From assembly GCA_963657675.1 (NCBI GenBank), contig CAVKMV010000003.1, positions 1,059 to 65,058 on the forward strand: DNA of 64,000 nucleotides. Direction: 5' to 3'. Numbering within the stretch: the first letter of the stretch is position 1; each line of letters starts with the position of its first letter. Source of the DNA: Ruminococcus intestinalis. GTDB lineage: Bacteria; Bacillota; Negativicutes; Acidaminococcales; Acidaminococcaceae. Made by a program: the position numbers and the translations under genes. Positions 1-64,000 of the stretch are shown one piece after another. The notes under the pieces were generated by a model. The model had not been told where the DNA came from, did no database searches, and was given only the letters and a program-made list of their open reading frames with translations.

Positions 1-823
1 GCACAGCAGCGCTCATGGTGCGCAGCGTCCCCTTCAGATGCACCCTGTCAGGAATAACGTTGTAGGCATCGCCCTCCGAATGAATGCTGCATACAGAAAG
101 CACCGCTGCATCCAGCGCACACACCTCGCGTGCCAGCAAATTTTGCAGCTGCTGCACCAGTCCCGTGGCAATCGTCACCGGGTCAACAGTGGTATAGGGA
201 TGCGCGCCGTGGCCGCCCCTGCCGCTGACGGTGATATCAAAATGGTCGGCACTCGCCAAAATCGCACCGCTCTGCAGACCGATTTCACCAGCATATAGAT
301 CGGGCATCATATGGCAGGCGCACACAGCAGCTATAGCGTCCAGCGGCGCACCCGGCGTTTCCAAAAGCAGCTTGGCACCGCCAAGGCCCTCCTCCGCCGG
401 CTGAAAGAAAAAGTACACCGTCCCTGCCAGCTGCCGGCGAAGGATCTTTAGCACCTGCATCGTCCCCAGCAAAATCGCCGTGTGCGAATCGTGGCCGCAG
501 GCGTGCATCACGCCGTCCACCTGGCTGCGCAGCTCGTGCTCCGCATCCTCCTGAATAGGGAGAGCGTCCATATCTGCCCGCAAAAGCAGTGTTTTCCCGG
601 GCAATGCTCCCTGCAGTTTGTACAAAAGGCCTGTAGGCCCCACGGTCAGCGGCTCGTCAAAGCCGCCCATTTCACGCACCCTCTTACGGATGAGCTTATT
701 CGTCTTATATTCCTCCAGCGCCAGCTCCGGCTGCTGGTGGAGGGCAGCATAGGCAGCGTAGGCAGCGGGCTCGGCCTCGGCCACCGCCGCAGTCAGGGCG
801 TGGCGCAAATCATCGTTTAACAT
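1..823 (-). CDS. M20D-family amidohydrolase (3' end runs off the window)
   Basis: Not in the ORF track. Manual translation from ATG at 823 gives MLNDDLRHAL...LHQQPELALEE...LRADMDALPI...MHACGHDSH...FQPAEEG...GRGGHGAHP, the hallmark M20D motifs. Last visible gene of the dapA-metNIQ operon. Confidence 0.9.
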   Translation of the reverse strand, partial: MLNDDLRHALTAAVAEAEPAAYAAYAALHQQPELALEEYKTNKLIRKRVREMGGFDEPLTVGPTGLLYKLQGALPGKTLLLRADMDALPIQEDAEHELRSQVDGVMHACGHDSHTAILLGTMQVLKILRRQLAGTVYFFFQPAEEGLGGAKLLLETPGAPLDAIAAVCACHMMPDLYAGEIGLQSGAILASADHFDITVSGRGGHGAHPYTTVDPVTIATGLVQQLQNLLAREVCALDAAVLSVCSIHSEGDAYNVIPDRVHLKGTLRTMSAAV

Positions 824-840
824 GTTATCAGGCTCTTTTC

Positions 841-1710
841 TTATTTATCACGCAGATAATCCGGCAGAATCCAGAACTTGCTCTGCGTCTTCATAAATTC
901 CTTAAACTCAGGCGATTTATAGGCAGCGATAACATCCTTCACCCACGGCTCGTCCTTATGCTTGCCGTTGACCACAAAGCACATCATGTTGGGAGCGAGG
1001 ATGTCCTCCTGACGCTCACCTGCCAGGGCGCTGTTAAAATCAATCTTGGCGTTATAGGCATCGCTGCCGCGCAGGATGATGAAGGCCACATCAGAGCGCA
1101 CACCTGCGATGTTGGGTCCCTTCATCAGCACAAAGTTGAGGTTATGCGGATTTTCAGCAATATCCTCCAGCTTGTATTTAGTAGGGTCAACATCCGCCTT
1201 CATCTTAATCAGGCCCACCTCCTTGAGCAGCTGCAGCGAGCGTGCTTCGTTGGAGGCATCGTTGGGAAAGGCAATCTTGTCGCCGTCAGCAATCTGCTTC
1301 AGGTCGCTCTTAGCGCCGGCGTAAATGCCCGCAGGAACGGTCGGTATCTGCAGTGCGGGATACAAATCGGTCTTCTGGTCCCTGTTGATGGTCTTGACAT
1401 AGGCGGAGTGCGAATCGATATGCATATCAATTTCGTCCTCGCTCAGGGCCAGCTCACGCTGTACGGAATCGGTAATTTCTACCGGCTGCAGCTCGTAGCC
1501 CTGCTTTTTCAAAATAGGGACGACGCCTGCCTCAAACATATCGCTGGTGGCGGTCGGCAGGCGGCGGTATTTAATCACCTTATGCTGCTTAGCTCCCTCG
1601 CTCAATTTGACGTTAGCGTTATCTGCCTTGCTGTCACTGCCGCAGCCCAGGGCAAAAAGCGCCAGGAACGCACCCAAAACTGCTACTGCTGTCAATTTAT
1701 GCTTAAACAT
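841..1710 (-). CDS. metQ: MetQ/NlpA-family ABC substrate-binding lipoprotein
   Basis: Lipobox LALGC, PNDASNEARSL motif, adjacent to metI and metN. Confidence 0.85.
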   Translation of the reverse strand: MFKHKLTAVAVLGAFLALFALGCGSDSKADNANVKLSEGAKQHKVIKYRRLPTATSDMFEAGVVPILKKQGYELQPVEITDSVQRELALSEDEIDMHIDSHSAYVKTINRDQKTDLYPALQIPTVPAGIYAGAKSDLKQIADGDKIAFPNDASNEARSLQLLKEVGLIKMKADVDPTKYKLEDIAENPHNLNFVLMKGPNIAGVRSDVAFIILRGSDAYNAKIDFNSALAGERQEDILAPNMMCFVVNGKHKDEPWVKDVIAAYKSPEFKEFMKTQSKFWILPDYLRDK

Positions 1711-1724
1711 TTTCTACACTTCCT

Positions 1725-2390
1725 TTACACATGTCTAAAGCTTTGTGCCAGATAATTACCAAGACTTTGGATTAACTGCACCAAAATAATCAAAATAATC
1801 ACCGTCACCGCCATCAGCGGCATATTCAGGCGCTCATAGCCATAGGTCAGCGCCAGGTTGCCCACGCCGCCTGCGCCGATAGCGCCGGCCATCGCCGTAG
1901 AGCCCAGCAGGCCGATGGTACCAGTCGTAATCGCCAAAATCAGCGACGGCATGGCCTCGGGCAAAAAGAAGTAGCGGATAATCTGCCAGGTCGTCGCTCC
2001 CATGGACTGCGCTGCTTCGATGATGCCACCCTGCACCTCCAAAAGCGAGTTTTCAAACAAGCGCGCCAGGTAGGGGGCGACGTGCAGAACCAGGGGGATG
2101 ATGGCCGCCGTGGTGCCAATCCTCGTGCCCACCAGCGCCTTCGTCAGCGGCATTACCGCCACGATAAATATAATGAAGGGAATGCTGCGCACGATGTTGA
2201 CGACGGCGCTCAAAATAGCGAACACCCACCTGTTGGCCAGCGGCCCGCGCTCACGCGTCAGCACCAGCACCAGAGCGATGAACATGCCCAAAAACGCACC
2301 GGCGAAGAGCGACACCGCCACCATGTAAATTGTCTGGTTGGCTGCCAAAAGCAAGGTAGAGGCAGGCACGTGCAAATATTGCTGTATCAT
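1725..2390 (-). CDS. metI: Methionine-type ABC permease
   Basis: RSIPFII, IEAAQSMGA (EAA loop), GAGGVG. Confidence 0.9.
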   Translation of the reverse strand: MIQQYLHVPASTLLLAANQTIYMVAVSLFAGAFLGMFIALVLVLTRERGPLANRWVFAILSAVVNIVRSIPFIIFIVAVMPLTKALVGTRIGTTAAIIPLVLHVAPYLARLFENSLLEVQGGIIEAAQSMGATTWQIIRYFFLPEAMPSLILAITTGTIGLLGSTAMAGAIGAGGVGNLALTYGYERLNMPLMAVTVIILIILVQLIQSLGNYLAQSFRHV

Positions 2391-3412
2391 CAGGCAGTTA
2401 CCTCCTTCACCTCATAATTTTGCCGCAGGTGCGCTTCCAGACGCGCTAGCTCCGCGGTCTCACCCTTGGCCAAAATGCCCACGCTGGTCAGAATCGACCC
2501 CTGCATCTCCATAACCGACATCGACAGGGTTTTGATTTCCAGCCCAAAGGCAGCACGCAGACCGGGCACCAGCGTATCGCAGACGTTGCCGTCGAGGATG
2601 CGCAGCTTGAAGATTTTCGCCGGTCCCTCCTCCGCCAGCGCCCTGCTGAAGATGGTTTCGGGGATAAAGTCATCCACCACCAGGTTGATAAAATCCTTGG
2701 TCAGCTGCTCCTTAGGATGGGCAAAGATATCCTTGACAGCCCCCTGCTCCACAATTTCTCCATTAGCCATCACAGCGACCTTGTTACAGATTTTGCTGAT
2801 GATATTAATCTGATGCGTAATCAGCACAATCGTAACGTTCAGCTCTTGGTTGACGCGGCGCAGCAGGTGCAGAATGGAATCCGTGGTCTTGGGGTCCAGC
2901 GCGCTCGTCGGCTCGTCGCAGAGCAAAATGCTGGGGTTGGTGGCCAAAGCGCGGGCAATACCCACACGCTGCTTTTGTCCGCCGGAAAGGTTTTGCGGAT
3001 AAACATCCAGCTTATCGCCCAGCTCCACAAAGTCCAGCATCTCCAGCACCTTTTGGTGGATTTCCTCCTTAGGCGTATTGTTGAGTAAAAGCGGAATAGC
3101 GACGTTATCATACACGGTCTTGGAATTGAGCAGGTTGAAGCTTTGGAAGATCATCGAAATATCCTTGCGCGCCCTGCGCAAGGCAGCGCCGCCCAGTTCA
3201 TTAATCACCTTATCACGCACCACCACCCTGCCACTTGTGGGCAGCTCCAGCGCGTTAATCAGGCGCACCAGCGTAGATTTGCCGGCGCCGCTGTAGCCGA
3301 CGATACCGAAAATATCGCCCTCGTCCACCGTTAAATTTATATTTCTGCAGGCCTCGACGGTTTTGCCCTTCAGCCTGAAGCTTTTATTAACGTTTTGTAA
3401 ATCTATAATCAT
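2390..3412 (-). CDS. metN: Methionine-type ABC ATP-binding protein
   Basis: GYSGAGKS, LSGGQKQRV, CDEPTSALDP, C-terminal NIL-like region. Confidence 0.9.
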   Translation of the reverse strand: MIIDLQNVNKSFRLKGKTVEACRNINLTVDEGDIFGIVGYSGAGKSTLVRLINALELPTSGRVVVRDKVINELGGAALRRARKDISMIFQSFNLLNSKTVYDNVAIPLLLNNTPKEEIHQKVLEMLDFVELGDKLDVYPQNLSGGQKQRVGIARALATNPSILLCDEPTSALDPKTTDSILHLLRRVNQELNVTIVLITHQINIISKICNKVAVMANGEIVEQGAVKDIFAHPKEQLTKDFINLVVDDFIPETIFSRALAEEGPAKIFKLRILDGNVCDTLVPGLRAAFGLEIKTLSMSVMEMQGSILTSVGILAKGETAELARLEAHLRQNYEVKEVTA

Positions 3413-3432
3413 GCAAATGGCCCCCTGGGTGT

Positions 3433-4344
3433 TCAGACACTATATTTTTCCAAAACTCCCATCTTCTCCAGCAGCTGCTCCAGACGCTTCAGGTCCACGC
3501 CTTCATAATCCTCATAAGGCTTGCGCAGATGACCGCCGGGCAGACCCAAAAGCTTGAGCGCGGCCTTAATCACGATGGGGTTAGAATAGGTGTACAGCTC
3601 CATCAGAAGCGGGAACCACTTAAAGTATTCCTCGCGGCATGCACGCACAATCTCCATGCTTTCCCAGGGACGTGAATATTTGGCAGCCTCGGCGGGAATG
3701 ATGTTGCCGCCGATGTTGGCCGTGCCGCTGCCGCCGACCGCCAGCGTGGGAATGACGATGGAGTAGCCGGGAGCGTCGCAGCACATAATCTTCACCTTGC
3801 CGCCGCACAGGCGCTGCACCTGCACCAACTGCGACACATCGCCTGTCGCCTCCTTGTCCACTACGAAGTTGGCGTGCTTATCCGAAAGCAGCTTAATCGT
3901 TTGCGGCGCAACCTGCACGCCCAGGCGCGAGGGGTTGTTATAAATACCACAGGGAATGGAAACCGCGCTCATACATGCATCCAGATGATGGTAGGCCGAA
4001 TGCTGCGGCACCAAAACATAGGGCGGAACAGTGAAGACCACGCCGTCAGCGCCGCTTTCCTCCACATATCGGGCAAATTCAATGCTCTGCTCCGTTGTGA
4101 GTGCTGCTGCCGAAAAGAACACCGGGATTCTGCCCTTAGTCATTTTGATGACCTCTTTGACGATCTGCTTTTTTTCCTCCAGCGACAGCAGCGTCACCTC
4201 GCCGGCAGAGCCCAAAACAAATAGCTGTGACGTACCATATTTTATCTGCCTGTCGATGAGCACCTTAAAGCCATCAAAATCAATTTCATTCTTTGCTGTA
4301 AAGGGTGTAGGCATTGCCACCCAGGAACCATTCAAGTTAATCAT
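3433..4344 (-). CDS. DapA/NanA-family (dihydrodipicolinate synthase-like) aldolase
   Basis: TPF, GSAGE, PPY, YNNPSR, KEA Schiff-base Lys, NPIVIKAAL. Confidence 0.85.
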   Translation of the reverse strand: MINLNGSWVAMPTPFTAKNEIDFDGFKVLIDRQIKYGTSQLFVLGSAGEVTLLSLEEKKQIVKEVIKMTKGRIPVFFSAAALTTEQSIEFARYVEESGADGVVFTVPPYVLVPQHSAYHHLDACMSAVSIPCGIYNNPSRLGVQVAPQTIKLLSDKHANFVVDKEATGDVSQLVQVQRLCGGKVKIMCCDAPGYSIVIPTLAVGGSGTANIGGNIIPAEAAKYSRPWESMEIVRACREEYFKWFPLLMELYTYSNPIVIKAALKLLGLPGGHLRKPYEDYEGVDLKRLEQLLEKMGVLEKYSV

Positions 4345-4401
4345 TTTCTTCCCCTCCTAAGCAATCTATACTAACTTGGTATGTTTAATAGGTTACGTAG
4401 G

Positions 4402-4430
4402 ATTATACGCCCTTAGCTGGCAAATGTCAA
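4402..4430 (-). promoter_or_regulatory. sigma70/sigA promoter of the dapA-like-metNIQ-amidohydrolase operon
   Basis: Perfect TTGACA-N17-TATAAT on the minus strand. Confidence 0.75.
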
Positions 4431-4468
4431 GCCTTCCAGTGTAAAATTTCCTCTTTTTAAGTGTAAAA

Positions 4469-4500
4469 GAAAAAGAGTTACACACTTAAGTGTAACTCTC
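4469..4500 (-). terminator. Rho-independent terminator of proBA
   Basis: GAGTTACAC-acttaa-GTGTAACTC hairpin followed by a U-tract on the minus strand. Confidence 0.7.
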
Positions 4501-4534
4501 AAAGTTTAATTACCTTTATTTTGCTATGAATTAC

Positions 4535-5791
4535 TCAACCACGTACCTGGCCATTGCCACAGATCAGATACTTGGTACTCGTCAGCTCCGGCAGGGCCAT
4601 GGGTCCACGCGCATGCAGCTTTTGCGTGCTGATGCCGATTTCCGCACCAAAGCCAAATTCGTTGCCGTCAGTGAAGCGGGTGGAAGCGTTAACATAGACA
4701 GCCGCCGCATCCACAGTATATTGAAAGAGCTGCGCTGCCTGGTAGTTGTTGGTCACAATACATTCGCTGTGACCCGTGCCGAACTTGGCAATGTGCTCCA
4801 TAGCCTCTTCTATGCTGGCCACAACCTTGACGGAAAGGCGCAGGTCGCCATATTCCGTCGCCCAGTCCTCGTCCGTAGCAGGGCGCACCTGGCCGCTATA
4901 TTCCTGCACAGCGCTGTCACCGCGTACCTCCACGCCCGAAGCATTGTACATCATGAGCATCGCAGGCAAAAACTTATCCGCAATATCCTTATGCACCAAA
5001 AGCGTTTCCATCGCATTGCACACAGACGGGCGCTGCACCTTGGCGTTAAAGGCGATCTTCATCGCCATATCCACGTCCGCGTCCTTATCCACGTAGGTGT
5101 GGCATACGCCCGCACCCGTTTCGATAACAGGAACGCTGGCATTACGCACCACGGCCTGGATAAGGCCTGCCCCGCCGCGGGGAATGACCACGTCCACCAG
5201 CCCGTTCATGTGGATTAAATCCTGCACCGCCTGCCTGTCGCTGGTGTCCACAAACTGGATAGCTCCCGCCGGGATGCCGTTTGCTTCGGCGGCCTGCGCC
5301 AAAACCGCCGCCACGGTCTTGTTGGATTCCATAGCCTCACTGCCGCCCTTCAAAATCACGGCATTGCCCGATTTGAGGCACAGGCCTGCGGCGTCCGCCG
5401 TAACGTTGGGACGCGCCTCGTAAATAATACCGATGACGCCGAGGGGGACGCGGACCTTAGTAATATGCAGGCCGTTAGGCAGGGTTTTGCCGTCCACCAC
5501 GTTGCCCACGGGGTCAGGCAGGCCGGCCACCTGGCGCAGGCCGTCAGCCATGCCGCCAATGCGCTCCGCCGTCAGCTTTAAGCGGTCCAGCATCGAGCTT
5601 TTCATGCCCTTGGCCTCAGCCGCCTGCATATCGCGCGCATTCGCCGCCAAAATTTCTTCCTCGTGCTCCGTCAATGCCTGTGCCATAGCCACAAGCGCCG
5701 CGTTCTTCACCGCCGTAGAGGTTACAGCCAGCTTAGCTGCCGCCTTTTTTGCTGCCTGCGCCTTTTGTAGCACCAAATCATATGTTTCCAT
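4535..5791 (-). CDS. proA: Gamma-glutamyl phosphate reductase
   Basis: VIGIIYEARPNV, CNAMETLLVH, NASTRFTDG, GAEIGISTQKLHARGPM; start adjusted to the ATG after RBS GGGGTGA. Confidence 0.97.
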   Translation of the reverse strand: METYDLVLQKAQAAKKAAAKLAVTSTAVKNAALVAMAQALTEHEEEILAANARDMQAAEAKGMKSSMLDRLKLTAERIGGMADGLRQVAGLPDPVGNVVDGKTLPNGLHITKVRVPLGVIGIIYEARPNVTADAAGLCLKSGNAVILKGGSEAMESNKTVAAVLAQAAEANGIPAGAIQFVDTSDRQAVQDLIHMNGLVDVVIPRGGAGLIQAVVRNASVPVIETGAGVCHTYVDKDADVDMAMKIAFNAKVQRPSVCNAMETLLVHKDIADKFLPAMLMMYNASGVEVRGDSAVQEYSGQVRPATDEDWATEYGDLRLSVKVVASIEEAMEHIAKFGTGHSECIVTNNYQAAQLFQYTVDAAAVYVNASTRFTDGNEFGFGAEIGISTQKLHARGPMALPELTSTKYLICGNGQVRG

Positions 5792-5806
5792 CTGCTTCAC
5801 CCCGCC

Positions 5807-6946
5807 TTACAAAATAACCAAATCATCACGATGGATAACCTCATCGTAATTTTTATGACCCAAAATATCAGCTATATCACTTGACCTGCAGCCCTTAATC
5901 TGCTCCAGCTCGTCCGAGGAATAATGCACCAGTCCGCGCGCCAGCTCATGCGCGTCCTTATCCAGCACACGCACCGTGCTGCCTGGCAAAAAGCTGCCCT
6001 CCACCGCTGTGATGCCTGCCGGCAGAATGCTGCAGCCACCTGCCTTATGGATAGCCCGCACGCAGCCATCGTCCACCACGATGCTGCCTGCAAGCTGCGC
6101 GCCAAACGCCAGCCAGCGCTTGCGGAACTGCAGACGGTTTTCGCGGCTCACAAAAAGCGTGCCGATTTCCTCGCCCTGCAAAATGCGCGCAATAGCGTTC
6201 TTTTCGGTGCCACTGGCAATGACCAGGTTGATGCCGCTGCTGGTTGCTGCCTTAGCCGCCTGGATTTTGGTCGCCATGCCGCCTGTGCCGCGGGTAGAGC
6301 CCACGCCGCCGGCGCTCGCCTCCACCGCGGGGGTGATTTCCAGCACCTGCGGCACAATCTCCGCATCGGGATGCGTCTGCGGATTGGCGGTATACAGGCC
6401 GTCAACGTCCGACAAAATAATCACCAGGTCCGCATCGGCAATGCCTGCGACCAGTGCCGACATATTATCGTTATCGCCAATTTTTAATTCGTCCAAGGCC
6501 ACAACGTCGTTTTCATTGACAACGGGAATGACACGCTGGCGCAAAAGCTCCATAAAGGTGTTACGCGTGTTGGTATAACGGTGGCGGTCAATCGCCTCCG
6601 TCTTGGTGATGAGCACCTGCGCCACAACCTGGCCGTAATCGGCAAAGAACTTTTCGTAGGTGTGCATCAAAACGCCCTGACCCACGGCAGCAGCAGCCTG
6701 CTTGCCCGGTATCGTCTTGGGCTTGGCAGGCAGACCCATGCGGTCCACACCCACCGCCACAGCACCACTGGTAACAAGAATCATCTCCTTGCCCTGGTTC
6801 TGCAAATCGCTGATTTCGCGCGCCAGACGGTCAATCTGCGCAAAATTACGCTTACCGTTGGCGTAGGTAATCGTGCTCGTACCCACCTTAATAACTATAC
6901 GCTGCGCCTTTTTTAAGGCCTCGCGGTTAAATTCATTGTTCAACAT
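5807..6946 (-). CDS. proB: Glutamate 5-kinase
   Basis: VIKVGTS, NENDVV, GDNDNMSA, GTGGMATK, C-terminal PUA domain. Confidence 0.97.
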   Translation of the reverse strand: MLNNEFNREALKKAQRIVIKVGTSTITYANGKRNFAQIDRLAREISDLQNQGKEMILVTSGAVAVGVDRMGLPAKPKTIPGKQAAAAVGQGVLMHTYEKFFADYGQVVAQVLITKTEAIDRHRYTNTRNTFMELLRQRVIPVVNENDVVALDELKIGDNDNMSALVAGIADADLVIILSDVDGLYTANPQTHPDAEIVPQVLEITPAVEASAGGVGSTRGTGGMATKIQAAKAATSSGINLVIASGTEKNAIARILQGEEIGTLFVSRENRLQFRKRWLAFGAQLAGSIVVDDGCVRAIHKAGGCSILPAGITAVEGSFLPGSTVRVLDKDAHELARGLVHYSSDELEQIKGCRSSDIADILGHKNYDEVIHRDDLVIL

Positions 6947-6973
6947 TTCCCCTCACCTGCAATTATAAAATTA

Positions 6974-7134
6974 AACTAATACTCCTAGGAGACGTCGTAA
7001 AGTAGATGGTGTGTTATCCACAGTCTATTTTCCTAGACTGCGGAGAATGTGCCAGATACGAAGCGACGGCGACGACGCCGTATAACTAATACTGCTAGGA
7101 GACGTCGCAAAGTAGATGGTGCATTATACGCAGT

Positions 7135-7137
<3 letters not shown>
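6974..7137. mobile_element. MITE/REP-like element: full 104-bp copy at 7034-7137 plus truncated copy at 6974-7027
   Basis: About 26-bp imperfect terminal inverted repeats TAGACTGCG...CGCAGTCTA with TA ends; a 54-bp segment is directly repeated at 110-bp spacing. Confidence 0.6.
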
Positions 7138-8430
<1,293 letters not shown>

Positions 8431-8487
8431 CTATAGCTAGATACACTTGCTTATATTATATCTTATTACACAAGCAAAACGCAATAT

Positions 8488-8537
8488 AAAAACTACCCTC
8501 TGTCATGCTCTGTCCAACATGACTAAGGGTAGTTTTC
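8488..8537. terminator. Long hairpin, probable terminator downstream of the SLC13 gene
   Basis: AAAACTACCCT...GTCATG / CATGAC...AGGGTAGTTTT with T-tracts on both strands. Confidence 0.55.
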
Positions 8538-8780
8538 TACATTATATCTTATATATATCGCCAATGTCCCCTAAGCCAATATATACAAGAAAGAAGGAAT
8601 TTGTAATTTTAGCATTTGCTGAAGCCTAACGCGTCTTTAAGCTTCAGACCTGTGTATAATAAATTGTTCTCTATCCCAAGACTCACTGCTTCGGCAGTCC
8701 GCCCCGCGCTGTGCGGGGCGATGCCGGCAGCTTCAGAAAGGTGGTTAGACTAACTAAATGGTGTGCTTTCTACTAATTAA

Positions 8781-10058
8781 TTATGCTGCAGTCGGGAAGA
8801 ACGGCCATACGATAGGAATAACAATGATTGCTACTACCATGCTGACTACTACCAAGCCGCCGCCGCATTTTACAAAGTCCATGAATTTGTATTTGCCAGG
8901 GCCAAGCACCAGGGTGTTCGGAGGAGTACCTACCGGGGAAGCGAATGCACAGCTGGAGGCAATCAGGATTGCCATCAGTACAGCCTTCGGGGATGCGCCC
9001 ATCTGAGCGGACAGGGCAATACCTACCGGGCAGAGCAGAGCCTTAGAAGCGGTGTTGCTCATGAACTGGGTGAGGATAACTGCCAGGCCGAAGAGCACTG
9101 CAGTTACCAGGTACGGAGACGGGTTGCCGCCCATCATGTTTACAGTAACCTCGGCAATGAGCTTGCCGGCGCCGCTGGTGTTCATAGCGGTTGCTACAGG
9201 AATCATGCCTGCGAACAGGAAGATGGTGATCCAGTCGATGGAGTTATAGGCTTGTTTCTCAGTGATGCAGCCTGTCAGTACGCACAGTACCGCTCCGACA
9301 ACAGCAGCCAGTTCCAGAGGAACGATGCTGGTTGCCATAGAACCGATAACGCCAAGCATGATAACAGCGCAGATCATTTGCTTTCTGGGAGTGGTGTTGG
9401 TAGCATCAATTTCCTGCTCAACCTCTACAGACTCATCAGTCTTTGCTTCCGGCAGGATGTACTTGCCTACAAACATCATGTAGATGATACCTGCGATGGT
9501 GATAGGAATACCGATGTAGGCATATTCGAAGAAGCCAAATTGCAGCTCCGGCATACCTGCTGCCTTCAGAGCAACGTTTGCCAGGATGTTAGGCGGGGTA
9601 CCAATCAGGGTGCAGGTGCCGCCCAGGCCGGCTGCGAAGGCCAAAGGCATCAGTTGACGGGACGCAGACAGCTTAGCCTGTGCGCAGATACCCATAACAA
9701 CGGGGATCAGGCAGGCAGTGGTACCAGTGTTAGACAGGAAGGCGGACATAGCAGCCGCGATTACCATAATACCAAACATCAGACTGTTTTCATTGGTACC
9801 AAAGAGCTTAACAACAGCGCCGCCAACCTTTTGAGCAAGGCCGGTATAGAACATAGCAGCGCCAACGACGAACATGCCGCCGAAAAGAACTACAGTAGAA
9901 TCTGCAAGGCCCAGGAAAATCTGATTTTCCGGAACAAGGCCCAGCGCACTGCAGGCTACGGCAGCCAGGACTGCGGTCATAGCCAGCGGAATCAATTCAG
10001 TTACGAATAACAGTGCAACTACTGCGAGCAGGATCAAGCATTTAATTGCTGGTGTCAT
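8781..10058 (-). CDS. SLC13/DASS di-/tricarboxylate permease (paralogue 1)
   Basis: Two SNT motifs (LSNTG, MSNTA) and two GTPPN motifs, many transmembrane segments. Confidence 0.92.
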   Translation of the reverse strand: MTPAIKCLILLAVVALLFVTELIPLAMTAVLAAVACSALGLVPENQIFLGLADSTVVLFGGMFVVGAAMFYTGLAQKVGGAVVKLFGTNENSLMFGIMVIAAAMSAFLSNTGTTACLIPVVMGICAQAKLSASRQLMPLAFAAGLGGTCTLIGTPPNILANVALKAAGMPELQFGFFEYAYIGIPITIAGIIYMMFVGKYILPEAKTDESVEVEQEIDATNTTPRKQMICAVIMLGVIGSMATSIVPLELAAVVGAVLCVLTGCITEKQAYNSIDWITIFLFAGMIPVATAMNTSGAGKLIAEVTVNMMGGNPSPYLVTAVLFGLAVILTQFMSNTASKALLCPVGIALSAQMGASPKAVLMAILIASSCAFASPVGTPPNTLVLGPGKYKFMDFVKCGGGLVVVSMVVAIIVIPIVWPFFPTAA

Positions 10059-10074
10059 AAAAATTTCCCTCCAC

Positions 10075-10272
10075 TTATTTCTTCTTAAATAGGTTTACAT
10101 ATTGGAATGTGTTGACAAAAAGCCTGCCATCCTCGCCACGATGAGGGAAGACCTTGCCTTCCTTCTTCCTGTTTTCGATAGCGCGATAGTAAAACTTCTT
10201 ATCTACCTGTTTCAGGTACTCCCGAATCTTAAAATCTTCTTTTTCATCATTAATGATAAGTGCAATGTCCAA
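10075..10272 (-). CDS. 65-aa hypothetical microprotein (KVFPHxGE family)
   Basis: TTG start with RBS AAAGGAG; 16 nt upstream of the SLC13 gene; motif shared with 10675..10854. Confidence 0.75.
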   Translation of the reverse strand: MDIALIINDEKEDFKIREYLKQVDKKFYYRAIENRKKEGKVFPHRGEDGRLFVNTFQYVNLFKKK

Positions 10273-10325
10273 AACCTATCAGCTCCTTTCCCGTTCCTTT
10301 TGGAGAGTGCCTTTCACTGTTAGAG

Positions 10326-10380
10326 ATTATACAACATATTCCAAAATAATAAAAATACCTAGTTGGAATGAAAGTTATAT
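10326..10380 (-). promoter_or_regulatory. Promoter P1 with conserved upstream activator box
   Basis: TATAAT at 10326-10331; TTCCAA box 31 nt upstream. Confidence 0.6.
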
Positions 10381-10428
10381 ACTTTTTAATATAAATTAGT
10401 TACTTAATTCTATAGCACACAATTGATT

Positions 10429-10483
10429 ATTATACTACAATGAGTGCTTTAATAAAAATACCTTGTTGGAATATAAGTTATGA
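10429..10483 (-). promoter_or_regulatory. Promoter P2 with conserved upstream activator box
   Basis: TATAAT at 10429-10434; TTCCAA box 31 nt upstream. Confidence 0.6.
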
Positions 10484-10501
10484 CTATACCGCATATTTTT
10501 C

Positions 10502-10568
10502 AAAAACAAAAAGCCAGTGTATGACGATGCACAAGGAAGGTACTATAACAACATCGTCACACGCTGGC
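10502..10568 (-). terminator. Terminator with a 17-bp stem and 22-nt anti-SD loop
   Basis: GCCAGCGTGTGACGATG / CATCGTCATACACTGGC followed by TTTTTGTTTTT. Confidence 0.7.
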
Positions 10569-10591
10569 AAAATTAATATATCTTAATCAGC

Positions 10592-10669
10592 TTACAGCAG
10601 AATATTCTTCAAGCATTTAATGTAGCGTTCTCTATCTAGTTCTCTTAAGTAGTTAATTACGAAGCTCAT
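10592..10669 (-). CDS. 25-aa microprotein MSFVINYLRELDRERYIKCLKNILL
   Basis: Manual translation; ATG lies 5 nt after the upstream stop; aligns without gaps to YLKQVDKKFYYRAIEN of 10075..10272. Confidence 0.5.
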   Translation of the reverse strand: MSFVINYLRELDRERYIKCLKNILL

Positions 10670-10674
10670 GTCCC

Positions 10675-10854
10675 TTAGCCTCTTTTCAATGCCTTTACAG
10701 ATGCGTCGCTCAATTTGCAACCATGAATTCTTTTAATGAAGTCAAAACAATGCTCGCCGCAATGCGGGAAAACCTTTGCTGCTTCCTTACGTTGTTCACA
10801 CAAATGTTCATACAAGCTAACTTCCTTTTCGACTGCTTTCTTTGCTTCAGCCAT
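10675..10854 (-). CDS. 59-aa hypothetical microprotein (KVFPHxGE family)
   Basis: ATG after RBS AAGGAGAG; EQRKEAAKVFPHCGE matches ENRKKEGKVFPHRGE. Confidence 0.75.
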   Translation of the reverse strand: MAEAKKAVEKEVSLYEHLCEQRKEAAKVFPHCGEHCFDFIKRIHGCKLSDASVKALKRG

Positions 10855-10936
10855 GATGTTTCTCTCCTTTTTCATTCCTTAATAGTCAATATTCTCAATT
10901 TGCGTCCGCATAAAGCCTCTACCTTTATGCACGTAC

Positions 10937-10991
10937 AGTATAACAGATATTGCTTAATAAGAAAAATATCGCCTTGGAATGAAAAATATGA
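10937..10991 (-). promoter_or_regulatory. Promoter P3 with conserved upstream activator box, divergent from lysR
   Basis: TATACT at 10937-10942; TTCCAA box 31 nt upstream. Confidence 0.6.
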
Positions 10992-11153
10992 CATTTGATT
11001 ATTTCTTTTTTAGCATTCAGTAGTCTATAATATCCTTGATTATTGAAATATCGTAACCAATATGGTACACTAAATATATTATACCTGTATTTAGTACATT
11101 GTACCTTTTATAGTAGAATATGGATAGTAGTAGTAGTTGGAGGTCTACAACGT

Positions 11154-12086
11154 ATGGAATTAGACAATTACAGAAACTTTCTGGCCATCATTGAAGCCGG
11201 CAGCTTTACCGGCGCGGCCGATTACGTACACATCGCTCAGCCCGCGCTCAGCAAGCAGCTGCGTGCCCTGGAAAACTATTTTGGCACCAAGCTCATCATC
11301 ACTACCCGTGGCAGCAGACAGATACTGCTGACAGAGGCAGGACGCGTGCTTTACCAGAAGGCAAAATACATGTGCGCGCTCGAGGACCTCGCCAAAAGCG
11401 AGATTGAAAGCATTATGGGCGGCGTTATCGGCACCCTGCGCTTCAGCATTGCCAACTCCCGCAGCGCGCTCTTTATCAAATCCTCGCTCAAGGATTTTTG
11501 CACGCTGTACCCTAATATCAAATGCGAGCTGTTTGAGGCCAGCATCAACGAGCAGACGCAGCAGCTTTTGAACGGCATCACTGAGCTGGGAATTTTGAGC
11601 GTGCCTGTGGAGCACCAGGATAACTTCGAGGTGCTCTTCCGCCGTGACGAGGAGCTGACGGCCGTCTTCCACAAGGATTCTGTCTTTTTGGATGACAGCA
11701 AGAAGGACGTCAGCCTCCGGGAACTGGAGGATATTCCCCTGAGCCTCAGCAGCGGCTGCTCGGAAATCTTCCTCAAGTCCTGCGCCGCCGCCTCCATCGT
11801 ACCGCGTGTAACCTGCACCAGCACCACCCGCAGCACTACGTTGGAATGGACGCGCGCCAAAGCCGCTGTTTCTATCGTGCCTGTAGAACCGGGCGAGGAC
11901 CTGGGTCCTGATTTCATCACCCGTCCGATAGCAGACATCAAGGCCGACGTTTACAAAACCGTTGTCAAGGTCAAGGACAGACCCCTGTCCGTCGCCGCGC
12001 AGCACTTCTTAAAATTCTATTCCAAGACGCGCAACTCGCAGCAGGTGTGCAACCTGGAAGAGGTTCTCAAAAATTCATCGTTATAA
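11154..12086 (+). CDS. LysR-family transcriptional regulator
   Basis: N-terminal HTH (GSFTGAADYVHIAQPALSKQLRALE) and LTEAG; start set at ATG 11154 after GGAGG. Confidence 0.95.
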   Translation: MELDNYRNFLAIIEAGSFTGAADYVHIAQPALSKQLRALENYFGTKLIITTRGSRQILLTEAGRVLYQKAKYMCALEDLAKSEIESIMGGVIGTLRFSIANSRSALFIKSSLKDFCTLYPNIKCELFEASINEQTQQLLNGITELGILSVPVEHQDNFEVLFRRDEELTAVFHKDSVFLDDSKKDVSLRELEDIPLSLSSGCSEIFLKSCAAASIVPRVTCTSTTRSTTLEWTRAKAAVSIVPVEPGEDLGPDFITRPIADIKADVYKTVVKVKDRPLSVAAQHFLKFYSKTRNSQQVCNLEEVLKNSSL

Positions 12087-12092
12087 GCAAGG

Positions 12093-12127
12093 GAGCGCAC
12101 CTTTAATACAGGGTGCGGTCTTTTTTT
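12093..12127 (+). terminator. Terminator of lysR
   Basis: CGCACC...GGTGCG stem followed by a T-run. Confidence 0.65.
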
Positions 12128-12147
12128 GCCTTGAATCTGCCTCGGGC

Positions 12148-12184
12148 AAAATAAAAACACCCACGGCACTGCCACGGGCGTTTT
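12148..12184 (-). terminator. Terminator of the two-peptide transcript
   Basis: Minus strand AAAACGCCCGTGGC-agt-GCCGTGGGTGTTTTTATTTT. Confidence 0.7.
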
Positions 12185-12218
12185 CAGAAAACCACAATTT
12201 GCATTTTGCTGTCACCTG

Positions 12219-12275
12219 TTAATGGATAAAGTAAAAGTTCATTTCGTATAATGCTTTAACAAATTTCTCTAACAT
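12219..12275 (-). CDS. 18-aa peptide MLEKFVKALYEMNFYFIH
   Basis: Manual translation; perfect RBS GGAGGTGA 5 nt upstream; paralogous to the neighbouring peptide. Confidence 0.7.
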   Translation of the reverse strand: MLEKFVKALYEMNFYFIH

Positions 12276-12294
12276 CTTCGTCACCTCCGCTTAC

Positions 12295-12354
12295 TTAGTG
12301 AACCATATACCATTTAAAGCTGCACAGAGTTTCAACAAACTTTTCGAACGTCAT
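12295..12354 (-). CDS. 19-aa peptide MTFEKFVETLCSFKWYMVH
   Basis: Manual translation; RBS AAGGGAAG; first ORF after the promoter. Confidence 0.65.
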   Translation of the reverse strand: MTFEKFVETLCSFKWYMVH

Positions 12355-12406
12355 CAGTCTTACTTCCCTTCTGCTTGAATTTGGGTTATACCCTTAACAT
12401 GCCTTA

Positions 12407-12435
12407 AGTATAACACCTTGTGACATTTTTGTCCA
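12407..12435 (-). promoter_or_regulatory. sigma70 promoter of the peptide pair
   Basis: TGGACA-N17-TATACT with extended TGn; a GACA-N4-TGTC palindrome (12422-12433) overlaps the -35. Confidence 0.65.
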
Positions 12436-12520
12436 GTAGGGTCTTTTTATGTCCCACTAGTATGTAAAATCTGCGTAAAGCCTTGCAGCATGCGGTTTTA
12501 CATGGATTTTACATTGCCTG

Positions 12521-12555
12521 AAAATAAAAGAGCTACAGAAATTTTTCTGTAGCTC
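12521..12555 (-). terminator. Terminator of the lon-engB-abrB transcript
   Basis: GAGCTACAGAAA / TTTCTGTAGCTC stem followed by a U-tract on the minus strand. Confidence 0.7.
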
Positions 12556-12564
12556 GCAAAAATT

Positions 12565-13602
12565 TTAGGCAGCTTTTTTCTTAAACCACCAGGCCATCAA
12601 CGGCGGTACAAATAAATTTATCGACAGCACGCGCACCAGCTGGTAGGTGAGGATAATCGACACATTTTCCTTCATGCTCATGCCGGCCAGCGACATTTCG
12701 GCAATGCCACCGGGGGCCATAGCCAAAAACGCCGTAATCAGCGAAAAGCCATAGCGTGCCGACAGGATGTTGGCCATGCCGATGCTGATCGCAATCAGAA
12801 TGGCCGTACCGATGATGACGAAGGGCACCATCTTTTTGGTTTTGATGATGCGGTCCGCATCCAGCTGCATACCCATAAACAGGCCGATGCTGACCTGCGC
12901 CGGGGCCATCAGCAGGGCGGGCACGGGCTGCACGCCGCCCGTAAATACGGCAAAGGCAGACGTCGCCATGATGGGGCCCAAAAGCCTGGGGGTAGGCATA
13001 TGAATTTTTTTCGCAACAAAGCTGCCCAAAATCGCCAGGGGGATGAACACCAGCCAGTGTACGCCGCCATGGTTGGGCAGGGCGATGCTGCTGCCGGTAA
13101 CCTGTGCATTCAACAGCCAGATAACCAAAAACGGCACCGAAATCACCACGCCCAGCAGACGGATGACCTGCATCACCATAACGACGTTGGGGTTGATGTC
13201 CTCATCCTCCTCGCTCATGAGCATCGAAAGCGTCATGCCGCCGGGAAGCATGCCCATGATGCAGCTTTTGAGGTTTTCCTGCGAAAGCCGGGCAAAGACA
13301 AAGGCCAGGGCGATGCTGCTCACCAAAATCACCACGGTGGATTCCATAACACCTGTGACCTCGGACAAAAAGCTGTTCCAGGTATCGGCAGTGAAGGTGG
13401 AGCCAATGCCGTAGCCTGCCACCATCAGCGCGTATTCACGCCAGGCCTTGGGCCAGTTCACCTGCGCCCTGCGGGCAAAGGTCTTGCAGGCCAGCGCCGT
13501 CAAAAGTCCTCCCAGCAAAAAGGGGATGGGCAGATGAAGGCGCAGCAAAAGGTTGCCCAGGCACAGCGCCATAACGAAAAGTAAAAAGCGGTTTAACAGC
13601 AT
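12565..13602 (-). CDS. AbrB-family (AbrB duplication) membrane protein
   Basis: Two repeats carrying PGG motifs (MLPGGMT, MAPGGIAEM) and QxxR motifs; highly hydrophobic. Confidence 0.85.
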   Translation of the reverse strand: MLLNRFLLFVMALCLGNLLLRLHLPIPFLLGGLLTALACKTFARRAQVNWPKAWREYALMVAGYGIGSTFTADTWNSFLSEVTGVMESTVVILVSSIALAFVFARLSQENLKSCIMGMLPGGMTLSMLMSEEDEDINPNVVMVMQVIRLLGVVISVPFLVIWLLNAQVTGSSIALPNHGGVHWLVFIPLAILGSFVAKKIHMPTPRLLGPIMATSAFAVFTGGVQPVPALLMAPAQVSIGLFMGMQLDADRIIKTKKMVPFVIIGTAILIAISIGMANILSARYGFSLITAFLAMAPGGIAEMSLAGMSMKENVSIILTYQLVRVLSINLFVPPLMAWWFKKKAA

Positions 13603-13606
13603 CTGC

Positions 13607-14257
13607 TTACCCCTGCGCCGTCCCGTTGGCAGCCAAAGCGTTCATAATGCGGGCGATCAGCTCGCTGCGCATGGTGTGCTGCGTGGAGGAATAGGTGATG
13701 ATTTCGTCATCAGTCAGGCCCATTTCACGCTTAAACAGCGCCTTTTGCGCCATAGCGGCGTTCTTGGACAGCTTATCCGCCTTGGTCAGCACCACCTGCA
13801 CCCGCAGGCCGCAGTCACGCAGCCATTCAAAGCATTCCATGTCGCTGGCCATAGGCTTATGGCGGATATCAATCAGCTGGCAGACCACGCCAAGGTTTTC
13901 GCTGCCTGATAAATATTTGCTGATAAAGCCTGACCATTGGTCCTTATTATTGTGGTTGGTCTTAGCGAAGCCGTAGCCAGGCAGATCCACCAGATAAAAA
14001 TCAGCACGCTCGTCCTCGCCGTCTATGACGCGCTTGGCCTGCAGCTCATAAAAATTAATCGTCTGCGTCTTGCCCGGGGTGGAGCTGACGCGCGCCAGAC
14101 CGTTGCGACGGCACAGCGAATTGATGAGCGACGACTTGCCCACGTTGCTGCGGCCGATAAAGGCAGCCTCAATAAGCGCCGGCTGCGGATACTGGTCCGC
14201 ACGCACGGCCGAGGCGATATACTTTGCACGGATAATATCCCATTGTTCCTTAGCCAT
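13607..14257 (-). CDS. engB: Ribosome biogenesis GTPase YihA/YsxC
   Basis: GRSNVGKSS, PGKT, DLPGYG, TKADK; follows lon. Confidence 0.96.
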   Translation of the reverse strand: MAKEQWDIIRAKYIASAVRADQYPQPALIEAAFIGRSNVGKSSLINSLCRRNGLARVSSTPGKTQTINFYELQAKRVIDGEDERADFYLVDLPGYGFAKTNHNNKDQWSGFISKYLSGSENLGVVCQLIDIRHKPMASDMECFEWLRDCGLRVQVVLTKADKLSKNAAMAQKALFKREMGLTDDEIITYSSTQHTMRSELIARIMNALAANGTAQG

Positions 14258-16583
14258 TTTTAGCCTCCAATGCCAGCTTCAGCACATCATCCAAATGCTC
14301 TACGGGAATAAACTGCATCTCTTTACGCACGTTTTCGGGCAGCTCGTCCAAATCCTGCATATTGCGCTTGGGCAGCAGCACCGTCTTCACGCCATAGCGG
14401 TAGGCAGCCAGCATTTTTTCCTTAATGCCGCCTACAGGCCAAACCTTGCCAGAGAGCGAAATTTCACCGGTCATAGCCAGCCTGCCCTTGACGCGCCTGC
14501 CTGTGAGCGCCGAAACCATGGCCGTAACCATCGTCACGCCGGCCGACGGACCATCCTTGGGCACAGCGCCCTCGGGCAGATGGATGTGAATATCCGTATT
14601 TTCGCCAAAGTCAGCGGCGATCCCCAGGGCCTCCGCCCTGCTGCGGATATAGGTGTAGCCTGCCTGCGCCGATTCCTTCATTACATCGCCCAGCTGGCCG
14701 GTAAGCGTCAGGTTGCCCTTGCCCTTAAAGGTCAGCACCTCCACCTTCAGCAGCTCGCCGCCCACGCTGGTCCAGGCCAGACCGTTGACTGTGCCCACTG
14801 CAGGCTCCAGGCTGATGTCATCGTCCAGGAAGATAGGCTTGCCCAGGTATTTTTCCAGATTCTTTTCGGTCACCTGCGCGCCCTTGCCGTTACCCTTGAC
14901 GATTTTGAAGGCAATTTTGCGGCAGATGCCTGCCAGCTTGCGCTCCAGGCTGCGCACGCCTGCCTCACGGGTATAGTCGTGAATGACGCGGCGGATAGCC
15001 TTTTCGCTGACGCTGACTTTGTATTTGGCCAGGCCGTTGAGCTGCAGCTCCTTGGGCAGCAGGTGCAGCTGCGCTATCTTCACCTTTTCCTCATCCGTAT
15101 AGCTGCTCAGCTGGATAATTTCCATCCTGTCCAAAAGCGCAGGCGGAATGCTGTCTACGGTATTGGCCGTCACAATCCAGAAGACGTGCGACAAATCAAA
15201 GGGAAATTCAATAAAGTGGTCGCTAAAGCTGTTGTTCTGCTCGGGGTCGAGCACCTCCAGCAGCGCCGAAGCTGGGTCGCCGCGGAAATCAGCAGCCATC
15301 TTGTCAATCTCGTCCAGCAAAAAGACAGGGTTCATGCAGCCGCTGATCTGCATCCCGTGGATAATCCTGCCGGGCATGGAGCCGATATAGGTGCGGCGGT
15401 GGCCGCGGATTTCGGCCTCGTCACGGATGCCGCCCAGCGAAACGCGGGTGAACTTGCGGTTGACGGCCTTAGCGATGCTGCTCGCCAGGCTGGTCTTGCC
15501 CACGCCCGGCGGTCCTACCAGGCAGAGGATGGGGCCACGCGTGTTTTTGGCAAGCGCGCGCACTGCCAGATATTCCAGAATGCGCTCCTTGACCTTCTTC
15601 AGGCCGTAATGGTCGCCGTCCAAAACCTTCTGCGCCTTGTCCAGATTAAAATTGTCCTTAGTAAATTTGCCCCAGGGCAGCGACAGCAGCGCGTCAATAT
15701 AGCTGCGGATAACTGCTCCCTCCGGTGTCATCGGGGGCATCTTGCCCAGGCGTCCCAGCTCCTTGCTGATTTTATCGGCAACGTCGCGCGGCAGCTTGAG
15801 CTTGGCCATTTTTTCCTTGTAGTCGTTTATTTCCGCCTGCACGTCCTCGTTTTCGCCCAGCTCCTTGCTGATAGCCTTAATCTGCTCACGCAGATAGTAT
15901 TCCTTTTGGTTTTGCTCTACCTGCTGGTGCACCTGCTCCGAAATGCTTTTGGCCACACGGGCGATTTCCTCCTCGCGCACCAAAATCTCGTACAGCTTAT
16001 GCAGGCGCTGCTTGATGTCGGCCAGCTCCAGCAGCTGCTCCTTCTCCGCCAGTGCCAGCGGCAGGTAGCCGACGAGCATGTCCGCCATACGGCTAGCATT
16101 AGTCTCTGAATTAAGGGACTGCACTGCCTCGGGCTTCACCTTCTTCGTGACCGACACCCATCTTTCAAAGGCCTCCAGCAGGAGGCGGCGCAGGCCTTCA
16201 GCCTCATTATCAGCCTCGTCCGCCTCCGGCAGCAGCTCTGCCTGGGCAACAAAAAATTCACTGCCCTCATGGTTTATGTCTGCTATATCCACAAGGCGCA
16301 CACGCGTCACGCCCTCTATCAAAAGGCGCAGGGCACCGTTAGGCAGCCGCAGCTCCTGCTTAACCGTTGCCAGCACGCCCCAGTCAAACAAATCGGCAGT
16401 AGTAACGTTTTCCTGCTCCGCATCCCTTTGTCCGACCAGGATAATCTGTTTATCTGTATTCAACGCCGCCTCCACAGCAGCAATCGACTTATCCCTGCCA
16501 ATATCCAGGTTAGCAATCATTCCCGGCAAAATCAGTACGCCCCGCAGTGGCAGCAGGGGCCTTGTTATTATACTATTAGCCAT
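14250..16583 (-). CDS. lon: Lon protease
   Basis: [23 protein letters not shown] catalytic Ser, GGIKEK. Confidence 0.98.
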
Positions 16584-16703
16584 ATTTTCCCTCCTTCGGC
16601 TGACAAAATTAAAGCTAATGCCAGATTTTTAGCGCACCAGCCTTCCTTTTATGAGAAAAACAAGGGAGAAGGCACAGCGACCCTTCCCCCTTGAACATTA
16701 TTG

Positions 16704-17957
16704 TTATTCTGTAAGCATTTGCGGTTCACAATGCTGGCGTACAGTAGCTTCAGTAACAATGCATTTTTTTACATCATCACGGGAAGGAACATCATACATC
16801 ACGTTACGCATTATCGATTCGATAATGGAACGCAGGCCGCGGGCCCCGGCATTGCGCTTTAAGGCCTCCTGGGCAATCGCGGTGAGTGCGCCGGGCTCAA
16901 ACTCCAGGTCTACCCCGTCCATTTCCAGGAAACGCTTATATTGCTTGATCAACGCGTTGCGTGGCTCTGTCAAAATCTTTACCAGGGCTTCCTCTCCCAG
17001 GGGCTCTAAGGTTACTACGACAGGTAAGCGGCCTGCAAACTCCGGGATAATGCCAAACTTCATGATATCCTCAGGCAGCACCTTCGTGAAGACTTCCTTG
17101 CTAGTGCGCTCCTCCTTGCGTTGGATGTCAGCACCAAAGCCCAAATTCTTCTTGCCGATGCGGGCATTGATGATATGCTCCAGGCCGGCAAAGGCACCAC
17201 CGCAGATAAACAGGATGTTGGTGGTATCGATGTTGATAAACTCCTGATGCGGATGCTTGCGTCCTCCCTTAGGCGGCACACTGGCCACAGTACCCTCCAA
17301 AATCTTCAGCAGGGCCTGCTGCACACCCTCACCCGAAACGTCGCGGGTAATCGAAACGTTTTCGGATTTGCGGGCAATCTTGTCGATTTCGTCAATATAG
17401 ATAATGCCGCGCTGGGCAGCCTCAATATCATAATCGGCGTTGCTGATAAGCTTCAAAAGGATATTTTCCACATCCTCGCCCACGTAGCCGGCCTCCGTCA
17501 ACGTGGTGGCATCGGCGATAGCGAAGGGCACCTGCAAAATTTTAGCCAGGGTCTGCGCCAGCAGCGTTTTGCCGCTACCGGTGGGGCCCAGCATCAGGAT
17601 GTTGGACTTTTGCAGCTCCAGCTCCTTTTTTGCTTCGGGATATTTAACTTCATAGTTAATCCTTTTGTAATGGTTGTAAACAGCCACCGACAGGGTCTTT
17701 TTGGCTTCCTCCTGACCGATGACGTATTCGTCCAGGATTTTCTTGATCTCCTTAGGCTTAGGCAGCTTGCTGTCGGCAGCAATATTGCTTACGCCCTCCT
17801 CAGCCAGCTCTTCTTCAATCATCGCCCTGCAAAGCTCAACACACTGATCGCAGATTACAACCCCACCGCGTGCCTTAATCAGCTTTTTGACCTGTCCCTC
17901 ATGCTTGCCGCAGAAGGAACAACGGGGGGCATCATCATGCTTGTCATCAAAATTCAT
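16704..17957 (-). CDS. clpX: ClpX ATPase subunit
   Basis: C4 zinc-binding domain, [19 protein letters not shown] loop. Confidence 0.98.
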
Positions 17958-17983
17958 ATTTTAATTCTCCTTAATAGCGTATC

Positions 17984-18577
17984 TTACTTTGCAGATTTAC
18001 TACGGGAAACAACCTCGTCAATCAGGCCGTATTCCTTTGCTTCCTTGCTTGTCAGATAATGATCACGCTCAGTATCGGCAGCAATCTTTTCCACCGGCTG
18101 ACCTGTATGCTTGGCCAGCACCTGGTTCATCTCCTCGCGGATGCGCAGGATTTCACGGGCATGGATTTCGATTTCCGTTGCCTGGCCCTGGGCGCCGCCC
18201 AAGGGCTGGTGAATCATGACGCGCGAATAGGGCAGGGCAAAGCGCTTGCCTGGCGCGCCTGCCGTAAGCAGCACGGAGGCCATGCTGGCAGCCATGCCCA
18301 TGCAGATGGTGGAAACATCAGGCTTAATATACTGCATCGTATCATAGATAGCCATGCCGGCGCTTACGCTGCCGCCAGGGCTATTGATGTACAGATGGAT
18401 GTCTTTATCGGGATCCTCGGACTCCAGAAACAATAACTGAGCAATGACAACATTAGCCATGTTGTCATCAATCGGCCCGGTAACGAAGACAATTCTATCC
18501 TTTAACAGACGTGAATAGATATCATAGGATCGTTCTCCACGGCTGGATTGTTCAACAACGATAGGCACATAGTTCAT
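17984..18577 (-). CDS. clpP: ClpP protease subunit
   Basis: [28 protein letters not shown]. Confidence 0.98.
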
Positions 18578-18612
18578 TTTGTCACACCCCTTTACTGCAA
18601 AATCGTTTATTC

Positions 18613-19896
18613 TTAGTTGGCGCTGTCAATAACCACATGAGCAGCTTTGCGGCGCAGGATGTTGGCCAAAAGCAGGCCCATGGTGCCGTTAGCCTTGATA
18701 ATCTTCTTAACTTCTTCAGGAGCAGCGCCGTGCTGTGCGGAAATAGCAGCGATTTCGGCATCAACGTCAGCCATGTCAACCTGAATGTTTTCAGCCTTGG
18801 CGATAGCGTCCAGAACCAGGTCGGTCTTAACGTTTTCTTCAGCAACCGGGCGTTGGTTTTCGCGGATCTTGGCCATATCCAGACCGGTGTACTGCATGTA
18901 CATTTCCAGGCTCATCTTGCGGCTTTCCAGGCTCATCTTCATTTCTTCAACCATTTGGCTGATCTTGTCCTCGATCATGATTTCGGGAACGGAGAATTTA
19001 GCGTTGGCAACAGCAAGGTCAATCAGAGCATGCTCATATTCAGCCTTAGCGTTGGCATCAGCAGCCTTCTGCATACGCTCCTTGTAATTGGCGCGCAGCT
19101 CCTCAACGGTCTTGAAGTCGCTGTTGGCAGCAACATATTCATCGGTCAGCTCGGGCAGCTCCTTGCGCTTAACATCCTGGATGTTTACCTTGAACACAGC
19201 CTCCTTGCCGGCCAGCTCTTTTACGAAATATTCCTCAGGGAAGGTAACCTCTACATCGGTGGAATCACCCTTAGACAGGCCTACCAGCTGATCCTCGAAG
19301 CCGGGGATGAAGGAGTTGGAGCCTACCTCCAGGGGATAGCCCTTGCCCTCGCCGCCGCTGAACGGTTCGCCGTCAACAGTGCCTGCGAAGTCAATAATAG
19401 CGAAATCGCCCTTTTCAATTACAGCGCCGTCTTCTGCAACCACCATTTTAGCATTGCGGTTTTGCAGCTCCTTAACCTGGGCGTCAACATCCTCTTCGGT
19501 TACGGTTGCGTCCTTTTTGTCAACGTGCAGACCCTTGTATTCACCCAGCTCCGGTTCCGGCTTCAGGGTTACCTTAATGGTCAGCTCCAGGTCCTTGCCC
19601 TCTTCAAAGGTGGATTCCTCTACCTTGGGGTCGGAAACGGGGATGAGCTTTTCCTCTGCCAGGGCGTCGCTATAAGCCTTGTTAGCAACGATTTCAAAGG
19701 CCTCCTGCTTTACTGCGTCCTTGCCATAATGCATTTCGATAATGGCACGCGGAGCCTTGCCCTTGCGGAAGCCAGGAATATTTACACTGTTAGCAATCTT
19801 TTGTACAGCCTTTTTATAGCCTGCGTTTACATCAGCAGCCGGAGCGGTAATTTTTAAGGTTGCCTCATTTTCTACTCTTTCAACAGTAACATTCAT
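18613..19896 (-). CDS. tig: Trigger factor
   Basis: GFRKGK ribosome-binding motif, FKBP domain (FIPGFEDQL). Confidence 0.97.
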
Positions 19897-20028
19897 TAAT
19901 AAAATCCTCCCTTGAATTTATATGGATAAAATAATAATCGGATTAATCTGCCAGCCTTCCACAGCGAAAATGTGCTGACACAAATCGCTCATAATATCAT
20001 ATCACAATGCACGGCTCTTGACAATACT

Positions 20029-20058
20029 AAAAAACCCGACAGACTCAATCTGTCGGGC
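20029..20058 (-). terminator. Terminator after tRNA-Gly
   Basis: CCCGACAGA / TCTGTCGGG stem followed by a U-tract on the minus strand. Confidence 0.7.
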
Positions 20059-20069
20059 AAATTTTTAAG

Positions 20070-20144
<75 letters not shown>

Positions 20145-20160
20145 GTCATCAACGAATATT

Positions 20161-20189
20161 AGTATAATCTATGTTGATCGTTTTGTCAA
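20161..20189 (-). promoter_or_regulatory. tRNA promoter
   Basis: TTGACA-N17-TATACT. Confidence 0.75.
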
Positions 20190-20227
20190 CACATTTTTTA
20201 ATCTTTTTTTAGAATTTTTTCGTTGAC

Positions 20228-20521
20228 TCATACCAGCCCGTTACAGCGCGCCAAATCATCATAGATGAGCGTTGCCAGCTTCGCCCGCAGCTGTGCATCG
20301 TCAGCGCAAAGCCCGGTCTGCGCCAGCAGGGCCTGCAGCTTATCCTTGTTGCACAAAAGGCAGCAGCAGGGCCTGATAAGCTCGCTTGCCATATAGGCAG
20401 CGGCGTTCAGCGACATTTCGTCGGCAAGCAGCGCGCCGGAGCGTGCCTTGGCAGCAAAAACAGCCAGGCGCGTATCCAACGCCCGCGCCAGCTGCCTTTC
20501 CAAAACATTGCCCCCAGTCAT
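20228..20521 (-). CDS. Hypothetical protein
   Basis: ORF abuts the upstream gene; no recognisable family; start uncertain. Confidence 0.6.
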   Translation of the reverse strand: MTGGNVLERQLARALDTRLAVFAAKARSGALLADEMSLNAAAYMASELIRPCCCLLCNKDKLQALLAQTGLCADDAQLRAKLATLIYDDLARCNGLV

Positions 20522-20524
20522 GGC

Positions 20525-20971
20525 TTAGCGCATATTTTCGATAAAGTCTTCAAAGGTGTTGAGCAAAACAGTATGGCCTGTGGCCTTCAAATCACGCAGG
20601 TAGGTGCCGTAGGATTCGTACACCTCATCGCTCAGCTCCAGCTTGAGGCCTTCCTTTACATATTCATCCATCATCTTCAGGATGAAGCGGTTTACCTCGT
20701 TCGTACCAGGCTTAACGTTGAGCGGGATCACGCGGGTTTCGGCCTCGTACTTTTCTACTACCACCTTCCAGCCACCGGGAACAGGCGGCAGACGGGTTGC
20801 CTTGATGTAGTAATTGTCAGGCGAAAAGCCTACATAACCGTCCATTTTATTATATAATTTAGCCTTCTGCACAGGGAAACCATTTTTATTGCCCCACTTT
20901 ACAATTTCCTCGCATACTTCGTTGTTATGGATGACACTCGGAAAGGTTGCTTCCGCTAAGATTTCAGACAT
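20525..20971 (-). CDS. Hypothetical protein
   Basis: Strong RBS GAGGAGGT; 148 aa; no recognisable family. Confidence 0.8.
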   Translation of the reverse strand: MSEILAEATFPSVIHNNEVCEEIVKWGNKNGFPVQKAKLYNKMDGYVGFSPDNYYIKATRLPPVPGGWKVVVEKYEAETRVIPLNVKPGTNEVNRFILKMMDEYVKEGLKLELSDEVYESYGTYLRDLKATGHTVLLNTFEDFIENMR

Positions 20972-21093
20972 GGTGATACCTCCTCATGATTTATAGTCCT
21001 ATTTTACTCTAACTTACAAATTATTTCAATAAGAATTATATGTATACAAAAAGGCCGGTGCGCACAGGCACACCAGCCCAAAAGCTAACCGTA

Positions 21094-21540
21094 TTATATC
21101 TGCCCCAAAGCCTTCAAAATAAGCTGGGCGATGATGGCGCTGGCAATATAGGTACCGATAAATACCACGATGGCCAAAATAACGATGCGCCAGCCGGTCT
21201 TGGCAAAGGCATCCAAATCCTTGCCGATGGAAACGCCTGCATAGGCCAGAATAGGCGTACACAGGGCCACAAAGCCGACGTTCTTGACATAGCTGTTGAT
21301 GAAGTCAGCACCGGGGACGCCGGGGATGGTCAGCACGCAGCCAAGAGTTACAACCCAGGCCGCAGCCGGAATCCCGCCGGGGATATACTTGGACATGAGC
21401 ATGCCCACAAAGGCGATGGCCGCCAAAATCAAAAGTCCGGGAATGGATTGGATGATGTCGGCCTTGGTGCCCAAAACATTGGAGAACAAGCTCATAATGG
21501 TGACAATAGCCAAAATGATGATAGTATCTTTAATTTTCAT
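21094..21540 (-). CDS. Small membrane protein, partner of DUF3100
   Basis: 4-5 TM segments, TPILAYAGVSIGKD; overlaps the DUF3100 stop codon. Confidence 0.75.
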   Translation of the reverse strand: MKIKDTIIILAIVTIMSLFSNVLGTKADIIQSIPGLLILAAIAFVGMLMSKYIPGGIPAAAWVVTLGCVLTIPGVPGADFINSYVKNVGFVALCTPILAYAGVSIGKDLDAFAKTGWRIVILAIVVFIGTYIASAIIAQLILKALGQI

Positions 21541-22346
21541 TATGCTTCCTCTCCCTTCGCTGGTGCTTCAGGCAGCACGCCATATTTCAGCCTGTAGAAT
21601 TTCTTGTACAGCCATTCGGTCATCGGCAGGCCCAGCCATACGGACATATACAGACCGTCCAGACCGGAAAGCATGTTGCTGGCAGCACCAAAGGCTGCAA
21701 GCTGGTCGGCCATATCAGGATACATGGCAACCAAAGAGCCCACTGCGGCGGTCATCATGCTGGCAGAGCCTACGCCGGAGGCCATAGCCAGTGCATACGG
21801 ATGGATAGGCAGCACGGAGGCAGCCACGCTGGCCATCAGGCCGAAGAAGATGGTGCCGAATACGGTGCCTGCGATATAGACGCCCATAACGCCGCGGCCC
21901 TCGCTGCTGTCAAGGCCAAACTTTTCGCCAATCAGCGCAACGTTAGGCTCACGCGCGATGGAATGGGCAGCGCCAATGGTTTCGCGCTTGAGTCCCAAAT
22001 AAACTGCGACAGGAACGCCCAAAAGCACGGTGCCCAGGTTGCCGAACTCCTGCAGAATGAGTGCCGGGGACGCAGCCAGGATCTTGGGCAGCGTGGGGCC
22101 GACCAGCGTGCCATAGCGCGCCATCAAAAGCATCAGCGTAACGCCTACCAGGCTGCTGGCATCCAGCATTTCCTTTTTACCGGACAGGTTCAAAAACTTC
22201 GGTGTTGTCAAAATACCCAAAAGCAAGGCGTACAGCATCGGCAGCAGCACAATGCGGCCAATGCCAAACTTCAGGGTATGCGTGCCAATCAGTTCGGAAA
22301 CAATGATCAGCGCCAGAATAATGGCATGTAACTTAATATTCTTCAT
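21540..22346 (-). CDS. DUF3100-family membrane protein
   Basis: LLPMLYA, QEFGNLGT, REPN, MASGVGSASMM. Confidence 0.8.
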   Translation of the reverse strand: MKNIKLHAIILALIIVSELIGTHTLKFGIGRIVLLPMLYALLLGILTTPKFLNLSGKKEMLDASSLVGVTLMLLMARYGTLVGPTLPKILAASPALILQEFGNLGTVLLGVPVAVYLGLKRETIGAAHSIAREPNVALIGEKFGLDSSEGRGVMGVYIAGTVFGTIFFGLMASVAASVLPIHPYALAMASGVGSASMMTAAVGSLVAMYPDMADQLAAFGAASNMLSGLDGLYMSVWLGLPMTEWLYKKFYRLKYGVLPEAPAKGEEA

Positions 22347-22383
22347 TACATTCCCCTCCCATGTTTTTTAAATTTTATCTATT

Positions 22384-23694
22384 TTATTTATTAAAATAGC
22401 TCTCCAACTTAGCAATATACTCTTCCTTGGTCAAAATCGGCTTAAAGTCCGCCAGGATTCCCTTCGCCTCTTTGGCATCATCATAAAGCAGGTCCACCAG
22501 CATCATGGCAAAGGCCTTGGCAGGCAGCAGCACGGCGGCGTTAAAGTCCACCATATGAAAGTTCGGTGCGTGCAGCAAACCGTCAGTGCCACCGATGAAG
22601 GGATGGATGACAGGCATCAGGTGCGACACATCGCCCATGTCGGTAGAAGCGCTGAAGTGACCTGCATCCCTGATCTCCACCTCAGGACAGGCCAGCTTGG
22701 CGTTGGCAGCGAACAGCTCGTTCATGCGCTTGTTGCAGCACAGTGGGAACATACCAGGCAGCGTTTCGATAAGCGTCTGGGCGCCCACTGCGTCGCCGCC
22801 GGCCTTTAAGGCAGCGTCCACACGGGTGTGGGTCTTGTCGATAGCATCCATGGTCTTGGCGCGCACATACAGCTCCAGGCGCACGTCCGACGGCACGGAA
22901 TTTACAAAGTCGCCGCCCTTGGTGATAATGGGATGCACACGCACCACATCCTGCTCACGGAAGGTTTCGCGCAGGGCGTTGATGCCCATAATGCCCAGGC
23001 AGGCAGCGTTCAGGGCGTTGATGCCCTCGTGCGGGGCGTCGGCAGCGTGGGCGGTTTTGCCGACATACTGCACCGTCTTGCCCACGAAGCCGTTGCTGGT
23101 TTCGCCAATGGAAACAGTGGCCTTGGGCATATTTTTATCAGAATGCATCTGCATCGCCATGTCAATATCGTCAAAGGCACCCTCGTAAATCAGCTCGCCC
23201 TTACCGCTCAAAAAGTGGATCTTGCCGGCCTCCACCAGCTTTTTGCGGTATGCCAGCTCAATGTATTCCTCAGCAGGGACGGCGAAGAATACCACGTCGC
23301 CTGCCAGCTCAGGCAGAACGCCCGACTTCATAATGCCGCAGGCAGCACCCAGCATGGTGGAAATCTGCATATTGTGACCGCAGGCATGTGCCGCGCCAGT
23401 TGCAGGGTCGGCCTTGGGGTTTGTGGGGCAGCCAACTGCGTCCAGCTCGCCCAAAACTGCCGCTGTCGGACCGGGCCTGCCGCTTTTGGCACGGGCCTTG
23501 ACGCCGTTAATGGCCAGGCCCGTCTGAGGGTCCAGTCCCAGATCACGCATAAAATCGGCCACCTTAGCCGCAGTCTTTACTTCCTTAAAGCCAAGCTCGG
23601 GTTCATCGTTGATGCTGGCACAAATTGCCTTAATTTTATCTGCATGCGCATCAATCGCAGCACATACCCTTTGCTTTAAGAGCTCCTTATCCAT
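22384..23694 (-). CDS. M20-family amidohydrolase
   Basis: PELGFKE, GELDA, HACGH, PAEE, STDMGDVS. Confidence 0.9.
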   Translation of the reverse strand: MDKELLKQRVCAAIDAHADKIKAICASINDEPELGFKEVKTAAKVADFMRDLGLDPQTGLAINGVKARAKSGRPGPTAAVLGELDAVGCPTNPKADPATGAAHACGHNMQISTMLGAACGIMKSGVLPELAGDVVFFAVPAEEYIELAYRKKLVEAGKIHFLSGKGELIYEGAFDDIDMAMQMHSDKNMPKATVSIGETSNGFVGKTVQYVGKTAHAADAPHEGINALNAACLGIMGINALRETFREQDVVRVHPIITKGGDFVNSVPSDVRLELYVRAKTMDAIDKTHTRVDAALKAGGDAVGAQTLIETLPGMFPLCCNKRMNELFAANAKLACPEVEIRDAGHFSASTDMGDVSHLMPVIHPFIGGTDGLLHAPNFHMVDFNAAVLLPAKAFAMMLVDLLYDDAKEAKGILADFKPILTKEEYIAKLESYFNK

Positions 23695-23763
23695 TTTCGT
23701 ACGCCTCCATTGTACTTGTCCACTCTATATGGATATTTATTAACTTATTTAAGTATACCCCTA

Positions 23764-23791
23764 ATTATAGCATAGAAATAGGCAATGTCAA
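23764..23791 (-). promoter_or_regulatory. Promoter of the amidohydrolase-DUF3100 operon
   Basis: TTGACA-N16-TATAAT. Confidence 0.65.
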
Positions 23792-24060
23792 ATAAAGTCT
23801 TGTTTCTTTGCCTCTTCCACGTCATCAGCCTGTAAAAAGCTCTTTTTGTGTAACTAGTGAACATAAATAGCGCCAAAATTACACGGTGAGGCTGCTGCTT
23901 TGTTCAATTCCTAGATTTTTAGTAATAATTGCAGATTTTTGTTTACCATACCGCGGTGCTATGCTAAAATATAGGGATAGCATTTGCCGCGTCCATATGT
24001 AATATGCTTGCAGACAAATGCCTGACATGTTGATATAATATTAAAGAAAGGAGTCTTGAC

Positions 24061-24747
24061 ATGTTTGCTCAGATAAAAAAAGACATCGATTCCATCATGC
24101 TGCGTGACCCCGCCGCCAAAACAAGACTGGAGGCCGCACTCTGTTATCCGGGCCTGCATGCGATCTGGCTCCACCGTATAGCGCACCACTTTTACCTGAA
24201 GGGCTGGGTGGTCTTCCCCCGTCTTATCAACACCTTTTCGCGCTTTTTGACCGGTATTGATATCCACCCGGGCGCCAAGCTGGGCCCCGGCCTGTTTATT
24301 GACCATGGCATGGGCCTGGTTATTGGCGAAACTGCCGAGCTGGGCAGCAACGTCACCCTCTACCAGGGCGTAACGCTGGGCGGCACAGGCAAGGAAAAGG
24401 GCAAGCGCCATCCCACCATCGGCAATAACGTGGTTGTTTCCAGCGGTGCCAAGGTGCTTGGCTCCTTTAAGGTTGGCGACAATTCCAAAATCGGCAGCGG
24501 CAGCGTCGTGCTCAAGGAGGTTCCGCCCAATTCCGTCGTTGTCGGCGTTCCCGGCCGTGTGGTTACGCGCGACGGCGTGCGCATTGCCTCCAGCACGGAT
24601 GACGAAAGCATGATTGACCTGAACCATGACAAGCTGCCAGACCCGGTTGCAGATTACGAGGAGCTGCTGGCAAGGCACATGGAGGAAATCAACGGCCGCC
24701 TTAAGGAATTGGAAGCTCTTATTTATGACAGCAAAAACGATAAGTAA
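24061..24747 (+). CDS. cysE: Serine O-acetyltransferase
   Basis: RDPAA, TGIDIHPGA, FIDHGMG, GVTLGGTGKEKGKRHPT. Confidence 0.95.
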   Translation: MFAQIKKDIDSIMLRDPAAKTRLEAALCYPGLHAIWLHRIAHHFYLKGWVVFPRLINTFSRFLTGIDIHPGAKLGPGLFIDHGMGLVIGETAELGSNVTLYQGVTLGGTGKEKGKRHPTIGNNVVVSSGAKVLGSFKVGDNSKIGSGSVVLKEVPPNSVVVGVPGRVVTRDGVRIASSTDDESMIDLNHDKLPDPVADYEELLARHMEEINGRLKELEALIYDSKNDK

Positions 24748-24766
24748 TATTTAACGAGGTAGAAAC

Positions 24767-26155
24767 ATGAGCAGAACAATGACTACTGCAGAAGCCATCC
24801 AGGAGGCACGACGTTGTCTGAACTGCGCCCGCCCGTCCTGCCGCAGCGGCTGTCCTATCGAAAACAATATCCCTGGCTTTATCCGCGCCTTGGGCGAGGG
24901 CAACATCGGCATGGCCTATGAGATCATTTCCGAGCGCAGCAACCTGCCCGCCATCTGCGGCCGTGTCTGTCCACACGAGCGCCAGTGCGAGGCACACTGC
25001 ATCCTCACCCGCAAAAAATGCGGCATCGAAATCGGCAGCCTGGAAATGTTTATCGCCGACTTCGCCCACCGCAATGATTTGATGCCCACGCAGCCATCGA
25101 GCAAGCTGCGCGGCAGGGTGGCCGTCATCGGATCGGGTCCTGCAGGCCTGACGGTGGCAGGCGACCTGGCCAAGATGGATTTTGACGTGACGATTTTTGA
25201 AGCGCAAAGCGAGCCCGGCGGCGTGCTGCTTTTCGGCATTCCGGAGTTCCGCCTGCAAAAGGACGTGGTGCGCCGTGAGATCACCGAGCTGCGCCACATC
25301 GGCGTAGAGATTAAGACCAAACAGCTGGCCGGCGTGGATTTTACGGTGGACGACCTTTTCGCCCAGGGCTACGACGCTATTTTTATGGGCACAGGCACCT
25401 CCCTGCCGCGCACGCTGGATATCCCTGGCAAGGAGCTTGCGGGCATTTTGACCGCCACCTACTTTTTGCGCATGGTGGTGCTGGCCGACAGCGGCAAGCT
25501 GGATGCCAGCGAAACGCTGCTGCATACGGGTGACAACGTCATCGTCGTGGGTGCGGGCAACGTGGCCATGGATGCTGCGCGCACAGCCATCCGCCGCGGC
25601 GCCAAAAACGTCACCATCGTCTACCACAAGAGCGAGGCAGAAATTTCGGCCTTCCCCTCTGAATACGAGGCCGCTGTGAGCGAGGGCGTGCAGTTCCGCT
25701 TCCTCAAGCAGCCTATCGCCTACTTTAACAAGAAGCAGATGCGCGCGCTGAGCAATATCCGCCGCCAGACGACGCCTGCGGACGAGACCGAGCTGGCAGG
25801 CCTTTTGGTGCAGAACATCACCAAGACCGAGAGCGGTGAGTTTATTGCCGAGGGTGGCCAGGAGCTTATTGCCTGTGACTGCGTCATCCTCGCGGTGGGG
25901 CAAAAGCCTGCTGCGCGCATTGTTTCCACTACGCGCGGCATTCAGGTGGACAAGCAGGGCTTTGTCATTACGCGCGACCGTCCCTATGGCATGACCACCC
26001 GCGCCGGTGTCTTCAGCAGCGGTGACGTGGTGCACGGGCCTGCTACCGTGGTGCTGGCCATGAAGGAGTCCAAGAAGGTGGCTGCGGGCATCGCCCAATA
26101 CATTGATGCCAAAAAGCTTCTGGAGGACTGTAACATGGACTGCACAAGCCTATAA
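24767..26155 (+). CDS. GltD/NfnB/SudA-like NAD(P)-dependent Fe-S flavoprotein
   Basis: RCLNC..C..GCP, CGRVCPHERQCE, GSGPAG, GAGNVAMD, GDVVHGPATVV. Confidence 0.88.
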   Translation: MSRTMTTAEAIQEARRCLNCARPSCRSGCPIENNIPGFIRALGEGNIGMAYEIISERSNLPAICGRVCPHERQCEAHCILTRKKCGIEIGSLEMFIADFAHRNDLMPTQPSSKLRGRVAVIGSGPAGLTVAGDLAKMDFDVTIFEAQSEPGGVLLFGIPEFRLQKDVVRREITELRHIGVEIKTKQLAGVDFTVDDLFAQGYDAIFMGTGTSLPRTLDIPGKELAGILTATYFLRMVVLADSGKLDASETLLHTGDNVIVVGAGNVAMDAARTAIRRGAKNVTIVYHKSEAEISAFPSEYEAAVSEGVQFRFLKQPIAYFNKKQMRALSNIRRQTTPADETELAGLLVQNITKTESGEFIAEGGQELIACDCVILAVGQKPAARIVSTTRGIQVDKQGFVITRDRPYGMTTRAGVFSSGDVVHGPATVVLAMKESKKVAAGIAQYIDAKKLLEDCNMDCTSL

Positions 26156-26181
26156 GGATAAAAATTGATTTTTCAAGCTTC

Positions 26182-26217
26182 GGCGCTCTGCCCCACGTGG
26201 GCAGGGCGCTTTTTTAT
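26182..26217 (+). terminator. Terminator of cysE-oxidoreductase
   Basis: GCGCTCTGCCC / GGGCAGGGCGC stem followed by a T-run. Confidence 0.75.
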
Positions 26218-26379
26218 CTGCGTCCACAGCCTACGTACTACTGCTACCGTAATAACTACTAACCTTTAGGTAGTACTCTAAGGAACAAGGTTACTACTAA
26301 CTACGTTAGTAGTTTTGATCTGGGCGAAGAAAAAGACAGAGAGAGAAAATTTAATAAAAGAGAGAGAAAGAAAAAGAAG

Positions 26380-26496
26380 TCTCACTATATTAATAACAAA
26401 AAAAAGCAATTTACTCACCCCCTGGCGCAAAAATTTTTAAATTTTTCTTTTTCAGGGGTGAGTAAAACGGCAAAAATTGTTATTAGTATAGTGAGA
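26380..26496. repeat. Back-to-back bipartite motif GGGGTGAGTAAA-N10-TTGTTATTA(A/G)TATAGTGAGA
   Basis: Inverted copies at 26380-26424 and 26453-26496 with identical block spacing but different spacer sequences. Confidence 0.75.
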
Positions 26497-26525
26497 GGCA
26501 AAAACGTACCGCTAGCAAAGCTTTT

Positions 26526-27737
26526 CTACAATCTTTTATAATTCAGGCTAAACCTATGCTGCCTGCTTTCCTTATCCACAAGCAGATGCTCCGCAGGTAT
26601 TTTTTCTATACGCGATACCAGCGTGTTGCGTGACTTTTTCAACAGGCTGCCAAGCTCGTCCATAGATAAGCCGACACCAGAAAATAATGCTGCCTGCAAA
26701 AGTGTTACATAAAGCTCCTCCAGCAGCTTATCCTTTAAACCCAGTGCCCGGATACGATCTACATACTCCTGATATTCAACGTATCTTTTTTGCAGATAAT
26801 CATAAGTCTTTTCCGCAGCGTTGCTGACAAAGCGCAAAAACTCCGTTATAAAAAAGCCCAAGTCACCGCAATTTGCGGCAGCTGTAGTTTCTGTAAACAT
26901 ATCGTAGTAACGGCTGCGCTCCTGCTTTATCACCAGCGACATATTCAATGCCACCATTGGCGAAAGCTCCTGCGCTAAATAATACGCCGTAATAAAGCGC
27001 ACCGTTCTGCCATTGCCATCATAAAACGGATGCAGATAGGCAAATAAATAGTGGAAGATCGCTATTTGAGGAAGCCTGGGATAAGCAGCGGCATTTAGCA
27101 GCCCCAACGCCAAATCCATCTCCTGCACCAGTCTTGCCTCCGGATAACTGCCCATATGCAGCACCCTTTGCGTACCTGTAGTCACTTCTACCTGACCTGC
27201 ACGAAAAATCCTTCCATCCGGCAAATTAGCAGGATTATCCTGCTTCACCTCGTCATAAATGAATTCATCATAAAAGCTGCGCACGTCCTGACTACTCCTG
27301 AAGCTCATCTGCGCATGCTCCAACAGCTTTAAATATTTCGTTACAACACTATAAAAGCGCACGCCTTTACTGCTTCCGCTACTTTTTACAGCATCAAGCG
27401 CGTCCGAAATCTCCCTGCGGGAGCTATGAATGCTTTCTATCTCATTGCTGGCCTGTATTTCCTCTATCATGCATTGCTGCATATATTGCTGCGAGGCTGC
27501 CTGCGGCAGCTTGGCCAAAAGCTGTGTCAGCTTACAATTGACACTGTAGACCTGCTCGGATAATAAAAGCATCTCTTGTGTATAGCAGCAAAACAGCGTA
27601 TACGCCTCCCTGTGCTTATACTGCCTTACCTCAAAAGCAAAGTGCCCGGTAAAAGGAGCAGTAAAACGCCTGTCATATTCCTGCCTCCACAAAGCTTCAT
27701 CCTGATAATATAATTTTTTCAGCAACGGATACGTCAT
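26526..27737 (-). CDS. Fic-family protein with C-terminal wHTH
   Basis: HPFYDGNGRTVR catalytic motif; SNEIES inhibitory-helix-like motif; start MTYPLL after GGAGG. Confidence 0.92.
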   Translation of the reverse strand: MTYPLLKKLYYQDEALWRQEYDRRFTAPFTGHFAFEVRQYKHREAYTLFCCYTQEMLLLSEQVYSVNCKLTQLLAKLPQAASQQYMQQCMIEEIQASNEIESIHSSRREISDALDAVKSSGSSKGVRFYSVVTKYLKLLEHAQMSFRSSQDVRSFYDEFIYDEVKQDNPANLPDGRIFRAGQVEVTTGTQRVLHMGSYPEARLVQEMDLALGLLNAAAYPRLPQIAIFHYLFAYLHPFYDGNGRTVRFITAYYLAQELSPMVALNMSLVIKQERSRYYDMFTETTAAANCGDLGFFITEFLRFVSNAAEKTYDYLQKRYVEYQEYVDRIRALGLKDKLLEELYVTLLQAALFSGVGLSMDELGSLLKKSRNTLVSRIEKIPAEHLLVDKESRQHRFSLNYKRL

Positions 27738-27760
27738 GCTCTCCCCTCCCATGCTATCAC

Positions 27761-27869
27761 CTTAGCAAAACCTGTCATTTTTGACAACATCGTCTAAGCA
27801 TCTTATCAAAAATGGCGTTTTTTGACAAGATACCATAATTATCTTAGCAAAAGCTGTCATTTTTGACAA
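27761..27869. repeat. Three 27-bp palindromic direct repeats at exact 41-bp period
   Basis: CTTA(G/T)CAAAA...TTTTTGACAA at 27761, 27802 and 27843. Confidence 0.85.
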
Positions 27870-27918
27870 GCTAAAAAGCCGCTGCACCTCTTGGCACAGC
27901 GACCCCAAAAACGTCAGC

Positions 27919-29130
27919 TTATGCAGTTTTACCCTTTAGCTTCAGCACCAGCGCCAAAACCAGGCTCACAACAAAGCAGGCGCTGAAAAAGTACAGCGTA
28001 AAGCTGTAGCTGTGCGTGCGCTCGTAAATGACGGATAAAAGCAGCGGCCCGGCAATACCTGCCAGCCCCCAGGCCGTCAGGATACGCCCGTGAATCGCGC
28101 TCAGCTGCCTGGTGCCAAACAAATCGCTCAAATACGCCGGCATGCAGGAAAAGCCGCCGCCATAGCAGGTGATGATAACAAAAACCAGCAGCTGAAAGAG
28201 CAGGCTGTCCGTCACGTCCGCCAGCAGATAAAAGGCAGCAATCTCAATCACAAAAAAGGTGATATAGGTATTAGGGCGTCCCAGATAATCGGACAGGGTG
28301 GACCACACGATGCGGCCGCCACCGTTCAACAGGCCGATGATGCCTACCATAGAGGCCGCTGCCACAGGCGACATACCGATAATTTCCTGCGCCATGGGCG
28401 ATGCCACCGCTAAAAGGCCGATGCCACAGGTGATATTCGTAAAGAACACCCACCACAGCGCGTAAAACTGCCAGGTGTGCATCGCCTCGTGCACGCTAAA
28501 CTGCCTGTCCTGCGGCTGCGCAGCCTTAAAGCTGCCCTTGCCATCTGCCACTGCTGCCTGCTTGGGCGGCTCCAGATACAGGGCCGAGCAGGTCATCACC
28601 ACTGCGTAGGCACAGCCCAGAATAACAAAATTCTGCACAAGGCCAAATTTAGCCACCAAATACTGCATCAGCGGTCCTGCAATCAGGCTGGCAAAGCCAA
28701 AGCCCATAATAGCCAGACCTGTTGCCAGGCCGCGGTTGTTGGGGAACCACTTCACCAGCGTAGAAACGGGAGTGATGTAGCCTGTGCCCAGGCCAATGCC
28801 GCCAATGACGCCATACGCCAGATACAAAAGCGGCAGGCTGTGCCAATGCAGTGCCAGCGCCGTTCCCAAAAGGCCGCTCACAAAAAAGCAGGTTGACACC
28901 AGTCCGCTGCGCCGCGGACCGTATTTTTCTACATAAGTTCCCAAAAAGCCTGCCGACGTCCCCAAAAAAAGTATCGCCAGCGAAAAGGTCCAGGTGACCT
29001 CCTTCAGCGAAAAGCCCATCGCCTGCATAATCGGCTTGGTGAGCACGCTCCAGGCGTACACGCTGCCAATGCTGATGTGAATGCCGATGGCTGCCAGGAC
29101 GATAAGCCATCTGTTTTTTGTCTGTTGCAT
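27919..29130 (-). CDS. OFA (oxalate/formate antiporter) family MFS transporter
   Basis: GSVYAWS, KWFPNNRGLATGLAIMGFG, CYGGGFS; about 12 TM segments. Confidence 0.9.
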   Translation of the reverse strand: MQQTKNRWLIVLAAIGIHISIGSVYAWSVLTKPIMQAMGFSLKEVTWTFSLAILFLGTSAGFLGTYVEKYGPRRSGLVSTCFFVSGLLGTALALHWHSLPLLYLAYGVIGGIGLGTGYITPVSTLVKWFPNNRGLATGLAIMGFGFASLIAGPLMQYLVAKFGLVQNFVILGCAYAVVMTCSALYLEPPKQAAVADGKGSFKAAQPQDRQFSVHEAMHTWQFYALWWVFFTNITCGIGLLAVASPMAQEIIGMSPVAAASMVGIIGLLNGGGRIVWSTLSDYLGRPNTYITFFVIEIAAFYLLADVTDSLLFQLLVFVIITCYGGGFSCMPAYLSDLFGTRQLSAIHGRILTAWGLAGIAGPLLLSVIYERTHSYSFTLYFFSACFVVSLVLALVLKLKGKTA

Positions 29131-29191
29131 TTTTATTACCTCTTCTCCTATAATTCACCTGTCTGCCCTGGTCTTTCCTTGCTCCTTAAAA

Positions 29192-29295
29192 AGAAAAACG
29201 CCTGGGCAAAAGCTTCTTGCCCAGACGGTCGGCTCATGCAGCACGCCTGCCCCCACGTGGTCAATTCCACTTATCCGTCAGGAGGCAGGCTGCCT
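29192..29295 (-). ncRNA. ZMP/ZTP (pfl) riboswitch with intrinsic terminator
   Basis: Minus strand CTGACGGA...GTGGA...CCACGTGG...GCCGACCGTCTGGGC; the 3' aptamer overlaps terminator CTGGGCAA...TTGCCCAGGCGTTTTT; TTGACA-N16-TATAAT upstream (29312-29339). Confidence 0.85.
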
Positions 29296-29566
29296 GTCAG
29301 GTTATGTATCTATTATAAGCGATTTTATCGTTTTGTCAATATGTGGTGGCGAATTTTTTCTTACTTGCTATATATTGTATAGATGTTACAAAAAGCTTAT
29401 TGACCTTATACGCTTCAATATCATCCATAGTCGTCTCTACAAGCTCGTCATTATAAAAAGATAAAAAACAATAGCCTGTTTATAACGCTCAAGCCACCTA
29501 AGCAAATCCCCCCCCAACGCAAAAAAAGCAGGGCCTGCAGCCGCAAGCCCCGCTCTTACTTATGTC

Positions 29567-29740
29567 TTATCTTTTTCTTAGGTGTACGGTCGTGGTGTGC
29601 TGGCAATGCGGGCAACAACCCTTGCCATCGCCACCGGCATCACAGCCAATGCAGCCACCGCTCTTGTGAGCCTTGATGACCTGCTTAGCAGCCAGGTAAA
29701 CACAACCAATGATAACCAACGCGATAATCCAAGTTGCCAT
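29567..29740 (-). CDS. FeoB-associated Cys-rich membrane protein
   Basis: N-terminal TM plus CIGC...CCPHC; start ATG 29740 after GAGGTG. Confidence 0.8.
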   Translation of the reverse strand: MATWIIALVIIGCVYLAAKQVIKAHKSGGCIGCDAGGDGKGCCPHCQHTTTVHLRKR

Positions 29741-29844
29741 ATGAAACACCTCGTTTCCTAACACTTGGGATGAACATACTAACCGGCGCACAGCCAGCTT
29801 AAACATGGCGCAGACAAGGATAACCAAGCCTGCGCCCTAAAGAA

Positions 29845-31992
29845 TTATTTAGCGTCAACGCTTAATACAGTTTCTGTAGTAGCCTTTTTTGCCGGACGGA
29901 AGAACAGATACAGGAAGCCTGCCAAGAATACGCAGGCAATGCCTGTGCCAAAGTCAAAGGCCTCGCCGCCAACAAAGACTCTACCAAACTGGTACACCAT
30001 CAGGCCGATGCTGTAAGCATACACGTTTTGGAAGATGATGGTGCTCCAGGTCCACTTCTTGCTGTTCATTTCCTGGCTCATGGTCGAAATTGCGGCCAGG
30101 CAGGGAGAATCCAGCAGGTTGAATACCAGGAAGGTGAAGGCAGCAGCGGCACTCGGGAAGAAGCCCATAACCGCAGTCCACAGATCGGCGCTGTCCTCGG
30201 CCTCATCAGCCAGGCCTGCCAAAATAGCCATGGTGCTGACGATGGATTCCTTGGCAACAAAGCCGGAGAAGGCAGCAGCAACAGCCTGCCAGCTGTTAAA
30301 GCCAAGCAGTGCAAAGATCGGGGCGATGCCGTTACCGATGTAGGCAATAAAGCTCTTTTCGGTATCAACCATGCCCACGCTGCCCTCGTCAATACCAAAG
30401 GTAGCCAAAAACCACATTACTACGCAGCACAGGAAGATGATGGTACCGGCCTTTTTGAGGAAGCCGGCAACGCGCTCCCAGGTATGCAGCAGAACGTTTT
30501 TAGCAGCGGGCAGATGGTACGGCGGCAGCTCCATAACAAAGGGAGCAGGGTCGCCGGCAAAGAGCTCTGTCTTTTTGAGGATGATGCAGGCGCTGATTAC
30601 AGCAAAAAAGCCTACAAAGTACATAATCGGGGCCATATACCAGTCACCGCCCATGATAGCGCCGGACAGCAAAGCTATAACCGGCAGCTTGGCGCCACAG
30701 GGGATAAAAGTGGTGGTCATGATGGTCAGACGACGGTCCTTTTCGTTTTCGATAGTGCGGCTGGCCATAATGCCCGGAACGCCGCAGCCGGAGGAAATCA
30801 AGAGGGGAATGAAGCTTTTGCCGCTCATGCCGAACTGACGGAAGAAGCGGTCCATGATGAAGGCAACACGGGCCATATAGCCGCAGTCCTCAAGGAAGCT
30901 CAGCAGCAGGAAGACAACTGCCATCTGCGGTGCGAAGCCGATAGGCGCGCCAATACCGCCGATGATGCCGTCAACGACCAGGGATACCAGCCAGTCCTCA
31001 CATTCAGCAGCCTCCATGTGCTCCTGCACCCAGGGCTGAATCCACTCGCCAAACAGCGTATCGTTAGTAAAGTCGGTTACGATAGTACCAATGGTATCAA
31101 CAGCAATGAAGTATACCAGGAACATAACTATTGCGAAAATAGGCAGTGCCAGGAAACGGTTGGTAACGATGCTGTCGATCTTATCCGAAGCAGTCAGGCC
31201 GGTGTGACCCTTAGTTACTGCCTTTTCCATCAGCTTACCGATGTAGTCATAACGCTCGCTGGTGATGATGCTTTCGGCATCGTCGTCAAGTGCTTCCTCA
31301 CAGGCGGCAACGATTTCTTCAACCTTGGCCTGCTCGTCACTTGTCAGATGCACAGCCTTCATAATCTCCTTGTCGCGCTCAAACAGCTTTACCAAAAGCC
31401 AGCGCTCTGCTGCGCCCTGCACCTTGCGACCGGCAACAGCGGCAAGCTTTTGCAGCGCTGCCTCCACCTCTTCGCTAAAGTGCATATACTTAGGAGCACC
31501 GGCGCCGATAGCGGCAATAGCCCTTTCAGCGGCCTCCTGGGTACCCTCGCCCTGCAGGGCAGAGGTTTCGACGATTTCGCAGCCCAGCTCTTCGCCCAGC
31601 TTTTTGATGTCAATCTTATCGCCGTTTTTGCGGACGATATCAATCATGTTCATGGCGATGGTCACAGGATAACCCATTTCCATAACCTGGGTGGTCAGGT
31701 ACAGGTTACGCTCAATGTTGGAGCCATCAACCAGGTTCAGCACGCCGTCAACGTCACTTTCCAAAAGGTAGTTGCGGGACACAACCTCCTCTAGGGTGTA
31801 CGGGGACAGCGAATAAATACCGGGAAGGTCGGTGATGATAACGTCGTCGTGACCCTTCAGGCCGCCTTCCTTCTTTTCTACGGTTACGCCAGGCCAGTTA
31901 CCGACATATTGGTTAGAGCCTGTCAAATCATTAAACATAGTAGTTTTGCCGCAGTTGGGGTTACCAACGAGGGCAATTTTAATCTGCTTCAT
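29845..31992 (-). CDS. feoB: Ferrous iron transport protein B
   Basis: GNPNCGKT, VGNWPGVT, DLPG, MELPPY. Confidence 0.97.
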   Translation of the reverse strand: MKQIKIALVGNPNCGKTTMFNDLTGSNQYVGNWPGVTVEKKEGGLKGHDDVIITDLPGIYSLSPYTLEEVVSRNYLLESDVDGVLNLVDGSNIERNLYLTTQVMEMGYPVTIAMNMIDIVRKNGDKIDIKKLGEELGCEIVETSALQGEGTQEAAERAIAAIGAGAPKYMHFSEEVEAALQKLAAVAGRKVQGAAERWLLVKLFERDKEIMKAVHLTSDEQAKVEEIVAACEEALDDDAESIITSERYDYIGKLMEKAVTKGHTGLTASDKIDSIVTNRFLALPIFAIVMFLVYFIAVDTIGTIVTDFTNDTLFGEWIQPWVQEHMEAAECEDWLVSLVVDGIIGGIGAPIGFAPQMAVVFLLLSFLEDCGYMARVAFIMDRFFRQFGMSGKSFIPLLISSGCGVPGIMASRTIENEKDRRLTIMTTTFIPCGAKLPVIALLSGAIMGGDWYMAPIMYFVGFFAVISACIILKKTELFAGDPAPFVMELPPYHLPAAKNVLLHTWERVAGFLKKAGTIIFLCCVVMWFLATFGIDEGSVGMVDTEKSFIAYIGNGIAPIFALLGFNSWQAVAAAFSGFVAKESIVSTMAILAGLADEAEDSADLWTAVMGFFPSAAAAFTFLVFNLLDSPCLAAISTMSQEMNSKKWTWSTIIFQNVYAYSIGLMVYQFGRVFVGGEAFDFGTGIACVFLAGFLYLFFRPAKKATTETVLSVDAK

Positions 31993-32005
31993 CTTCAGCC
32001 CCCCC

Positions 32006-32227
32006 TTATTCTACAACGATATGCTCTGCTTCACCATTACGCAGGGTAAGCTCGTAGCCACGCACGGTTACCTCCACCGGGTCACCTAAGGGTGCCACCT
32101 TGCGGACAAACACAGAAACACCCTTTGTTACGCCCATATCCATAATGCGTCTTTTAACTGCGCCCTCGCCAACTAATTTGGTTACGGTTACAGTTTCACC
32201 AACAGGAACATCCTTCAATGTCTTCAT
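32006..32227 (-). CDS. feoA: FeoA
   Basis: RRIMDMG, APLGDP, LR motif. Confidence 0.92.
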   Translation of the reverse strand: MKTLKDVPVGETVTVTKLVGEGAVKRRIMDMGVTKGVSVFVRKVAPLGDPVEVTVRGYELTLRNGEAEHIVVE

Positions 32228-32246
32228 AACTTCCTCCATAAATCAC

Positions 32247-32459
32247 TCAAATAAATATTTTGGCTGCCATCTGCTTGCTCAAGGCAATGCGGGCCTCCTT
32301 AACATTGACGATCAGATTACCATCAATTTCAGAAATAACGCTTACGCCTGCGCCTTCTACAAAGCCCAGATTAGCCAAAAAACGTCTGGTTTCATCCTTG
32401 CCATGTACAGCGCTGATTGTGTGCTGCTCGCCGCGGCGGGCCATCAATAAAGGCATCAT
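32247..32459 (-). CDS. feoA: FeoA (second copy)
   Basis: LANLGF, RIALS..MA.KI. Confidence 0.88.
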   Translation of the reverse strand: MMPLLMARRGEQHTISAVHGKDETRRFLANLGFVEGAGVSVISEIDGNLIVNVKEARIALSKQMAAKIFI

Positions 32460-32478
32460 AGTTACCCTCCACAAAATT

Positions 32479-32535
32479 GTTAGCAGATACTAACTTTTTA
32501 GGATTTTTTTAGTAGTTAGGTTTCCCTAACTACTA
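32479..32535. promoter_or_regulatory. Two GTTAG-N6-CTAAC palindromes (DtxR/MntR-type operators)
   Basis: GTTAGCAGATACTAAC (32479-32494) and TAGTAGTTAGGTTTCCCTAACTACTA (32510-32535) upstream of feoA. Confidence 0.7.
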
Positions 32536-32678
32536 GTGAAAGTTTACGCCAGCTACTGCCTTTTGTCAAGACTTTTTTATAAAAGACACTGCTAATTTAC
32601 AAAAAAAGTTAGCCTAAGCTTGCTTGTTTACAAGCAAAAAGGCTGACTATAAAGTCAGCCTTTTATTTAATGTATAGC

Positions 32679-35600
32679 TTAAACCTTTTTATAGAGAATA
32701 CGAACAGAGTTCAGTACGCACAGGAGCGATACGCCGGTATCGGCAAAAACTGCCGCCCACATAGAAGCATAACCCATGAGGCCTGCAACCATGATGATAA
32801 CCTTGATGGTGAGGGCGAAAATAACGTTCTGCCAGGCGATAGCGCCGGTTGCACGTGCGATGGCGATGGCCTGCGGAATTGCCCTGACCTCGGAATTCAT
32901 GAAGACAACGTCGGCTGCTTCGATGGCTGCGTCAGCACCGCTGCCCATGGCAGCACCTGCATCAGCACCGGCCAGTACCGGCGCATCGTTGATGCCGTCG
33001 CCGACAAACATTACCGGGCCGTACTTGTTGCGCAGCATATTCAGCTCGCTCAGCTTATCCTGCGGCAGCAGCTGTGCACGCACCTCGTCAATGCCTGCCT
33101 CCTTAGCCACAGCCTGTGCTTCCTTCTGGGCATCGCCGGTGAGCATAGCAGTAACCAGGCCCTGCTTTTTGAGGGCGCTGATGGCTTCCTTGGCATCCTC
33201 CTTGAGGGTATCGTTAATCAGCAGCTGACCCATATACAGGCCGTTGTCTGCCACCAAAACCTCACTGCCGCTTTCAGCAGGGGTATAGCCTGCATATTCC
33301 ACGCCAAAGCGCTGCAGCAGCTTGGTGTTACCGCACAGCACCTGACGGTCGCCAAAGCTGGCAACCAGGCCTTCGCCGGCGATTTCTTCAAATTTATCAG
33401 GACGCAGCAGCGGCAGCTGCTTAGCCTTGGCAGCCTCCACGATGCTTACAGCGATCGGGTGGGTAGAAACTAATTCTGCACCTGCGCACAGACGCAGCAG
33501 CTCATCCTCGGCAATGCCCTCGGCAGCATTCACCCTTTGCAGGACGAAGTTGCCCTTGGTAACGGTGCCGGTCTTATCCATAACGACGGCGGCAATGTTC
33601 TTCAGGGCCTCCATAGCCACGCCGCCCTTAAAGAGGATACCGTACTTGGAGCCTGCGCCGATACCGGAGAAGAAGGCCAGCGGTACGCTCAGCACCAGAG
33701 CGCAGGGGCAGCTGATTACGAGGAAGGTGAGCGCGGTGTAAATCCACTTGTTCCAGTCACCGGTTACCAGCGACGGAATAACAGCGGTCAGCACTGCGGC
33801 AACAACTACAAACGGGGTATATACACGTGCGAAGCGGGTAATGAAGCGGTCGATGGTCGGCTTGCTGGCAGCAGCGTTTTCTACACTGTCCAGGATGCGG
33901 GTAACCATAGATTCTTCCAAAATCTTTTCTACGCGGATCTTGAGCATACCAGAGGTATTAACGCAGCCAGAAACGATTTCGTCACCATATTTGCGCTTTA
34001 CAGGTACAGGCTCGCCTGTTACTGGGGAAGTATCCACCAGGCTTTCGCCTTCAATAACTACGCCGTCCAGAGGAATGCGGTCGCCAACGCGTACCAGCAA
34101 AATATCGCCTACATGGGCGTCGGCAGCGGGGATAACCTTAACCTCCTCGCCCACCAGCAGGTTGACAACCTCGGGACGCATATCAACTGCGTCCATAATC
34201 TGGCCACGGCTCTTTTCTACAGCGCGCTGCTCAAAGTATTCGCCCACGCGGTAGAAGAACATAACGCCAACAGCCTCTTCCCAGGCCTGGATAGCAAAGG
34301 CACCCAGAGTTGCGACGGTCATGAGGAAGTTTTCGTCAAATACGTTGCCCTTAAGGATATTCTTCAGCGCTGTCCAGACAATGCGGCCACCCAGCAGGAT
34401 GTAAGCAAAAATCAGGCAGTACATATGATAGGCTTCGGGAATCAGTCCCAGCCATTCGGTAACGATGAAGACTGCGCCACCCAGAACGATTTCAATCATC
34501 GTCTGCTTTTCGCTCAGCTCGGACAAAATGCCGCCGGATTTTTTACGCTCCTCCAGCTCCGGTGCCAGGCTAGGTCTCTTTTCGGCCTCCACCAGAACTA
34601 CGCCCTCTTCTACCTTGTCAGTAACAGCCTGCATCTTTTCCAGCAGTCCGGTGTAATCCTTGGCAGTAACCTTCAGCTTTTTGGTGGTGAAGGTCAGCAC
34701 TGCGCTTTCAACCTCGTCCATAGCGTTCAGCGCACGCTCAATTTTGGCACCGCAGTTAGCACAGTCAAGGTTCTGCACCAGATATACTCTGGCACGGTCG
34801 TTAGAAAGCTGCGGACGGCGGTCACGCGGCACAACTACTACGTCCGATTCGATAGAGGTGCAGATTTCCTGGATTGCAGGCAGCAGGGCCTCATGGTCTG
34901 CAGCACTCAGACGCAGCTGCTTGGTAGCAAAGCTTACGTTGGCATAGGTAACGCCGGGCAGTTCCTTAATCTTGTATTCCATTTTAGCAGCACAGTTAGC
35001 GCAGCCCAAATTCTTCAATATATATACGCGTTTAATCTTGTCGGCATCCGGCATACGGCAGGTGCAGTTAGCCAGGCTTTCGCCGCACACATCGCAATAT
35101 TCCTCATGCGGATGACAAATTTCGCACTGGCAGTCGTCCGGATGACCGGGAACGTGATGGTCATGACCGTGGTCGTGGCCGCAGCCGCACTCGTCACCGT
35201 GGCTATGTCCGTGCTCATGCTCATGTGCGTGGTCATGGCCGCAACCGCACTCGTCACCGTGACTATGTTCATGTGCGTGCTCACCTGTGCCTTCATGGGT
35301 ATGCTCATGGCCGTGGTCGTGACCGCAGCCGCATTCGTCACCGTGGCTATGCGCGTGCTCATGCTCGCCTGTGCCCTCATGGGTATGCTCGTGATCGTGG
35401 TCATGGCCGCAACCGCAGGCGTCGCCGTGGCTATGTACGTGTGCGTGCTCGTGGTCATGGTCGTGACCGCAACCGCACTCGTCACCGTGACTATGTTCAT
35501 GTGCGTGCTCACCTGTGCCCTCATGGGTATGCTCGTGATCGTGGTCATGGCCGCAGCCACATTCGTCGCCATGGCTATGTCCATGCTCGTGCTCGTCTGC

Positions 35601-35837
35601 GCCCTCATGGGTATGATCGTGGTCATGGCCGCAGCCGCAGGCATCTCCGTGAGTATGCTTGGGAACATGGCCCATAGTCTTGTGGTCATGATCCTTGCCG
35701 CAATGGCCGCAGGTGCAGCCTTCAGGATGCTTGCTATAATCTTCAACACTGTCAATGCGGCCGTCAATCTGTTGATAGCTGCGCACATCATCAGCGCTGT
35801 TACGGATATCTTCCAAGTCATGCAAATCTTTCTGCAT
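32679..35837 (-). CDS. Heavy-metal (Zn/Cd/Co) P1B-type ATPase with His/Cys-repeat N-terminus and two HMA domains
   Basis: GCANC and DCANC HMA motifs, TGEP, CPC, DKTGT, HP, GDGINDAP. Confidence 0.95.
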   Translation of the reverse strand: MQKDLHDLEDIRNSADDVRSYQQIDGRIDSVEDYSKHPEGCTCGHCGKDHDHKTMGHVPKHTHGDACGCGHDHDHTHEGADEHEHGHSHGDECGCGHDHDHEHTHEGTGEHAHEHSHGDECGCGHDHDHEHAHVHSHGDACGCGHDHDHEHTHEGTGEHEHAHSHGDECGCGHDHGHEHTHEGTGEHAHEHSHGDECGCGHDHAHEHEHGHSHGDECGCGHDHGHDHHVPGHPDDCQCEICHPHEEYCDVCGESLANCTCRMPDADKIKRVYILKNLGCANCAAKMEYKIKELPGVTYANVSFATKQLRLSAADHEALLPAIQEICTSIESDVVVVPRDRRPQLSNDRARVYLVQNLDCANCGAKIERALNAMDEVESAVLTFTTKKLKVTAKDYTGLLEKMQAVTDKVEEGVVLVEAEKRPSLAPELEERKKSGGILSELSEKQTMIEIVLGGAVFIVTEWLGLIPEAYHMYCLIFAYILLGGRIVWTALKNILKGNVFDENFLMTVATLGAFAIQAWEEAVGVMFFYRVGEYFEQRAVEKSRGQIMDAVDMRPEVVNLLVGEEVKVIPAADAHVGDILLVRVGDRIPLDGVVIEGESLVDTSPVTGEPVPVKRKYGDEIVSGCVNTSGMLKIRVEKILEESMVTRILDSVENAAASKPTIDRFITRFARVYTPFVVVAAVLTAVIPSLVTGDWNKWIYTALTFLVISCPCALVLSVPLAFFSGIGAGSKYGILFKGGVAMEALKNIAAVVMDKTGTVTKGNFVLQRVNAAEGIAEDELLRLCAGAELVSTHPIAVSIVEAAKAKQLPLLRPDKFEEIAGEGLVASFGDRQVLCGNTKLLQRFGVEYAGYTPAESGSEVLVADNGLYMGQLLINDTLKEDAKEAISALKKQGLVTAMLTGDAQKEAQAVAKEAGIDEVRAQLLPQDKLSELNMLRNKYGPVMFVGDGINDAPVLAGADAGAAMGSGADAAIEAADVVFMNSEVRAIPQAIAIARATGAIAWQNVIFALTIKVIIMVAGLMGYASMWAAVFADTGVSLLCVLNSVRILYKKV
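35150..35660 (-). repeat. In-frame tandem repeat encoding 7x HGD(A/E)CGCGHDH
   Basis: Units of 26/28/20/28/28/20 aa plus a final partial unit. Confidence 0.9.
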
Positions 35838-35902
35838 TATAATCTACCACCCTTCTTTTTTGTTTTATCTTCAAGCTACTACATAATAAGTTTTTTAGAG
35901 TT

Positions 35903-35924
35903 CATATGAATACTCATTCATATG
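35903..35924. promoter_or_regulatory. SmtB/ArsR(CadC)-type operator
   Basis: CATATGAAT-ACTC-ATTCATATG palindrome upstream of the P1B ATPase. Confidence 0.7.
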
Positions 35925-36079
35925 TTTTAGAAAAAATAATATGAAAGGCTCCTTTGCCTTTCCAAGGACTCTTTCACTATAGATATTATATCACATAAAA
36001 CGTATGAGTCAATACTCATTTGATTTAAAAAGTAAAATTTTTAAAAATTGGGTACGGCACAGAGCCGTACCCAAAGGTC

Positions 36080-37060
36080 TTAGTCGTACAGATGGCAGGC
36101 AACCCAATGACCATGCTCAACCTCTTTAAGCTGTGGCTTAACCTGCACGCAATGCTCGGTGCAATGCTCACAACGGCTGGCAAACGGACATCCGGGGGGC
36201 AGATCCAAGGGACTGGGGATTTCGCCCTCAAGGGGTTCAATCTTTTCGCCAGCCTTGAAGTCTACCTTAAAGACTGCCTTCATCAATGCTTTAGTATATG
36301 GATGCTTGCAATGCTCTGCAATACGTCCATGCTCCATCCATTCTACCACATTGCCCAGGTACATAACGGCAACCTGATGGCACATCAGGTCTACCAGACC
36401 CAGGTCATGGGCGATAAACAGATAGGTAATATTTTTTTCTTTTTGAATGCGGCAGAGCAGCTCGCAAATTTTTTCCTGTACCGAAACGTCCAGCGCGCTG
36501 GTTGCCTCATCGCAGACGATGATTTTCGGTTCCAGAGCCAGGGCGCGGGCAATGCCCAGACGCTGACGCTGACCACCGGACATGCTGTGCGGATAACGGT
36601 CCTTAAATTCAGCAGGCAGTTCTACCATTTCCAGCAGCTCGGCAGCCTTTGCGTCCACCTCACTGCTTTTAATCATACCAAAGTTCTTCAGAGGCTCGGT
36701 AAGAATATCCTTAACCAGCATCTTGGGGTTAAAGGCCGCAGTCGGATCCTGGAATACCATCTGGATATTCTTGCGGTCCTGACGCAGCTGCTCGCCCTTA
36801 GATTTCATCAGGTCATGGCCTTCAAATATAGCCTCGCCGCTGGTAGCAGGATGAATGCGCAGCAACGTGCGCACCAGCGTACTTTTGCCGCAGCCGGATT
36901 CACCGATAATACCCAGAGTGCGTCCTTCGTAGGCGCGCAGGGTGATATTATCACAGGCTGTCAAAAATTTACCGCCATCCACAGCGAACTTTTTGGTAAG
37001 ATTATTGATTTCCAGTACCAGCTTACTGCGCTCATAAGTAGGTGTTACATCATTCGCCAT
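36080..37060 (-). CDS. Peptide/nickel ABC ATP-binding subunit (DppF-like)
   Basis: GESGCGKS, SGGQRQR, HPYT, C-terminal GCPFASRC. Confidence 0.92.
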   Translation of the reverse strand: MANDVTPTYERSKLVLEINNLTKKFAVDGGKFLTACDNITLRAYEGRTLGIIGESGCGKSTLVRTLLRIHPATSGEAIFEGHDLMKSKGEQLRQDRKNIQMVFQDPTAAFNPKMLVKDILTEPLKNFGMIKSSEVDAKAAELLEMVELPAEFKDRYPHSMSGGQRQRLGIARALALEPKIIVCDEATSALDVSVQEKICELLCRIQKEKNITYLFIAHDLGLVDLMCHQVAVMYLGNVVEWMEHGRIAEHCKHPYTKALMKAVFKVDFKAGEKIEPLEGEIPSPLDLPPGCPFASRCEHCTEHCVQVKPQLKEVEHGHWVACHLYD

Positions 37061-37844
37061 AATATGTCTTCCCTCCTATGATCGGTACTGCTCTCAGCAG
37101 CTGTTTCGTGTAGTCGTCCTGCGGATTTGCGATAACATCCTCGCGCTTGCCATATTCAACTACACGGCCACCCTTCATAACCATCAGCTTGTTGGATACA
37201 TAAGAAGCAACGCCCAGGTTATGGGTAACGATAATAACAGCTACACCGTACTCATTACGGATATCTACGATTTGACGGATAATCTGTGCCTGGGTTGTTA
37301 CGTCCAATGCACTGGTAGGCTCATCGGCTAACAGAATCTTCGGGCTGAAGATCATGGCCATGGCGATACCAACACGCTGACGCATACCACCGGACAGCTC
37401 AAACGGATAGCTGTTCATGATGTTTTCCGGATTCGGCAGACGTACATTGGTCAACATATCGCAGCACATCTTATAAGCCTGGTCCTTGGACTTATCCGGC
37501 TGATGTGCCTGGACGTAATCAATGAACTGCTGGCCGATGCGGCGGATAGGATTGATCATATTGCCGCTGTCCTGGAAAATCATGGACATCTCGCTGCCGT
37601 ACATTTTGCGCCATTGGTCGGGAGTATTTTTCAATACATCCTGCCCATCAAAGGTGATGCTGCCGCGGCTAACGCGGCCAGCACCAGGCAGGCAACCCAT
37701 AATAGCACGGATAACGGTGGTCTTGCCACTGCCGGATTCACCGACAATAGACATGATCTCGCCTTTATCCAGTTCTAAGCTGGCACCGGTTACGGTCAGC
37801 TTGCTGCCGTAGCTGATGTCTAAATCTTTTACTTCAAGTAGCAT
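37050..37844 (-). CDS. Peptide/nickel ABC ATP-binding subunit (DppD-like)
   Basis: GESGSGKT, LSGGMRQR, DEPTSALD. Confidence 0.92.
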   Translation of the reverse strand: MLLEVKDLDISYGSKLTVTGASLELDKGEIMSIVGESGSGKTTVIRAIMGCLPGAGRVSRGSITFDGQDVLKNTPDQWRKMYGSEMSMIFQDSGNMINPIRRIGQQFIDYVQAHQPDKSKDQAYKMCCDMLTNVRLPNPENIMNSYPFELSGGMRQRVGIAMAMIFSPKILLADEPTSALDVTTQAQIIRQIVDIRNEYGVAVIIVTHNLGVASYVSNKLMVMKGGRVVEYGKREDVIANPQDDYTKQLLRAVPIIGGKTYYGE

Positions 37845-37871
37845 TAAGCGTTACCTTCTTTGTTTAGTTAA

Positions 37872-39440
37872 TTAGTTAGCGGATTTGATATCCTTGGTCA
37901 GCCAGTAGTAATCGCAAGGCAGGATTTCTGCGTCAGCAATAGCTTTGGTGGAAACCATGTTGGTTTGCGGATGACCGAATACCAGGGATGCAGCATCGTC
38001 GAGGATGATCTTCTGCATTTCGATAATCAGCTCACGACGTTTTGCAGGGTCAAATTCTACACCCAGCTTGTCGGACAGAGCGTCATATGCAGGATTGCTG
38101 TAGCCGGTACCGTTTTGCTCTTGGCCAGTCTTCAGGTACATGTTCATGAATACTTCAGGATCGCCGGCTTGCAGGCACAGTACGTTGGAAATCAGCAGGT
38201 CATAGTCGCCCTTACGGCCGATGCCGTCCAGTACGTTGTAGTCAACGTTCTTCAGGTTAACCTTAATACCAACCTTCTTAGCGTCAGCCTGGGTAGCTTC
38301 TGCATACAGAGGCAGCTCAGCACGGCCGCTGTAGAATACGAAGTCCAGCTCCAGGTTCTTGCCGTCTTTATCAACATAACCGTCGCCGTTGGTGTCTTTC
38401 CAGCCAGCTTCTTCCAGCAGCTTCTTAGCGCTTTCAACATTGTATTGGTTCTTGTCGTATTTGTACAGCTCATCATAGCCATAGTCAACAGAAGGAGGCA
38501 GATACGGGCCGCCGGGAACGAAGGTGTCCTTCAGCAGAACCTTGTTGTAGGTTACGCGGTCCAGAGAACGCAGCAGTGCTTGGCGGACTTTCAGGTCACC
38601 CAGCGGTCTTTCAGGACGTACGTTCAGACGTGCAAGTACGTCACGCAGAGAAGCGATATTGGAGATGGTATATTTCTTCTCGTCTTTGAAGAGCTGCAGG
38701 TCGCCTGCTGCAATGTTGATAGCGAAGTCGATTTCGCCTTTTTGCAGGGCCATAGCACGGGTGTTAGGATCGTCAATGGTCAGGATGTCAACAGCCTTGA
38801 ACGGAACCTCGCCATCCCAGTATTTTTCGTTCTTAACCATTTCTGCTTTAGCCTTGGTGTAGGTCTTTACAGCATACGGGCCGGTGCAGATAGGTCCTTG
38901 TTTTGCAGTATCACGATCTTTGATAGTGGTGGTATCAACGATGATGAACAGCGGGTCACCCAGCATACCGGGCAGGGTCGGAACCGGTTTTTTGGTTTTG
39001 ATGATTACGTTTTGGCCTTCGCCTTTGATGGATTCATATTCGAACATGGATTTTGCACGTGCAGCCTTCTCGAAGGTACGTTGGATAGAAGCTGCAGCCA
39101 GCTCACCGGTCAGCTTGGTGCCGTTGGAGAAGCAGGCTTTATCATTGATGTGGAAGGTCCAGGTCAGCTTATCATCGGAAATGGTCCATTTATCAGCCAG
39201 CCACGGGGTGGAGTTCATCTTTTTGTCGAATTTAACAAGGCATTCGCCCAGGCCGTAACGCATTACAACCCAACCAAAGTAGTTATCAGTCGGCTCCAGG
39301 GAATCAGCAAAGTTGGTTACGCCAAATTTAGCAGTATCCTTGTGGGCTGCTTTTTTGTCGTCGCCGCCGCAGCCTGCTGCTGCAAAAGCCAGTAAACCGA
39401 TCATAGCCGCTGCTGCGGTAACCTTGTACATTTTTCTCAT
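37872..39440 (-). CDS. Family-5 (nickel/peptide) ABC substrate-binding lipoprotein
   Basis: Lipobox AAGC, FSNG, GTGPY-like CTGPY, YWDG. Confidence 0.9.
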   Translation of the reverse strand: MRKMYKVTAAAAMIGLLAFAAAGCGGDDKKAAHKDTAKFGVTNFADSLEPTDNYFGWVVMRYGLGECLVKFDKKMNSTPWLADKWTISDDKLTWTFHINDKACFSNGTKLTGELAAASIQRTFEKAARAKSMFEYESIKGEGQNVIIKTKKPVPTLPGMLGDPLFIIVDTTTIKDRDTAKQGPICTGPYAVKTYTKAKAEMVKNEKYWDGEVPFKAVDILTIDDPNTRAMALQKGEIDFAINIAAGDLQLFKDEKKYTISNIASLRDVLARLNVRPERPLGDLKVRQALLRSLDRVTYNKVLLKDTFVPGGPYLPPSVDYGYDELYKYDKNQYNVESAKKLLEEAGWKDTNGDGYVDKDGKNLELDFVFYSGRAELPLYAEATQADAKKVGIKVNLKNVDYNVLDGIGRKGDYDLLISNVLCLQAGDPEVFMNMYLKTGQEQNGTGYSNPAYDALSDKLGVEFDPAKRRELIIEMQKIILDDAASLVFGHPQTNMVSTKAIADAEILPCDYYWLTKDIKSAN

Positions 39441-39508
39441 TTGTTCATCTCTCCATTTCATATACTCAAAAGCTCAAAACAAATCAAGCCGGGACCGCGG
39501 CACAGGCC

Positions 39509-40345
39509 TTAGTCCTTAACATCGTTACGCGGGTCGAGCACATCGCGCAGATTGTCGCCCCACAGGTTGAATACCATAACGGTAACAAAAATTGCCAGAC
39601 CAGGGAAAATCATCAGCCAGGGAGCGGTCTGCAGCTGCTGACGGCCTTCATTCAGCATAAGGCCCCATTCAGGAGCAGGCGGCTGGCTGCCAAAGCCCAG
39701 GAAGGACAAGCCTGCCAGTTCCATCATCAGTGCACCAATATCTGCTGCTGCGGTGATTACCATCATCGGCAGGATATTCGGCAGTACGTGTACCCAAAGG
39801 ATGTGGGCGGAGGTACCACCGTTGACGATAGCGGCTTCAACATAGTCACGACGTTTGATTTGCAATACCAGACTGCGCGCCAGGCGGGCATATTTCGTCC
39901 AGCTGACGATCGTCAGCGCGATAATAGCGTTTACCAGGCTGCCGCCCATGATACCTGCTACGGCAATAGCCAAAATCATACCAGGGAAGGAAATCATCAT
40001 ATCAGAGATACGCATGATGACCATATCAACCTTGCCACCGAAATAACCGGAAACTACGCCCATCGTAGTACCAACGACGAAAACGCTGGCAACCAGGCAC
40101 AGTACGCCCGTCAGGGAAGCACGCGCACCGTAGAGCACACGGCTGAAGCAGTCACGTCCCAGCTTATCAGTACCAAACAGATGGTCTGCGCCAGGCTCCA
40201 TGAATGCATCCTGCATGGTGGCATGGGTGGGATCATAGGGTGCCAGCACCGGTGCGGCCAAAGCAATTGCAATCAAAAGCAAAACCAAAAGCGAGGTTAC
40301 GGCAAAAGCGCGGTTGGTTTTAAAACCATTAATAATTGTTTCCAT
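39509..40345 (-). CDS. Peptide/nickel ABC permease (NikC/DppC-like)
   Basis: GTDKLGRD, YVEAA, LSFLGFG..PP.PEWG. Confidence 0.92.
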   Translation of the reverse strand: METIINGFKTNRAFAVTSLLVLLLIAIALAAPVLAPYDPTHATMQDAFMEPGADHLFGTDKLGRDCFSRVLYGARASLTGVLCLVASVFVVGTTMGVVSGYFGGKVDMVIMRISDMMISFPGMILAIAVAGIMGGSLVNAIIALTIVSWTKYARLARSLVLQIKRRDYVEAAIVNGGTSAHILWVHVLPNILPMMVITAAADIGALMMELAGLSFLGFGSQPPAPEWGLMLNEGRQQLQTAPWLMIFPGLAIFVTVMVFNLWGDNLRDVLDPRNDVKD

Positions 40346-40351
40346 CAGCTC

Positions 40352-41293
40352 TTACCTTACCTTTCTCAGACGCGGATCCAGATAGTTATACGAAATATCA
40401 ACAACGAGGTTGATAACCATATACATCAAAGCGATCCACACAACAACACCCTGTACCAGCTGGAAGTCGCGGTAGGTGATAGCCTCAATTGCCAAGCGGC
40501 CAAGGCCTGGCCATTGGAATACCATCTCGATAACAGCAGCACCACCCAAAAGGTTACCAAGGGACAGGCCCAAAAGGGTAATCAGGGGCAGCAAAGCGTT
40601 CGGCAGAACTTCCTTCCACAGGATATGGCTTTCGCTCATGCCACGGGCACGGGCGCCAACGACATAATCCTGGTGCAGCTCTTCCAGGATAGCAGCACGC
40701 ACCTGACGTGTGTACTTAGACGACATAGCGAATGCCAGCGTCGCTGCAGGCAGGATAATGGTGTCCGGGCCGATAGTACCGCCGACGATAGGCAGCAAAT
40801 CCAGCTTCAGGCCAAAAATCCACAGCAGCATCAGGCCAACCCAGAAGCCAGGCATGGAAACGCCCAGGAAGGTGAAGGCACGTACAACGTAATCGAACCA
40901 GCCGCCGCGTTTTACTGCAGAGTAAATGCCGGCAGGAATGGACACGATCATCATCAGCGTCAGGGATGCCAACGACAGCAGGATAGTACCGGGAAGGCGT
41001 TCAAAAAGCTCCTCCACTACAGGCTTTTTGGCCATGTAGGAGAAACCCAGGTTGCCTTGCAGCGCACGACCCAGCCAATCCAGATACTGGAAGAAGAAGG
41101 GTTTATCCAAGCCTAATTCCGCACGCAGTGCGTCAATTTCGGCCTGGCTGACAATAATGTCCTCGTTACCTGCTATCATCTGGCGTACGACATCACCAGG
41201 AGCAAGCATTACCAGGGCAAAGGTAATGAAGCTGATACCAAGCAGGACAAGAACGATCTGACCCAGACGGGCCAGAATCTGCTTTTTAGACAA
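40352..41293 (-). CDS. Peptide/nickel ABC permease (NikB/DppB-like)
   Basis: LGLDKP, PGFW, DYVVGARARG, WPGLGRL; TTG start. Confidence 0.92.
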   Translation of the reverse strand: MSKKQILARLGQIVLVLLGISFITFALVMLAPGDVVRQMIAGNEDIIVSQAEIDALRAELGLDKPFFFQYLDWLGRALQGNLGFSYMAKKPVVEELFERLPGTILLSLASLTLMMIVSIPAGIYSAVKRGGWFDYVVRAFTFLGVSMPGFWVGLMLLWIFGLKLDLLPIVGGTIGPDTIILPAATLAFAMSSKYTRQVRAAILEELHQDYVVGARARGMSESHILWKEVLPNALLPLITLLGLSLGNLLGGAAVIEMVFQWPGLGRLAIEAITYRDFQLVQGVVVWIALMYMVINLVVDISYNYLDPRLRKVR

Positions 41294-41309
41294 AGCGCAT
41301 CATCTCCAT

Positions 41310-41348
41310 CAAAAAAATAACCTTTCCTACATAGCTGCAGAAAAGGTA
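41310..41348 (-). terminator. Leader terminator (riboswitch expression platform)
   Basis: ACCTTTTCTGCA-gcta-TGTAGGAAAGGT followed by a T-run just upstream of the RBS. Confidence 0.7.
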
Positions 41349-41402
41349 CATAATACAACGTGCACAATTGTAGTATATATTTCTGTCGCTAGCAGGAATA
41401 TA

Positions 41403-41498
41403 TCAACCGAGGAAATCGACCTGACTTGGCCCTTAGGCCTCACAGTGGCTTGACCGCTACGGATTTGCACCGTATTCTGATTTTATTACCTCAGTAGA
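41403..41498 (-). ncRNA. Cobalamin riboswitch (compact variant)
   Basis: CGGTGCAAATCCG T-loop hairpin, GCCACTGTGA, AAGTCAGG, closing stem TCTACTGAGG/CCTCGGTTGA; promoter TTGCAA-N17-TATTAT at 41559-41587. Confidence 0.75.
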
Positions 41499-41595
41499 TT
41501 GCAGAATATAAAATATTCTTACACTGATACAAAATGACAAGGTATCAGTTATAGGTTTATAATAGCACTAGTTCTCACAATTTGCAACAAATTTG

Positions 41596-42918
41596 TTACA
41601 TTTTTGTTGCACCTATAATCTCCCGTTTTAGCTTAGGCAAATAGTATAACAGAATGACCGACTGTGCTACCATAAAGCCCAAAAGTGCCAACCACAGACC
41701 GGCGTTGCCCCACGCAGGCACCAGCTGCCATTGCAGAAGATAGAACACCGCCAGCGCCAAAAGCATCATGTTGCGCACCGGGGCGGTGCGGGTGGCACCG
41801 CAGAAAACGCCGTAAAGCACCATGCCGATGCCTGCGCACACCGGATAGAAGAAAACATAGACATTGTAAGCAGCGGCCGTTGCCACCACCTCTTCGATAT
41901 TAGTAAACAGACGGATGAAGAAATCGCTGCCGGCGTAGTAGCCACCCATCAAAATCACGGCCAGCACCACCAGCCATTTGAAGGTCATAAAGATGGAGGC
42001 TTCAAACATTTTGACGTTTTTGGCACCCACGGCGCGGCCGCTGAAGATGGCGGCGCCATTGGCCATGCCGTCAATCAGGTAGCTCATAATATCCTTGAGC
42101 TGCAAGAGCACGGCGTTGGCAGCCAGCACCACCGTGCCCAGCGAAGCACCCACGGCGGCAATGATATTGTTCACCGTCAGCAGGCAGGCTGTACGGATCA
42201 TCAGATTGATGTTAACCTTGAGCATACCGATAAATTCGCGCCAGTCCAAAAGCTCGCCCCAAGGCAGGTTGGCATAATCAAATTTACCATAATAGTACAT
42301 CAGCACCGCGCCCAGCACGCCACCGTACAGCTGGCTGAGCAGCGTTGCTACTGCTACGCCCGTAATGTCCATATGCAGCCAAAAAACAAACCACGCGCTC
42401 AGTATCATGTTAATCACGTTCATCGATACCTGCATAAACACGCTGGCATGCACGCGCGTCTGCCCCATGAGCCAGCCCAGCGCCACGTAATTGAACAGCA
42501 CCAGAGGCGCACCCCAAATCAAAATATAATAATATTCACGGCACAAATCGTTGACCTCAGGGGCAGCGCCAATCATCGCCAGGTACAGCTCAAGGATTGG
42601 CTTTTGCAGTACTATACAAAAAAGGCTGATGATGAGCGCCAGCACCGCAGGCTTAAAAAAGGCCAGCATCCCCAGCCGTTTATCCGCAGCACCAAAGGCC
42701 TGTGCAGCGTAGCCGGTTGTGCTGACACGCAAAAAACCAAATAACCAATATAAATTATTGAACAAAATCGCTCCCAGCGACACTGCAGCAATATATTTGG
42801 GGTCAGGCAGCTGTCCCATAACAGCTGTATTTACTGCTCCCATAAGCGGCTGCGTCATTGTCGACAGCATAAACGGTACCGTAAGTCCCAGGTATTCCTT
42901 GTCTGTAAGCAGGCTCAC
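41596..42918 (-). CDS. MATE (DinF-like) efflux transporter
   Basis: FGFLRVSTTG..AQA.GA; about 12 TM segments. Confidence 0.9.
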   Translation of the reverse strand: MSLLTDKEYLGLTVPFMLSTMTQPLMGAVNTAVMGQLPDPKYIAAVSLGAILFNNLYWLFGFLRVSTTGYAAQAFGAADKRLGMLAFFKPAVLALIISLFCIVLQKPILELYLAMIGAAPEVNDLCREYYYILIWGAPLVLFNYVALGWLMGQTRVHASVFMQVSMNVINMILSAWFVFWLHMDITGVAVATLLSQLYGGVLGAVLMYYYGKFDYANLPWGELLDWREFIGMLKVNINLMIRTACLLTVNNIIAAVGASLGTVVLAANAVLLQLKDIMSYLIDGMANGAAIFSGRAVGAKNVKMFEASIFMTFKWLVVLAVILMGGYYAGSDFFIRLFTNIEEVVATAAAYNVYVFFYPVCAGIGMVLYGVFCGATRTAPVRNMMLLALAVFYLLQWQLVPAWGNAGLWLALLGFMVAQSVILLYYLPKLKREIIGATKM

Positions 42919-43176
42919 GTTATCTATCCCCCTTGCTTATTCGCACTTAATTTTATTTCAAAACACTCTTGTGTGAATAGCTTATCATATGTTATAATTT
43001 ATTGCAAGTGAGAAATCATAACCACTGTTCAAAATTATTGTACACAGGTGCAAGTTTGCCGCAATAGGGATTTACTTTTTTGTTTCCGTCACACATTTCG
43101 GAAGCAAAAAATTTTATATTCCAGTAAGCACCTGCTAACATCAAAGTATGAGAAAATATATCAAAGGAGTGAGCAC

Positions 43177-44148
43177 ATGTCTGACACACTGAAAATATGC
43201 GGACTTACTATTGAGCGCGGCGCCAAGCTGCGCACCTACCTGCCTGTCCCCGACACTACTGTAAAAATTCCCCTGACCATTATCAACGGTCAGGAGGACG
43301 GCCCCACCCTGCTGATTACCGCCGGCATCCACGGCGGTGAATATCCCGGTATCGCCGCAGCAATGGAGCTGGGACGCGACATTGAGCCTGAGCACGTTTT
43401 TGGCTGCCTGATTATGATGCACCCTGTAAACATCCAGGGCTTCTGGGCACGCCGCGAAATGATCGTTCCCGAGGACGGCAAGAATCTGAACCGCGTTTTC
43501 CCCGGCGACCCGCTGGGCACGCTGGCAGATAAAACCGCCTACCTTATCAGCAGCAACTTTTTCCCCATTGCCGATTTTTATGTAGATATGCACAGCGGCG
43601 ATATCCACGAAAGCCTGCATCCTTACGTTTATTATCCCGGCCAGCCCTCTCTGGAGGTAGAAAAGAAATCCCGCTCCGTTGCCCGCGTGCTGGACATGGA
43701 ATACATGGTGCGCTCGCTGGCTAAGGGTGGTGCATATAACTATGCCGCCAGCACCGACCTGCCGTCCATCCTCATCGAACGCGGCGGCGCAGGACTGTGC
43801 CTGCACGAGGATATTGAAGCCTACAAGGACGATATCCGCAACATCCTGCGCAAGCTGAAGATGTTCTCCCTGCCCGTAAAGCCCCGTCACCATTCCCCGC
43901 GTGATGTAGAAAACCTCATCTACCTGGAGGCATTGGAAACAGGCTGCTGGCTGCACCACATCCACAGCGGTGACTTTGTTGAGGAAGGCCAGATTCTGGG
44001 ACGCATCACCGACGTCTTCGGCAACACCCTCACCACCTACTACGCAGAGCAGACCGGCGTTATCCTGTACGTCTGCCCGGCGCTCGCCTCGCCCAAGGGT
44101 ACGATTTTAGTAGCCTATGGCACCATCAAGGAAGAGGACGACGATTAA
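43177..44148 (+). CDS. Succinylglutamate desuccinylase/aspartoacylase (M14) family hydrolase
   Basis: GIHGGE, NLNRVFPG, DMHSG; start ATG 43177 after AAGGAG. Confidence 0.88.
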   Translation: MSDTLKICGLTIERGAKLRTYLPVPDTTVKIPLTIINGQEDGPTLLITAGIHGGEYPGIAAAMELGRDIEPEHVFGCLIMMHPVNIQGFWARREMIVPEDGKNLNRVFPGDPLGTLADKTAYLISSNFFPIADFYVDMHSGDIHESLHPYVYYPGQPSLEVEKKSRSVARVLDMEYMVRSLAKGGAYNYAASTDLPSILIERGGAGLCLHEDIEAYKDDIRNILRKLKMFSLPVKPRHHSPRDVENLIYLEALETGCWLHHIHSGDFVEEGQILGRITDVFGNTLTTYYAEQTGVILYVCPALASPKGTILVAYGTIKEEDDD

Positions 44149-44204
44149 TTTATAAAGAAAAGCTGATGACAGGCAAGTCCATTGCCCGGTCATCAGCTTC
44201 TTTT

Positions 44205-44405
44205 TTATTCTACATGCACCACGTTGGCTGCCTGCTCACCACGGTCGCCGGTAATAATATCAAATTCTACCGTCCAGCCTTCCTCCAAGGTCCTAAAGCC
44301 TTCGCTTTTGATGGCGGAAAAATGTACGAATAAATCCTTGTCGCCTTCCCTTTGGATAAAGCCATAGCCCTTTTCTGCGTTAAACCATTTTACTTTGCCT
44401 GTCAT
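44205..44405 (-). CDS. Cold-shock protein
   Basis: [21 protein letters not shown]. Confidence 0.95.
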
Positions 44406-44480
44406 TTATAGGCCTCCCTAATAGCTATTTGGGCAACACGCCCTTCTAGCCATTATAACCCACTTGGCAGGTAAAAGCAA

Positions 44481-44768
44481 TTATTTTTCTGAATCTTTAT
44501 AATTTTGCTCTGTATCCTGCCCCTGCCAGGCAGCAGCAAGCAGCAGCTTTTTGGCACGTGGCATAGCCTTAATGGCACATTCACGCCGCAGCGCGCTTTC
44601 CCTATCCGGCAGCTCCTCGGTGTACACAAGCTCTAGCGGCGCGCGCCCACGGGTATATTTGGCGCCACGTCCGCTGCGGTGCATCGCCAGACGGTGCGCC
44701 AAATCATTGGTCCAGCCTGTATATAAGCTGCCATCCTTGCAGCGCAGCATATATACAAACGCCGCCAT
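44481..44768 (-). CDS. GIY-YIG nuclease (UPF0213/YazA-like)
   Basis: VYML.C.DGSLYTGWT, GRGAKYTR, RRE..IK. Confidence 0.9.
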   Translation of the reverse strand: MAAFVYMLRCKDGSLYTGWTNDLAHRLAMHRSGRGAKYTRGRAPLELVYTEELPDRESALRRECAIKAMPRAKKLLLAAAWQGQDTEQNYKDSEK

Positions 44769-44769
44769 T

Positions 44770-45240
44770 TTATTTTACAACCTCCACCTTTTCCATGGTG
44801 ATGGTCTCGCGCGGACGGTCACGGAAGTCAGTCGGGGCAGCGCCAATCAGACGGACAACGTCCATACCCTCGACAACCTTGCCAAAAATAGCATGGTGGC
44901 CATTGAGCCAGGGAGTAGGTGCCAAGGTGATGAAGAACTGGCTGCCGCCGGTGTTAGGGCCGGCGTTGGCCATAGACAAAATACCCTCGTCGTCATGCTT
45001 CAGGCCAGGACCGAATTCATCCTTAATCTTGTAGCCGGGGCCACCCATGCCGCTGCCTGTAGGATCGCCGCCCTGAATCATAAAGCCATCGATAACGCGG
45101 TGAAAAATGATGCCGTCATAAAAGCTTTTTTCTACCAGGTCAATAAAGTTTTTCGTCGTCAGCGGTGCCTTGTCCTCAAACATTTCGGCAACAAAAACGC
45201 CCTTGTTGGTCGTAAATTTAATTTTTCTGTTTTCACTCAT
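44770..45240 (-). CDS. Cyclophilin-type peptidyl-prolyl isomerase
   Basis: [27 protein letters not shown]. Confidence 0.95.
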
Positions 45241-45265
45241 TGTTTTTACCTCCAAATTTATGTAC

Positions 45266-46147
45266 TCAAACTACCTCATGCTTCATTAAGGCCACAAACA
45301 GATACAGGCCGCAGCCTGCCGCAGCAGCCACCGCCGGCAGCAGCGAAGGCACCACTGCGTCACCATGCATAAAGGTGAGCGTAAAGAGCATCATGCAAAA
45401 ATAACCCTGCATGGTCTGCAGGCGCTTGGGCAGCAGGCGCTTACCATTTTTGTCACCCTTGGCCTTAACGTAATCTGCCACACGGATTTCGGGCAAAAAG
45501 AGGATAAAGGCGACAGCCATAATGATAATATTGCTCATAGACAAATTATTGGTAATGGTGCCATACTGCGCAAAAAGCAGGCAGGCCAGCGAAACACCTG
45601 CCAGGTACAGGCTGCGGAAGTAGCCTGCCTGGATTTGGCTTTCCAAAATATAGGCCGCGCCGGTCAAAAGCGGGAACACCCAATATCCCTGCAGGCCCAG
45701 CCAGGCGGCAGCGCCAATCATAATCACGTTATCAAGCAGGCGGTGCCTGTCACCCGAGCTTCGGTTGAGCATGCGCAGGATAAAGAGCAGCCACAGCATC
45801 ACCAAAATATTGCCTTCACCCAAAAAGAAATAGGCTACAAGCGTAAGGCCTCCACCGATAAAGCCGCCTAAGCCGCGGTCCGGATCCAGCTCCAGGGCTA
45901 TCAGATAGCTGAACAAAAAGCCTAAGGCGTAGCCCAGGGCGCTCACCACAGCGTCACCCGATTCCATGCCTGTAGAGCATTTCCACAGCGTTATTGCCAC
46001 AGTGATAAAAATAGCGCACATCATGGCTATTTTTACAGGTCCCTTGTCAAAGTCTATCGGTCTGCCCAAGCCCAGGTATTCGCTCATGCCCGTGGGGTCG
46101 TAGGCAGCAGGCTGGTCGCCCGCGTATTTATTACTTTTTTTTGACAT
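45266..46147 (-). CDS. Hypothetical multi-pass membrane protein
   Basis: About 9 hydrophobic segments, ELDPD motif, RBS AAGGTG. Confidence 0.75.
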
Positions 46148-46256
46148 ATTATCACACCTTGTCTGAAAGATTTTAGCTTATATATTATAACACAACTGCA
46201 GGCCTGCGTCATTAGCAAAAGCCCGGGACTGCCAAAGCCCCAGGCTTTCAGTTATC

Positions 46257-47492
46257 TTAATCCTGCTGCCAGGTGTCTGCCAGCTCGGCCAGGGTCAGGG
46301 CAAAGGCCGTAGTACGTGGTACGGCAGTGTTCAAATCTACAGATTCGTGATCCGAATGCTCGTCGTAGTTTTCTACACCCAGGGCGTCCAGCGTCGGTAC
46401 GAATTTGGCCGTGCGGTTGCCATCCGTCAGGCCGCCTGCCACCCATTCGTTCACCTCGCCGCCAAATTCTTCTTTGACGATGCGCTTATAAACATCCACC
46501 ATTTTTTGTGCCTGCGCCGTCTTTTGCATAGGTCCTGTAACGATGCCGCCGGTAATTTTAATGCTGGTGCCTGCAATAACCACCTTGTCGGCCAAGGCCT
46601 TGATGGCGGCATCCAGACGCTGCTGCTCCTCTACAGTAAAGCAGCGCACGTTCACCTCGCAGTAGGCATCACCGGGGATAACGCTGATTTTGTCATTAGT
46701 GGAGCCAATCGCGCCCACGTTTACCGTGTTTTGCGGGATAAACTGGCCTGCGTCCACAATACCGCGCGCCTTGAGCGCCTCGGCCGTAAAATCCGCAGGG
46801 TCGCCGGGCATAGGGCTTGCCAGCTTATGCAGCTCGGTAATGGTGTAGGCCAGCTGGTGAATGGCGTTGGCGCAGCTTTGCGAAGCGTTACCGTGATGGC
46901 CGCCCTTGCCTGTTACCTCCACGCGGTATTTGGCGTTGCCCTTGCGCTGGGTGACGATGCCCCAGTCAGGACGCGCCACGTCCATAATAATGGCAAAGTC
47001 TGCCTGCTGCGACAGCTCTGCCACAATGCCCTCGGCCGTCTTGCTGCCACCCTCCTCCTCGCCGTTGGTGTAATAAATTATTTCCTTATAATTATCAAAG
47101 CCTGCTTCCTTAAGCGCGGCCAGGCCATAGATAACCTCCACCACCGTAGCCTTGTCATCGCCTACGCCAGGGCCCCAGGCAAAGCCCCTTTCATCCACAC
47201 GGAAGGGGCGGCGCGCTGCCTCGCCCTTGTTGAAGACAGTATCAACGTGCGCTACCAGCAAAATGGTGTATTTGCCCTTGCCATGCAGGCGCGAAATCAA
47301 ATGGCAGGCCCTGTCGTTATATCTAAATTCCGTGCTGGCACCGATAGCAGCCATTTTGCCTGCGACAAATTTATTGGCAGCCTCCGTGCCCTCGCGGTCA
47401 CCGTTGCCAGAATCGATATTGGTCAGGGTCTCCAAATCCTTTACATAAGCCTTGTAATGCTCTGCAATATACTTTTTTACAAATTCCCTCAT
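46257..47492 (-). CDS. M20A peptidase (carboxypeptidase G2-like)
   Basis: AHVDTV, GPGVGDDK, GEEEGG, GGLTDGN, HSDHE. Confidence 0.88.
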   Translation of the reverse strand: MREFVKKYIAEHYKAYVKDLETLTNIDSGNGDREGTEAANKFVAGKMAAIGASTEFRYNDRACHLISRLHGKGKYTILLVAHVDTVFNKGEAARRPFRVDERGFAWGPGVGDDKATVVEVIYGLAALKEAGFDNYKEIIYYTNGEEEGGSKTAEGIVAELSQQADFAIIMDVARPDWGIVTQRKGNAKYRVEVTGKGGHHGNASQSCANAIHQLAYTITELHKLASPMPGDPADFTAEALKARGIVDAGQFIPQNTVNVGAIGSTNDKISVIPGDAYCEVNVRCFTVEEQQRLDAAIKALADKVVIAGTSIKITGGIVTGPMQKTAQAQKMVDVYKRIVKEEFGGEVNEWVAGGLTDGNRTAKFVPTLDALGVENYDEHSDHESVDLNTAVPRTTAFALTLAELADTWQQD

Positions 47493-47674
47493 TCTCGCTT
47501 CTCCTTTCGCCTTTACAGTTGTATACGCTTATTTATTCGTTAGCCTGGGCTGATTTTCCTGCTTTAAGGCTTGGGATATAAAGAGAAAAAGACTGCCGAC
47601 CCCTCCATTCCTGCCACGCTATGGCAGCAGAAACGAAAGGCACGACAGTCCCTTGCGATGATAAATTTTAAGCC

Positions 47675-48028
47675 TTAGTGCGTCCCATCCACAATCGTGA
47701 TGCCTGCCTCCTGCAGCTCATCAATGATTTTCTTAATTGTGGGACACAAATACTTTTCGCCGTCAGGCTTTTTCTTATGGGTGCAGTGGCTGATATGCAA
47801 AGCATCCAGTTCCAGAGCCTTCATACGCTCAATCTTCTTGCGTATGCCCTCCTGGTTTTCCAGCTTGGACGCACCGCAGCCGTTGCAGGTCCACATAGCC
47901 ATCAGCCGCAGCTCTTCATCGCCATATTGGGCAAAGGCCTTATCATGCTCATACAAAGCACGCAGGCAGCCGGCCCCGGCACAGCTTGCAGACGTAATCA
48001 GACAGCGCAGAATTGCTATTTTCTTCAT
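47675..48028 (-). CDS. CGGC-domain protein
   Basis: IAILRC...C.G.GC, TCNGC, HISHC, CP, C-terminal GTH; start after GGAGG. Confidence 0.8.
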   Translation of the reverse strand: MKKIAILRCLITSASCAGAGCLRALYEHDKAFAQYGDEELRLMAMWTCNGCGASKLENQEGIRKKIERMKALELDALHISHCTHKKKPDGEKYLCPTIKKIIDELQEAGITIVDGTH

Positions 48029-48076
48029 ATGCTCTTCCTCCAATACTACATATGCTGCTTTTATTCTATCATCATC

Positions 48077-48095
48077 AGTAATGATTTTCAATAGC
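48077..48095 (-). promoter_or_regulatory. Fur-box-like site upstream of the CGGC gene
   Basis: GCTATTGAAAATCATTACT, 14/19 match to GATAATGATAATCATTATC. Confidence 0.5.
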
Positions 48096-48137
48096 TAGCC
48101 GCTCGCAGGAAAAACAGCACTCACATCTGCTATTTTC

Positions 48138-49091
48138 TTACGCTTCCAAGTGTTCTCTTATATATTTTAAGGTCGTAAGCAGCTCCGCTCCCGGCGCTAC
48201 TATGGCGTTATAGGGCAGTGCGTAGACCCTTCCCTCCCTTACGGCAGGCAGGTGCTTATATAACGGGTCCTGCAGCTTGGCGAGTGCTGCCTGCCCTGCT
48301 GCAGCGCCGCCATGATAGATGACGAAGATTTTATCTGCCTGCATACCCATCAGCTCCTCCTGGCTGATAAAGGGAGCACTGTAGCTGACAAGGCTTGAGC
48401 CGTAATGCCGCACTATATCGCCGCACAGCAGGTCATCGCCGAAAACCTCGATATTACCGCCCAAAAATTCCACAAACAAAACCCTCTGCGCCTTTATGGG
48501 CTTTGCCACCTGCAGCTCGCTGTCTATCTGCTGCAGAAGCTGCTCTGCCTGCCTTTGCCTGTGCATAATTTTTCCCAGGTTACTGATAAAACGCTTTTCA
48601 CTGGCGATAGTGCAGGCAGGAAACCGTCCCTTCGCCGGAACAGGACCGGAGGCGTCCTGAATATAGGCCGGTACGCCCTTGGCGATCCACACTTTGGTAT
48701 CACCTAACTGATTATCAGCAAAAAAGCGGCGCCAGCCTAAAATGAAATCGGGCTGCAGCAGCGTTGCTGCCTCCAGCTGCAGCGGCTGCGTGTAGACCTT
48801 GGCGTGTGGCAGCTGCTTTTGCAGGGCATCGGCCTCCTCTGCTTCGGTCAAAACCGCGGCGACGATTTTATCCCCCACCCCCAAGGCCAGCAGGGTTTTG
48901 ACGCCGCTATTGCCGCACACCAAAACGCGCTGCGGCTCCTGCTTAACCTGCACCTGCTGCGCTTCGCCCACAAAGCTGTAATTGCTGACGGTCACGCTCC
49001 CGCCTGCCCCGCCGGCAGGTTCTTGCGGGCCGCAGGCAGCACACAGCAGGCAGGCAAGCACTATGCCTAAACAGGTTAATTTCCTATACAT
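48138..49091 (-). CDS. Fe-siderophore/B12-type ABC substrate-binding lipoprotein
   Basis: Lipobox, PQRVLV, LLALGVGDKIV, PAVREGRVY. Confidence 0.85.
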   Translation of the reverse strand: MYRKLTCLGIVLACLLCAACGPQEPAGGAGGSVTVSNYSFVGEAQQVQVKQEPQRVLVCGNSGVKTLLALGVGDKIVAAVLTEAEEADALQKQLPHAKVYTQPLQLEAATLLQPDFILGWRRFFADNQLGDTKVWIAKGVPAYIQDASGPVPAKGRFPACTIASEKRFISNLGKIMHRQRQAEQLLQQIDSELQVAKPIKAQRVLFVEFLGGNIEVFGDDLLCGDIVRHYGSSLVSYSAPFISQEELMGMQADKIFVIYHGGAAAGQAALAKLQDPLYKHLPAVREGRVYALPYNAIVAPGAELLTTLKYIREHLEA

Positions 49092-49095
49092 GCTT

Positions 49096-51045
49096 TTAGA
49101 AGCTGTAGGTCATGCCTACCAGGAAGGTACGTCCCTGCGTATAATACAAGCTGTCCGGATCAGTCAAATCGCGGCGGTTGAAGATATTGTTGATGTCCAG
49201 AGTCAGTTCCGCATTCGGCAGCACCTCGTGACCCACATGCAGGTTAGACAGCAGCAGCGGCTTTACGTCCGCCTGCTTGCTGTTGTTCACGCGGCCGCCC
49301 ATGTAGCTCAAATTTAGCGAAGCGCTAGTTTTATCATGTGCATAGTCTACCGAGGTCATCACCTGATATCTGCCAAGCACATCCTTCCAGGGAGCATTGT
49401 CAGTAGTCTTGTTCTGCGGCTTGCTGTAAATGCCGCCAACTGTCCAGGTAAGGCTGTCGCCAAGCTTTTTGCTGTAGCTTAATTCCACGCCTGTGTTTCT
49501 GTATTTGGCAGCATTATAGGACTGCGTCATGGTGCCGCCAGGAACAGTCACCCTACGCGTTGTAATCTGGTCATCCAAGTCAATATGGAACACAGCTGCC
49601 TTAAACTGCTCATTGCCATTGTCGTGCTTGTAGCCTGCTTCATAGCTCCAGCCATATTCAGGCTTCAAATCAGGATTCTGCAGCAGGATGCCGCTGGAAT
49701 AATACAGCTGGCGGAAGGTAGGCATTCTGAAGGAGCGGCCTGCGTTGACATAGAGGGAGTTTTCGCCATCTAGCTTCGTCAAAACCTGCAGCTGCGGCAA
49801 AAAGGCATCATAATTGCCTGTATCCGAACGGATTAAATCCTCACGCACGCTCAAAACGACATTGGTCGCCTCGCTCAGCTTGCGGTCATATTGGCCATAC
49901 AGGGAATAGCCGTTGAGCGCATAGCTGCCAAAACGGGCATAAGGCTTGAGTTTACTCGTACTGTCGCCAAAGGAAGCGAATTTCTGGTTTTCGTCCACAT
50001 ACAGCTCACGCTTGGTGTTGAAGCCTACCAGGATTTTTTCGTCAGCATTGTTCCACACCTTTTTCAAATCAGCGCCGTAATTTTTATGCTTGCTGCGCTC
50101 CCATTCCAGGTTGGAGGGATTTACAATATAATAATCCGGATTGCGGATAATGCGTTCATTATAGTAGGCAGTAGCATCAAAGCCCTTTTGATCAGCAAAA
50201 TGCAGTTGGGCAAAATGCTCACGGTCATCATAATCAAAGTGCTGCAGTTTTTCGCTGGCTGCCGACAGGTAGTCAATAGTATACTTTTTCTTGTTAAACA
50301 TATAGTTGAACTGCAGCTTGTCATCAAACTTATAGCTTACGCCAATATGATCCTTCCTGCTGTCGCCAAAGCCTGTATAATAAGGAACCACTTCACCATT
50401 AATCTTCTTTGTACCCTGATTTTGCGACAGGATACCGGTTTCGCCCATTTCATTGCGGCCAAGGGACAGGCCAAGCTTGCCTGCGCCAATGGTAGCACTG
50501 TAATCGCGCTGACCCTTGTTGCCTGCGGCAACGTGCACGCTATTTTTGTATTCAGCTTTAGTAATGACGTTAATCACACCGCCATAGGCCTCACTGCCAT
50601 AAAGCACGGCACCGCCGCCCTTAACGACCTCCACCTTTTCTACCTCGGCCAGGTTTATCATATCAAGATGGCTTACATTGTTAAAGCTGGCAGGCACGCC
50701 GTTAATCAACACCAACGTACCGCCCTTGATGCCACGCAGGCTGAGCGTACTGTTGCCGGTTATAAAGCTTTGGTCATGCGGGCCCATCTGCGTAAAATAA
50801 ACACCGGCCTTATATTTCAAAGCGTTAGCAACATCACTGGCACCGGTCTTCTGCAATTCTTCCCCGGTGTAGACAGTAACGTCCGCCGGAGTTTCCAGGT
50901 TAGATTTTTCATAGCCCAGGGCAGTAACGTTCATCCCCGGCAGGCTGTATTCTGCCAGCGGCTCCTGTGCCGCACAGACGGCACCGGCAGCGCCTACTAA
51001 CCCCATAGCAACGACAACCTTAAGCAATGCCTTATTTTTTAACAT
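49096..51045 (-). CDS. TonB-dependent outer-membrane receptor
   Basis: Signal peptide, plug motifs (LVLINGVP, VEVVKGGGAVLYG), NPDLKPE, C-terminal F. Confidence 0.92.
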   Translation of the reverse strand: MLKNKALLKVVVAMGLVGAAGAVCAAQEPLAEYSLPGMNVTALGYEKSNLETPADVTVYTGEELQKTGASDVANALKYKAGVYFTQMGPHDQSFITGNSTLSLRGIKGGTLVLINGVPASFNNVSHLDMINLAEVEKVEVVKGGGAVLYGSEAYGGVINVITKAEYKNSVHVAAGNKGQRDYSATIGAGKLGLSLGRNEMGETGILSQNQGTKKINGEVVPYYTGFGDSRKDHIGVSYKFDDKLQFNYMFNKKKYTIDYLSAASEKLQHFDYDDREHFAQLHFADQKGFDATAYYNERIIRNPDYYIVNPSNLEWERSKHKNYGADLKKVWNNADEKILVGFNTKRELYVDENQKFASFGDSTSKLKPYARFGSYALNGYSLYGQYDRKLSEATNVVLSVREDLIRSDTGNYDAFLPQLQVLTKLDGENSLYVNAGRSFRMPTFRQLYYSSGILLQNPDLKPEYGWSYEAGYKHDNGNEQFKAAVFHIDLDDQITTRRVTVPGGTMTQSYNAAKYRNTGVELSYSKKLGDSLTWTVGGIYSKPQNKTTDNAPWKDVLGRYQVMTSVDYAHDKTSASLNLSYMGGRVNNSKQADVKPLLLSNLHVGHEVLPNAELTLDINNIFNRRDLTDPDSLYYTQGRTFLVGMTYSF

Positions 51046-51080
51046 CCTTCATTCGCTCCTTATCACAACAATACTCACAC

Positions 51081-51099
51081 ATTAATGAAAACTATTACG
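51081..51099. promoter_or_regulatory. Fur-box-like site upstream of the TonB receptor
   Basis: ATTAATGAAAACTATTACG, 12/19 match to consensus. Confidence 0.4.
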
Positions 51100-51282
51100 A
51101 AAAAGATTATATACTCACTTATCTGTAATAGCAACAAATTCACTGTAATTAGCAGGCTGTTTTTCGGCAATAAAAAAATGGCCTAACTCCCTATGATTAA
51201 GCCATTTCTTTATGTCTACCCTTTAGTAGATTGTAGATTTTTTCTTTACTTATGTTGTTTTTTTATCTACTCTGATTTAGAT

Positions 51283-52647
51283 TTACTTTAGATAGAATAA
51301 GGAGATCAAACGCAGGTTGCTGATTTTGGCGGCATAGGCCAAGGCCCTGTCCGTAAAGCCCCTGCGCGCAAAAACTACATAAAAATTTTCTCTGCCCTGC
51401 AAGTCCCGGTACTGCTGCTGCAGCTGTTTGAGCAAAGCCACGTCAACCTTGGTTTTGCCCCACACGCATTGCATAAAGCAGGCGTGTGTCTTATCCTCAG
51501 CCAACAGGCGCAAAGCGTCAGGTGAACAGTCCTCCTTCGGCCAGACAATGCCAAGAGAGGTGAAATTAAAGCCAAAGTCCCCCCTGCTGCGTAACAAAAA
51601 GCAATGCTGCCTGCAAACCTGCAAAAACAGCTGCCTGCCATAAGACTCCAGCGCCGGCAGCACCCTGCTGCGCAGCACAAGACTGCCAACTCCCATAGTA
51701 ATGCTGCTCAAATACGGATAAACAAAGCAGTACCAAAACACCAGCATCTGATTGCTAAGCATATAGTATGTCTTTTTGGACTGCTTGGATTTAACTGCGT
51801 CTGCAGGCGTTATTTTCTGCAGCAGTCCCAAGCCCTGTAGCACATTGACATATTTGGAGGTCTTGTTGTCAGGCATGCCCACGGCCTCCGCTATATCCTT
51901 CATATGCACTGCGCCACAGGCCACCGAGCAGAGGACAGCATGATAAATATGCGGCTGTCTGAAGCCTTGCTCCAGCAAACGTTCCCCCTCATGCAACAGC
52001 ACAGCCGTCGGGGCAAAAAAGAGCTTATACAAATTATCCTTAAAGCTTAACTCCATATCAAGATGCTGCAAATATTGCGGTATACTACCCGTAACACCAT
52101 AAAGCAGCAGCTTTTCTTCATTACTGAACGGCACCAGGCAGGGCAGGGTTTCCTCATAAGTCAGTGCTTCAAGGTGTAAGCCTTGGCACTGCAGACCATT
52201 TTGTGCAAGCAGCTGCTGCACATAGGTCGTATCCCTGCCGGCAAAAAGCACCAGCAGGCGCAGTCTGTCACGCAGCGGCCGCAGCGCTGCGATAAGAGCA
52301 GGCACCAGCTCGGCAAAGCCGACCTTTAGCTCCTGCGCATCATCAATAATAAAAATAAGCTTCTGCCCCAGCGACTTATTGCACAAGCGCTGCAGCAAAT
52401 CCTGCCAGCTAGCGCCAGGGCAGTCCACTACTCCCTGCGTCAGCAGCTCTGTATAAAAGGCGGCCTTATTGGCGTTACCCGTGCTGGCACGCACGCAATA
52501 ACAGGCCCTGCGCCTGCGACGGGAAAATTCCTGCAGTAGGGCTGTTTTGCCCATACCTGCAGCACCGTCAAGGCACACACATTGCAGCTCATTAGTATTA
52601 TACAGCCTTTCCAAAAATGCTAATTCTTTTTTTCGACCAATAAACAT
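51283..52647 (-). CDS. AAA ATPase with wHTH and DUF234-like C-terminus
   Basis: MFIGRKKEL, Walker A GAAGMGKT, TG.IP.YL, FWY.FV.P. Confidence 0.82.
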   Translation of the reverse strand: MFIGRKKELAFLERLYNTNELQCVCLDGAAGMGKTALLQEFSRRRRRACYCVRASTGNANKAAFYTELLTQGVVDCPGASWQDLLQRLCNKSLGQKLIFIIDDAQELKVGFAELVPALIAALRPLRDRLRLLVLFAGRDTTYVQQLLAQNGLQCQGLHLEALTYEETLPCLVPFSNEEKLLLYGVTGSIPQYLQHLDMELSFKDNLYKLFFAPTAVLLHEGERLLEQGFRQPHIYHAVLCSVACGAVHMKDIAEAVGMPDNKTSKYVNVLQGLGLLQKITPADAVKSKQSKKTYYMLSNQMLVFWYCFVYPYLSSITMGVGSLVLRSRVLPALESYGRQLFLQVCRQHCFLLRSRGDFGFNFTSLGIVWPKEDCSPDALRLLAEDKTHACFMQCVWGKTKVDVALLKQLQQQYRDLQGRENFYVVFARRGFTDRALAYAAKISNLRLISLFYLK

Positions 52648-52802
52648 GCGCCTCACCAACTCTACTCATAAGTTTATTACATTATATCATAATCTTAAGC
52701 CTTGCGTCTGCTATTTCCTATAAGCGTATCTTAGTATAGCAGCTTCCCCTCATATAACCAATTACTTCAATTTGATAAAACTCACACTTAAAAAAACTGC
52801 GC

Positions 52803-52831
52803 TTGCTTTTTCGATACTAGTAATATATACT
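52803..52831 (+). promoter_or_regulatory. Promoter of exbB-exbD-tonB
   Basis: TTGCTT-N17-TATACT. Confidence 0.55.
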
Positions 52832-52942
52832 ATGTATCATAAGATGATTATAGTAACCATAGTCCCGTAATTTTACGCCTTGCCGGGCGCACGGCTGACT
52901 ATGCTTTTGGTTATTGTAATACGTGTATGAGGAGGCAAATTC

Positions 52943-53560
52943 ATGGAAGCAATTCAACAAACAATTATGTATTTTCACAAGGGCGGCCTTGTCATGTGGC
53001 CGTTGTTGTTCTGTTCAATCGCGGTTATCGCTATCGCTATTGAACGCTTTTTGTTTTACAAGGGAGTAGACAGCGGTGCGCAGTTCGCCGCCCAATACTG
53101 CTCGCTTTTGCGTGCGGATAATAACAGCGAAGCACTTCAGCTGGCTGAAGCAAGCAGGGGCGAATGTGCGCAGATAGTTGCCGCAGCTGCCAAAATCGAA
53201 GGTGGCAACGAACAGAAAAAGGCCTTCATGGAAAGCCAGGCAGGCATCTTCATCGCCAAGCTCAAGGATAAGCTGGATTATCTGAGCATCATCGTTACCA
53301 TGTCCCCGCTTCTGGGTCTTTTGGGCACTATCGTAGGCATGATTGGTGCCTTCAGCATCTTTAACCTGCAGGCCGGCGCCCCCATAGCCATCACCGGCGG
53401 TATCGGCGAAGCCTTAATCGCTACTGCTACCGGCCTGTGCGTAGCTATTATTTCGCTGTGCGCCCATTCCTACTTTGCCCACCGCATGGACAACATGATT
53501 ACTGATATGGAGCAGTGCTTCAGCGCCCTGCTGGAAGCCGGCACAAGGAGTGGTAAATAA
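52943..53560 (+). CDS. exbB: ExbB/TolQ proton channel
   Basis: GG.VMWPL, PLLGLLGTIVGMI, GIGEALIATATGL. Confidence 0.92.
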   Translation: MEAIQQTIMYFHKGGLVMWPLLFCSIAVIAIAIERFLFYKGVDSGAQFAAQYCSLLRADNNSEALQLAEASRGECAQIVAAAAKIEGGNEQKKAFMESQAGIFIAKLKDKLDYLSIIVTMSPLLGLLGTIVGMIGAFSIFNLQAGAPIAITGGIGEALIATATGLCVAIISLCAHSYFAHRMDNMITDMEQCFSALLEAGTRSGK

Positions 53561-53970
53561 TGCAGCTGCGCGATGTACGTAACAGAAAAACACCGGAGCT
53601 GATTATCATTCCGATGATCGACATCATGTTCTTTTTGCTGGTCTTTTTCATGCTCAGCACTATGTATATGATTGATCTGAAGACCATCCCCGTTAAGCTG
53701 CCGCAGGCAGCCAATGCTGCCACCGATACCACCACGACCTTTGCCGTCAGTCTCAAAAACGACGGCAAGCTGTATCTGGGTGAGGCTCCGACCGACATTC
53801 AATCCTTAGTTACGCAGGCTGCTATTGAGCAAAAAAATAATCCCCGCTTTGCCATTGTTATCAGGGCAGACAAGGATATTGATTACGGCCGTGTAATTGA
53901 GCTGATTGATAAATTGAAGGGCGCAGGTATCACCCGCTTTGGTTTGGCAACGGATGGAGCTGGTAAATAA
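53560..53970 (+). CDS. exbD: ExbD/TolR
   Basis: PMIDIMFFLLVFFM, IRADK. Confidence 0.92.
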   Translation: MQLRDVRNRKTPELIIIPMIDIMFFLLVFFMLSTMYMIDLKTIPVKLPQAANAATDTTTTFAVSLKNDGKLYLGEAPTDIQSLVTQAAIEQKNNPRFAIVIRADKDIDYGRVIELIDKLKGAGITRFGLATDGAGK

Positions 53971-54722
53971 TGGATAGTCGTCAGCGAAGCAAATATGGTA
54001 TTTTAGGCTCCGTCGCCGTCCATGTGCTGCTTTTTTTGCTTGTTAGCTTCACAGGCCTGTTTGCCTTCAGCCAGCACCAGCAGGACGACGTCGTCGAGGT
54101 ATCGCTTTTTGGCGGCGGTGGCGGTGGCGGCGGCAGTGATGCCGACATAGAGGATGGCCAGGATGAGGAAACTACCTCCGAGGATGACCAAGCCCAGGAG
54201 GAAGAAGCTCCCCAGCCTGACGCTATCTGGCAAAACGACCAGAATAAGCCCCAGCCTGCCCCGGTGAAAAAGGCCCACGTCAAAAAGGCCTCGCACAAGG
54301 GCAGCGGTACAGGCCAGGGCAGTGGCACAGGCAGCGGCACGGGTCCCGGTAGCGGCAGCGGCAGTGGTGGCGGTCATGGCAGCGGCCATGGTACGGGCAC
54401 AGGCAGCGGCACAGGTCCTGGCAGTGGCGGCGGCAGCGGTAACGCAGTTGCCATCCCACCACGCATTACACACAAGGCAGATCCAGTTTATCCTGCAGCA
54501 GAACGCAATGCAGGTATCACAGGCTCCGGCATGGTGCGTCTTTTGGTCAACACCAGCGGTACAGTTGACAGTGTAGAGCTTGTAAGCTCCACCGGCAATG
54601 CCAACCTGGACCAGGCAGGCATAAACGCTGCTTATAAATGGCGTTTTACCAGCGCCGTCGGCAAAAACGGTCAAAAGGTGCGTTGCTACCTCAAGCTGCC
54701 CTTTACCTTCAGAATAAAATAG
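53970..54722 (+). CDS. tonB: Energy transducer TonB
   Basis: N-terminal TM with SxxxH, Gly/Ser linker, C-terminal YP..., SSTG...LD..., WRF. Confidence 0.88.
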   Translation: MDSRQRSKYGILGSVAVHVLLFLLVSFTGLFAFSQHQQDDVVEVSLFGGGGGGGGSDADIEDGQDEETTSEDDQAQEEEAPQPDAIWQNDQNKPQPAPVKKAHVKKASHKGSGTGQGSGTGSGTGPGSGSGSGGGHGSGHGTGTGSGTGPGSGGGSGNAVAIPPRITHKADPVYPAAERNAGITGSGMVRLLVNTSGTVDSVELVSSTGNANLDQAGINAAYKWRFTSAVGKNGQKVRCYLKLPFTFRIK

Positions 54723-54731
54723 GCAAAATTT

Positions 54732-54770
54732 AACTGCTAGTCTGTTTGCATGTACAGACTAGCAGTTTTC
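54732..54770. terminator. Terminator between convergent tonB and cvfB
   Basis: AACTGCTAGTCTGT / ACAGACTAGCAGTT stem. Confidence 0.7.
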
Positions 54771-54794
54771 TTGTGCCTAGCTTAAGCTCCTCTT

Positions 54795-55706
54795 TTACTT
54801 TTCGGTTAAGTAGGTCCAACCGTTCTCCTGACGGATTTTGCCCTCCTTCATCAGGTGACCCAAAGCACGCTTGAAGGCTGCCTTGCTGATGCCAAACTTC
54901 TGCTTAATAATTTCCAGGGGTGTGGAATCACAGTAGGGCATACTGCCACCACGCTTGAGCAAAAAGTCATAAATATCCTGCGCGTCAGCAACGAGGGCGT
55001 TTTCCTTTTGCAGACGCATAGAAACATTAATGCGCCCATCCTCGCGCAGATAGGTGACACGGCAGGTAACCTCCTGGCCAAAGTCCAGACGGCCGCCAGG
55101 AACCTCGCTGCGGTGCAAAAAGGCAATAAAGCGCTGGTTGGTAAGGATAAAAAAGCCTTCTGGTAAGATATTGTAGATGGTGCCTGTAACGCTGTCGCCA
55201 ATCTTCAGGCCCTCGGCAGGCTTGGAAGCACGCAGCATATCCTCCTCCACACGCATGGTGACAGCAGGGCGGCCGCTCTTATCACGGTACAGCTTTACCC
55301 AAACCATTTGTCCCTCGTTCACGTGGCCACGCATCTGACTATAGGGCAAAAATACACCACGCTCAGCGCCAATATCCACAAAGCCGCCATCACGCGTCAC
55401 GCTCAGCACGCGCACATAACCCAGCTGGCCCTCGCGCATCTTGGGCAGCTTCATGCTGGCCGTCAAACGCTTATTGGGATCCAGGTACAGGTAAACCTTT
55501 ACAGTATCACCAATATTAACCTTTTCCAGCTGTTGCTGATTATGCAGCAAAATATCATCCGACGTATTGCCTGTGCCTGCATCCAAAAAGGCGCCTGCTT
55601 CGTTTGTACGCACAACCTTGAGGCTTACTACGTCACCAGGACGGTATTTGGTATTGTTAGTTACAGCAGCAGCATTAGGCCTGCCGTATCTTTGTTTTTC
55701 AATCAT
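54795..55706 (-). CDS. cvfB: CvfB/YitL S1-domain RNA-binding protein
   Basis: Repeated S1 motifs (GAFLD, GGFVDIG), C-terminal FGISKAAFKRALG.L. Confidence 0.88.
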   Translation of the reverse strand: MIEKQRYGRPNAAAVTNNTKYRPGDVVSLKVVRTNEAGAFLDAGTGNTSDDILLHNQQQLEKVNIGDTVKVYLYLDPNKRLTASMKLPKMREGQLGYVRVLSVTRDGGFVDIGAERGVFLPYSQMRGHVNEGQMVWVKLYRDKSGRPAVTMRVEEDMLRASKPAEGLKIGDSVTGTIYNILPEGFFILTNQRFIAFLHRSEVPGGRLDFGQEVTCRVTYLREDGRINVSMRLQKENALVADAQDIYDFLLKRGGSMPYCDSTPLEIIKQKFGISKAAFKRALGHLMKEGKIRQENGWTYLTEK

Positions 55707-56055
55707 CAATATTCTCCACAAAGGCCTCAGACGGAGCATCTGCCCACAGCTGCTCCAGATTGTAAAAATCGCGCTCCTCCTCCAGGAAGACGTGGGCTAC
55801 TACATCGCCGTAATCCAGCAGCACCCAGCGTGCGTCACCGTAGCCCTCCTTATGGGTGGGGTGAACGCCTGCCTCCGCCAGCTTATCTTCAATATTATCA
55901 GCAATAGCCTTTACCAGCGTGCTGTTACCGGCGCTGCAGATAACGTAAAAATCTGTCACTGGCGAAAGACCTTCCATATTCAAAAGCAAAATATCCTTAG
56001 CCTTTTTATCATTGGCCGCAGCCGCAATCTTTTGGGCGAGTTCTTTAGTATTCAT
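55699..56055 (-). CDS. rsfS: Ribosome silencing factor
   Basis: DKKAKDI, WVLLDYGDVVAHVF, RDFYNLEQLW. Confidence 0.95.
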   Translation of the reverse strand: MNTKELAQKIAAAANDKKAKDILLLNMEGLSPVTDFYVICSAGNSTLVKAIADNIEDKLAEAGVHPTHKEGYGDARWVLLDYGDVVAHVFLEEERDFYNLEQLWADAPSEAFVENIDD

Positions 56056-56066
56056 CAAAATCCTCC

Positions 56067-57161
56067 TTAATTATCGTTACTTTTCTCAGTAGTCTGTGCT
56101 TTCTTAACCAGCTCATCCTTATCCTTAGGCTGCAAATGCTCCTTCGGTGCTTCCTCTACCTTAGGCTTTTGCTCCTCCTCATCATCATCCTTCAGATAAG
56201 GTATACCAAGCTCATCAAGCGATTTGTTGACCTCCGCCTGGGTTGATGACCAGTAGCTCACGCCGGTGGAATCATCAAACTGACCATACAGCATGCAGCT
56301 GCGCAGCTTGTCATCACCAAACAGCTTAAAGCTGTTGGCAGCCCTGAGCATTGTCAACGTATTCAAATCAGTTTCCACATATTTATCCAGCACCGCCAGC
56401 AGACTGCTGATCTTCGTCACGTTCTGCACCGAAAACATCTGCTCTGCCGCCGCCTTCAAAAACTTTTGCTGACGCTGCACGCGCCCGATATCTCCCAGCT
56501 CATCCTTGCGGAAGCGCACATACTTGCCTGCGGTTTCGCCGTCCATGTGCTGGTAGCCATGCTTGATATCAATCACAAGGTCAGCATAAGGATCCTCGTA
56601 GTACATATCCTTATCTACATACATATCCACGCCGCCAATCAAATTGACCACGTCAATAAAGCCACGCCAGTTGGCCAGTGCATAGTAATGGATAGGCACG
56701 CGCAAAAGGTTGGCCACTGTCTGCTTGGCCATAACAGCCCCACCATAGGCATAGGCAGCGTTAATCTTTTCCGGATCCCTGTGCCCCGGCAATATCACCT
56801 TGGTATCACGCGGAATGCTCAGCACTGCCACCTTGTTGTTTTGTGGGTCAAAGCTCAGCAAAATAATCGCGTCCGTGCGTTTAGGCTCTGTCTCGGCCGC
56901 CTCGCTGTCACCGTCATCAATACCCAAAAGCAGGATATTAATGCGCTCGTTCAGCCTTTCGTCCTCACGGATTTTGTCATCAGCGGCAGCAACTGCGGCA
57001 TGGGGCGGATTAATAAAATTGTTATAGGCCCACACCGTGCCAAAAAAGAGGCCGACAGCCAAAAATCCCAGCAGGACGACAAAGCACAGCAGTCTGCCCC
57101 AGCGCAGCCTGCGTTTTACGTGGTGCGGTGGCGTCTGTTGTCCATTTTTATTTTCTTCCAT
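56067..57161 (-). CDS. LCP (LytR-CpsA-Psr) family protein
   Basis: N-terminal TM, NILLLGID, RTD, SIPRD, KINAAY, RFR..DIGR..RQQ; start uncertain (57161 or 57173). Confidence 0.9.
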   Translation of the reverse strand: MEENKNGQQTPPHHVKRRLRWGRLLCFVVLLGFLAVGLFFGTVWAYNNFINPPHAAVAAADDKIREDERLNERINILLLGIDDGDSEAAETEPKRTDAIILLSFDPQNNKVAVLSIPRDTKVILPGHRDPEKINAAYAYGGAVMAKQTVANLLRVPIHYYALANWRGFIDVVNLIGGVDMYVDKDMYYEDPYADLVIDIKHGYQHMDGETAGKYVRFRKDELGDIGRVQRQQKFLKAAAEQMFSVQNVTKISSLLAVLDKYVETDLNTLTMLRAANSFKLFGDDKLRSCMLYGQFDDSTGVSYWSSTQAEVNKSLDELGIPYLKDDDEEEQKPKVEEAPKEHLQPKDKDELVKKAQTTEKSNDN

Positions 57162-57180
57162 ATTTTCCTTCATATTCTTA

Positions 57181-57762
57181 CTATTTACTCTTGAGCTTTT
57201 GCTGCAAAAGCAGCTCATTGTAGCCATCCAGACAATGTGGATGGATTAAAAGATTGCTGTCCAAAAGATAGCGTATCGTATTGCTGTAGGCCAAAAGCAT
57301 CGCCTTATCCAAATCCTTATAGGACAGCTCCCGCAGCTTCTCTACGCCGGGAAAATCCCTCCCGGGCTCAATCATATCGGCCAAAAATACTACCTTGGCC
57401 AAGGCTGTCATCTTGGCAGCGCCTGTTGTATGCTGGCAAATGCCTGCCAAAATTTCTTCATCATGAACGCCATACTTTTTCTTTGCATAATACACACCCA
57501 ATTTAGCATGCAGCAAAATCGGCTGGCTACGTTCCACCTCGTCAATAGCAATTCCCAGTTCATCGGCCTTAGCCGCGCTTTCCTTGCTGGCGACCTCACG
57601 GCCACAGTCATGCAAAAGCGCGCACACAGCAATCTTTTCCTGAGGCAGAGCATGCGCCTGTGCCAAAGCCAGCGCTGCTTCATATACGCGCACCGAATGC
57701 TTATAGCGCTTTGCAGGAAGCGAAGCCTCCAGTAAGCTCCTCATTTCCTCTATCGTCATCAT
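57181..57762 (-). CDS. yqeK: YqeK Ap4A hydrolase (HD domain)
   Basis: RYKHS, LLHD, HTTG, ADMIEPGRDF; follows nadD. Confidence 0.9.
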   Translation of the reverse strand: MMTIEEMRSLLEASLPAKRYKHSVRVYEAALALAQAHALPQEKIAVCALLHDCGREVASKESAAKADELGIAIDEVERSQPILLHAKLGVYYAKKKYGVHDEEILAGICQHTTGAAKMTALAKVVFLADMIEPGRDFPGVEKLRELSYKDLDKAMLLAYSNTIRYLLDSNLLIHPHCLDGYNELLLQQKLKSK

Positions 57763-57765
57763 TAT

Positions 57766-58386
57766 CTATTCCTTCTCCTGCACCTGATACAAATTATGCT
57801 CCCTAATATAGGCCTCGACCTGCGGCGGCACCAAGCCTGCAAGAGCTCGTCCCTCGTGCAGGCGCGTCCTTATTTCTGTAGAAGAAATATCGTATTGCGG
57901 TGTATGCAGCAAAATAATATTTTTGGCTGCTTCTGCACCCAGATTCTGCACGACCTCCTCCATCACGCCCTCATAGCCAGGCCTGCCTGCTGCGATAAAG
58001 ATTGCCAGCTGCAGCATTTCCTCAATGCTGTTCCAGGTATGCAGCTGCGCCAGCGAATCAGCACCGATAATAAAGTAAAGCTGACGCCCAGGGTGAAGCC
58101 TGTGCAGCTCGCGGAGCGTATCCACCGTATAGGAAACACCGCTACGCACAAGCTCTATATCAGACACTGCAAAGTGCTCATATCCCTGCACCGCCAGCTT
58201 CGTCATGGCATAACGGTGCTGCGCCGGTGCGTAATCCTGACCCAGCTTATGCGGAGGAACATACGCCGGAATAAAAACAATCTCATCCAGCGGTATCTGG
58301 CTGTAAACAGCCTCAGCCATATGCAGATGTCCCAGGTGAATAGGATCAAAGGTTCCACCTAAAATGCCAAGCCCCTTACCAGTCAC
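57766..58386 (-). CDS. nadD: Nicotinate-nucleotide adenylyltransferase
   Basis: GGTFDPIHLGH, PPHK, SYT, IIGADS, ISSTEIR; GTG start best fits the RBS. Confidence 0.95.
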   Translation of the reverse strand: MTGKGLGILGGTFDPIHLGHLHMAEAVYSQIPLDEIVFIPAYVPPHKLGQDYAPAQHRYAMTKLAVQGYEHFAVSDIELVRSGVSYTVDTLRELHRLHPGRQLYFIIGADSLAQLHTWNSIEEMLQLAIFIAAGRPGYEGVMEEVVQNLGAEAAKNIILLHTPQYDISSTEIRTRLHEGRALAGLVPPQVEAYIREHNLYQVQEKE

Positions 58387-58428
58387 AGCCATCCTCCTCA
58401 ATAAACACTTTCCTATCGTTTTATTATA

Positions 58429-58596
58429 TCAACCAGCAAGCATTTGTACAACCTTTTGCAGCACAATTATTATTGCCAGCATGAGTAAAAGTCCCTTGCT
58501 GCGATCCTTAATATCAAAAACAGTTTTAGGCCTTCTCAGATAATCCAAGAAGGCCTGCAGATAATCCCTTATTGTCGGTGGTTTTGCCTGATTCAT
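58429..58596 (-). CDS. 55-aa small membrane protein (not in the ORF track)
   Basis: MNQAKPPTIRDYLQAFLDYLRRPKTVFDIKDRSKGLLLMLAIIIVLQKVVQMLAG; RBS GGGAGA; C-terminal TM helix. Confidence 0.55.
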   Translation of the reverse strand: MNQAKPPTIRDYLQAFLDYLRRPKTVFDIKDRSKGLLLMLAIIIVLQKVVQMLAG

Positions 58597-58745
58597 AAAG
58601 TTCTCCCATCAAGATAACTGTAATCATTAGATTGACAGAAAAAGTAAACAGCATAGCGCCCAAGCATTCCATGATTGCAGCCAACAGGTCTAGCCTGCCG
58701 GCTGCAAACCTCCTGCCTGCAGTCGCTATGCTTTAGCTTTGCAAA

Positions 58746-59960
58746 TTACTCGTATCTCAAGGCGTCAATCGGGTCGAGTAAGGCAGCCTTTCTTGCTGGA
58801 TAGATGCCAAAGAAGAGGCCTATGCCCACAGAGAACACTACTGCGATCACTACTGCCCACATCGAAATTACCGTATTCCAGCCGGCAATCTTGCTGATGA
58901 CCGTAGACGCGCCAATGCCCAGCACAACGCCCAACGTACCGCCAATGATACCGATAACCATAGATTCCACCAAAAACTGCTGCAGAATATTGTTATAGGT
59001 AGCACCCAAGGCCTTGCGGATACCAATCTCACGCGTGCGCTCCGTTACCGATACCAGCATGATGTTCATGATACCGATGCCACCGACCAAAAGACTGATG
59101 GCGGCAATACAGCCAAGCAAAATAGTAATGTTGTTAGCTGTTTCCATCATCGTTTCCATAATCTGCTGCATGTTGCCCACGGTAAAATCATCCGTGCCGC
59201 CCTCTTTTATCTTGTGGCGGGTGCGCAGCACCTGCTCCACCTCGGCCTGCACGTCATCAATCACGTTTTCGTTCTCCGCCTGTACTGTGATTCGCTGCAC
59301 GTTGGTGATACCCATCATGCGGTTCTGCGCCGTCGTCAGCGGAATGTAGACAACGTCGTCCTGATCCTGACCCATGCCGCTCTGGCCCTTGCTCTTTAAT
59401 ACGCCTACAACCTGAAAGGGTGCTTTGTTGATGCGCATAATCTTGCCTACGGGGTTACCCTCGGGGAAAAGGCTGTCAGCAACAGTTTTGCCAATTACGG
59501 CAACCCTGCCGCGGCTCTGCAGGTCACGGTCGTTTAAGATACGGCCCTCGTCAATTTCCAGGCTGGAAATCGAAAAGCTGCTGGGAGTGTTACCCTCAAC
59601 GCGGCTCGTCCAGTTTTGGTTGCCTGCTACCAGCTGATAGCTTTTATTAACGCTGGCCGTAATCGCAGCAATGCCGTCAACCTGCTTGGCAATAGCCTGC
59701 ATATCATCATATGTCAGCTTAACGCCCTCGCCGGCCGCCAGGCGTGCGCCACTGGAGGTGCGGCCGCCGGAGGTGATAATCAAAAGGTTACTGCCCAGCT
59801 TAGAAATATTCGACTTGACGTTTTCCTTCATGCCAAAGCCCAGGCTGACCATAGCAATTACTGCACCAACGCCGATGATAATACCCAAAAGCGTCAAAAA
59901 GGTACGCAGCTTGTTGGACACCATGCCCTCCAGCGCCATCTTTATGCTTTCATTTAACAT
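58746..59960 (-). CDS. MacB-like ABC permease
   Basis: LRTFLTLLGIIIGV, GIMNIMLVSVTERTREIGIRKALGA, PA.KAA.LDP. Confidence 0.93.
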   Translation of the reverse strand: MLNESIKMALEGMVSNKLRTFLTLLGIIIGVGAVIAMVSLGFGMKENVKSNISKLGSNLLIITSGGRTSSGARLAAGEGVKLTYDDMQAIAKQVDGIAAITASVNKSYQLVAGNQNWTSRVEGNTPSSFSISSLEIDEGRILNDRDLQSRGRVAVIGKTVADSLFPEGNPVGKIMRINKAPFQVVGVLKSKGQSGMGQDQDDVVYIPLTTAQNRMMGITNVQRITVQAENENVIDDVQAEVEQVLRTRHKIKEGGTDDFTVGNMQQIMETMMETANNITILLGCIAAISLLVGGIGIMNIMLVSVTERTREIGIRKALGATYNNILQQFLVESMVIGIIGGTLGVVLGIGASTVISKIAGWNTVISMWAVVIAVVFSVGIGLFFGIYPARKAALLDPIDALRYE

Positions 59961-59965
59961 GCTGC

Positions 59966-60715
59966 TTACCTTCCTTCGTTCTTCGTCTGGCCGTCACGCA
60001 TCTGCTGCAGCTCCTTGGCGGCGTAATCGTTACCGCTGCTACGCTCGTCACTCACAAGCTGGCCGTCACGCATTACCAGCACGCGCTTGGTCTGCTCCGC
60101 AATATCCGGCTCATGCGTTACCATAACGACGGTTTTGCCGCTGTCGTTAAGCTCCTTAAAGATATCCATAATCTCATAGCTGGACTTGGTATCCAAATTA
60201 CCTGTTGGCTCATCGGCCATAATAATAGCAGGATTGTTGATGAGGGCACGGGCGATGGCCACACGCTGACGCTGACCGCCGCTCATCTCCATAGGCTTAT
60301 GGTCAAGACGTGCGCCCAGTCCAACAGCCTCCAAAGCTTTTTTAGCGCGCTCCATGCGCTCCTCCTCGTCTATACCTGCATACACCAGCGGCAGGGCCAC
60401 GTTGGCCTGCGCCGTCAGCTTCGACAGCAGGTTGAAGTTTTGGAAAACAAAGCCGATTTTGGCATTACGCGTGTGCGCCAGCTCGTCATCATCGTAGCCG
60501 GCAATTTCCTTGCCGTCCAAAAAATACTCGCCGGACGTAGGTCTGTCCAGACAGCCCAAAATATTCATCATGGTGGATTTGCCACTACCGGACGGACCCA
60601 TAATAGAGGTGAACTCACCATAATCTATCGACACGTTCACATGAAAGAGGGCATGCACCACGCTGTCACCCATGTGATAGGTCTTCATTATATCCTTTAA
60701 TTCAATAACAGACAT
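59966..60715 (-). CDS. MacB-like ABC ATP-binding protein
   Basis: GPSGSGKS, SGGQRQRV, DEPTGNLD. Confidence 0.93.
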   Translation of the reverse strand: MSVIELKDIMKTYHMGDSVVHALFHVNVSIDYGEFTSIMGPSGSGKSTMMNILGCLDRPTSGEYFLDGKEIAGYDDDELAHTRNAKIGFVFQNFNLLSKLTAQANVALPLVYAGIDEEERMERAKKALEAVGLGARLDHKPMEMSGGQRQRVAIARALINNPAIIMADEPTGNLDTKSSYEIMDIFKELNDSGKTVVMVTHEPDIAEQTKRVLVMRDGQLVSDERSSGNDYAAKELQQMRDGQTKNEGR

Positions 60716-60731
60716 TATCGCAGCCTCCTTA

Positions 60732-61805
60732 TCACATTGGCGGAGGTCCCATTCTGTTGGAGCTGGACTGCTTGCTTACTGCCTTTTTCACCAGCAGCTT
60801 GTCGCCAACCTCCAGGCCGCTGGCGGTAACAGCTACATCGCTGTCGCTTGTCAGGCCCAGGGTAACGTCAACCTCCCTGCTCTCCTTGGTCTTTTCATTA
60901 TATACCTTCACGTAACGGCGTTTACCTTCGCTATAAATGCAGTTGAGCGGTACGATCGTCACATCATCTGCTTCGTCAATAATAATTTCGGTCCTGGCCG
61001 TCATCGTCGGCAGCAGCTTGCCCTTAGCATCATCAACGGTTACATAAACCTTATAATAGATGACATTGTTTTCCGTTGTCGCACTGCGGGAAATCAGGCG
61101 TACCTTACCGGTAAAGGTTTCGTCAGAATATGCGTCCACGGTGAATTTAACCCTTTGGCCTTCCTTTACCTGACCAATATCCGATTCATCCACCAATGCT
61201 TCAATTTCCATGTTATCCAGTGTTGCCACCGACATGATAACCTGAGGCGTACTGATACCGGAGCTGATGGTCTGACCTACGGGAGTAGGCTTACCGATAA
61301 TATAACCCGAAATAGGCGTTTTGATAATGGTATCGCTTACATCAGAGGCAGCCTTTTCGTAGTTGCTTTTAGCAACCAGGTAATCGGCCTCGGCTGCGTC
61401 AAAGGTAGACTGGCTGATAGCGCCGGTGTTAAGCAAATTAACATAACGGTTATAGGTGGCCTGCGCATTATTCAGCTTGGCCTCCATCTGCGCCAGGGTT
61501 GCCTTCAGGGAGGTGTCATCCAGACGCACCAGCACGTCACCGGCATTAACATGCTGGTTTTCCTTAACCAGCACCTCCACGATACGACCTGTAATCTTGG
61601 AGCTGATATCTACGTTATCCTGTGCGCTCAGGGCACCGGTTGCAGATACGGTTTCAGTAATAGTTCCCTTTTTAACCTCACCCATTTTGACGTCAGTAGC
61701 AACCACCTGCGTGCTTTGGTAATATCTGTAGCCCCCATAGCCACCAGCAAGCACAATTGCCGCAGCAATGAGGATGTACTTATTCTTTTTCACAAAATTC
61801 ATCAT
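60732..61805 (-). CDS. MacA-like periplasmic adaptor (membrane fusion protein)
   Basis: N-terminal TM, lipoyl half-motifs (GRI..V.V.E...V..GD.L), IKTPISG, VDESDIG. Confidence 0.9.
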   Translation of the reverse strand: MMNFVKKNKYILIAAAIVLAGGYGGYRYYQSTQVVATDVKMGEVKKGTITETVSATGALSAQDNVDISSKITGRIVEVLVKENQHVNAGDVLVRLDDTSLKATLAQMEAKLNNAQATYNRYVNLLNTGAISQSTFDAAEADYLVAKSNYEKAASDVSDTIIKTPISGYIIGKPTPVGQTISSGISTPQVIMSVATLDNMEIEALVDESDIGQVKEGQRVKFTVDAYSDETFTGKVRLISRSATTENNVIYYKVYVTVDDAKGKLLPTMTARTEIIIDEADDVTIVPLNCIYSEGKRRYVKVYNEKTKESREVDVTLGLTSDSDVAVTASGLEVGDKLLVKKAVSKQSSSNRMGPPPM

Positions 61806-62007
61806 CTTTACATCCCTCGTTCACTAGTTTTTCTATATATTATACTCCCTGAGCTTTTCAGGGTCAAAGCAAGTGTAACAAAAAGTTATGTCTTTTTTAT
61901 GACACAAGCAAAATCCGTGCAAACAAAAACCCCCACCAGCTTGTGGCAGGGGTTAATTGTCATATCAGCAGTCGGCAAGACTCTGCGCCCTGCCAGCTCC
62001 CGGCTAA

Positions 62008-63282
62008 TTATTTACCAGGGAAGAACGGCCATACGATAGGAATTACAACCAGGGATACTACGAAGCAAACCAGCACTAAGCCACAGCCTGCTTTTACATA
62101 GTCCATGAATTTGTAACCGCCAGGGCCAAGCACCAGGGTGTTAGGAGGAGTACCTACCGGAGTTGCGAAAGCGCAGGATGCTGCAACAGCGATAGCCATC
62201 AATACTGCCTTCGGGTCAGCGCCCAGGTTCTTGGAGATTGCAATACCGATCGGGCACAGCAGAGCTGCAGACGCGGTGTTGCTCATGAACTGGGTCAGGC
62301 CGCAGGACAGGATGAACAGTACGCCGGTAACAACCAGAGGAGACGGAGAACCACCCATCAGGGAGACGGTCCATTCAGCGATGAGCTTGCCGGCGCCGGT
62401 CTTATCCATTGCGGAGGATACAGGCATCATACCTGCGAACAGGAAGATGGTTACCCAGTCGATGGATGCATAGGCCTGCTTTTCAGTCAGGCAGCCAGTC
62501 AGTACGCACAGCAGGGCGCCGATGATAGCTGCCATTTCCAGGGTTACACCCTTAATACCCAGAGCCATTACAACAACAACGCCAAGCAGGATAATACCGG
62601 AAATAATTTGTTTGTTTTTAGAGGTTTCGTTAGCTTCAACCTCCTGCTCAATTTCCTGGTCAGCGTCCAATTGTTTTGCAGGCAGCAGATACTTGCCGAC
62701 AAACATCATGTACAGCATACCAGCCAGGGAAATCGGCAGACCGATCCAGGCGAATTCAAAGAAACCAAAGGGCTCGACACCGGCAGCGGTCATAGCGCCA
62801 ACAGCGATAATGTTAGGCGGAGTACCAACCATGGTGATGATACCGCCCCAACCGCAGGCAAATGCCAAAGGCATTAACTGACGGGAAGCGGGGATTTTAG
62901 CTGCAGAGCAGATGCCCAGTGCTACGGGCAGCAGGCAGGCAGCAGTACCGGTATTGGACAAAACAGCGGACATTACAGTACCAACGAGCATCAGGCCGAA
63001 CATCAGGCTGTTTTCGCCTGTGCCGCACATTTTTACTACGGTGTTACCAATAGCCTGTGCCAGGCCGGTGTAGAACATGGAAGCGCCAACTACGAACATA
63101 CCTGCAAAAAGTACAACGGTGGAATTAGACAGACCGCTGAATACCTGCTTAGCAGGAATGAGACCCAAAAGGCCGCTTGCGATTGCAGCGCCGGTTGCAG
63201 TAACTGCCAGAGGGATAAGTTCGGTTACGAATAACAACGCAACTACTGCCAACAGAATGAGACATTTGATTGCTGGGGACAT
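62008..63282 (-). CDS. SLC13/DASS permease (paralogue 2)
   Basis: SNT and GTPPN motifs; start MSPAIK after AAGGAGG; closely similar to 8781..10058. Confidence 0.92.
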   Translation of the reverse strand: MSPAIKCLILLAVVALLFVTELIPLAVTATGAAIASGLLGLIPAKQVFSGLSNSTVVLFAGMFVVGASMFYTGLAQAIGNTVVKMCGTGENSLMFGLMLVGTVMSAVLSNTGTAACLLPVALGICSAAKIPASRQLMPLAFACGWGGIITMVGTPPNIIAVGAMTAAGVEPFGFFEFAWIGLPISLAGMLYMMFVGKYLLPAKQLDADQEIEQEVEANETSKNKQIISGIILLGVVVVMALGIKGVTLEMAAIIGALLCVLTGCLTEKQAYASIDWVTIFLFAGMMPVSSAMDKTGAGKLIAEWTVSLMGGSPSPLVVTGVLFILSCGLTQFMSNTASAALLCPIGIAISKNLGADPKAVLMAIAVAASCAFATPVGTPPNTLVLGPGGYKFMDYVKAGCGLVLVCFVVSLVVIPIVWPFFPGK

Positions 63283-63687
63283 TGTTTTCCTCCTTAAAAT
63301 AAAAATATTATGTTGTCTGTGCAGCACTATCTGCACACCGTGTCTTTAATTAAGCAAGCTAATAAGTTGACTGTGAACAAATATAGATAAATCTATAAAA
63401 GCCACATTTTTTAGGCTTGCAGAAAATTTTATCTAGTAATTTTCGTTCCCCACATAGCCAATTTAAGGACAGATTTTCACTTACTTTATTTACTTAATTA
63501 TTGACAGTGTTAAGTCTAACACACTTTTGACAAATGTGCAACCATTTTTCGCTTACTTTATTAAATACGTTACACTATGAAACGCCAAACCCCTTGTGTA
63601 TATTTATACATATGTCTGAAAATTTATCATTTTTATGCTTTTCTGTCTGTATCTGTCAAAAATATGAATAACAGCTCATGTTTTTAG

Positions 63688-63725
63688 CAATAAAAAATCC
63701 CCGCCACGCTGTGACGGGGATTTGC
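63688..63725 (-). terminator. Terminator of SLC13 paralogue 3
   Basis: AAATCCCCG.CAC / GTG.CGGGGATTT stem with a U-tract on the minus strand. Confidence 0.7.
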
Positions 63726-63754
63726 TTGCCATATAAGACTACTTCACACCAGTA

Positions 63755-64000
63755 TTATTTGCCAGGGAAGAACGGCCATACAATAGGAATTACAACCAGG
63801 GATACTACAAAAGCTACCAGAACGAGACCGGTACCAGCTTTTACATAGTCCATAAATTTGTAGCCGCCAGGGCCAAGCACCAAGGTGTTCGGAGGAGTAC
63901 CTACCGGAGTTGCAAAAGCGCAGGACGCTGCAACAGCGATAGCCATCAGAACTGCCTTAGGGTCAGCACCCAATTGCTTGGAGATTGCAATACCGATCGG
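63755..64000 (-). CDS. SLC13/DASS permease (paralogue 3; 5' part outside the window)
   Basis: C-terminus nearly identical to 62008..63282. Confidence 0.9.
   Translation of the reverse strand, partial: PIGIAISKQLGADPKAVLMAIAVAASCAFATPVGTPPNTLVLGPGGYKFMDYVKAGTGLVLVAFVVSLVVIPIVWPFFPGK

Follow-up and report, generated by a model that had tools for sequence, protein, structure and literature searches.

Results

The window, by which we mean the whole 64,000-nucleotide stretch analysed here, belongs to a genome of 2.03 Mb that is 92% complete (G000, hereafter the source genome). On its minus strand, a short peptide unit is flanked by a gene for an abrB-family membrane protein (PF05145) and a convergent LysR gene. 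Microprotein 1 (19 aa) is encoded at 12295..12354, with an SD at about 12363-12370, and microprotein 2 (18 aa) at 12219..12275, with an SD at about 12281-12288. Both are preceded by a sigma-70 promoter on the same strand, TGGACA-17-TATACT (12407..12435; -35 at 12430-12435, extended -10 with TG at 12407-12412), which is kept in relatives. The unit closes with an intrinsic terminator (12148..12182, minus strand), a GC hairpin with a U-tract that folds at about 12182-12156; it was seen by folding and is absent from the list of a simple terminator scan. The predicted transcript is therefore about 250 nt long. Upstream, the intrinsic terminator of the abrB-family gene (12530..12555, minus strand) insulates the unit. 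An earlier note on this DNA had proposed a stand-alone transcription unit with these ORFs, each with a ribosome-binding site and ending in His-stop, and with this promoter, hairpin and insulating terminator; all of these parts are present, which supports the proposal. Elsewhere in the window, an AT-rich stretch of ~1 kb (10100-11150) lies between a DASS/CitMHS transporter gene (8781-10058, minus strand) and a divergent LysR gene, and could hold a small gene and LysR sites.

A further short ORF, preceded by an SD of its own, was missing from the inventory of two peptides. Six codons and a stop at 12184..12204 of the minus strand (SD 12213-12217) abut the terminator, and this mini-ORF is kept in position and variable in sequence. 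Among 64 units examined, a terminator was found in 61, and in 56 of these 61 an ATG frame of 4-13 codons ends at it, 46 times with an SD; for control genes of the source genome the corresponding figures are 16/257 and 2/257. The stop codon swaps among TAA, TGA and TAG. The mini-ORF may protect the 3′ end, or may be a third product.

The two main peptides align without gaps (7/18 residues identical, BLOSUM62 score 41, as high in 0/100,000 shuffles) and their DNA is identical at 33/57 positions, in line with the earlier view that the DNA has diverged under selection on the peptide sequence. This selection is purifying: pN/pS lies between 0.04 and 0.19 (0.17, 0.09, 0.04 and 0.19, one value for each of four orthologue groups that together include 55 of 88 distinct CDS, calculated over the last 17 codons from non-independent pairs), and synonymous sites have diverged (pS 0.44-0.83). 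Off-frame ORFs taken by regex were left out here and from the motif counts below (n = 104 copies).

One alternative is a dual-function RNA, in which the transcript has an additional or even principal role as RNA, or the mini-ORF and 3′ region form a separate effector. The transcript length matches SgrS, SR1 and AzuCR, and the enrichment of mini-ORFs at the terminator would suit such a role. However, the divergence at synonymous sites argues against it, the transcript folds no better than its shuffles (z -0.11), and no Rfam match came near its gathering score, the two chance-level matches falling far below. We consider this reading improbable.

The conserved peptide pattern consists of helically spaced hydrophobics in positions 1-11, a hydrophobic tail and His as the last residue. 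The C-terminal motif that had been pointed out is mostly kept, with a terminal His in 92/104 copies and YxxH (Tyr at position -4) in 72/104, but it is not invariant, since Tyr or His is missing from whole lineages. Cys occurs in 14 of 53 distinct peptides. The recurrent Tyr and His would be expected of RiPP precursors cross-linked at these residues by an enzyme encoded elsewhere, as the earlier note had also suggested; the lineages that lack one or the other speak against this, no modifying gene was recognised in the loci inspected, and a search of the source genome for the SPASM domain found none. A RiPP origin thus appears very unlikely.

The N-terminal half of the peptides is amphipathic (helical hydrophobic moment 0.45-0.74) and conserved, as is the tail, whose variants are lineage-dependent. 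PSM operons have a comparable layout, and tandem paralogues each with a ribosome-binding site, a stand-alone transcript and an amphipathic N-terminal helix could all belong to membrane-active peptides made in carbon plenty, be it a PSM-like surfactant, a leaderless bacteriocin or a type I toxin. On the other side, net charge is near neutral and variable in sign (-3 to +3), the tail is non-amphipathic in most variants, and the unit is accompanied by neither an exporter gene nor an immunity gene, so we give this possibility little credence. An antisense promoter-like site inside ORF2 was rejected as a conserved part of the unit because it occurs in 6/64 units only, a count that leaves a trans-acting antitoxin RNA aside.

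Pfam and NCBIfam gave 0 matches at E up to 1 for 5/5 in-frame extended forms of 21-26 aa. An exact look-up matched 0/5 of these forms, a weak result since the queries were not the true 18-19-aa forms. The literature that we covered, with subscription journals and sORF catalogue tables mostly outside its scope and an unnamed entry therefore possible, describes neither the peptide family nor a CggR regulon in these bacteria. Both ORFs are real, and the peptides constitute a real, undescribed family of microproteins of 18-19 aa.

Relatives of the peptides occur in 71 of 140 genomes of the bacterial family of the source, in 13 of 21 genera. A 38-peptide profile splits these genomes cleanly, with E < 1e-4 in 65/140 and only E > 0.04 in the remainder; in genus g35, six further genomes have a divergent peptide ending in Glu, which was found via the operator described below or with wider profiles. 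In a class-wide draw, 36/67 family genomes matched, and the 233 genomes of other Negativicutes yielded no relatives, since the single weak match (E 0.009), from another family, falls within a frame of 466 aa and was treated as noise. The profile search across Negativicutes that had been advised thus finds the peptides family-wide and, among the genomes searched, confined to one bacterial family. The exact operator and promoter pattern matched 66 times in a collection of 185,579 species, and a family peptide follows in 64 cases; the other two, in non-family records, precede an unrelated gene that we take to be guaB-like and were dropped from the 64-unit counts. Among metagenomes, with 102 pattern matches in all, 78 of 80 loci examined carry the peptide and the two misses are interrupted at contig ends; viral contigs gave 0 matches to the pattern.

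Most records with the unit bear the title Phascolarctobacterium, Succiniclasticum or Acidaminococcaceae/Acidaminococcales. Five carry other titles (L183, Escherichia; L203, Segatella; L230, Bacteroides; L234, Bacteroidaceae; L241, Duodenibacillus) and hold Phascolarctobacterium-type units, so that their titles are probably wrong or their bins mixed.

Copy number varies, as the earlier note had asked to be checked: among the 64 units, 26 have one peptide copy, 36 have two and two have three. The source genome has no further paralogues by motif scan, and the profile returns only its two known matches. In one locus (L015 1599-1967, from G017), three intact copies are accompanied by a fourth that is cut short by an early stop and lacks an SD, which shows that copies arise and are lost.

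The whole set of operator, promoter, peptides and terminator moves jointly and has at least five kinds of neighbourhood. The unit follows engB-abrB in one and dinB in another; elsewhere it faces a ksgA-like gene, lies ahead of a secA-like gene or adjoins a glpQ-TRAP-glpK cluster (the names engB, ksgA and secA are presumptive). This joint movement across differing contexts indicates that the unit is self-contained and not an attenuator. A leader peptide of the attenuator type was also rejected on the grounds that the downstream gene is convergent (LysR) here and in many other contexts, with no co-directional operon.

The region upstream of the peptide ORFs is more strongly conserved than the peptides themselves, with the pattern GGGAC-N7-GTCC-N4-TGGACAAAA in relatives. 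At the unit in the window it forms a predicted CggR-type two-part operator (12420..12455, minus strand; half-sites 12440-12455 and 12421-12435, 20-bp period) with the core GGGAC-N7-GTCC-N4-TGGAC, and its right half overlies the -35 and the spacer of the peptide promoter. The GACA-TTTT-TGTC element at 12422-12433, previously taken for a ComR box, is indeed present but makes up only the right half of this longer operator, and its perfect symmetry is lost in relatives; the box is better read as a CggR-type operator half. The layout is that of the 45-bp B. subtilis CggR operator (PMC11229326). The only PF04198 gene of the source genome is cggR, which matches 8R3G at E 2e-79 and lies upstream of gap and pgk; it conserves R37, R38, R49 and R52, named as the base readers of CggR (PMC11229326).

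Upstream of cggR itself, a GGAC repeat at 21 bp is found in 38 of 39 distinct regions (50 taken, 45 excisable). The cggR-gap-pgk operon of the source genome (G000:C51:4093-4130; L086 1172-1210) has this 21-bp period as well; the family cggR sites differ in this respect from the peptide unit, the other regulon sites and B. subtilis, where the period is 20 bp. A scoring matrix trained solely on cggR upstream sites gave, in the source genome, 38.8 for cggR, 26.3 for an ABC transporter, 24.6 for a TRAP transporter, 23.1 for the peptide unit and 15.6 for the next locus. The best reversed-genome control reached 22.0, barely under the peptide site, which makes the single-site score of the latter modest, and above a score of 10 there were 93 controls against 46 real matches. 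With controls so near and so numerous, the case for the operator rests on conservation and not on the matrix score by itself.

All but two of the 71 peptide-positive genomes contain cggR (69/71), and completeness of these two is 86% and 89%; 44 of 113 cggR-positive genomes are without the peptide. In genus g35, where cggR is patchy (7/19 genomes), a g35-specific profile finds peptides in 6/7 cggR-positive versus 0/7 cggR-negative genomes tested, five further cggR-negative genomes lying outside this comparison; related genomes are not independent in any of these counts. In genus g32 the operator is about 100 bp further upstream, and only an upstream site is evident. At three loci of the Glu-ending lineage (L191, L223 and L239), a further CggR-like site lies some 120 bp ahead of the peptide promoter. 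From its sequence, the peptide unit is very probably under CggR control.

A CggR-type site at the promoter makes the peptides look like internal regulators of carbon metabolism and not like quorum signals. The earlier note had led with RRNPP/ComRS pheromones, which the CggR-type box and the domain searches do not support as the main reading: Rgg_C is found in 0/98 family genomes, neither RNPP_C nor TPR_12 was found in the source genome (92% complete; divergent receptors could escape), and the search for XRE-TPR (Rgg/ComR) regulators that it recommended revealed no RRNPP-type regulator there. HTH_3 has ten matches in this genome, none with an XRE-TPR layout; nine lie in frames of at most 138 aa and the tenth is presumably ParB-like. 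The earlier remark that no receptor or modifying enzyme adjoins the unit holds in the loci inspected, where none was recognised.

The peptides might still be secreted signals read by a receptor unlike RRNPP, with CggR merely setting the timing. In size and in their aromatic-rich tail they are like the precursors of streptococcal pheromones, and tail variants that differ by lineage would suit signals. SHP/Rgg, ComS/ComR and LCP systems (PMC13361665, PMC7564271, PMC12998947) likewise have hydrophobic ORFs of about 20 aa, SHPs being called hydrophobic in the first of these papers. However, SHP and LCP genes typically adjoin their regulator, whereas the peptide unit has a CggR-type operator, no adjacent regulator or receptor gene in the loci inspected and no HTH-TPR receptor found. 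Moreover, conservation covers the N-terminal half in addition to the tail, whereas drift would be expected of a leader that is cleaved off. We regard secreted signalling as unlikely.

CggR-type sites also precede a TRAP transporter with glpK, opposite a divergent glpQ-like gene, and an ABC transporter that is weakly similar to 4R72 and P5PA (E about 1e-17), of which 4R72 is presumably the sugar-phosphate binder AfuA. The TRAP binding protein, whose gene adjoins glpQ and glpK, has 4N6K and 4PFB as its best solved relatives, with diglycerol-phosphate and glycerol phosphate as their ligands (PMC11668362). In the source genome these loci are a LacI-glpQ / TRAP-glpK cluster (G000:C9:1509-8309) and the conserved ABC transporter (G000:C20:8815-12960), and CggR-type operators at both point to glycerol-phosphate scavenging. 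CggR-like sites are further found in several genera before a type-2 G3P-oxidase/GlpA-like gene, with scores > 20 in 2/21 regions and of 10-14 in three; the site upstream of the corresponding gene of the source genome (G000:C60:7065-8528, L294) scores only 6.0, and the protein itself scores below the NCBIfam cut-off. Sites before fucO and a Ugp-like ABC transporter are limited to single lineages. In the peptide-negative genus g17, a CggR-like site (L286, G048:C1:2517824-2517851) lies upstream of another gene, which we take to be glmS-like. These sites suggest a glycerol-phosphate-to-DHAP regulon, of which the peptides would be one output.

Discussion

We hypothesize that the peptides are CggR-repressed, DHAP/FBP-induced intracellular microproteins that regulate carbon metabolism, a reading that we consider somewhat probable. 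Coding selection, the operator match, a shared regulon and co-occurrence form its basis. CggR sitting over the -35 would repress the peptide transcript, and a rise in triose or hexose phosphates, either DHAP from glycerol-3-phosphate breakdown or FBP, would release it; in B. subtilis both DHAP and FBP release CggR, and DHAP works at lower concentration. The microproteins would then be made alongside the products of the gap operon and the proteins for glycerol-phosphate uptake, joined in several genera by the G3P oxidoreductase. With a near-neutral amphipathic N-terminal helix and a hydrophobic, His-ending tail, the peptide is most likely intracellular or at the inner membrane, where it may bind a protein of carbon metabolism and tune flux, as AzuC does with GlpD and SgrT with PtsG. 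Micro-regulators of a transporter were the third option of the earlier note, and it is this option, widened to enzymes, that the data support. The repeated duplication of the peptides fits a stoichiometric binder.

Three kinds of candidate target can be named. The G3P oxidoreductase is a tentative one, of low probability: it is encoded in 59 of 62 carriers that are at least 85% complete (the misses include one 100%-complete genome, and the gene is split in one further carrier), in 93 of 116 family genomes and in 0/16 genomes of the peptide-negative genus g17, and also occurs in other peptide-negative genera. A sugar-phosphate-type ABC transporter is a doubtful candidate; its permease is present in 61/62 carriers and in 105/116 genomes overall, and being near-universal it offers no discrimination. 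Equally doubtful is CggR itself or an enzyme of the gap operon, and the rest of the probability falls to unlisted core proteins. GlpK was rejected as a general target since 23 of 71 carriers lack glpK. PTS EIIC was rejected likewise: it was not found in 34 of the 62 carriers with a completeness of 85% or more, so that a target like PtsG would not be general.

Among known small proteins, AzuC of E. coli (28 aa) binds GlpD at the membrane (PMC8915982). The peptides share with it a stand-alone, short, carbon-controlled transcript, a predicted amphipathic helix and a link to glycerol-3-phosphate, a likeness read from sequence; they are shorter, in tandem, without a family match to it and with CggR as predicted regulator. 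SgrT/SgrS of enterobacteria (PMC12310071) is likewise a small protein induced via a sugar-phosphate-sensing regulator, which there is SgrR and not CggR. SR1P and SR7P of B. subtilis are Firmicute small proteins as well and bind GapA or enolase, both gap-operon enzymes (PMC12310071). They differ from the peptides in length (39 aa) and show no family match to them, and SR1 is reported to be repressed by CcpN/CcpA during glycolysis, which is the reverse of what is predicted for the peptide unit.

The regulator itself invites a closer comparison. In B. subtilis (PMC11229326) and Caldicellulosiruptor (PMC8579813), as far as the available text of both papers goes, CggR is likewise a SorC-family repressor upstream of gap-pgk, and the likeness extends to a GGGAC-based two-part operator and the same four base-reading arginines. 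The regulon described in those texts is the cggR-gap operon, whereas here it would also take in a microprotein operon as well as genes for taking up and degrading glycerol-phosphate. A bolder and improbable version is that Negativicutes that ferment succinate have taken on CggR as their glycerol-phosphate/DHAP sensor, driving a microprotein that feeds back on CggR or is exported, broadcasting the sugar-phosphate state, and with the terminator ORF of 5-12 codons as a third working part.

Phascolarctobacterium and its relatives are major converters of succinate to propionate in gut and rumen, and P. faecium is reported to make hardly any use of carbohydrates (PMC7568257). The source genome has a cluster for a fructose-type PTS EII, HPr and EI (G000:C15:18706-21945, L243) although the group is described as hardly using sugars, and EIIC is found in 18 of 32 other genomes of its genus.

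A half-palindrome like that of ComR boxes can belong to a CggR operator. For an unannotated, family-wide microprotein, the predicted regulator, the predicted inducer and the short list of targets make the proposal directly testable. The peptide unit suggests an enlarged CggR regulon with glycerol-phosphate scavenging in these bacteria, and would add a case from the Negativicutes to the few known microproteins that regulate carbon metabolism.
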